From an uncultured virus (IMG/VR IMGVR_UViG_3300031707_000002) (taxonomy: Duplodnaviria; Heunggongvirae; Uroviricota; Caudoviricetes), in the IMG/VR virus record IMGVR_UViG_3300031707_000002: a DNA stretch of 20,000 nucleotides; one strand, written 5' to 3'. The notes under the pieces are model-generated. The model saw only the letters and a list, made by a program, of their open reading frames with translations, had not been told where the DNA came from and made no database searches. Made by a program: the position numbers and the translations under genes. Positions 1 through 20,000 of this stretch are shown one piece after another; within the stretch, counting starts at the first letter, position 1; the number at the start of each line of letters is the position of its first letter.

Positions 1-257
1 GATGAAATAATTGGATCTTCTTCCATCTGATCATAATCAGAATACCGAGATTCACGATCTTTTTCCAGTTTCGTAGCAGCAGAAAACAACTCCCAAACAC
101 GACCCTCATTCATCAAAACTTTTACAGTATTCGTTGCCTTATCATCAACAACATACACCTCATTTGACTGACCATTTTTTGCATCAGCCTGAAGAGCCTC
201 AAGAACAATATTCTCGTTGACTCTTAACCCACCCTTTTCAAACAGACGAACAGACAT
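1..257 (-). CDS. Portal protein, N-terminal part (runs off the window)
   Basis: Manual translation from ATG 257: MSVRLFEKGG...KDRESRYSDYDQMEEDPIIS. The RYxDYxxMxxDPIIS pattern is typical of gp20-like portals of large phages; lies just downstream of terL. Confidence 0.7.
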   Translation of the reverse strand, partial: MSVRLFEKGGLRVNENIVLEALQADAKNGQSNEVYVVDDKATNTVKVLMNEGRVWELFSAATKLEKDRESRYSDYDQMEEDPIIS

Positions 258-302
258 AGAATTCCCTTTTTGTTAATTAACACTTACAAGAGACAACCAC
301 TG

Positions 303-536
303 TCACAGAGGACTAAGATTCACACTCAACTGAGTATCAAGATAATTCAACAGCTTTAACATGTTATCCTTATTTGAAAACACAAAAGTATTCGCTATAC
401 CACTAACACTAACGATCTTTAGACTAAGCCCGTCCAAGACCTTGTAATCATCAATCCCGTCTATGTCAAATCTGACTCCTGCTGTAATATCTTGAGCACT
501 TTGATTATCTGTAACAATCCTTACATAACGTGACAT
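303..536 (-). CDS. Hypothetical protein between terminase and portal
   Basis: 77-aa ORF, GAGGAG RBS, tightly packed. Confidence 0.7.
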   Translation of the reverse strand: MSRYVRIVTDNQSAQDITAGVRFDIDGIDDYKVLDGLSLKIVSVSGIANTFVFSNKDNMLKLLNYLDTQLSVNLSPL

Positions 537-546
537 AAAAACTCCT

Positions 547-3072
547 CTATATAGAAGAAAACAAACCGTGGTCTATCCCACCATAATCACCCGACTCTAA
601 AACCTTCACCAACTTCAACTCTTTCCCTGTCTTTGGATCAATCCTCTTAGGCATAACCCAACTATCATCAGACTGAGCTTCCTGTCTCAACCCAAGTGTA
701 AACACTATATCCCCAACAACCTCAGCATTAGTACGGCCAGCAAAATAAGAAGGATCAGCTTCAACAGCGTTCGCACAAGCGGCAACAAGAGCATCACTAC
801 AACCCTTGTCCCCTCTTGTACCATCATCATTTACATCAGGGTGATCTACCTTCTTAGATTCTACGAAATGATTAAGGTTAAAAAACTCCCGCTCCAAAAT
901 GGAGTAGTTGTACATAATAAGTCTATCTTCATAGATCAAATCCACTACTTGAAGATAAGCAGAGTCATCCTTATCAACAGACCTTCTCGCAGCATTAAAA
1001 GAGTTTGCTGTAAATATCTGAATTGTATCTTCTGATTGGTACTGATCTAACGAAATCTTCCCAAACCTCATACCCATCTGCCGAAGTTCAAAGATAAACT
1101 TACGGATTTTAGTGAATGAAATCCTATCAGGACTCTTGGGGGCCATCACAGACAAAACAATATCAGTCTCCAATTTTGGTATTCTCAACATCGTATTCGG
1201 GTCTTCGATCATCTCCGCTATGTGAACAATAGCAAGACCCAAAGTATCATGTGTTGTTGCATAGTCAAGGTGAACATACCTCAATGCTTCATGGTGACGT
1301 ATTAGCCCCTTGTAACTCGCCTTCCCACTCTCAATCACTTTGTTAAACATCAATTCTGGTAGAAAATAATCTATAAGATGCTGTGTTGTTTTCAGGGATA
1401 TTGTAAAAGTCTCTTTTGTAAAAGGATGTCTTATCTCTGAAGAAATACACTTCTGCCAAGCATACTTCGAGGAAAACAACTTACCAGACGGTGATATAGA
1501 CACACCAGCAATATTCCTCAAAGCTCCATACACATCATCTATAAAGTTTTGCTTAAAGTCCATCGGAACTGCTACGAAATTATCTATAAACTTAGCTGGT
1601 AACTTTACCATAACATCAGACACAGCTTTATCCGTGTCCACACTCTTACCATCTGCAATCATCTTATCCCTAATATCAATAATCTTGGCTCTTATAGCAT
1701 CAGAACTCATAGGAATAAGACCATTTACAGACGTAACAATAAAAGCATCTTCATTTTCAGAACCCTGAAATACAAAGAACCTATCATTAGAGTAGTTCCC
1801 CGGCTTAACATCCCAAAGAGTCGTAATAAAAATCGTCGCTGAGTTGTACTGTCTGGCTTGCCTAATTCGAGAAGAAACAAATGAAGACTGAATTGAAGCA
1901 GACGAAATAATAGCAGAAAATCCAGGGTCATAACCCTTCATCATAAACCGAGACATACGACGGTCTGTAACTTCCCTGTAAATCTTAGCCGCCTTTGCAG
2001 CATCACCAACTGAGGCACCTGAACCACCCCTACGGTAGAAGTCAGCCTCATCCATAATACACCCAAACAAGTTCGTTGATATAACAGAGAGATTATCAGA
2101 ACCCGGAAGGATTGCTATACGTTGAGGAAATTTGAGGATGGACTTGTATGTTCGGTCACGCGGGAACTCTTTTCGGAAGTACGGTATTGAATCCACCATC
2201 GACCTAAACTGCCCAAACCCAACTCTCTCCGCATGTGTCATGTTAATTGACAAATATGCAAACACTATGTCCGTCATGTCAGACAAACCAAACAATCTCT
2301 GAGGATAGTCATAACAAGACAATTCATAAAGTTTTCTAAGCCAACACACGAAAGCGAAGGTAGTCTTACCTGCACCTATTGAATTATGAACAAAAACACC
2401 AGAGGAAAGAGCAAAGTTATGGTATTTCTCTACCTCAAAATCATACACATCCTCTTTTTCCTCCAACTTTCTAACCACCACTACTCTTACAGGACAGGTT
2501 AAAAAACTCATCAAACCATCACCCGCCAAAAGCTCTTCCGCACTTCTATAAGAACCATCATCCAACATCCACAAATGATCAGGAGTACATCGTTCTTTAC
2601 CTCCATTACTAAGAACTACCTCTACAATATCTTTTTGCAAACCTGTTTTTCTACATCTACTTGCAACACCAATGCCATAATGACCATCCAAAGAACAAGA
2701 TACTACATCAAAAACATGACCAGATTCAGCTAACTCTTTTATTGTTCTATCCCGAAGGTCATATAACCGTATCTTAGTAGAACCAACAAAACATCCAGTA
2801 ATTATAGTTTCAGGTTTTTTAGAGTCTATATAAGTTGGTAATGCTTCCTTCCAGTACGGATACAAGTCTTTCGCAAGTGATCCCAAATAATATGTGTAAT
2901 TTACCCACTTATTAACAGGTACAATCTCTTTTACCTGAGTAGCTTTTAATACACCAGTCTCTTCAGAGATTGCACGACCCAACAAGCTCTCAATAGCGGA
3001 AAATTGAGAATCACCTATACCCTCAAAGAACTTTAGGGTTTCAGGAGAGATTTTTTCTGGGATCTCTGACAT
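547..3072 (-). CDS. terL: Terminase large subunit, intein-containing
   Basis: Walker A G|SIGAGKT restored after intein removal; Walker B GCIMDEAD; RNase H-like nuclease motifs YVHLDYA and KVDHP...DKGCSDA; next to portal. Confidence 0.93.
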   Translation of the reverse strand: MSEIPEKISPETLKFFEGIGDSQFSAIESLLGRAISEETGVLKATQVKEIVPVNKWVNYTYYLGSLAKDLYPYWKEALPTYIDSKKPETIITGCFVGSTKIRLYDLRDRTIKELAESGHVFDVVSCSLDGHYGIGVASRCRKTGLQKDIVEVVLSNGGKERCTPDHLWMLDDGSYRSAEELLAGDGLMSFLTCPVRVVVVRKLEEKEDVYDFEVEKYHNFALSSGVFVHNSIGAGKTTFAFVCWLRKLYELSCYDYPQRLFGLSDMTDIVFAYLSINMTHAERVGFGQFRSMVDSIPYFRKEFPRDRTYKSILKFPQRIAILPGSDNLSVISTNLFGCIMDEADFYRRGGSGASVGDAAKAAKIYREVTDRRMSRFMMKGYDPGFSAIISSASIQSSFVSSRIRQARQYNSATIFITTLWDVKPGNYSNDRFFVFQGSENEDAFIVTSVNGLIPMSSDAIRAKIIDIRDKMIADGKSVDTDKAVSDVMVKLPAKFIDNFVAVPMDFKQNFIDDVYGALRNIAGVSISPSGKLFSSKYAWQKCISSEIRHPFTKETFTISLKTTQHLIDYFLPELMFNKVIESGKASYKGLIRHHEALRYVHLDYATTHDTLGLAIVHIAEMIEDPNTMLRIPKLETDIVLSVMAPKSPDRISFTKIRKFIFELRQMGMRFGKISLDQYQSEDTIQIFTANSFNAARRSVDKDDSAYLQVVDLIYEDRLIMYNYSILEREFFNLNHFVESKKVDHPDVNDDGTRGDKGCSDALVAACANAVEADPSYFAGRTNAEVVGDIVFTLGLRQEAQSDDSWVMPKRIDPKTGKELKLVKVLESGDYGGIDHGLFSSI
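2383..2793 (-). mobile_element. Mini-intein (137 aa, C94-N230) in terL, no homing endonuclease
   Basis: Block A CFVGSTKI, block B CTPDHLW, block F VYDFEV..HNF, block G GVFVHN followed by +1 Ser. Confidence 0.95.
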
Positions 3073-3700
3073 CTTTGTAGTTCTCTACTGCGTCAAGAAA
3101 CTTGTTTATATCTGTCTGAAGCATCAACGGAAGAAACTTTTTGATTTTCTTCTCCGACCAATCCCACCACTTAACCTGAAGAAGCCTCTCAATAATCTTC
3201 TCATCAAACCGCATCCGAATTACCTTTGCAGGATTACCACCCACAATTGCATACGATGGAACATCTTTGGTAACAACTGAGTTTGCTCCTACAGCCGCAC
3301 CATCACCTACTGTAACACCGGGAAGTATAGTCACCGAGTCACATATCCAGACATCATTTCCGATAACCACCGGACCCTTCACCCGACCGTGCCCACTAAC
3401 CCCTTCTGCCGCATCCCAAAGAACAGGGAAAGGGTAGGTAGTCACCCAATCAGTTCTATGATCTCCACCAATCATCACAGTTAAACAATCAGAAATAGAA
3501 CAAAAAGAACCTATGGTCAAGCTACCGCCGTACTCCAGCCTACCCAAGATACTCGTGCGTCCAATATATGTGTGTCTCCCCACAGAAACCCAAGGACACC
3601 GTTGTTTGAAAACATCTGTAAAAAGCACAGCATCACGACGGCACTCTATGTTGAACTTCTGCCGATCCTTCTTGTCCATTCTATCAATCTCAATAGACAT
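3041..3700 (-). CDS. CatB/Vat-like hexapeptide-repeat O-acetyltransferase
   Basis: IGSFCSI...GGDHRTDWVTTYPF...IGNDVWI...GVTVGDGAAVGANSVVTKDVP.YAIVGGNPAKVIR.RF...WWDW. Confidence 0.9.
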   Translation of the reverse strand: MSIEIDRMDKKDRQKFNIECRRDAVLFTDVFKQRCPWVSVGRHTYIGRTSILGRLEYGGSLTIGSFCSISDCLTVMIGGDHRTDWVTTYPFPVLWDAAEGVSGHGRVKGPVVIGNDVWICDSVTILPGVTVGDGAAVGANSVVTKDVPSYAIVGGNPAKVIRMRFDEKIIERLLQVKWWDWSEKKIKKFLPLMLQTDINKFLDAVENYKDVRDPRKNLS

Positions 3701-3705
3701 CACCT

Positions 3706-3888
3706 TTACCTCTTAATTCCGCGCAGCTTATCCACCAGTGCCAGCATCTCCTCACTCGGCCTCTGTACCTCTCCTACCTGCACATCCTCAACTAGAGGCT
3801 TCCTACGAGGCTTATCCCCGCAACACCCTACTGGCCCCTGCTTCGCAAACCCACCCCCATGAGTCCTCAAAGGATTGTCTCTGTTCAT
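3706..3888 (-). CDS. Hypothetical protein
   Basis: 60-aa ORF with AGGAG RBS, fills the gap. Confidence 0.6.
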   Translation of the reverse strand: MNRDNPLRTHGGGFAKQGPVGCCGDKPRRKPLVEDVQVGEVQRPSEEMLALVDKLRGIKR

Positions 3889-3916
3889 ACTACTAACTCC
3901 TTGTTTTCCCTCACAA

Positions 3917-4219
3917 TTACATCACCTCATCAGTATCTCTCTGCACGTCTTCTACCTTTTCATAAGTAGCTAAAAATATGTCATTTCGGCAAGGATAAAA
4001 TTCTCCTTTTACATCACGAATAATGTAATCACCAATATTAGCTACAAAAACACCTTCAAGTGTAGTTATTTTGAATTGACCGTCTGTTGGATCAATACCA
4101 TAACCGCAATCCAAAAAACTTCCCTTATTCGTTATACCAAGAAACTCGTATAACTCATCAAGACTATATTGTGTTAGCTGAACCGCCTCAATAATAACTG
4201 GCTTTTTTCGATACTTCAT
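3917..4219 (-). CDS. Conserved phage hypothetical protein (KYRKKPVxIEA / GDYII family)
   Basis: MKYRKKPVIIEAVQ...ITTLEG...GDYIIRDVKGEFYPC..DIF..TYE. Confidence 0.85.
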   Translation of the reverse strand: MKYRKKPVIIEAVQLTQYSLDELYEFLGITNKGSFLDCGYGIDPTDGQFKITTLEGVFVANIGDYIIRDVKGEFYPCRNDIFLATYEKVEDVQRDTDEVM

Positions 4220-4244
4220 TTACATTTTTACCTTTCTTGGTTTC

Positions 4245-4302
4245 AGTTTACTAACTCTTCGGTTTTCAGGATCAATGCTGTAAACCACTCGACCAACTCT
4301 CC
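4245..4302 (-). pseudogene. Truncated, degenerate tRNA-Ser(TGA)
   Basis: GGAGAGTTGGTCGAGTGGTTTA 5' end, loop CC-TGA-AA, mismatched anticodon stem, variable arm AGTT/AACT; no T-arm or 3' acceptor strand. Confidence 0.7.
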
Positions 4303-4309
4303 AAGTAAA

Positions 4310-4397
4310 TACGGGGGATGGGACTCGAACCCACAGGCTCCCTTTCGGGAAAAGCGAATTTTAAGTTCGCCGTCTATGCCAATTCGACTACCCCCGC
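4310..4397 (-). tRNA. tRNA-Leu(TAA)
   Basis: Acceptor GCGGGGG/CCCCCGT, anticodon arm GCGAA-CTTAAAA-TTCGC, long variable arm, GTGGG-TTCGAGT-CCCAT; discriminator A, no encoded CCA. Confidence 0.95.
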
Positions 4398-4402
4398 AAA
4401 AA

Positions 4403-4482
4403 TACGGGTGAAGGGACTCGAACCCCCACGCTTTCGCATCAGATTTTGAATCTGAGATGTCTACCAATTCCATCACACCCGC
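4403..4482 (-). tRNA. tRNA-Leu(CAA)
   Basis: Acceptor GCGGGTG/CACCCGT, anticodon arm TCAGA-TTCAAAA-TCTGA, variable arm GC-GAAA-GC, TTCGAGT T-loop; no encoded CCA. Confidence 0.93.
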
Positions 4483-4487
4483 AAGTA

Positions 4488-4883
4488 TTACTCATAAACT
4501 CTCTTTTTTCCCACCCACGGAATCCCACCCGCCTTTACAAACTTCTTAGTAGACACCTCAGAGTCAAGTGTTTCCCTGACTCTTGGAACCCAAGCCTCGC
4601 CAGACCGCAACTTCATATCCCCGTCTGTCCAACGGATCATAGGAACTTTTCTAACCGGATGCAATTGCTTCTCATCCATCTCCCCACAACGTATCAACCT
4701 ACCATGCCTGTCATACACCCGAAAACAAAGGTCTTTTTGTGCAGAACTCCATTTGAAAATCTTTGCCCTCGCCACACACTCTTCACATCCCCGCTCAGAT
4801 GCCGAACGGTAGATTGTAGTCCAAACACCACTCCTATCCAAAACATCAAGAGACCACCTCCTTCTCAGTTTTTTGACATACAT
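4488..4883 (-). CDS. Hypothetical basic protein
   Basis: 131-aa ORF, co-oriented, ends just before the tRNAs. Confidence 0.65.
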   Translation of the reverse strand: MYVKKLRRRWSLDVLDRSGVWTTIYRSASERGCEECVARAKIFKWSSAQKDLCFRVYDRHGRLIRCGEMDEKQLHPVRKVPMIRWTDGDMKLRSGEAWVPRVRETLDSEVSTKKFVKAGGIPWVGKKRVYE

Positions 4884-5055
4884 AAGAGCACTCCGGTAAT
4901 CTTACCAATTTAGGGTAGTATGTTCCGTGACTTACAGGCTTACCATATTTCAAACAAATATGAAGACTCTTGTTCTTTGGAAACCTCTCTCTGCCACTCT
5001 CTTCAGGTGACACATAACCACAAAACTCGTCACAAAAACACGCAGTCGATGTCAT
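4846..5055 (-). CDS. Small Cys-rich hypothetical protein
   Basis: ATGA overlap with lipase stop; CDEFCGY...ICLKY...RLPEC. Confidence 0.65.
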   Translation of the reverse strand: MTSTACFCDEFCGYVSPEESGRERFPKNKSLHICLKYGKPVSHGTYYPKLVRLPECSYVCQKTEKEVVS

Positions 5056-5888
5056 ACCGTCACCCGACTTCTCACAATCCCCATAAAATGCACACCCTCA
5101 CCATCCTTGATTGACTTACAATACTTTATCCAAGCATCAGTTGTTGTACTGTAAAAATGATCCTTAATCTTGTTAAACATAATATGAAAAAAAGGCTCCT
5201 CAAGTTTCATAGGCTTGCCAGCATGTTGAAACCCTGCAAACTCTGGTGGAAGATACTGTGTAAACTCATACCCATGATGAATATTGATGTAGTTTATGGG
5301 AAGACCGTCTACTTCATCACAAAATTCCTTAGTACCAACACGAGGAGCACCATGAGCTACACAAACACAAGGAAGTCCCAGATTCTTAGCCTTATCCCTT
5401 GCTGACAAAATAGTAAGTGCTCCACCCCGCGAATGTCCAGTATCGAGAATTGGAGGAAGATTATTTTCTCTCCAAATCTCCCCAAGACGTGTCTTCTTGT
5501 CTGCCATCATGTGCGTCTTATCATAAGCATATTTTTGAAGATACTCTTGAAAGGTCTGCTTATAGTACAGCCAAGACTTGTAAAAATCACAGTGAATATA
5601 GCCAGCCTTCGTACTACCATCACCAACATACACCAAATATTTCTCTGGACTTGGATCTTGTAGAGGGAACGCATCAAAATCACCTATCCACGCAGCAAGA
5701 TCCTTTGTTCCTCGAAAAGAGAAAACTATCTTATCTGGAAACTCCGCTATGTATGCAAAATCTTTATCATTCTCCAACGCCGTGTAGATTGAATTTTCAA
5801 ATTCTGGAAACTTGTCAATAGGAGGACGCTCGTGCATCCCATGACTTGCTGCCTCTGCATACATCCACGACTTTGCAAAACTATCCAT
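5052..5888 (-). CDS. Class 3 lipase / alpha-beta hydrolase
   Basis: FSFRGT, IHCDFY, nucleophile elbow TGHSRGGAL, HGAPRVG, C-terminal DH; AGGAGG RBS. Confidence 0.88.
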   Translation of the reverse strand: MDSFAKSWMYAEAASHGMHERPPIDKFPEFENSIYTALENDKDFAYIAEFPDKIVFSFRGTKDLAAWIGDFDAFPLQDPSPEKYLVYVGDGSTKAGYIHCDFYKSWLYYKQTFQEYLQKYAYDKTHMMADKKTRLGEIWRENNLPPILDTGHSRGGALTILSARDKAKNLGLPCVCVAHGAPRVGTKEFCDEVDGLPINYINIHHGYEFTQYLPPEFAGFQHAGKPMKLEEPFFHIMFNKIKDHFYSTTTDAWIKYCKSIKDGEGVHFMGIVRSRVTV

Positions 5889-5899
5889 AAATCCTCCTG

Positions 5900-6556
5900 T
5901 TACCTTTTGACAAGTCCAAGAAACTTCTCTAACAACTCCTTCTTGGCTTCTCCTTGTATCCCGTAAGGATGAATTATGAAAGCATTATCCAAAACATCAC
6001 CATCATAATCCCTTGAATGTTTATTAAAAATATCGTTCTTCCACACACAAACATGACTCTTATTTTCTTCTTGATTACAAAAAAAGTCTATGGCTCTCTG
6101 CTCACAGCCATCATGTAAGTAAGAACAACCCGGACATCTTAACTTACATGGATCAGAATAACCAACCTTCCCATAAACATCCCTCAAAAAAGACTCTGAC
6201 CAAGAACAACTCTTTACAAAGAAAACCCCTGCATTAACACTGCCATTATCAGCCCTTACTCTACTATCACGATCTCTTGTAATAACAAAATCATTTTCAA
6301 AAAACTGCTCCAACCTCATACCCATATCAACAATCACCGCATCAGCGTCAATCCACACTATACCATCGTATATTGGGGTATAAGTTTGTATAAGTCGTAT
6401 TTTACTCCAAACCAAAGGTCTATCGGTAACTACACTACTACCGACAGATATTAGTTTATATTTATTCCTTTCACAATACTCAAACTTATTCCCAAGAGTC
6501 TGCAATGCGTAATCACTAATCTCATGTGTATGCATCGTCAAAACAGCAATTTTCAT
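5900..6556 (-). CDS. GT34-like (GMA12/MNN10) glycosyltransferase
   Basis: WSKIRLI, VWIDADA (DxD), VNAGVFFVK, EQRAI, FIIH. Confidence 0.82.
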   Translation of the reverse strand: MKIAVLTMHTHEISDYALQTLGNKFEYCERNKYKLISVGSSVVTDRPLVWSKIRLIQTYTPIYDGIVWIDADAVIVDMGMRLEQFFENDFVITRDRDSRVRADNGSVNAGVFFVKSCSWSESFLRDVYGKVGYSDPCKLRCPGCSYLHDGCEQRAIDFFCNQEENKSHVCVWKNDIFNKHSRDYDGDVLDNAFIIHPYGIQGEAKKELLEKFLGLVKR

Positions 6557-7134
6557 CGTATGTACGGAATCCTGTGGTAAGGTGCGGGTATTCTTTCCGG
6601 TCCTATCAAAGAATATCTTCGTAGGTTCGACAAATGGTAATGATACAACAGCACTTTATCACAAGGGTTCTTTACAGTATACCCGACCTTTACAAACTCA
6701 TAAGCAAGTCTTAGATCACACCCAAATATCCCTTGAGTAAAGTCACAAAACAAATTCTTCTCATCCTTCAAAAAATTCCCTCTGAAAATCCAACAATCCT
6801 GCCTGTCCGTCATAATATCACCAGCAATAAACGGAACAACACTCAAAACATCCCTTCTCGAAACACACCAAACCTCATCATAAGTGATGTTAAAAATGTA
6901 AGGCAAAGAACTGTGTTCAAGCCAGCAATCTGAATTTATTATTACATTTATATCGTTTGGGAGAGAAACCTCTTTTATCAAGTCAAAATACTCCCTAAAA
7001 GTAGGTCTTCCGTCTATCAACTGTATTGAAGCAATATCTGGAAGACCAACCTGAGTTTGTTGGTAAGAATAAACCAACTCTGCGTCACGAACAGGGTCAG
7101 GATCAACATACAGGTTGTAAAAAATATTGATCAT
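6553..7134 (-). CDS. Glycosyltransferase-like (GT-A fold) protein
   Basis: Likely start is ATG 7134 (ATGA overlap), not 7224; GRPTF, IINSD, QDCWIF, GCD.RLAY, HYH.S motifs. Confidence 0.6.
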   Translation of the reverse strand: MINIFYNLYVDPDPVRDAELVYSYQQTQVGLPDIASIQLIDGRPTFREYFDLIKEVSLPNDINVIINSDCWLEHSSLPYIFNITYDEVWCVSRRDVLSVVPFIAGDIMTDRQDCWIFRGNFLKDEKNLFCDFTQGIFGCDLRLAYEFVKVGYTVKNPCDKVLLYHYHLSNLRRYSLIGPERIPAPYHRIPYIR

Positions 7135-7355
7135 GTATGGAAATCTATGGTTGATGGAATAGACATCCAATGCGTGACCTTCCATGAAGAATCGTCTTCG
7201 CGGTCCCCGCACCAATCCGACCACCCAACCTCTTTTTGATACTTGACCTGAAAAACAACCTTCTGTCGGTGTTCTGGAAGTCCAACCTCACATAATCCAA
7301 GTACCCACACATTATCATCTGGCAACCAACCCTCTACCTTTATCCACGTATGCAT
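7131..7355 (-). CDS. DUF551-like phage protein
   Basis: WIKVEGWLP...VTHWMSIP. Confidence 0.75.
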   Translation of the reverse strand: MHTWIKVEGWLPDDNVWVLGLCEVGLPEHRQKVVFQVKYQKEVGWSDWCGDREDDSSWKVTHWMSIPSTIDFHT

Positions 7356-7359
7356 AATC

Positions 7360-7626
7360 TTACTTCCTACCTCTCTTGCTTTTATGAAACTTCAAAGTCG
7401 AAGAAGCATCTTTACTACTTAAAGCATACTCAGGTGGAACTTCGTTGTCGTGAAATGACCTTACAACAAATGTATAATGATTCTCTGGATCTTTAGGAAC
7501 CCTGTACTTAAACCCTACAAGAGCCACATCACACTTCTTATCCTTTGGGTCTGAAATATCCGGGGTAAGTAAGAAAGATCCCCAATGATCAATCAAATCT
7601 TCAGCAACGTCAACGATAATCCTCAA
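7360..7626 (-). CDS. Hypothetical protein
   Basis: TTG start with AGGAGGTG RBS. Confidence 0.7.
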   Translation of the reverse strand: MRIIVDVAEDLIDHWGSFLLTPDISDPKDKKCDVALVGFKYRVPKDPENHYTFVVRSFHDNEVPPEYALSSKDASSTLKFHKSKRGRK

Positions 7627-7644
7627 TAGACACCTCCTGTAATT

Positions 7645-7745
7645 AAAAAAGCCCGTAGGATAACTGGAAGGAAAAACGAGTCCCCACTAAACTCGTACCA
7701 GAACCTTACGGCAACCGGCTTCCAGTAGATCAAACCCTACGGGCT
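7645..7745 (-). ncRNA. Candidate structured RNA (three-way junction followed by a U-tract)
   Basis: Nested stems 7650-59/7736-45, 7663-70/7719-26, 7676-81/7691-96, 7698-7701/7715-18; GNRA loop and G-U pairs only on the minus strand. Confidence 0.65.
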
Positions 7746-7748
7746 ACA

Positions 7749-8203
7749 CTACTTTCTTTTTTCAGTTTTCGTAGAACAACAACTCTTAGTTCCATCAGGG
7801 AACTCGTAAGTAAGCGTTCTTTCTAACAAATCTACCTTTAACTTCTCCCCTGTCAAATTAAAGTACATTGTCATAAGTCTTATCATGTGTAAACTCAACT
7901 CCCTTACCAAGTCACTATCCGTCGTAAGCTCAACTCCCTTACCAAGTCACTATCCGTCGTAAGATCCGAATTGATAATCTGCGTCAAAGAAACTACATCC
8001 CCGACAATTTTCTCTTGTTGCTCTCTCTGATCCCGCTGATTAACGGGTGAAGGCCGCACAAGATTTACCGTATTCAAAAAAGAAGACAATTCCACATCAC
8101 TTACTTTCTTCTCTATAACTTCCTGTCCCTTATCTCTGTTCTTCCATGAAAAAACAAGCCAACGTGCAACATCAACTATACAATCAGACAAACTTATTCT
8201 CAT
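7749..8203 (-). pseudogene. Hypothetical gene frameshifted by a 35-bp tandem duplication
   Basis: ATG 8203 with GGAGGAG RBS; removing one repeat copy gives a continuous 139-aa ORF ending at TAG 7749. Confidence 0.7.
7894..7963. repeat. Perfect 35-bp tandem duplication
   Basis: ctcaactcccttaccaagtcactatccgtcgtaag x2. Confidence 0.98.
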
Positions 8204-8218
8204 ACTCTCCTCCAATCA

Positions 8219-8971
8219 CTATACCATTCCAGCAATATCCGACAAATACAGCTTCCCACTCTTAGCAAGCAACTCAAGTATCCTCTTTCCTATTACGTTT
8301 CTCAAGGGTGACTTTATAAACTTGAAAGCAACCTTAGTCATCTCTATATCAACCCTCTGCTGCTCTTTACCATCCAATTTCTTACTATTATCTACAATCA
8401 AAAAGTTTTCCCCTCCAAACAACGTCTGAAATCCTCCTATATTTCCCTGAACCTGATTCCATGCCTGTTTTACAAAATCCTCTGGAACACTTCTCTCCCT
8501 TTCTTCATTACGCTCAATAGCTACCTCCAAAGAGGTATTTACAAAAACCATGTATGTATCATACCCTATCCTCTCCATAGTCTCTTTCTGCTTTGTAATC
8601 TTCGCTAAATCCTTACCAGTACCGTCAATCACCAAAGGTAACATACCATTCACCCAATAACCCATACGAGTATCAGTAAGACGCTTCGCAGCCTCCCTTG
8701 CTGACAACTGCTTTGCATGAATCTCTTTGTTTGAAGGGTCTATGTCAAACGGAAGATTCTCTTTTTTCAAGTTTCTCTCAAATACAACATCAGAATTTAC
8801 AAAATTAGCAAATCCAGCAAACATTTTCTTAGAGTAGAAGCTCTTGCCACTGCCCGGTCCCCCCGCCATAAACACACACTTGAACAAGTTCGCATCGTTT
8901 ATGCTCTCTTTAATCTCATTATCCTTAACATCGTCTTCATACATATCTCTAAGAAGAGCTTTTACTGCCAT
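8219..8971 (-). CDS. Zeta-toxin/AAA_33-like P-loop kinase
   Basis: VFMAGGPGSGKS, VNSD, LVIDGTG, lid motif AIERNEERERSVP. Confidence 0.85.
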   Translation of the reverse strand: MAVKALLRDMYEDDVKDNEIKESINDANLFKCVFMAGGPGSGKSFYSKKMFAGFANFVNSDVVFERNLKKENLPFDIDPSNKEIHAKQLSAREAAKRLTDTRMGYWVNGMLPLVIDGTGKDLAKITKQKETMERIGYDTYMVFVNTSLEVAIERNEERERSVPEDFVKQAWNQVQGNIGGFQTLFGGENFLIVDNSKKLDGKEQQRVDIEMTKVAFKFIKSPLRNVIGKRILELLAKSGKLYLSDIAGMV

Positions 8972-8986
8972 AAGTTTCTCCTGTGT

Positions 8987-9187
8987 TTAATTGATTTCTG
9001 AAAGTAACACCTTCATCTTCTCTTGCTTACCCTGCATTAACTTCTCATAACAATCATCACACACCACGTCACACTCCTCTACAGGCTTATCAAATTCTTG
9101 CTTCATCTCGGCAATCGCCTCTTCGTCAGACCACGCTTTTTCAAAAGTACCTCCGCAGACACAACACTTGAAAGTATTGTCAGGCAT
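8987..9187 (-). CDS. Small zinc-ribbon hypothetical protein
   Basis: CCVCG...VCDDC. Confidence 0.75.
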   Translation of the reverse strand: MPDNTFKCCVCGGTFEKAWSDEEAIAEMKQEFDKPVEECDVVCDDCYEKLMQGKQEKMKVLLSEIN

Positions 9188-9189
9188 AA

Positions 9190-9477
9190 TTACTTCTCCA
9201 CTCTTACGCTCAAGTTACCATTACACTTAGGACATTGAACCACAAACTCTCTTGTGTCTGGCTTATCAACATGATTGACGTTATAGATACCAAACTCGAA
9301 GACAAGAACATTCAGGACAATCAAACGTGCGGATATATGAGGATTATGGTCACTTTTGTAAAGATCAATCTGAGATTCAAAGTTTACAAAATTGATCCCA
9401 TCCTTAAACTTACGAATAACATAGAAAAACGCAAGCTCCCAAGCATAGTTCTTAGATATTTTCGTTCCTATGACCAC
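9190..9477 (-). CDS. Hypothetical protein
   Basis: 95-aa ORF, DHNP motif, C-terminal CPKC. Confidence 0.7.
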   Translation of the reverse strand: MVIGTKISKNYAWELAFFYVIRKFKDGINFVNFESQIDLYKSDHNPHISARLIVLNVLVFEFGIYNVNHVDKPDTREFVVQCPKCNGNLSVRVEK

Positions 9478-9503
9478 CGTTCTTTCCTTCCTTATTCTTG
9501 TTC

Positions 9504-9695
9504 TTATCTCTTCATCAACGAATGGTCAAGGCAATATTTCTTCCTTCGTACAACACGAAATTCAGCGGTGCATCCTTCCCACTGACACCGCCTCATAGAA
9601 GTATATCGTCTTTTGCTCTGTATTTTAGTTTCTTCTATGTAATACTTATCTATGTACTGATGTCCTTTACTTACTATCTCATCAATCCTTGACAT
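9504..9695 (-). CDS. Small Cys/His hypothetical protein
   Basis: Likely start MSRIDE at 9695; CQWEGC...YCLDH. Confidence 0.6.
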   Translation of the reverse strand: MSRIDEIVSKGHQYIDKYYIEETKIQSKRRYTSMRRCQWEGCTAEFRVVRRKKYCLDHSLMKR

Positions 9696-9705
9696 GACAC
9701 ACCAC

Positions 9706-9955
9706 TTACTCAAACACCACAAGAAAGCATGTTACATAGCTTTGATCTTCTACTTTTCTCTCTGCTTCCAAACAAGCCTCGCAACGCATTATCCACCCGT
9801 TTATCTGAATCAACTCGGTGTAAGATTTTTCTTCAAAAGGGAAAAGTCGGCACACAGAAACTGTCCAAAAGTCTTAGTCCCAAAAAATTTGCAAAACTTG
9901 TTAGGCTCACTGACGTTAAAGCACCACAATTAAGATCAAACCGTACTTCTATCAT
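9706..9955 (-). pseudogene. Cys-rich phage gene with two frameshifts
   Basis: Three frames join as MIEVRFDLNCGALT / SEPNKFCKFFGTKTFGQF / VCRLFPFEEKSYTELIQINGWIMRCEACLEAE...; shifts near 9912 and 9856. Confidence 0.6.
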
Positions 9956-9965
9956 AGAAATCCCC

Positions 9966-10286
9966 TTACTTTGATCCCACTCTCTGCTTTCCGCACATAG
10001 GACAGAATTTTACACCGTTATCTGTTGCTGTACCTTCAGAAAAACACCACTTATCCCCACACTCCGTATCATAAGAGTCTGTTGTAGAGTCGTATATCCA
10101 ATGACAAGTCTTCTTTGGCTTCGCACACACCTCTCCTTCCACTATGATCTCACCTCTTGGACGAACTGGAGGTGGAGGAGGTGGAGGAGGTGGAGGAGGT
10201 GGAGGAGGTGGAGGAGGTGCCGGAACTTTCTTCATTCGCTCCAATTTCTCTGGTGACGGTAAGGATCGTGGCGCGTTTGTAGTCAT
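9966..10286 (-). CDS. Hypothetical protein with a 17-Pro tract and C-terminal zinc ribbon
   Basis: P17; CHW...DTECG...KFCPMCGK; ATGA overlap with upstream gene. Confidence 0.75.
   Translation of the reverse strand: MTTNAPRSLPSPEKLERMKKVPAPPPPPPPPPPPPPPPPPVRPRGEIIVEGEVCAKPKKTCHWIYDSTTDSYDTECGDKWCFSEGTATDNGVKFCPMCGKQRVGSK
10167..10217. repeat. 9-bp tandem repeat encoding polyproline
   Basis: tggagg followed by (tggaggagg)x5. Confidence 0.97.
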
Positions 10287-10708
10287 TTCTCACCCACTAC
10301 CTTCAACAAATCATCCATTGTCTCTCTGTCAGCAACAACTACAAAAAGACGCAAAAGATGGTCTACAGCATCTTTAAGTTCTACCCACTTAGCTTTGAAC
10401 TTAACATAAAACTTCTCTGGTAACTCATACTCAGAATAGTTAATCTGCTTTTGCATATCAAAAATCTTTGTCTTAACAACAGCTTCAACATCAGAAACAA
10501 GTGAAGGTGAAACTACTAAACGAACTCTTCTATTCCAATACTCTACCGCTTCCTTCTCAGAGTAAACCAACCCACCACACGTAGCTCCACAATCACACTG
10601 CACTCGAAAATCACCAAGATCGTCAAGCTCCTCGTACATCTCAGGAGTACCGCCACAAAAAGGACAAGGCAGTAACCCCTCTACTGGATGGTCTGTCTTA
10701 ACACTCAT
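10283..10708 (-). CDS. Lar-family (restriction alleviation-like) zinc-finger protein
   Basis: LLPCPFCGG...VQCDCGA...EAVEYWNRR; likely start 10708 after AAGGAG. Confidence 0.78.
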   Translation of the reverse strand: MSVKTDHPVEGLLPCPFCGGTPEMYEELDDLGDFRVQCDCGATCGGLVYSEKEAVEYWNRRVRLVVSPSLVSDVEAVVKTKIFDMQKQINYSEYELPEKFYVKFKAKWVELKDAVDHLLRLFVVVADRETMDDLLKVVGEK

Positions 10709-10863
10709 TGAAACTCCTTCCACACATAACCATGATTCTCTGTGTCAGGATCTACCTTCCACTTCTCATGTTCTAACCTACCATCATCCTGGTCTTCATT
10801 CTCTCTTATATCAGGCTCTTTACCTGCCCCATGAAGAAAATTCTCGTCATCCTCGTACCCCAT
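10705..10863 (-). CDS. Small acidic hypothetical protein (52 aa, not in the ORF track)
   Basis: MGYEDDENFLHG...WKEFQ; fills the gap exactly with an ATGA overlap. Confidence 0.55.
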   Translation of the reverse strand: MGYEDDENFLHGAGKEPDIRENEDQDDGRLEHEKWKVDPDTENHGYVWKEFQ

Positions 10864-10866
10864 ATA

Positions 10867-11109
10867 CTACGTTCTTTCTCTCTCAAAGGCACACAAGCAG
10901 TTTACATAAGACACTGAGTTATATCCTTTAGAACGAAATATCGGCCAGAACTTCTTACCATCAAACTCTGTTATCTGTTTTATCTTCTTTGGTATGTGCA
11001 ACTCCCCATACTTTTCACCTTTTGGTATAGGAACACCATTCACCTCACACTGAGTATACCTCACCGCTTTCATGTGCAAATAGCGACGTTCAAACTCCTG
11101 CTTAGGCAT
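10867..11109 (-). CDS. Hypothetical protein
   Basis: 80-aa ORF, GGAGGAG upstream. Confidence 0.6.
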   Translation of the reverse strand: MPKQEFERRYLHMKAVRYTQCEVNGVPIPKGEKYGELHIPKKIKQITEFDGKKFWPIFRSKGYNSVSYVNCLCAFERERT

Positions 11110-11239
11110 CTAACAGCATTCTCCTCCAACGCTCAAGTGCAGCTACGAATTCCTCTTTTTTATCTTTACCTCTTCCACAAGCAACATCTGTCCCGTTAAT
11201 AAAAACCACTCCCCACGGGTCAACGTCAAATAATTCCAT
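11102..11239 (-). CDS. Small hypothetical protein (45 aa, not in the ORF track)
   Basis: MELFDVDPWG...RMLLDA; fills the gap. Confidence 0.5.
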   Translation of the reverse strand: MELFDVDPWGVVFINGTDVACGRGKDKKEEFVAALERWRRMLLDA

Positions 11240-11250
11240 GACTCTCTTAA

Positions 11251-11469
11251 TCAACTTTTCGGGGTCTGTTGGCAATGCTTCAAAGTATGATTATCAAACA
11301 TGTACCAATAATTTCTTTTTAGAGGACTCTTAGCCTTGCTAACCTCACGAATGAAAAACTTTGCCTGCTCAAGACCTTTAATGAAAGAGTCCTGATCAAT
11401 ACCCTTTGGGGCCATATTAGCTTTACACCACTCAATTTCCTTATCTACAGCATCAAGATACTCCTGCAT
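11251..11469 (-). CDS. Hypothetical protein
   Basis: GGAGG RBS; 72 aa. Confidence 0.65.
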   Translation of the reverse strand: MQEYLDAVDKEIEWCKANMAPKGIDQDSFIKGLEQAKFFIREVSKAKSPLKRNYWYMFDNHTLKHCQQTPKS

Positions 11470-11488
11470 ATTCTTCCTCCATTATTTC

Positions 11489-11692
11489 TCAACCTATAGT
11501 GTCAAGCCGTGTTTTGGGCTTTAGCTGTTGTACGAAGTGGCGCAAATTCCGCAGTGTCCGCCACGCCTTATCCAACAGCGTGTACCAATGATAAACTATG
11601 AATGCACGCGGGAATCCTGACCAGAAATGCCACTTACCGCAATACGGATAGTTACAGAACGATTTACTTTCAATAATGAAACCTCTCCACAT
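11489..11692 (-). CDS. Cassette 8 hypothetical protein
   Basis: 67-aa ORF inside cassette 11748-11493; weak RBS. Confidence 0.55.
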   Translation of the reverse strand: MWRGFIIESKSFCNYPYCGKWHFWSGFPRAFIVYHWYTLLDKAWRTLRNLRHFVQQLKPKTRLDTIG

Positions 11693-11742
11693 AAACTTCT
11701 ACTTTCCGGCGCGGCCTATAAATTCAGGCTTTGCGCCATTTT

Positions 11743-11866
11743 GTACAACGTCTACGCAATGGGCGATAGTTTGCCCCTACAATTACACTGGCCTACCACG
11801 ACCACATGTATGCCATCGGTGTCCTCAAAATAATGAGGGCAAATTTCGGCCCTTGCGGTGTTGGGT
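11743..11866 (-). repeat. attC-like site 7
   Basis: ACCCAAC-ACCGCAAGGGCCGAAATTTGCCC...GGGCAAACTATCGCCCATTGCG-TAGAC-GTTGTAC. Confidence 0.82.
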
Positions 11867-11988
11867 GCCGGTTTGTCAACCACCACGCGGTTGGCCGCGC
11901 TCCAACCGATCTCCGCACTCACCATATCTATCTGATAATCACCAGGCCCTTGCGTCTTCCACCACTCACGGAATGTCTTCGCGGCCAT
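11752..11988 (-). CDS. Cassette 7 hypothetical protein
   Basis: GGAGGTG RBS, MAAKTFREWW...; C-terminus encoded by the attC-like site. Confidence 0.7.
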   Translation of the reverse strand: MAAKTFREWWKTQGPGDYQIDMVSAEIGWSAANRVVVDKPAPNTARAEICPHYFEDTDGIHVVVVGQCNCRGKLSPIA

Positions 11989-12015
11989 ATCACCTCCAAA
12001 GTTGACAAACTGGCA

Positions 12016-12141
12016 TCCCAACGTCTTGCGAAACGTGCGCCGTGCTACAGATTATAGTGGCACACCATACACGCTTCGCCGAGCGAATACCGCCCTGCAC
12101 GCTCACCACAGTTCGGACATGGCGCACTTTTGCTGTTGGTT
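12016..12141 (-). repeat. attC-like site 6
   Basis: AACCAAC-AGCAAAAGTGCGCCATG...CACGGCGCACGTTTCGC-AAGAC-GTTGGGA. Confidence 0.82.
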
Positions 12142-12260
12142 GTCTGTTGAGCGAGTACAGCGGTTTTCAGAGTTTGCCATGCTTCATCCGCAAGAACGAC
12201 ATTACCTACATGTATAGCACAATTTTTCTCGATAGCATCAATAGCCTCGATTGGCGTCAT
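12045..12260 (-). CDS. Cassette 6 protein with C-terminal CxxC...CxxC
   Basis: AGGAG RBS; CPNC...CMVC lies in the attC loop. Confidence 0.7.
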   Translation of the reverse strand: MTPIEAIDAIEKNCAIHVGNVVLADEAWQTLKTAVLAQQTTNSKSAPCPNCGERAGRYSLGEACMVCHYNL

Positions 12261-12296
12261 GGCATACTCCTATAATAAATTTTAGAGCGAAATTGC

Positions 12297-12356
12297 AAAC
12301 AACGTTCCGGCAAATTGCCGAAGTGTGCATCACATTTTGGCATTTGCCTGTTGTGT
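12297..12356 (-). repeat. attC-like site 5 (shortest, 60 bp)
   Basis: ACACAAC-AGGCAAATGCCAAAATGTG-ATG-CACACTTCGGCAATTTGCC-GGAAC-GTTGTTT. Confidence 0.85.
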
Positions 12357-12554
12357 GCTGTTTTTTGCGCCACCGCTGCTTTCAGAGGTTGGCGGGGATG
12401 GAACGAGCATCCAATGCGTTATTTTGCAATTATACTCGCAATGGCCAGCAATAAAATCCTGTGCGTGAATAGTCTCGATACTGCCGTTGTCAAAATGAAC
12501 TAATATCGGGCCATCGTAATCCGGGACAACACCTTCACCTTTTTTGTACCACAT
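12330..12554 (-). CDS. Cassette 5 DUF551-like protein
   Basis: AGGAGG RBS before ATG 12554; MWYKK...ITHWMLVPSPP. Confidence 0.72.
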   Translation of the reverse strand: MWYKKGEGVVPDYDGPILVHFDNGSIETIHAQDFIAGHCEYNCKITHWMLVPSPPTSESSGGAKNSTQQANAKM

Positions 12555-12591
12555 AGCCAACCTCCTATAATTTGAAAGCGCAAAAAATTGC

Positions 12592-12724
12592 ATACAACGT
12601 TTTGCTCTATTGCGACGTGCGTGACAACCACTTGTCAACCTTATTACGGTAGCACTCCGAACAACGCGGAGATTTGGTCCGCACAAAAACGCACTCTCCG
12701 CATGGCGTAATAGCGCTGTTGGGT
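12592..12724 (-). repeat. attC-like site 4
   Basis: ACCCAAC-AGCGCTATTACGCCATGCG...CGCACGTCGCAATAGAGC-AAAAC-GTTGTAT. Confidence 0.8.
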
Positions 12725-12864
12725 GCCGTGGAATGAGCATCCGCCAGATAGTGGCCACAGTCGCTGCACAAAGAATAGTTGCTGTCCCGAACTATGCATA
12801 CATCTCGCTTAATGCAATCAAGTTTTTTGTGGCCACCTATAACCTCCAAGCGAATGAATGGCAT
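12607..12864 (-). CDS. Cassette 4 Cys-rich protein (start uncertain)
   Basis: CSDC, CGEC, CSEC; the RBS-linked GTG at 12836 is one base out of frame. Confidence 0.55.
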   Translation of the reverse strand: MPFIRLEVIGGHKKLDCIKRDVCIVRDSNYSLCSDCGHYLADAHSTAPNSAITPCGECVFVRTKSPRCSECYRNKVDKWLSRTSQ

Positions 12865-13002
12865 CCCAACGATCCGCGCTACTGGTTCCGTTGCTCGATC
12901 TCACGCAGAAAATCACAAAACCTCATTTTTTGCGCATCAGACCGAGAAGAAGACAATGCCAGTTTGCGCACGAGAGCAATGGCATCTATAGCGCTGTTGG
13001 GT
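12864..13002 (-). repeat. attC-like site 3
   Basis: ACCCAAC-AGCGCTATAGATGCCATTGCTC...GAGCAACGGAACCAGTAGCGC-GGATC-GTTGGGA. Confidence 0.8.
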
Positions 13003-13103
13003 GCCGTTGTTGACAATTCCTCCGGTTTGGAGGCGCAGCGATCGCACGAACCTGCCGGTATGCCGTGCTGACACCACCCGTTGAGCAATACGCTATCATT
13101 CAT
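12879..13103 (-). CDS. Cassette 3 hypothetical protein
   Basis: GAGGAGG RBS before ATG 13103; CQHGI...CDRC. Confidence 0.68.
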   Translation of the reverse strand: MNDSVLLNGWCQHGIPAGSCDRCASKPEELSTTAPNSAIDAIALVRKLALSSSRSDAQKMRFCDFLREIEQRNQ

Positions 13104-13142
13104 TTTGCGCCTCCTCGGCATATCGACTTGTCAACTATGGCA

Positions 13143-13270
13143 TCCCAACGTCCGAGCAATGTACGCAGTGCTACTGCTTGTGACAAATCGGAACTCCGGT
13201 ACAGCAACAACTTTTGATAGGATACTTGCAGCTCGCATACAGAGAGCATTGCGTACTTGCTTTGTTGGTG
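13143..13270 (-). repeat. attC-like site 2
   Basis: CACCAAC-AAAGCAAGTACGCAATGCT...AGCACTGCGTACATTGCT-CGGAC-GTTGGGA. Confidence 0.83.
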
Positions 13271-13383
13271 GATGTAAATCTTTCCACCATAGCGTTCTGT
13301 GCGGCATTCCAGACGTTGCTATACTTCTCCATATCTCCGCCGCCGCCAACGTTGCTCCACCACTGCTCAAATGTCATTTCCAT
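13171..13383 (-). CDS. Cassette 2 hypothetical protein
   Basis: MEMTFEQWW...VWNAAQ; Cys-rich tail in the attC loop. Confidence 0.65.
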   Translation of the reverse strand: MEMTFEQWWSNVGGGGDMEKYSNVWNAAQNAMVERFTSTNKASTQCSLYASCKYPIKSCCCTGVPICHKQ

Positions 13384-13417
13384 GCCGCACCTACAATTCC
13401 AAAGAAAGGTTTATTTC

Positions 13418-13495
13418 CACCAACGTTTGCGCAACAGCCGAAGCCGCTACGCCCCCTTGCTACGCTTACGCGGTTTTGGCTTTGCGCTGTTGTTT
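13418..13495 (-). repeat. attC-like site 1
   Basis: AAACAAC-AGCGCAAAGCCAAAACCGC...GCGGCTTCGGCTGTTGCGC-AAAC-GTTGGTG. Confidence 0.85.
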
Positions 13496-13710
13496 GTTGT
13501 TGCCGTGCGCTCAACTGCTTTCTGCGCGGCGGCGATTTCGCTACGTAACGATTCAATAGCTTTGTCAACGCCGTGACCAAGGTTGTCCTTTAACATACTG
13601 TCGAAAAGCATAGAATACACTTGGTCGGTGATAATGTTTTCGGCGTTGACATAAGGATATCCAAACTCACGCATATTGCGGATAGCCGCAGAAATCAATT
13701 TATCTCGCAT
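13447..13710 (-). CDS. Cassette 1 hypothetical protein
   Basis: AAGGA RBS before ATG 13710; MRDKLISAAIRNMREFGYP. Confidence 0.72.
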   Translation of the reverse strand: MRDKLISAAIRNMREFGYPYVNAENIITDQVYSMLFDSMLKDNLGHGVDKAIESLRSEIAAAQKAVERTATTNNSAKPKPRKRSKGA

Positions 13711-13761
13711 ACATTCCTTTCCGCCGCGCCTATAATATGGTCGCACGGCAATTGCAAACAA

Positions 13762-14049
13762 CTACCTCAATAACGCACTCTCAAACCGTAGACATTTCTC
13801 TTTTTCTCTCCTTAATTCCTTTACTTCCCGAAACTTACTTGCATTATCAACCTCTAACCAAGTAACCCTCTGTTGTAACCTGTCAATCTCTTTTCTTAAC
13901 CAAGCAACCGCATCCGAAGTACCATTACGCTTATTATCCTTACTCTCACTCTCATTCTCACTTGTAAGTCTTTTTGCAATTCCGAGTAACCAAGTGTTAT
14001 CCCTGAGATACACACGCGAATTTACAACAACATCAATGCCCCGCACCAC
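13762..14049 (-). CDS. Hypothetical coiled-coil protein
   Basis: 95 aa; its TAG supplies the G of the first cassette's GTT. Confidence 0.62.
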   Translation of the reverse strand: MVRGIDVVVNSRVYLRDNTWLLGIAKRLTSENESESKDNKRNGTSDAVAWLRKEIDRLQQRVTWLEVDNASKFREVKELRREKEKCLRFESALLR

Positions 14050-14251
14050 AAACCTCTTTCAATTCAACTCTCTTATTCCATTGCGTCAAGGCAGGATAAT
14101 GCATAACAACCCCACATCCACTACACTTCACAACCTGCTCATTCCCTACATCATTCTGTATCGACTCCCAATCTATATACGCTTTCCCGCCACAAAAAGG
14201 ACATGGAAGTAACTTCTTCTTGTCTCTATCGTTAATTAAACCTTCCCACAT
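14033..14251 (-). CDS. Second Lar-family zinc-finger protein
   Basis: LLPCPFCGGKA...VKCSGCG...QWNKRV; GAGG RBS before ATG 14251. Confidence 0.78.
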   Translation of the reverse strand: MWEGLINDRDKKKLLPCPFCGGKAYIDWESIQNDVGNEQVVKCSGCGVVMHYPALTQWNKRVELKEVCGAGH

Positions 14252-14273
14252 TTCAACCTCACAAAATAAAACA

Positions 14274-14456
14274 CTACCCACCATAATGACAATGATGACA
14301 GCAGTACCCGTTCTTTACAAGATGGTCACACTTAGGACACCTGTGGGTCACTACCCAAACTCTATAGTCAGCATTATCCCTAAGAAGCTGATCAACCTGA
14401 AGTTCAAGACTCTCAATTCTGGTATCCTTTGACTGTCCCGGCAAACACTCAGCCAT
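14274..14456 (-). CDS. Small coiled-coil / zinc-ribbon protein
   Basis: CPKC...CCHHC. Confidence 0.65.
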   Translation of the reverse strand: MAECLPGQSKDTRIESLELQVDQLLRDNADYRVWVVTHRCPKCDHLVKNGYCCHHCHYGG

Positions 14457-14461
14457 ACCTA

Positions 14462-14635
14462 TCAGCCTTTTATCTTACTTTTAGATAAATACTCAGCTAC
14501 TTCACGCCTTTCAGCCTCAAACTCTTCTCGCTCACTCAAATCAAAAACCTTGATCCCGTCCCGCGTCATTATTCTATACCCCTGACCAGCAGGACAAGAC
14601 ACGTCCTCCCAACCTATTTTACGTTTTTCAATCAT
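14462..14635 (-). CDS. Small hypothetical protein (57 aa, not in the ORF track)
   Basis: MIEKRKIGWEDVSCPAGQGY...; fills the gap. Confidence 0.55.
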   Translation of the reverse strand: MIEKRKIGWEDVSCPAGQGYRIMTRDGIKVFDLSEREEFEAERREVAEYLSKSKIKG

Positions 14636-14645
14636 ACTTTATACA

Positions 14646-14903
14646 CTACAACGAAACGGCTAACAGTTGCCGCAGCTTATTAACTACATAAGGTATAAAA
14701 ATTTCACTCTCATTTTCATAAATACCAGAAAGCTCATTCATGTAAGCGGCAATTTCATCTCGTAGATGTTTCAGGGTATTCTCTTTGTCTTCTACCAACT
14801 CAAGCATCACACATTTTGCCTCTTCCAACATAGGGTTTGGCGCGTGATGCTCAATCAAAGTTGTAATAACAGACAGTGCCTCTTCTTTTGTCATCCGGCT
14901 CAT
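14646..14903 (-). CDS. Hypothetical protein
   Basis: 85 aa; 3' end carries an attC-like remnant. Confidence 0.68.
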   Translation of the reverse strand: MSRMTKEEALSVITTLIEHHAPNPMLEEAKCVMLELVEDKENTLKHLRDEIAAYMNELSGIYENESEIFIPYVVNKLRQLLAVSL

Positions 14904-14946
14904 ACAACCATGCCTTTCATTGGTTTTACTTACAGCATCCTATATG

Positions 14947-15294
14947 TCAATGATAATCCTTCTCATCCTGCTCCCATCCATCCTCAGACCTCAACTCACT
15001 TTCCTCCACACCCAACGCCTCAGCCGCTTCCTCGTATCCCCAAGGGTATTGATCTTGCCTGTACCGCACACCCCCACGTCTTTCCAACCCATGCTTAAAT
15101 ACCCTCGAAATAAACTTCTCCCCCGATGCACCTTCTACCAGTGCAAAATACACAAAATGCCCTACGTCCAGTTTTACCCGGTATCCTGTCCTCCATTGAA
15201 GCTGGTGTGATTGTATTGCATCAACCTCAGATGTACCTTCATACTCAAGCCACTCAGACAAATCAGGCTTCACATACCTGAATTTGAAAATCAT
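14947..15294 (-). CDS. Hypothetical protein
   Basis: 115-aa ORF, GGGGT upstream. Confidence 0.7.
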   Translation of the reverse strand: MIFKFRYVKPDLSEWLEYEGTSEVDAIQSHQLQWRTGYRVKLDVGHFVYFALVEGASGEKFISRVFKHGLERRGGVRYRQDQYPWGYEEAAEALGVEESELRSEDGWEQDEKDYH

Positions 15295-15322
15295 ACTTAC
15301 ACCCCATCCTACTCATATACCA

Positions 15323-15625
15323 TCACGCATCCGTAACTTCAACTCCAGGAAATGCCTCAACAAATTCTACGCGCCGCTCGGTCAGATTTTCCCAGAACGT
15401 CACCGCCTCATCTACACACAACGGCTCTATGCGGTCCTGTTCGCCCTGCCATTTCGTCAGATGCACCGCGAAATATCCACCCTTGAATGTACGATACAGG
15501 AAAGTCTGCCGTCCGTGCCGCTCGAAGTTGTGGCCGTCCCAATAGTCATTCCCGGCGATCAACGTAGCAGATTCAGTGTTGTACTTCTTGCGGTCGATAA
15601 TCTCGGTCATGGATACTGGCTTCAT
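15323..15625 (-). CDS. Conserved phage hypothetical protein (KKYxTETA / LYRT type)
   Basis: IIDRKKYNTESATLIA...LYRTFKGGYF; AAGGAG RBS; visibly more GC-rich than its neighbours. Confidence 0.8.
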   Translation of the reverse strand: MKPVSMTEIIDRKKYNTESATLIAGNDYWDGHNFERHGRQTFLYRTFKGGYFAVHLTKWQGEQDRIEPLCVDEAVTFWENLTERRVEFVEAFPGVEVTDA

Positions 15626-15708
15626 ACTCGGTACTCCTTTGGGGTCTTTGCCCCGGTTTGTGTGTGGTCTGTGCCACTATGCTACTACAACATCAGAATC
15701 AAAAATCT

Positions 15709-15751
15709 TGTCTTACACCTCTAATATACTAAACATAATCAGCAAAGTCAA
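15709..15751 (-). promoter_or_regulatory. Sigma70-type (early) promoter
   Basis: TTGACT-17 bp-TATATT followed by AGAGGTGTAAGACA; AT-rich upstream. Confidence 0.82.
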
Positions 15752-15904
15752 CAGAAAAATAAATTAAATTAAATCTACGAAGCCACAACACCCCTATCAG
15801 TATCAGTCGCCTCTACACCCGACGGGATCTCAGATCATTTTGTAAATAATCCTCAAACAGATCCAACTTCCAATCATTTTCTGGTGATAATTCTTCATCT
15901 TTTC

Positions 15905-16117
15905 TTACCTGTGGCAATGCGTATTCATCCACTTCGCCGTATCCACCCACCCTTCAACAGTCATACTGGTAAGGTATAGGGTAAACACAGATGTCTCTGT
16001 CCACTTCTCAGTCACCCCACCCGCGAAATACCAGTATCCCTGCCCCTTTACCACCTCTACCCCACGAAACCCTGCTTTCTGGAGTGCGAGATTCACCTTT
16101 TTTACAGTTGTACGCAT
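15905..16117 (-). CDS. Hypothetical protein
   Basis: 70 aa, VKGQGYWYF; AGGGG upstream. Confidence 0.7.
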   Translation of the reverse strand: MRTTVKKVNLALQKAGFRGVEVVKGQGYWYFAGGVTEKWTETSVFTLYLTSMTVEGWVDTAKWMNTHCHR

Positions 16118-16158
16118 CCCGGTCCCCTAATTCTTTTGAATTCTCTATCGAGCAAGCC

Positions 16159-16365
16159 CTAATAGTCTAATTGCCAATTCTGTGCGGCCTCGTAAGCTGC
16201 CCCACCATCACGCTCAACATCACGCTCAACATCACGCTCAACACTTTCCTTAGCAATCAGTGAGGAATACCAGTTGGCTTCTGCCTCAGTCTCAAACCGA
16301 ACAACCGTCCCATCATCAAATCGAACATACCATCCAGACTGTTCCTGCTTAACAACACTTTTCAT
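16159..16365 (-). CDS. Hypothetical protein with ERDV repeats
   Basis: AAGGAGGT RBS; first gene after the promoter. Confidence 0.75.
   Translation of the reverse strand: MKSVVKQEQSGWYVRFDDGTVVRFETEAEANWYSSLIAKESVERDVERDVERDGGAAYEAAQNWQLDY
16206..16241. repeat. 12-bp tandem repeat x3, in frame
   Basis: catcacgctcaa x3. Confidence 0.97.
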
Positions 16366-16415
16366 TCTCTACCTCCTTAGTCTTATCAACTCTATCTTAT
16401 CTTTTTTCTCTCCCC

Positions 16416-16458
16416 TGTCTTACACCTCTAATATACGCTATTTCGCCGGTAAAGTCAA
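16416..16458 (-). promoter_or_regulatory. Sigma70-type (early) promoter
   Basis: TTGACT-17 bp-TATATT followed by AGAGGTGTAAGACA; shares an identical 21-mer with the promoter at 15709. Confidence 0.82.
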
Positions 16459-16619
16459 GTTATTTCTAATAAAAATGCAAGTAATCCTCGCTGTTTACTG
16501 CAAATAGCAACAACATCAATGAGTTACAGAGTTATTTTTTGTGGTTTTGCCGTATTTTTGAGCTATGTCCAATGATCTTACACCATCTTTCTGCATTACA
16601 TCACATATTACTGCCCTTA

Positions 16620-16892
16620 TTACTTCTTGTCTACATCACCATCAGCTTCCTTAATAACATCCTCCAAATCCTCACCCTCTACATCTGAAATAACATCATC
16701 TGAATCCTCCACCGGCAACGGCTCATCAAACGCTACCGCAAATGCAATATCTACCGCCTCCTCTATACACCCCAACATCTCATAGTAATACCCCGTGTGC
16801 CGCTTGACAAACCCCGTTACATCTACCCACTTGTCAAACCTGTGACACGCCTCCCGCTTCGCATACTCTACTTCCCCACGCTTACATCCCAT
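16620..16892 (-). CDS. Hypothetical protein with acidic tail
   Basis: 90 aa; AGGGGGT RBS. Confidence 0.72.
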   Translation of the reverse strand: MGCKRGEVEYAKREACHRFDKWVDVTGFVKRHTGYYYEMLGCIEEAVDIAFAVAFDEPLPVEDSDDVISDVEGEDLEDVIKEADGDVDKK

Positions 16893-16930
16893 ACAATACC
16901 CCCCTATGATACCTGATCAACGCTACATCA

Positions 16931-16966
16931 ACGGTAATCTGATTGACGGTAATCTGATTGACGGTA
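16931..16966. repeat. 15-bp tandem repeat x2.4, intergenic
   Basis: acggtaatctgattg x2 + acggta; internal palindrome AATC-T-GATT. Confidence 0.95.
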
Positions 16967-17092
16967 GTTTTTATCAAAAATCAACATTTTTTGACACTAG
17001 ACGCCCCACCGTTTTTACGACCCCCGCCAACAGGCCCCATAGGGTAAGTCGTCAAGTATATTTTTGAAAAAGAATAGAAGAACTGTCTACCC

Positions 17093-17422
17093 TTACCGTT
17101 CCCCCACCGTAGCATCAACAAGACACTCCCTTATACACTCTTCAGGATGATAACCTATCACCCTATCTACCTGCCTACCCTCTTTGTAAATCACCAATGT
17201 AGGCACTGCTGTTATGTGATGTAACTTAGCTTGTTCAAAAAACCCTTCGTGATCCTCTACATTTACTTTATAGAATTGAATTGAAGGAAACTCTTTTTCA
17301 AACCCCTCTATTATAGGGAGAACTTTATTACAAGGAGCACACCATCCTGCATGAAACAAGATCGCCACAATACCCTCACCATGTGTCACCTCATCATACT
17401 GCAACTCTTTTAATAATCTCAT
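17093..17422 (-). CDS. trxA: Thioredoxin
   Basis: FHAGWCAPC active site, FYKVNVE, ITAVPTL, 109 aa. Confidence 0.9.
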   Translation of the reverse strand: MRLLKELQYDEVTHGEGIVAILFHAGWCAPCNKVLPIIEGFEKEFPSIQFYKVNVEDHEGFFEQAKLHHITAVPTLVIYKEGRQVDRVIGYHPEECIRECLVDATVGER

Positions 17423-18084
17423 GGTGTCACCTTCCTTACTTCCTTCTTGTGTTCCTTACTTTCAGCCTTCTTGCCAAACATGTGTGTGGACATCAAATCC
17501 GCGCCATGTATCAAAGCTGAAAACTTTGTCATCCCACTACCATCACTCATATAACTGTACGGGCTTGACAAGTTACAAGACCAACCTCCGTGATGGTGTG
17601 CAACCGCTTCTATTTGAGTGTCACTTAAAATTATCCCATGTAAAGCACAAAGCTGAGTTACCTTTGCACTTTCATCAGGATATGTAATACCGTCTGCTAC
17701 TTCCCAAATCTGTCCACCATATTTTGCTTGCCTTCTGTAATCACCCTCCGGCATATCCTTGTACCTGTATAATTTGTCAAGATCATGCACATAAGCCACA
17801 AGTATTACATCGTCCAATGTAAAATCAATAGGATTAACTGCAAGTTTTTCACAATAGGCTGTTACATTATAGTAACTCTGAATCGCCAACATCATCACTT
17901 CCTTTACATGATCCACATACCCACCTACCCAAGCGTGATGATGCCGCTTTGACGCGGGCCAATAAATAATCCGATCCTTCAAACTAGAATGCATCAACGG
18001 CAAACTCTCCCTCAACTCCTGATCTAAAATCATGTTGAGCATCTGCGTAATCTGATCGTAACTACTCAGTACCGTATCTGACAT
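17419..18084 (-). CDS. HD-domain phosphohydrolase (YhaM/Cbf1-like)
   Basis: PASKRHHHAWVGGYVDH, YVHDLDK, AHHHG, IHGADLMS. Confidence 0.85.
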   Translation of the reverse strand: MSDTVLSSYDQITQMLNMILDQELRESLPLMHSSLKDRIIYWPASKRHHHAWVGGYVDHVKEVMMLAIQSYYNVTAYCEKLAVNPIDFTLDDVILVAYVHDLDKLYRYKDMPEGDYRRQAKYGGQIWEVADGITYPDESAKVTQLCALHGIILSDTQIEAVAHHHGGWSCNLSSPYSYMSDGSGMTKFSALIHGADLMSTHMFGKKAESKEHKKEVRKVTP

Positions 18085-18098
18085 CTGAAACCCCCTTA

Positions 18099-18299
18099 TT
18101 ACTTTTGATTCAGTTTAAGATAATCCCTGCACTGCAACAACGCCCCAATCAACTCCTCAAATGTCAGACTGTCTACAATCTCATCCTCAATGTTGTGCTT
18201 ATTATCCCTAATCAACTGCTGATAACAAAACTCCAAAGTAACCTTCACCGGCTCCTTTGGACGATAACTCTCAAGTTCAACCTGACTCCTATCCCTCAT
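18099..18299 (-). CDS. Hypothetical protein
   Basis: Likely start MRDRSQ at 18299 after GAGGGGG. Confidence 0.65.
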   Translation of the reverse strand: MRDRSQVELESYRPKEPVKVTLEFCYQQLIRDNKHNIEDEIVDSLTFEELIGALLQCRDYLKLNQK

Positions 18300-18349
18300 A
18301 GAACCCCCCTCAGTTTTTGAACAAAGGCGCGGATCAATGGGCGGCTCCA

Positions 18350-19405
18350 CTCAGTACCCCGTAAAAGGATAAACGGGGCACACTAGGGTTGCTTCCGCTT
18401 CACCCACCCCCACCAACCCGCGCCAACTACTACCTTTAATACTACGCTTTTTGGCACTTAATAATTAAGTTAAAAGCCTTAAAATTAAGCAGAATTTGAC
18501 CCTCTAAAGAACTCGTGCTCCAGCAACTGCTCTCCTCCAGGCTGTGGCCCCCACCCCTCCAAAATCATAAAAACTTCATCCAGCCGACACCCACCACCCT
18601 AAGTACACACTCGCTTCCGACTCAATCCAGCAAATCGCAGCTACAACAAGGCTTGGCTATTTAACAACAGACGTACTTAACAATGTCGCATAATATACAT
18701 TACGTAAACTTAACAGGGGATGCGTCTCTAACCCCATGATATATCTGGCTTAAATTGCTTCCGTTTGTCAACTTTTAGACTTTTCGTTAAGTTAAAATAA
18801 CCCTAATTTCGCAATGTTTACTTAACGACTGTACATTGCGTGTTATTACTGCTATTTTACCGCAAACCAGAGTAAAACCACCCAAAACCGTCTGGAACTG
18901 GAACCTCACGGCTTCGCACAACACCGCAAGGGCGAAGCCTCAAAACCTGACCCCACCACCCTGACCCCACCACCCTGACCATGACCTCACATCCAAAACC
19001 ATGTTAAATGCCGTTAAATAGACCTAGTTTTGGTTAACGCCAACACCAAACCGCTAGCTCTCTCAAAACAAACCCACTGCCCAAATTTCGCCAAAATCGC
19101 CATTTCCAAAAACCCTAAAAGAATTTCTGATGAAAAAGGGAACCGCCGTCGCTTTGAACCCTGTACTTGTTCAGAAAAAATAGTGCCCTAATTTCGCCAA
19201 AATCGCCAGTAGGTAAATTGTGCAGTACGATAATTTTAATGCTCCCATTTAACAGCACTTAACCGATAAACTCGACCAAAAACCCCCACCCCGTCTTAAC
19301 CACGCTCTGCATACCAAACTTTCTTAAAGATTCATCCAGACACACCTACCTGAGTCCACTGTGGCTCGCCTCCACCATCAGGCTCCGCTCCTTTCAAATC
19401 TAAAT
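18350..19405. other. ~1-kb non-coding region with direct repeats and hairpins
   Basis: No ORF of 60 aa or more; 14-bp tandem at 18946-18980; 19-bp direct repeat at 19084/19190; hairpins at 18810-18840 and 18910-18939. Confidence 0.75.
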
Positions 19406-19409
19406 AAAC

Positions 19410-19733
19410 CTAAAATTTACGCCCGGAACTCACCCCCACTGCCACTTCCCCGTTCCCTCCACCATCAGGCATCAGGCTCCCGACCCCATACCGCCTATAT
19501 CGAATCTTAAAAAGAACACTGTCCAATCCCCCACCAAGGACCACTGGCTCGATAACAGTCTCGATCCCTCTGACCTGTGCATACCCTATTCCGGCCTGCA
19601 TCAAAGTCCATCTATCAAGCCGGGAAACCGTCACAACCGCTGTACAACCATCCAGAACCAGCATCAAAGCCATAAGGACCACCAGCCCTATTGACTTTCG
19701 CCTGTAGGAATAGAACCCTCTAACCCCACTCAA
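19410..19733 (-). CDS. Possible membrane or lipoprotein
   Basis: TTG start after AGAGGGAG; basic N-region, hydrophobic stretch, VLDGC (atypical lipobox). Confidence 0.45.
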   Translation of the reverse strand: MSGVRGFYSYRRKSIGLVVLMALMLVLDGCTAVVTVSRLDRWTLMQAGIGYAQVRGIETVIEPVVLGGGLDSVLFKIRYRRYGVGSLMPDGGGNGEVAVGVSSGRKF

Positions 19734-20000
19734 AGCACACTCCCTCTTATATCTATGATTTCTTCTTAATTCCGACCTTGTTGACTTTTGCCTATAGGAA
19801 TAGAAACCTTCACCACCTTTTGACCCTTACCAAACTTGACACGCGAGAACTCGTAAACCTACTTAACGTCTTTTTGAAAACTGGCATTGATTTTAACCAA
19901 GTTAAATCAAAAATTAACTAATATTAACTTGACAAACTCGAATGACAAATGATAAATAAACTCCAAGACCTGTGTACCAACACCAACTTCTCAAAATCCT

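Follow-up and report, generated by a model that had tools for sequence, protein, structure and literature searches.

An integron-like array of eight candidate gene cassettes in the genome of an uncultured phage

Integrons are the model for the collection and shuffling of accessory genes in bacteria. In an integron, the integrase gene and the cassettes are read in opposite directions, away from the attI site and the Pc promoter that separate them. Discrete modules are also moved by Xer recombinases: the pdif modules of Acinetobacter plasmids are Xer-dependent and use the host XerC/D, and in CTX-type phages XerCD integrates a single-strand hairpin. Both employ host enzymes and fixed-sequence, dif-like sites of 28 bp. 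In phages, only bacterial-type integron fragments have been reported so far.

PMC5027507 describes attC as an imperfect hairpin, 57-141 bp long and variable in its terminal structure. Its R and L boxes are separated on each arm by an unpaired central spacer of 5-6 nt, and 2-3 extrahelical bases, 6 bp apart, lie near L'' on the arm that does not carry the AAC of the bottom strand, the strand that is recombined. PMC9892861 reports 17 CALINs in phages and recombination by IntI1 of five of the six phage attC sites tested. The PeSLs of T4-type phages, documented in PMC2839356, have a consensus sigma-70 early promoter and a stem-loop terminator, recombine via sequence similarity and include mini-circles.

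The locus described here resembles an integron in that one-gene cassettes follow each other in a single direction, separated by AAC/GTT hairpins that are conserved in structure and variable in sequence; exchange apparently occurs at GTT, the two ends of a cassette are complementary and the non-coding strand folds better. With the pdif and CTX-type systems it has in common a Xer-family tyrosine recombinase, short inverted cores, discrete modules and, for the CTX type, a putative folded single strand, but its hairpins are long, cassette-specific and in tandem, and the Xer-like enzyme is a single phage-borne protein. We consider it probable, at roughly 65%, that the block consists of eight mobile gene cassettes of a phage-borne, integron-like recombination system.

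Layout of the array and geometry of its hairpin sites

The window, the whole stretch of 20,000 nucleotides that was analysed, belongs to a complete genome, 167,660 bp long, of a large sediment phage. The array occupied 11490-13762 on the minus strand, on which all array coordinates are read, and comprised eight units, c1 to c8, extending from the G of a TAG/TTG junction (13762) to a final GTTG (11493-11490). The G of the successive GTTG cores was at 13762, 13424, 13149, 12870, 12598, 12303, 12022, 11749 and 11493, and the internal CAAC(A) cores were at 13492, 13267, 12999, 12721, 12353, 12138, 11863 and 11530. An array start of the form TAG/TT followed by G or A recurred in the related loci G001, L173, L187, L188, L118 and L131. 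The block had been described as richer in GC than its flanks, and the values agreed (0.45-0.54 against about 0.41); the GC skew shifted as well. The start of the array and the cassette ORFs were:

13759..13762, minus: B0, array start; GTTG overlaps the TAG stop of a 95-aa ORF upstream (TAG/TTG junction)
13447..13710, minus: c1 ORF, 87 aa, no family
13171..13383, minus: c2 ORF, 70 aa, N-terminal half related to c7
12879..13103, minus: c3 ORF, 74 aa
12607..12864, minus: c4 ORF, up to 85 aa, start codon uncertain, CxxC...CxxC tail
12330..12554, minus: c5 ORF, 74 aa, weakly DUF551-like, matches phrog_924; E 2.2e-6 in one search and, below the cut-off, E 0.0073 in another
12045..12260, minus: c6 ORF, 71 aa, N-terminal half 43% identical to an L173 cassette ORF, C-terminal halves unrelated
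11752..11988, minus: c7 ORF, 78 aa
11489..11692, minus: c8 ORF, 67 aa, stop TGA spans the terminal GTTG

Seven imperfect hairpins of 54-133 nt separated the units, each consisting of CAAC, 1-2 nt, a stem, a loop, the returning stem, 4-5 nt and GTTG. A detector that scored this arrangement, designed on the window as were the other detectors and their thresholds, found seven sites with scores of 10-13, all inside the array, which also gave two overlapping alternative matches (score 8-9). The rest of the genome gave a single match, of score 8, and each of five shuffled genomes gave one match of score 8 or more. The eight-unit, seven-palindrome array of the original prediction is thus better founded than first claimed: its sites are unique in the genome and, as shown below, own-end pairing extends further.

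13421..13492, minus: site 1, boundary c1/c2, 72 nt, score 12, used in the stem tally
13146..13267, minus: site 2, boundary c2/c3, 122 nt, score 13
12867..12999, minus: site 3, boundary c3/c4, 133 nt, score 11
12595..12721, minus: site 4, boundary c4/c5, 127 nt, score 10
12300..12353, minus: site 5, boundary c5/c6, 54 nt, score 12, ORF stop in the loop, folded
12019..12138, minus: site 6, boundary c6/c7, 120 nt, score 10
11746..11863, minus: site 7, boundary c7/c8, 118 nt, score 13; a contig of run X5 diverges at 11750
11490..11530, minus: site 8, variant terminal site of c8, short stem, final GTTG abuts the phage flank, folded as the c8 circle junction

These sites bear on the possibility that the block is an ordinary integron fragment (CALIN), that is, canonical attC cassettes from a bacterial integron moved by a host IntI, an explanation that we regard as decidedly unlikely. 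Several features are integron traits (PMC5027507): the AAC/GTT cores, cassette ends that are complementary to each other, hairpins that are imperfect and of this size (54-133 nt), and a preference for the non-coding strand. Phage CALINs have also been published, with attC sites that IntI1 recombined (PMC9892861). The AAC and GTT triplets were paired at the hairpin base in 7/7 window sites and in 73 sites of other loci, and the loops ranged from 3 nt to branched regions of about 90 nt, so that hairpin length and variable terminus were as in attC. The internal geometry differed. In all seven window sites, read on the coding strand, AAC was followed by a spacer of 1-2 nt and GTT was preceded by one of 4-5 nt, against 5-6 nt per arm in attC. 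Instead of 2-3 extrahelical bases there was a single extra base, in five of the seven sites, and it lay on the other arm; in 58 hairpin stems of other loci, extra bases fell 48 times on the coding-strand 3' arm and 16 times on the 5' arm, favouring the arm that bears the AAC of the better-folding strand. The cassette ORFs of other loci also usually crossed the core (48 of 61). The fourth core base covaried, giving GTTC/GAAC and GTTA/TAAC units, and the CAACAG core was read in two different frames, which indicates conservation of the nucleotide sequence rather than of a protein motif.

Own-end complementarity and strand asymmetry

Six of the eight units had a stretch of 18-25 nt, following the opening GTTG, that paired with the bases before the unit's own internal CAAC. 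These own-start and own-internal arms were the six longest inverted repeats of 11300-14000 and were 81-89% complementary. The 5' arms were:

13742..13762, minus: c1, pairs with 13489-13509, 21 nt, 86%, score 15
13404..13424, minus: c2, pairs with 13264-13284, score 15
13125..13149, minus: c3, pairs with 12996-13019, score 16
12578..12598, minus: c5, pairs with 12350-12370, score 15
12001..12022, minus: c7, pairs with 11860-11880, score 17
11730..11749, minus: c8, pairs with 11527-11546, score 16

The end matches listed earlier held for c4 and c6, where pairing was limited to 8-11 nt, while those of the other six units were far longer than listed; for c8, the earlier count of 18 matches in 20 was reproduced (18 Watson-Crick and 2 A·C pairs). 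Genome-wide, four ungapped pairs of at least 17/21 were found (observed 18/21), all in the array, and none occurred in any of 20 shuffles, so the shuffled controls lacked equal end complementarity. Anchored own-pair scores for c1 to c8 were 15, 15, 16, 8, 15, 6, 17 and 16, compared with 4-9 for the next boundary, and their sum of 108 was the single best of 40,320 permutations (mean 52), in keeping with the claim that the ends of one cassette match each other better than the neighbour's. This cassette-specific pairing of 18-25 bp past the core has no equivalent in attC, where the R box is about 7 bp.

Circle-junction sites were reconstituted by joining both ends of a cassette and were folded with DNA parameters, giving -18 to -41 kcal/mol. 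The bottom-strand z values of reconstituted c1, c2, c3, c5, c7 and c8 were -6.4 to -9.3, compared with +0.5 to -6.2 in the linear context, and the bottom (non-coding) strand was the more stable in seven of the eight reconstituted sites. The pairs themselves were asymmetric. Within the window stems, 251 pairs were Watson-Crick, 22 were A·C when read on the coding strand (and thus G·T on its complement) and 2 were G·T (p 3.6e-5). Sixteen independent loci showed the same bias, with counts of 70 vs 12 for their 50 arm stems and 75 vs 10 for their 58 hairpin stems. Wobbles of the G·T type on the non-coding and coding strands thus numbered 22 vs 2 in the window and 145 vs 22 elsewhere, an excess that lies partly at conserved arm positions, so that the events are not all independent. 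That nearly all G·T pairs fall on the non-coding strand argues for a folded DNA strand and against an mRNA structure. Thermodynamics and sequence both suggest that folding favours the non-coding strand, as it does the bottom strand of attC.

Strand-specific folding, and inverted repeats that bound the units together with a conserved tetranucleotide, would also be features of hairpin-dependent single-strand transposition (IS200/IS605 or REP/RAYT HUH) or of MITE-like units with terminal inverted repeats. We find this hardly credible: there was no Y1/HUH transposase in the genome at E <= 1, the arm sequence differs from unit to unit and would not be recognised by a sequence-specific transposase, the 3 nt before GTT vary and give no target-site duplication pattern, and the enzyme at array heads is a tyrosine recombinase, not HUH.

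A regulatory role is another explanation, in which leaders and hairpins are early-gene promoters, terminators or RNA-processing structures and the mosaicism arises by homologous or microhomology recombination between repeats, as in T4-type phages. This we regard as unlikely. It has a precedent in the PeSLs, mini-circles included (PMC2839356). There, too, a large phage has a plastic region in which repeated stem-loop motifs flank small ORFan genes, for which mini-circle movement has been proposed. Here the stop codons are followed by hairpins, and a TRTAGG motif lay 28-31 nt past GTT in six of the window's eight units and in 21 of the 61 from other loci; TTGCAA-N17-TRTAGG recurred, its 17-nt spacing resembling that of -35 and -10 elements. 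However, TRTAGG does not have the final T of a -10 element, and scans gave no enrichment of sigma-70 promoter-like sites (7 vs 5.3 +/- 2.5 expected) or terminator-like sites (3 vs 2.4 +/- 1.5 expected). Better pairing on the non-coding strand is not predicted by mRNA structure, and the arms are cassette-specific and enclose the ORF start, neither of which a promoter or terminator needs.

Related arrays, breakpoints and the recombinase

An arm-pair pattern search led to L097, part of a complete 48,148 bp phage (G001) whose array extends for about 7.7 kb and has at least 20 units. This phage and the window phage have no common DNA, and no protein match at 1e-3 except for a 20-aa cassette match. 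A scaffold pattern then gave arrays in 25 of 70 matched loci, corresponding to 23 viral contigs, 21 of them new; the patterns were derived from the arrays, so the family sample is biased toward similar scaffolds. The GC of the arrays was 0.40-0.56, in flanks of 0.27-0.59. One bacterial-genome scan gave eight pattern matches, none with sites, where about eight were estimated by chance, a result that also stands against a bacterial CALIN origin. The array family is known so far from viral contigs only. The scans of genome and viruses proposed with the original prediction, made here with our own pattern detectors, thus placed the sites only in the array within this genome and found the same architecture in 23 viral contigs.

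The arrays were mosaic. In G001, two different cassettes had in common a 129-nt block (99%) with its ends exactly at CAAC and GTTG, a family of 69-nt sites was present in four copies, each ending at GTTG, and two units had a common leader (93%) and trailer (97%) with unrelated ORFs between. In the run X5 metagenome, a contig of a close strain (depth 304) carried the flank and c8 and departed at 11750, a GTTG boundary. A 342-nt metagenome contig (depth 740) was exactly c1 (13421-13762), c2 was found alone in another metagenome contig, and in an X6 contig the internal core of c6 was fused directly to the start of c2. Homology blocks terminated at GTT/AAC cores, and some breakpoints were at an internal AAC inside ORFs, another departure from integrons. 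The base before G followed the upstream partner and the fourth base covaried with the downstream cassette's own internal core; judged from these alignments, the exchange point is confined to GTT.

Among related arrays and in the close strain it is therefore entire cassettes or modules that differ, and the breaks lie at GTT/AAC, so content is not fixed, as was expected for cassettes shuffling at G^TT. Circle junctions and excision products were not seen among the assembled contigs. The near-identical blocks stop at cores of 3-4 nt with unrelated sequence beyond, leaving no homology to recombine on, whereas PeSLs recombine via similarity; cassette-specific arms, a non-coding-strand fold and a dedicated recombinase set the arrays further apart from them.

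The window phage, a complete genome, had no PF00589 match at E <= 1 and no match to the recombinase family alignment A1 at E <= 10, although the positive control was detected. Five other array-bearing records at least 95% complete had no tyrosine recombinase, and most arrays are without one, which is compatible with regulatory cassettes but also with phage CALINs and integrons, where most arrays lack an integrase and a recombinase of the Xer/IntI superfamily lies beside some. The original prediction placed the enzyme elsewhere in the phage or host; a dedicated recombinase was found in other phages, next to arrays that belong to this family. The L173 ORF at 2343-3239 encodes a Xer-like tyrosine recombinase (PF00589, 123 bits) that scored 175 bits on a XerA-type model, below the equivalog cut-off of 220, and whose best PDB matches were XerC-like 4a8e and XerA 5hxy. 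Residues R156, K183, H245, R248, H271 and Y280 were invariant in 10 of 10 family members; we take these columns to be the tyrosine-recombinase catalytic residues R-K-H-R-H-Y.

The order in L173 was recombinase, a conserved palindrome, TAG/TTG junction and array. The L188 homologue (43% identical) had the same layout, and the L187 homologue (47%) had the palindrome and TAG/TTG before the contig ended, so that the link between enzyme and array comprises two contigs and one truncated contig; more distant homologues had arrays at 0 of 11 loci. A specific recombinase subfamily at array heads is not a feature expected of regulatory cassettes. Neither is the arrangement that of an integron. In L173 and L188 the recombinase gene is codirectional with the cassettes rather than divergent, and the TAG/TT entry junction is 3-4 nt after the palindrome, which is at or just past the 3' end of the gene, so that the junction overlaps or directly follows it. 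The array-head enzymes are 274-298 aa long. On the integron integrase model TIGR02249, the L173 enzyme scored 114 bits (cut-off 265) in two stretches; residues 208-219 were left unmatched, both in the gap separating these stretches and in that separating the TIGR02249 match from the PRK15417 match, as was the middle part of the integron-integrase models, and the IntI-specific insertion is thus absent. Since neither the attC geometry nor this insertion was found, the array is classed as an integron-like variant and not as an integron.

A possible recombination cycle and its significance

The organization of the units suggests how cassettes might move. On the coding strand, a cassette would begin within the invariant GTT, followed by its specific arm of about 20 nt, a short leader, often with TRTAGG and a ribosome-binding site, the small ORF and the complementary arm ending in AAC; behind this arm, a second imperfect hairpin and a spacer of 4-5 nt would lead to the last base, the G of the following GTT. 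When the two ends are joined in a circular intermediate, the arms and second hairpin could stack as one long imperfect hairpin, with the non-coding strand being the one selected to fold. Exchange would occur within GTT/AAC, either between two folded sites or between a folded site and the TAG/TTG entry junction. The catalyst is probably a compact Xer-like tyrosine recombinase, the gene for which some phages of the family carry directly upstream of the array; the window phage, which has none, would have to be supplied with the enzyme in trans. The internal AAC core usually lies within the ORF, so exchange there would allow the same machinery to swap protein heads and tails in frame.

A broader interpretation, on which we are evenly divided, is that phages have their own integron analogue, with long cassette-specific GTT/AAC hairpins, a compact non-IntI Xer enzyme and a common pool across unrelated phages (flanks of 27%-59% GC), in which in-frame head and tail swaps make new small proteins in addition to gene reordering.

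If phages do have a separate system of this kind, with an enzyme and site rules of its own, it would provide a second, independent structure-specific DNA recombination to set beside IntI/attC, and the compact recombinase with its sequence-free hairpin sites might furnish tools. Its tiny cassette proteins, which probably act in host takeover or counter-defence, would number in the hundreds and form a ready catalogue for functional screens. For the phages themselves, it would explain how ORFan-rich plastic regions are built up and exchanged across unrelated large-phage lineages.

Organization of the array

The window comprised bases 29227-49226 of a virus record of 167,660 bp that has direct terminal repeats and is rated complete. 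The sizeable open reading frames (ORFs) were all on the minus strand and included an intein-bearing large terminase, a Lar-like protein and a thioredoxin. The large terminase was at most 29% identical to known terminases. No DNA-level similarity of this phage to deposited phages was found, and a blastn search with the array found zero matches among 50,697 deposited phage records. The features of the region were as follows.

547-3072, minus strand: large terminase subunit, 841 aa, intein-containing (Intein_splicing domain, residues 196-230); identity to relatives from deposited phages is only 26-29%, the alignment starting at about residue 186-247
8219-8971, 10283-10723 and 17093-18084, minus strand: neighbourhood of the array, with a zeta-toxin/AAA_33 kinase-like ORF, a Lar-like restriction-alleviation ORF, a thioredoxin and an HD-domain protein
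11490-13762, minus strand: array of eight cassettes, c1-c8
15823-17600: another variable spot, lying upstream of the array

The array ran from 13762 to 11490 on the minus strand as eight units, each opening with GTTG and each carrying an internal CAAC(A). A detector consisting of CAAC, 1-2 nt and a stem, followed by the returning stem, 4-5 nt and GTTG, found seven sites of 54-133 nt with scores of 10-13, every one at a unit boundary, in agreement with the original prediction of seven palindromes separating single-ORF units. The remaining genome gave one match (score 8), and each of five shuffled genomes gave one match at a score of at least 8.

In the region's six longest inverted repeats, the first 18-25 nt of a unit, designated the arm, paired with the bases immediately preceding the internal CAAC of the same unit. 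Ungapped pairs of at least 17 of 21 occurred four times genome-wide, all within the array, and were absent from 20 shuffles, a control that had been suggested with the prediction. Scored in a 9 x 9 matrix, own pairs reached 15, 15, 16, 8, 15, 6, 17 and 16, compared with 4-9 for the adjacent boundary, and the real assignment was the sole one of 40,320 permutations to reach its sum of 108 (mean 52). The proposal that the two ends of a cassette match each other better than those of the neighbour was thus upheld for the array as a whole. Cassette by cassette, it held over 18-25 nt for six units, while the pairing in c4 and c6 was limited to the short match first described. The predicted GC enrichment was also found (0.45-0.54 in the array vs 0.415 in the genome), and the GC skew shifted as well.

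One possibility was that the recurrent CAACAG arose by chance or reflected a paralogous protein motif. Six ORFs read the core as AAC-AGC, whereas c5 and c8 read it as CAA-CAG, so the array is an element at the nucleotide level; the two reading frames, together with the permutation test, ruled out both explanations. The array is real and far from chance.

The base preceding the G was C at all seven internal boundaries and A at the array start. The boundary core was often the 6-bp palindrome AACGTT (13421-13427, 12595-12601 and 12300-12306), and among 73 sites elsewhere AAC preceded GTT in 30 and C preceded it in 69; consequently, AAC adjoins GTT on both strands.

No function could be assigned to the eight cassette proteins from Pfam or PHROGs; the c5 protein was weakly DUF551/phrog_924-like. 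A scan for sigma-70 promoters and terminators showed no enrichment. A conserved TRTAGG motif was located at a fixed distance, 28-31 nt, downstream of the boundary GTTG (e.g. 13729-13734 and 12565-12570); 6 of the 8 units in the window had it, as did 21 of 61 in other phages. Combined with the TTGCAA of the arm, the motif had a promoter-like spacing of 17, the final T of the -10 element being absent.

Folding and strand asymmetry

When the 3' site was joined to its own 5' arm, the sequence folded into one long imperfect hairpin of -18 to -41 kcal/mol (DNA parameters), with z values of -6.4 to -9.3 on the bottom strand for six cassettes. The sites folded much less well in their linear context than in this joined form. 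The non-coding strand was the more stable in seven of the eight units. Alongside 251 Watson-Crick pairs, the window stems had 22 A·C mismatches on the coding strand, equivalent to G·T on the other, and 2 in the opposite sense (p 3.6e-5). In 16 further loci the wobbles ran 70 to 12 in the same direction across 50 arm stems, and 75 to 10 across 58 hairpin stems, counts that are not all independent because some wobbles fall at conserved arm positions. The direction was uniform across loci and the opposite of what an mRNA structure requires.

A family of arrays in unrelated phages

The arm pair common to c3, c4 and c7 was used as a two-part pattern to search viral contigs and bacterial and archaeal genomes. 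The cellular genomes gave 8 matches in diverse phyla, none with sites, where about 8 were expected by chance on our own estimate for this one narrow pattern; bacterial carriers may exist outside its reach. The viral contigs gave one other contig (L097), which belongs to G001, a complete phage of 48,148 bp with 58% GC. G001 had zero DNA in common with the window's phage, and a protein comparison at 1e-3 found nothing beyond a 20-residue match between two cassette ORFs. Its array extended on the minus strand from 2947 through the record origin to ~43285, about 7.7 kb with at least 20 units of ~260-360 nt, and made up 16% of the genome. One unit was without a clear ORF, another had two, and at one junction two arm-bounded units abutted with no second hairpin between them.

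The G001 array started with a stop codon, TAG, overlapping GTTG. Some of its units opened with GTTC or GTTA and were closed by GAAC or TAAC, respectively; therefore only GTT/AAC is invariant in the core, the fourth base being part of the downstream cassette. From the preceding and fourth bases taken together, exchange can be placed within GTT, as originally proposed and as is the case in integrons.

A pattern derived from a recurrent G001 site family found G001 itself only. A degenerate leader pattern returned 70 loci, 25 of which had same-strand clusters of sites and/or arm pairs and corresponded to 23 contigs (21 new; 5-213 kb). A 15-mer taken from two cassettes matched 91 stretches; of these, 82 loci (552 kb) were checked as a detector control, and an array was present only in a near-clone of the window's phage. 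Across the family, GC was 0.40-0.56 in the arrays and 0.27-0.59 in the flanks, the pattern that a common cassette pool would give. The ORFs of 61 units (median 83 aa) ran through the internal core in 48 and stopped before it in 11; 2 units were without an ORF of 30 aa.

Differences between cassettes had been expected to break at the cores, and such breakpoints were observed both in G001 and in sediment-metagenome contigs. In G001, a 129-nt block of 99% identity, extending exactly from CAAC to GTTG, was attached to two cassettes that otherwise differed; four copies of a 69-nt site family all ended at GTTG; and two units had a common 56-nt leader (93%) and 117-nt trailer (97%) around ORFs with no relation to each other between start and stop codon. 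Between the window array and that of G001, only scaffold pieces were in common (18-69 nt, 72-100% identity). The c2 and c7 proteins were alike in their N-terminal halves only (E 5e-6). Similarly, c6 and a cassette of the viral contig L173 resembled each other in the N-terminal half as far as the core (43% identity, E 3e-7) but not beyond it, so that the internal core is also a breakpoint.

Searches with the flanking proteins as anchors found, in viral contigs, only the 99.4%-identical near-clone (L001), carrying the same array, and, in metagenome contigs, the contig of the phage itself and a 3.5 kb fragment ending short of the array. The near-clone had no alignment over 15823-16384 and 88.9% identity over 16384-17600, which makes 15823-17600 a second variable spot. 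In the sediment metagenome run X5, a close-strain contig (depth 304, 6 differences) carried the right flank and c8, diverged from the window at the c7/c8 boundary (11750) and continued with 32 nt of another cassette end. In X5 the contigs of the 300-fold depth class left c2-c7 uncovered, a gap given no weight as evidence. The same run gave a 342-nt contig that was c1 from core to core (13421-13762, depth 740) and a 55-nt contig linking c1 to the left flank (depth 286). Cassette c2 alone (13146-13426) was found within a 1,238-nt contig. A contig from run X6 had only the GTTG-to-CAAC part of c2, joined to the internal core of c6, and one from run X2 had the end of site 6 in common, followed by a different cassette. 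The X5 close strain also had a 12-nt deletion at 13944, in a 95-aa ORF upstream of the array, and 28 nt at 14252-14281 replaced by 632 other nucleotides. Since these are assembled contigs, the metagenome data have no power for circles or rare events.

The recombinase and the relation to integrons

The recombinase had been proposed to be encoded elsewhere in the phage or in the host. The suggested search of the window's phage genome found no tyrosine recombinase at E <= 1 and neither a serine recombinase nor a Y1 transposase, so the first location was not borne out. An Xer-like enzyme was, however, encoded directly upstream of the arrays in L173 and another viral contig, L188; a search for this family in the window's phage genome gave no match at E <= 10, while the positive control was detected. 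A tyrosine recombinase above the cut-off was present in 2 of 21 other array-bearing records (L173 and L181) and in none of the 4 records that were at least 90% complete. The L181 protein (373 aa) was rejected as the array enzyme; its gene, 1.4 kb past the array, has an excisionase-like HTH ahead of it, and the protein looks like an ordinary lysogeny integrase.

The L173 recombinase (298 aa) scored 175 bits on an XerA-type model; its score on the integron-integrase model was 114 bits against a cut-off of 265, and the middle of this latter model was unmatched. Its best solved relatives were an XerC-like protein and XerA. Nine close relatives (274-284 aa, 43-53% identity) were found, and R156, K183, H245, R248, H271 and Y280 were invariant in the family. 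The gene ended 37 nt before the array, and within the gap GTT...AAC enclosed an 8-bp perfect inverted repeat, after which came AAG-TAG^TTG (caret marking the junction). Two relatives were in other viral contigs: L188 had the same palindrome and a TAG^TTA junction, then two cassettes to the contig end, and L187, with 61 nt left in its contig, had both the palindrome and TAG^TTG. Distant homologues had arrays at none of 11 loci. The TAG^TTG start also occurred in the recombinase-less arrays of the window, G001, L118 and L131, and probably in that of L113. Upstream of the window array start, 13762-13800 on the minus strand read TCTACG-N11-CGTTATT-GAGG-TAG^TTG, with a weak likeness to the palindrome and junction at L188 7790-7835; this likeness to the palindrome at the recombinase gene end is possibly due to chance.

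The attC sites of integrons have an AAC/GTT R box, an unpaired spacer of 5-6 nt per arm, a length of 57-141 bp, a variable terminal structure and, near L'', two or three extrahelical bases facing the AAC of the bottom strand (PMC5027507). The window sites agreed in their cores, length range, variable loop and strand preference. However, their spacers were 1-2 and 4-5 nt, they had one extrahelical base, on the other arm, and their paired region was three times longer and cassette-specific. With its start at G^TT and a complete site at its end, the array layout fits the coding strand being the 'top' strand, as in integrons, whereas the bulge geometry is mirror-imaged. Because of these differences, the window array is set apart from canonical integrons. 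Phage-borne integrase-less attC clusters (CALINs) with canonical attC sites (PMC9892861) and PeSL, the mobile regulatory cassettes of T4-type phages (PMC2839356), have been described; in the literature searched, a coverage that leaves out most subscription journals, no description of the long-arm GTT/AAC system or its Xer-like recombinase was found.

The observations are best accounted for if the window array belongs to a phage-borne, integron-like cassette system and lacks a recombinase of its own. The sites would fold as single strands, the cassettes would pass through circular intermediates, and catalysis would be carried out by the recombinase encoded at array heads, an enzyme that may be supplied to the window's phage in trans.

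Follow-up and report, generated by a model that had tools for sequence, protein, structure and literature searches.

Evidence for protein-coding recombination hairpins in an integron-like cassette array of a phage

Why should the genes of a cassette array read into the very hairpins that bound the cassettes, and can the protein tails encoded there pass from one gene to another? Both questions are raised by an array of small genes in the window, a stretch of 20,000 nucleotides from an uncultured Caudoviricetes phage (IMG/VR IMGVR_UViG_3300031707_000002).

Eight cassettes, seven hairpins, and their relatives

The array is carried by a complete phage record of 167,660 bp with direct terminal repeats, DNA of which is also present in sediment metagenomes, and lies on the minus strand amid small co-oriented genes. 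Among the sequencing runs listed with this DNA, none is of RNA. It is composed of eight bodies (GTT...AAC, 153–274 nt) alternating with seven hairpins (AAC...GTT, 52–131 nt), where all eight cassettes are co-oriented and each has its own start (Table 1). With the entry site included, the array spans 11489–13779, so the interval 11752..13495 assigned by an earlier sequence-only reading was too narrow. The contents that it listed are as it described them: all eight ORFs cross the AAC core, which is read in frame as Asn in six, with the six quoted motifs exact, and the four Cys-rich tails belong to cassettes 6, 4, 2, and 7. In cassettes 5 and 8 the core is crossed in the +1 frame (Gln-Gln). Its placement of the stops in or next to the right arm stands for most of the array, with all seven stops of ORF1–ORF7 falling short of the next GTT, by 22, 21, 8, 8, 26, 22, and 2 nt counted to its G, but the stop of cassette 5 sits at the hairpin apex and the right arm is missing from cassette 8. 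The preference for the Asn frame, weak on its own in eight ORFs (binomial p ∼0.02), agrees with the family, where long sites are distributed over the three frames as 113, 60, and 12.

Two starts may be placed differently. ORF3 has an alternative ATG at 13103, with a stronger ribosome site in front, and the start of ORF4 is uncertain, as its homologues start ∼11 residues later and the corresponding GTG, at 12836, is out of frame here. At the far end of the array, related contigs in runs X5 and X6 match as far as 11512, from where the X6 contig runs on into a complete hairpin. Cover of cassettes 2–7 in run X5 is low or absent and is given no evidential weight.

Table 1. Features of the array, in window coordinates.
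Feature	Position	Strand	Remarks
Putative array entry site, attI-like, non-hairpin	13751..13779	-	11-nt arm, 7-nt spacer ending GTAG, 11-nt arm
Cassette 1 body (GTT...AAC)	13489..13762	-	Complementary ends
ORF1, 87 aa	13447..13710	-	Asn74 on core; basic 14-aa tail
Hairpin 1, 70 nt	13422..13491	-	
ORF2, 70 aa	13171..13383	-	Asn40; Cys-rich 31-aa tail; body 13264–13424
Hairpin 2, 120 nt, probably coding	13147..13266	-	
ORF3, 80 aa	12879..13121	-	Asn42; 39-aa tail, one Cys; body 12996–13149
Hairpin 3, 131 nt, probably coding	12868..12998	-	
ORF4, 85 aa	12607..12864	-	Asn49; 37-aa CxxC...CxxC tail; body 12718–12870
Hairpin 4, 125 nt, probably coding	12596..12720	-	
ORF5, 74 aa	12330..12554	-	AAC crossed in +1 frame; 7-aa tail; body 12350–12598
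Hairpin 5, 52 nt	12301..12352	-	
ORF6, 71 aa	12045..12260	-	Asn42; 30-aa CxxC...CxxC tail; body 12135–12303
Hairpin 6, 118 nt, probably coding	12020..12137	-	Own body in L406; unrelated body in L408
ORF7, 78 aa	11752..11988	-	Asn43; 36-aa tail, three Cys and two His; body 11860–12022
Hairpin 7, 116 nt, probably coding	11747..11862	-	Same arms around other loops in L121 and L130
ORF8, 67 aa	11489..11692	-	AAC crossed in +1 frame; body 11527–11749
Hairpin 8, left arm only (truncated), array end	11512..11529	-	

Searches of known families gave little. An Rfam scan of 11300–14100 returned nothing up to E 10, and none of the eight cassette proteins scored above cut-off in Pfam and PHROG scans, ORF5 alone giving a modest PHROG match (weak DUF551/phrog_924). 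Similar DNA is absent from 50,697 deposited phage records, and a single-sequence AlphaFold model of ORF6 (mean pLDDT 51) was uninformative.

Relatives were retrieved with patterns taken from the beginning of the cassette, so that the tail had no part in the choice, giving 137 viral, at least 122 metagenome, and 23 GTDB loci. A first pattern of 15 bases had been too loose, none of its 119 loci except a twin of this array containing an array, and these were consequently used as the negative control. Sites were called by a weight matrix combined with arm pairing, which yielded 543 non-redundant sites with a bimodal length distribution (about 40–90 and 110–170 nt). Across the whole phage genome the caller found six of the seven hairpins and no other site; hairpin 2 was not detected and its position was set manually. 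In 315,671 bases of control loci it found no sites except those of the twin, and looser cut-offs produced two false calls. Five twin loci of the array (six including L407) were left out of the counts, L415 and L416 lie outside the analysed set, and 144 of 355 bodies, those without complementary ends, were dropped to leave 211 validated cassettes. Called sites occur in just four of the 23 GTDB rows (three short MAG contigs), suggesting that the cassette family is phage-borne.

The sites share a one-sided bulge of 4–5 nt before GTT. G:T pairs in their arms favor folding of the non-coding strand by 776 to 129, and the fold of this (bottom) strand is the more stable one in 356 of 544 sites. Extra bases number 462 on the 3′ arm of the coding strand (the AAC arm of the bottom strand) compared with 120 on the other arm; on the former they are mostly purines located 11–12 nt from the G. 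The bodies are also hairpins, with a 21-bp stem at their ends, broken by a 2-nt bubble, and, in 161 of 198 cases (7% in the control), a perfect inner stem of at least 7 bp, mostly right after a conserved TTRTAG. Sigma-70 and terminator scans gave results at chance level, and this motif is therefore not called a promoter. A link between TTRTAG and HUH/REP proteins was not supported, as PF01797 was found in two of 34 records and in none of the 14 near-complete ones, both resembling ordinary IS200/IS605 copies.

The array opens with a site of a different kind, the arm-spacer-arm layout of which we take to resemble that of dif sites. Its second 11-nt arm is the start of cassette 1, and the TAG in its spacer doubles as the stop codon of an upstream ORF (13762–14049). 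Ten GTAG|TT sites were found at the openings of other arrays, nine of them without a called hairpin within 700 nt upstream, and none of 513 hairpins ends in this manner. In all three cases (L401–L403) the GTAG|TT site follows a recombinase gene, which is consistent with an attI-like entry site.

Coding constraint in the hairpin loops

That the array is dual-use DNA, as had been proposed from the letters of the window, was examined with the gene picked from the body alone. Homologues do not stop ahead of the AAC: 159 of the 211 validated cassettes cross it, including 72 of the 79 with long hairpins, and 62 of these 72 stop 0–35 nt before the G, compared with six and five in the shifted frames. 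In the gene frame, stops account for 0.85% and Cys for 9.7% of the loop interiors; the two shifted frames give 2.6 and 8.1% stops with 3.8 and 5.5% Cys, and the reverse reading 4.4% stops with 2.7% Cys. CxxC is found in 33 of the 72 loops (three and seven in the shifted frames). In a wider set the frame is open through the loop in 160 of 185 cases. Of 160 long tails, 80 contain at least four Cys, where shuffling predicts six, the remaining half having fewer than four, and 68 show a two-knuckle Cys/His pattern (three and nine in the shifted frames). The dN/dS of the loops, a check put forward with the original proposal, is 0.13 for three independent pairs, with mismatches by codon position of 5/6/20 (Fisher p = 3e-7); five loop pairs picked by DNA alignment differ at 8/11/25, both sets being small. 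Taken together, these data give good support to hairpin loops that act both as recombination site and as the coding sequence of a protein tail.

On Cys spacing only, the Cys-rich tails may bind zinc. Zinc-finger-like Pfam matches at E 0.01 were obtained for 15 of 80 tails, one of them above the curated cut-off, in a scan from which three of 79 Cys-rich tails were left out; none of the four Cys-rich tails in the window matches Pfam at this threshold.

The stops cluster 1–13 and 18–30 nt ahead of the next cassette, where they could serve translational coupling, with ribosomes melting the mRNA hairpin to reach the next cassette and the tail residues being incidental. There is precedent in class 1 integrons, where the stem-loops of attC sites obstruct ribosomes and the obstruction is lifted by a short ORF within the site (PMC8876359, in part). 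Coupling predicts open frames, however, and not a 13-fold excess of tails with four Cys, CxxC spacing, or the low dN/dS, and most cassettes have a ribosome site of their own. It is thus disfavored, and we consider it very improbable as the account of the read-through.

The mobile unit and the exchange of heads and tails

The commoner exchange leaves gene and hairpin together. Where the final 90 bases of two independent bodies agree at ≥97%, the hairpin is kept in six of seven pairs; where such agreement is found after GTT, the preceding hairpin is kept in only three of 12. Cassette 6 is found whole in L406, at array position 1 and directly behind a GTAG|TT site, and contigs of cassettes 1, 2, and 6 start and finish at G|TT, the contig of cassette 1 in run X5 covering 13421–13762. 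These comparisons show that the usual mobile unit is the body plus its hairpin, apparently cut at G|TT. As this cut is at the far end of the hairpin, head and tail would stay together, and as the unit ends there, stops are almost never found beyond it.

A view in which tails never leave their heads, as a cut at G|TT would have it, is nevertheless ruled out by both being seen in new pairings. The swap of C termini at the AAC core that the sequence-only reading had put forward is real but the rarer event, the commoner crossover being G|TT, and separate searches with heads and tails recovered the same heads with different tails, and the converse, joined at or beside the Asn. Among body pairs 85–97% identical, the hairpin is kept in none of six, and seven of nine related long hairpins sit on unrelated bodies. 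In L408 hairpin 6 recurs with a nearly unchanged loop, but neither the head before it nor the cassette after it is related to those here, and head 6 carries another tail in P0003. Seven tails other than its own are joined to head 4, and one other head carries tail 4 (15 phmmer matches, from which six long repeat proteins and the self match were dropped). Cassette 2 occurs in four head-tail combinations, and its body is found at 98% identity with another hairpin in run X7, where the break lies one base past the AAC. Head 7 (73% identical) has another tail in L166, and a head related to that of ORF5 bears a Cys-rich tail in L317; comparisons for cassettes 1, 3, and 8 showed no head-tail swap. 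In all, 168 long-tailed cassettes gave 18 head-related and 55 tail-related pairs, with an overlap of one. Exchange of partners between bodies and hairpins at or near the AAC, in frame and producing new head-tail proteins, is accordingly well supported by the comparisons, and this AAC-side exchange appears as a second event, rarer than that at G|TT. Random joining would be in frame in about half of cases, and the 160 of 185 open frames therefore suggest selection for matched frames.

A third level of reuse is apparent in the arms. In nine of the 11 ORF6 relatives the similarity resides mainly in a 15-residue linker encoded by the body arm and not in the whole head. The linker is fixed by the pairing of its coding sequence with the ribosome site and start, and its sharing indicates that arms are also reused around new interiors.

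The breakpoints bear on how the swaps arise. The majority are within a few bases of the AAC, and one is 11 nt downstream of it. In pairs that share a hairpin, identity starts at the core in five of seven, and the other two keep 19–22 nt upstream of the AAC; pairs that share a body are alike 2–11 nt past it, and for seven such swapped pairs the mean identity is at background by the fourth base after the AAC. All were drawn from metagenome assemblies, where short repeats can misjoin. Dual coding and site-specific movement at G|TT could be combined with chimeras produced not by the cassette recombinase but through the conserved 15–45 nt around the core, within which homologous recombination or the annealing of strands would take place. 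The phage encodes a RecA-family protein, the breakpoints are spread between 22 nt upstream and 11 nt downstream of the AAC, and the reuse of body arms around different interiors and hairpin arms around different loops is left unexplained by a core-specific cut. The homology around the core is, however, short and imperfect, and the identity of the shared partners ends, or begins, as close to the core as given above. We regard this combination as unlikely, although it is the rival that we take most seriously.

A candidate recombinase and comparison with known systems

Neither a tyrosine nor a serine recombinase was found in the 167,660-bp phage genome. PF00589 matches are present in five of 49 array-bearing records, and three of them (L401–L403) are genes of 272–298 aa directly upstream of the array and on the same strand. 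These three enzymes score highest with XerA and fall under the TIGR02249 cut-off, and the L401 protein aligns with IntI4 in two pieces (residues 20–182 and 245–308), between which the IntI insert is missing. A profile of the three found no further members among 50 records, leaving one positive among 13 near-complete records, and most arrays, including that of this phage, would therefore need the enzyme in trans. The closest matches in the 50,697 deposited phage records have <30% identity, among the best 20 matches listed.

In integrons, the IntI insert and the extrahelical bases prevent the second strand exchange, and integron integrases have been suggested to descend from an insert-free Xer-like enzyme, both according to excerpts of PMC4792948; top-strand cleavage at the AAC of R″ takes place at low frequency (PMC5027507, in part). 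The joint reading that we favor, and consider reasonably probable, combines dual-use coding hairpins, exchange at G|TT, rarer exchange at AAC by a XerA-like enzyme, and zinc-binding tails. The body, with its 21-bp complementary ends and inner stem, would hold the ribosome site and the protein head, and the hairpin the tail and stop, such that the recombination hairpin is the 3′ end of the gene. An insert-free XerA-like tyrosine recombinase, acting in trans here, would recombine the cassettes at G|TT while the DNA is folded and single-stranded. Occasionally it may act at the AAC end, in one of two ways: cleavage at AA|C in the folded coding strand, or a second strand exchange, the step suppressed by IntI, carried to completion. 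In both cases a body would become joined to a different hairpin with no segment inverted, and frame-matched fusions would be retained by selection.

Much of this resembles integrons and CALINs: tandem single-gene cassettes bounded by AAC...GTT hairpins, including arrays without a recombinase (PMC9892861 and PMC5027507, available parts), greater hairpin stability, along with a G:T bias, when the non-coding strand folds (PMC5027507, likewise), movement of units delimited by G|TT at both ends, and a putative non-hairpin entry site heading the array. An ordinary orphan integron array (CALIN) from a bacterium, in which loss of the core TAA led to neutral read-through, would share the AAC/GTT cores, the G|TT units, the G:T bias, and the lack of an integrase in the phage (compare PMC9892861, in part). 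It is contradicted by the sequence comparisons, as site geometry is unlike attC, the signature is found at no fewer than 122 metagenome and 50 viral loci against the few GTDB rows with sites, the linked recombinase has no IntI insert, and the loops are constrained; we judge it the least probable of the alternatives. The differences are several. Phage ORFs extend 7–45 codons into the site, whereas the ACID database, as excerpted from PMC2674596, has ORF-site overlaps of ≤15 bp. In the non-coding strand of the phage sites, the one-sided bulge and the extra base belong to the AAC arm. In attC the sides are reversed, its extrahelical bases being carried by the bottom-strand arm that faces the AAC triplet (PMC5027507, in the part available). 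Unlike integrons, the phage arrays have bodies with ends paired over 21 bp plus an inner stem, a co-oriented XerA-like linked recombinase without the I2 insert, and bodies and sites that re-pair. The array works like an integron, yet it departs from one in integrase, site geometry, and ORF overlap, and its sites are not classical attC sites.

Shufflons exchange the C terminus of PilV. In those of IncI1/IncI2 (Rci, PilV), as is proposed for the phage arrays, a tyrosine recombinase makes protein variants by rearranging gene ends (PMC5430464, in part), but it acts on a single gene, for which it inverts segments of double-stranded DNA between short repeats. The phage arrays show no inversion, have many unrelated heads, and encode the tail in the site itself; inverted segments behind one constant gene and an adjacent Rci are absent from this array and genome. 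CTX-phi and other Xer-exploiting elements present a folded single-stranded phage site to an I2-less Xer-type enzyme (PMC4792948, in part), as the cassettes are proposed to do. In their case an entire phage is inserted into the dif site of its host, whereas here small cassettes are stacked in phage genomes and some phages bring their own enzyme. Synthetic coding attC sites (Nivina et al., as described in part of PMC8618304) are likewise folded recombination sites that encode protein, but these are engineered; the phage hairpins are natural, and the loop itself would be the conserved protein module. Neither natural coding hairpins nor this cassette family is described in the literature searched, which is mostly without subscription papers, and the 17 phage CALINs of PMC9892861, a source available in part, could include some.

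These findings bear on the question of where new cassettes and new small phage genes originate. A recombination site that doubles as a selected protein module, with near-independent assortment of heads and tails, provides a testable route to new proteins and could serve as a small, naturally occurring device with which domains are shuffled in frame. As the linked enzyme is of the kind proposed as integron-integrase ancestor, the system permits a direct test of that proposal. Annotation rules that bar ORF-site overlap would truncate or miss such genes. More tentatively, and at somewhat less than even chances, one XerA-like enzyme may both stack cassettes at G|TT and re-pair heads with zinc-binding or helical tails, the latter because it is free of the integron's block on the second exchange, while the arms serve as reusable frames that carry ribosome site, linker, and stop and within which new loops are placed. 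If this is true, such arrays would shuffle protein domains in nature at a site defined by its structure, would be candidates for the origin of integrons, and would give rise to many of the orphan microproteins of phages.

Features around the cassette array

Genes and repeats elsewhere in the window are collected below. Judged by motif recognition, the 841-aa gene resembles that of a large terminase subunit carrying an intein-like insertion. The repeated intergenic motif is possibly a phage promoter.

Coordinates of genes and repeats outside the cassettes
Feature	Position	Strand	Remarks
841-aa gene	547-3072	-	weak PHROG match only
Two tRNA-Leu genes	4309-4483	-	anticodons TAA and CAA
35-nt tandem duplication	7889-7958		spans end of ORF 7904-8215
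106-aa ORF	9966-10286	-	17-proline run, encoded by 9-nt tandem repeat; ends in Cys-rich segment
Two Lar-like zinc-ribbon genes	10283-10723 and 14033-14284	-	flank array region
Repeated intergenic motif	15709-15751 and 16416-16458		upstream of small genes

The TTRTAG motif and the inner stem

The motif TTRTAG is conserved 28-36 nt into the body in six of the eight window cassettes, and many hairpin loops also carry it, 21-29 nt ahead of the GTT. An inner GC-rich stem is located directly 3' of the motif, with 80 of the 97 scored stems beginning immediately past it. TTRTAG may serve as a protein-binding site, a nick guide or a promoter element.

Variation at the start of ORF4 and at cassette boundaries

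The reading frame of ORF4, the fourth cassette gene, is open from an ATG located 6 nt inside the cassette. Its homologues begin about 11 residues further in (window 12836-12864), and the GTG in this region that matches their start is out of frame in the window ORF4. In L414, a related array-bearing locus, a cassette body is interrupted by an IS200/IS605-type tnpA just past the body's 5' arm.

Deep contigs from a sibling phage in sequencing run X5 match the flanks of the array together with cassettes 1 and 8 (window 11300-11750 and 13421-13950). The contig over cassette 8 follows the window sequence only as far as the G|TT junction, the cassette boundary at the far end of the hairpin, and from there runs into a different hairpin. 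Two cassettes from related loci, L130:2376 and L149:5268, are identical except at three of the four bulge bases ahead of the GTT. These differences are more numerous than expected from point mutation, and they may have been left behind when strands were exchanged within the spacer.
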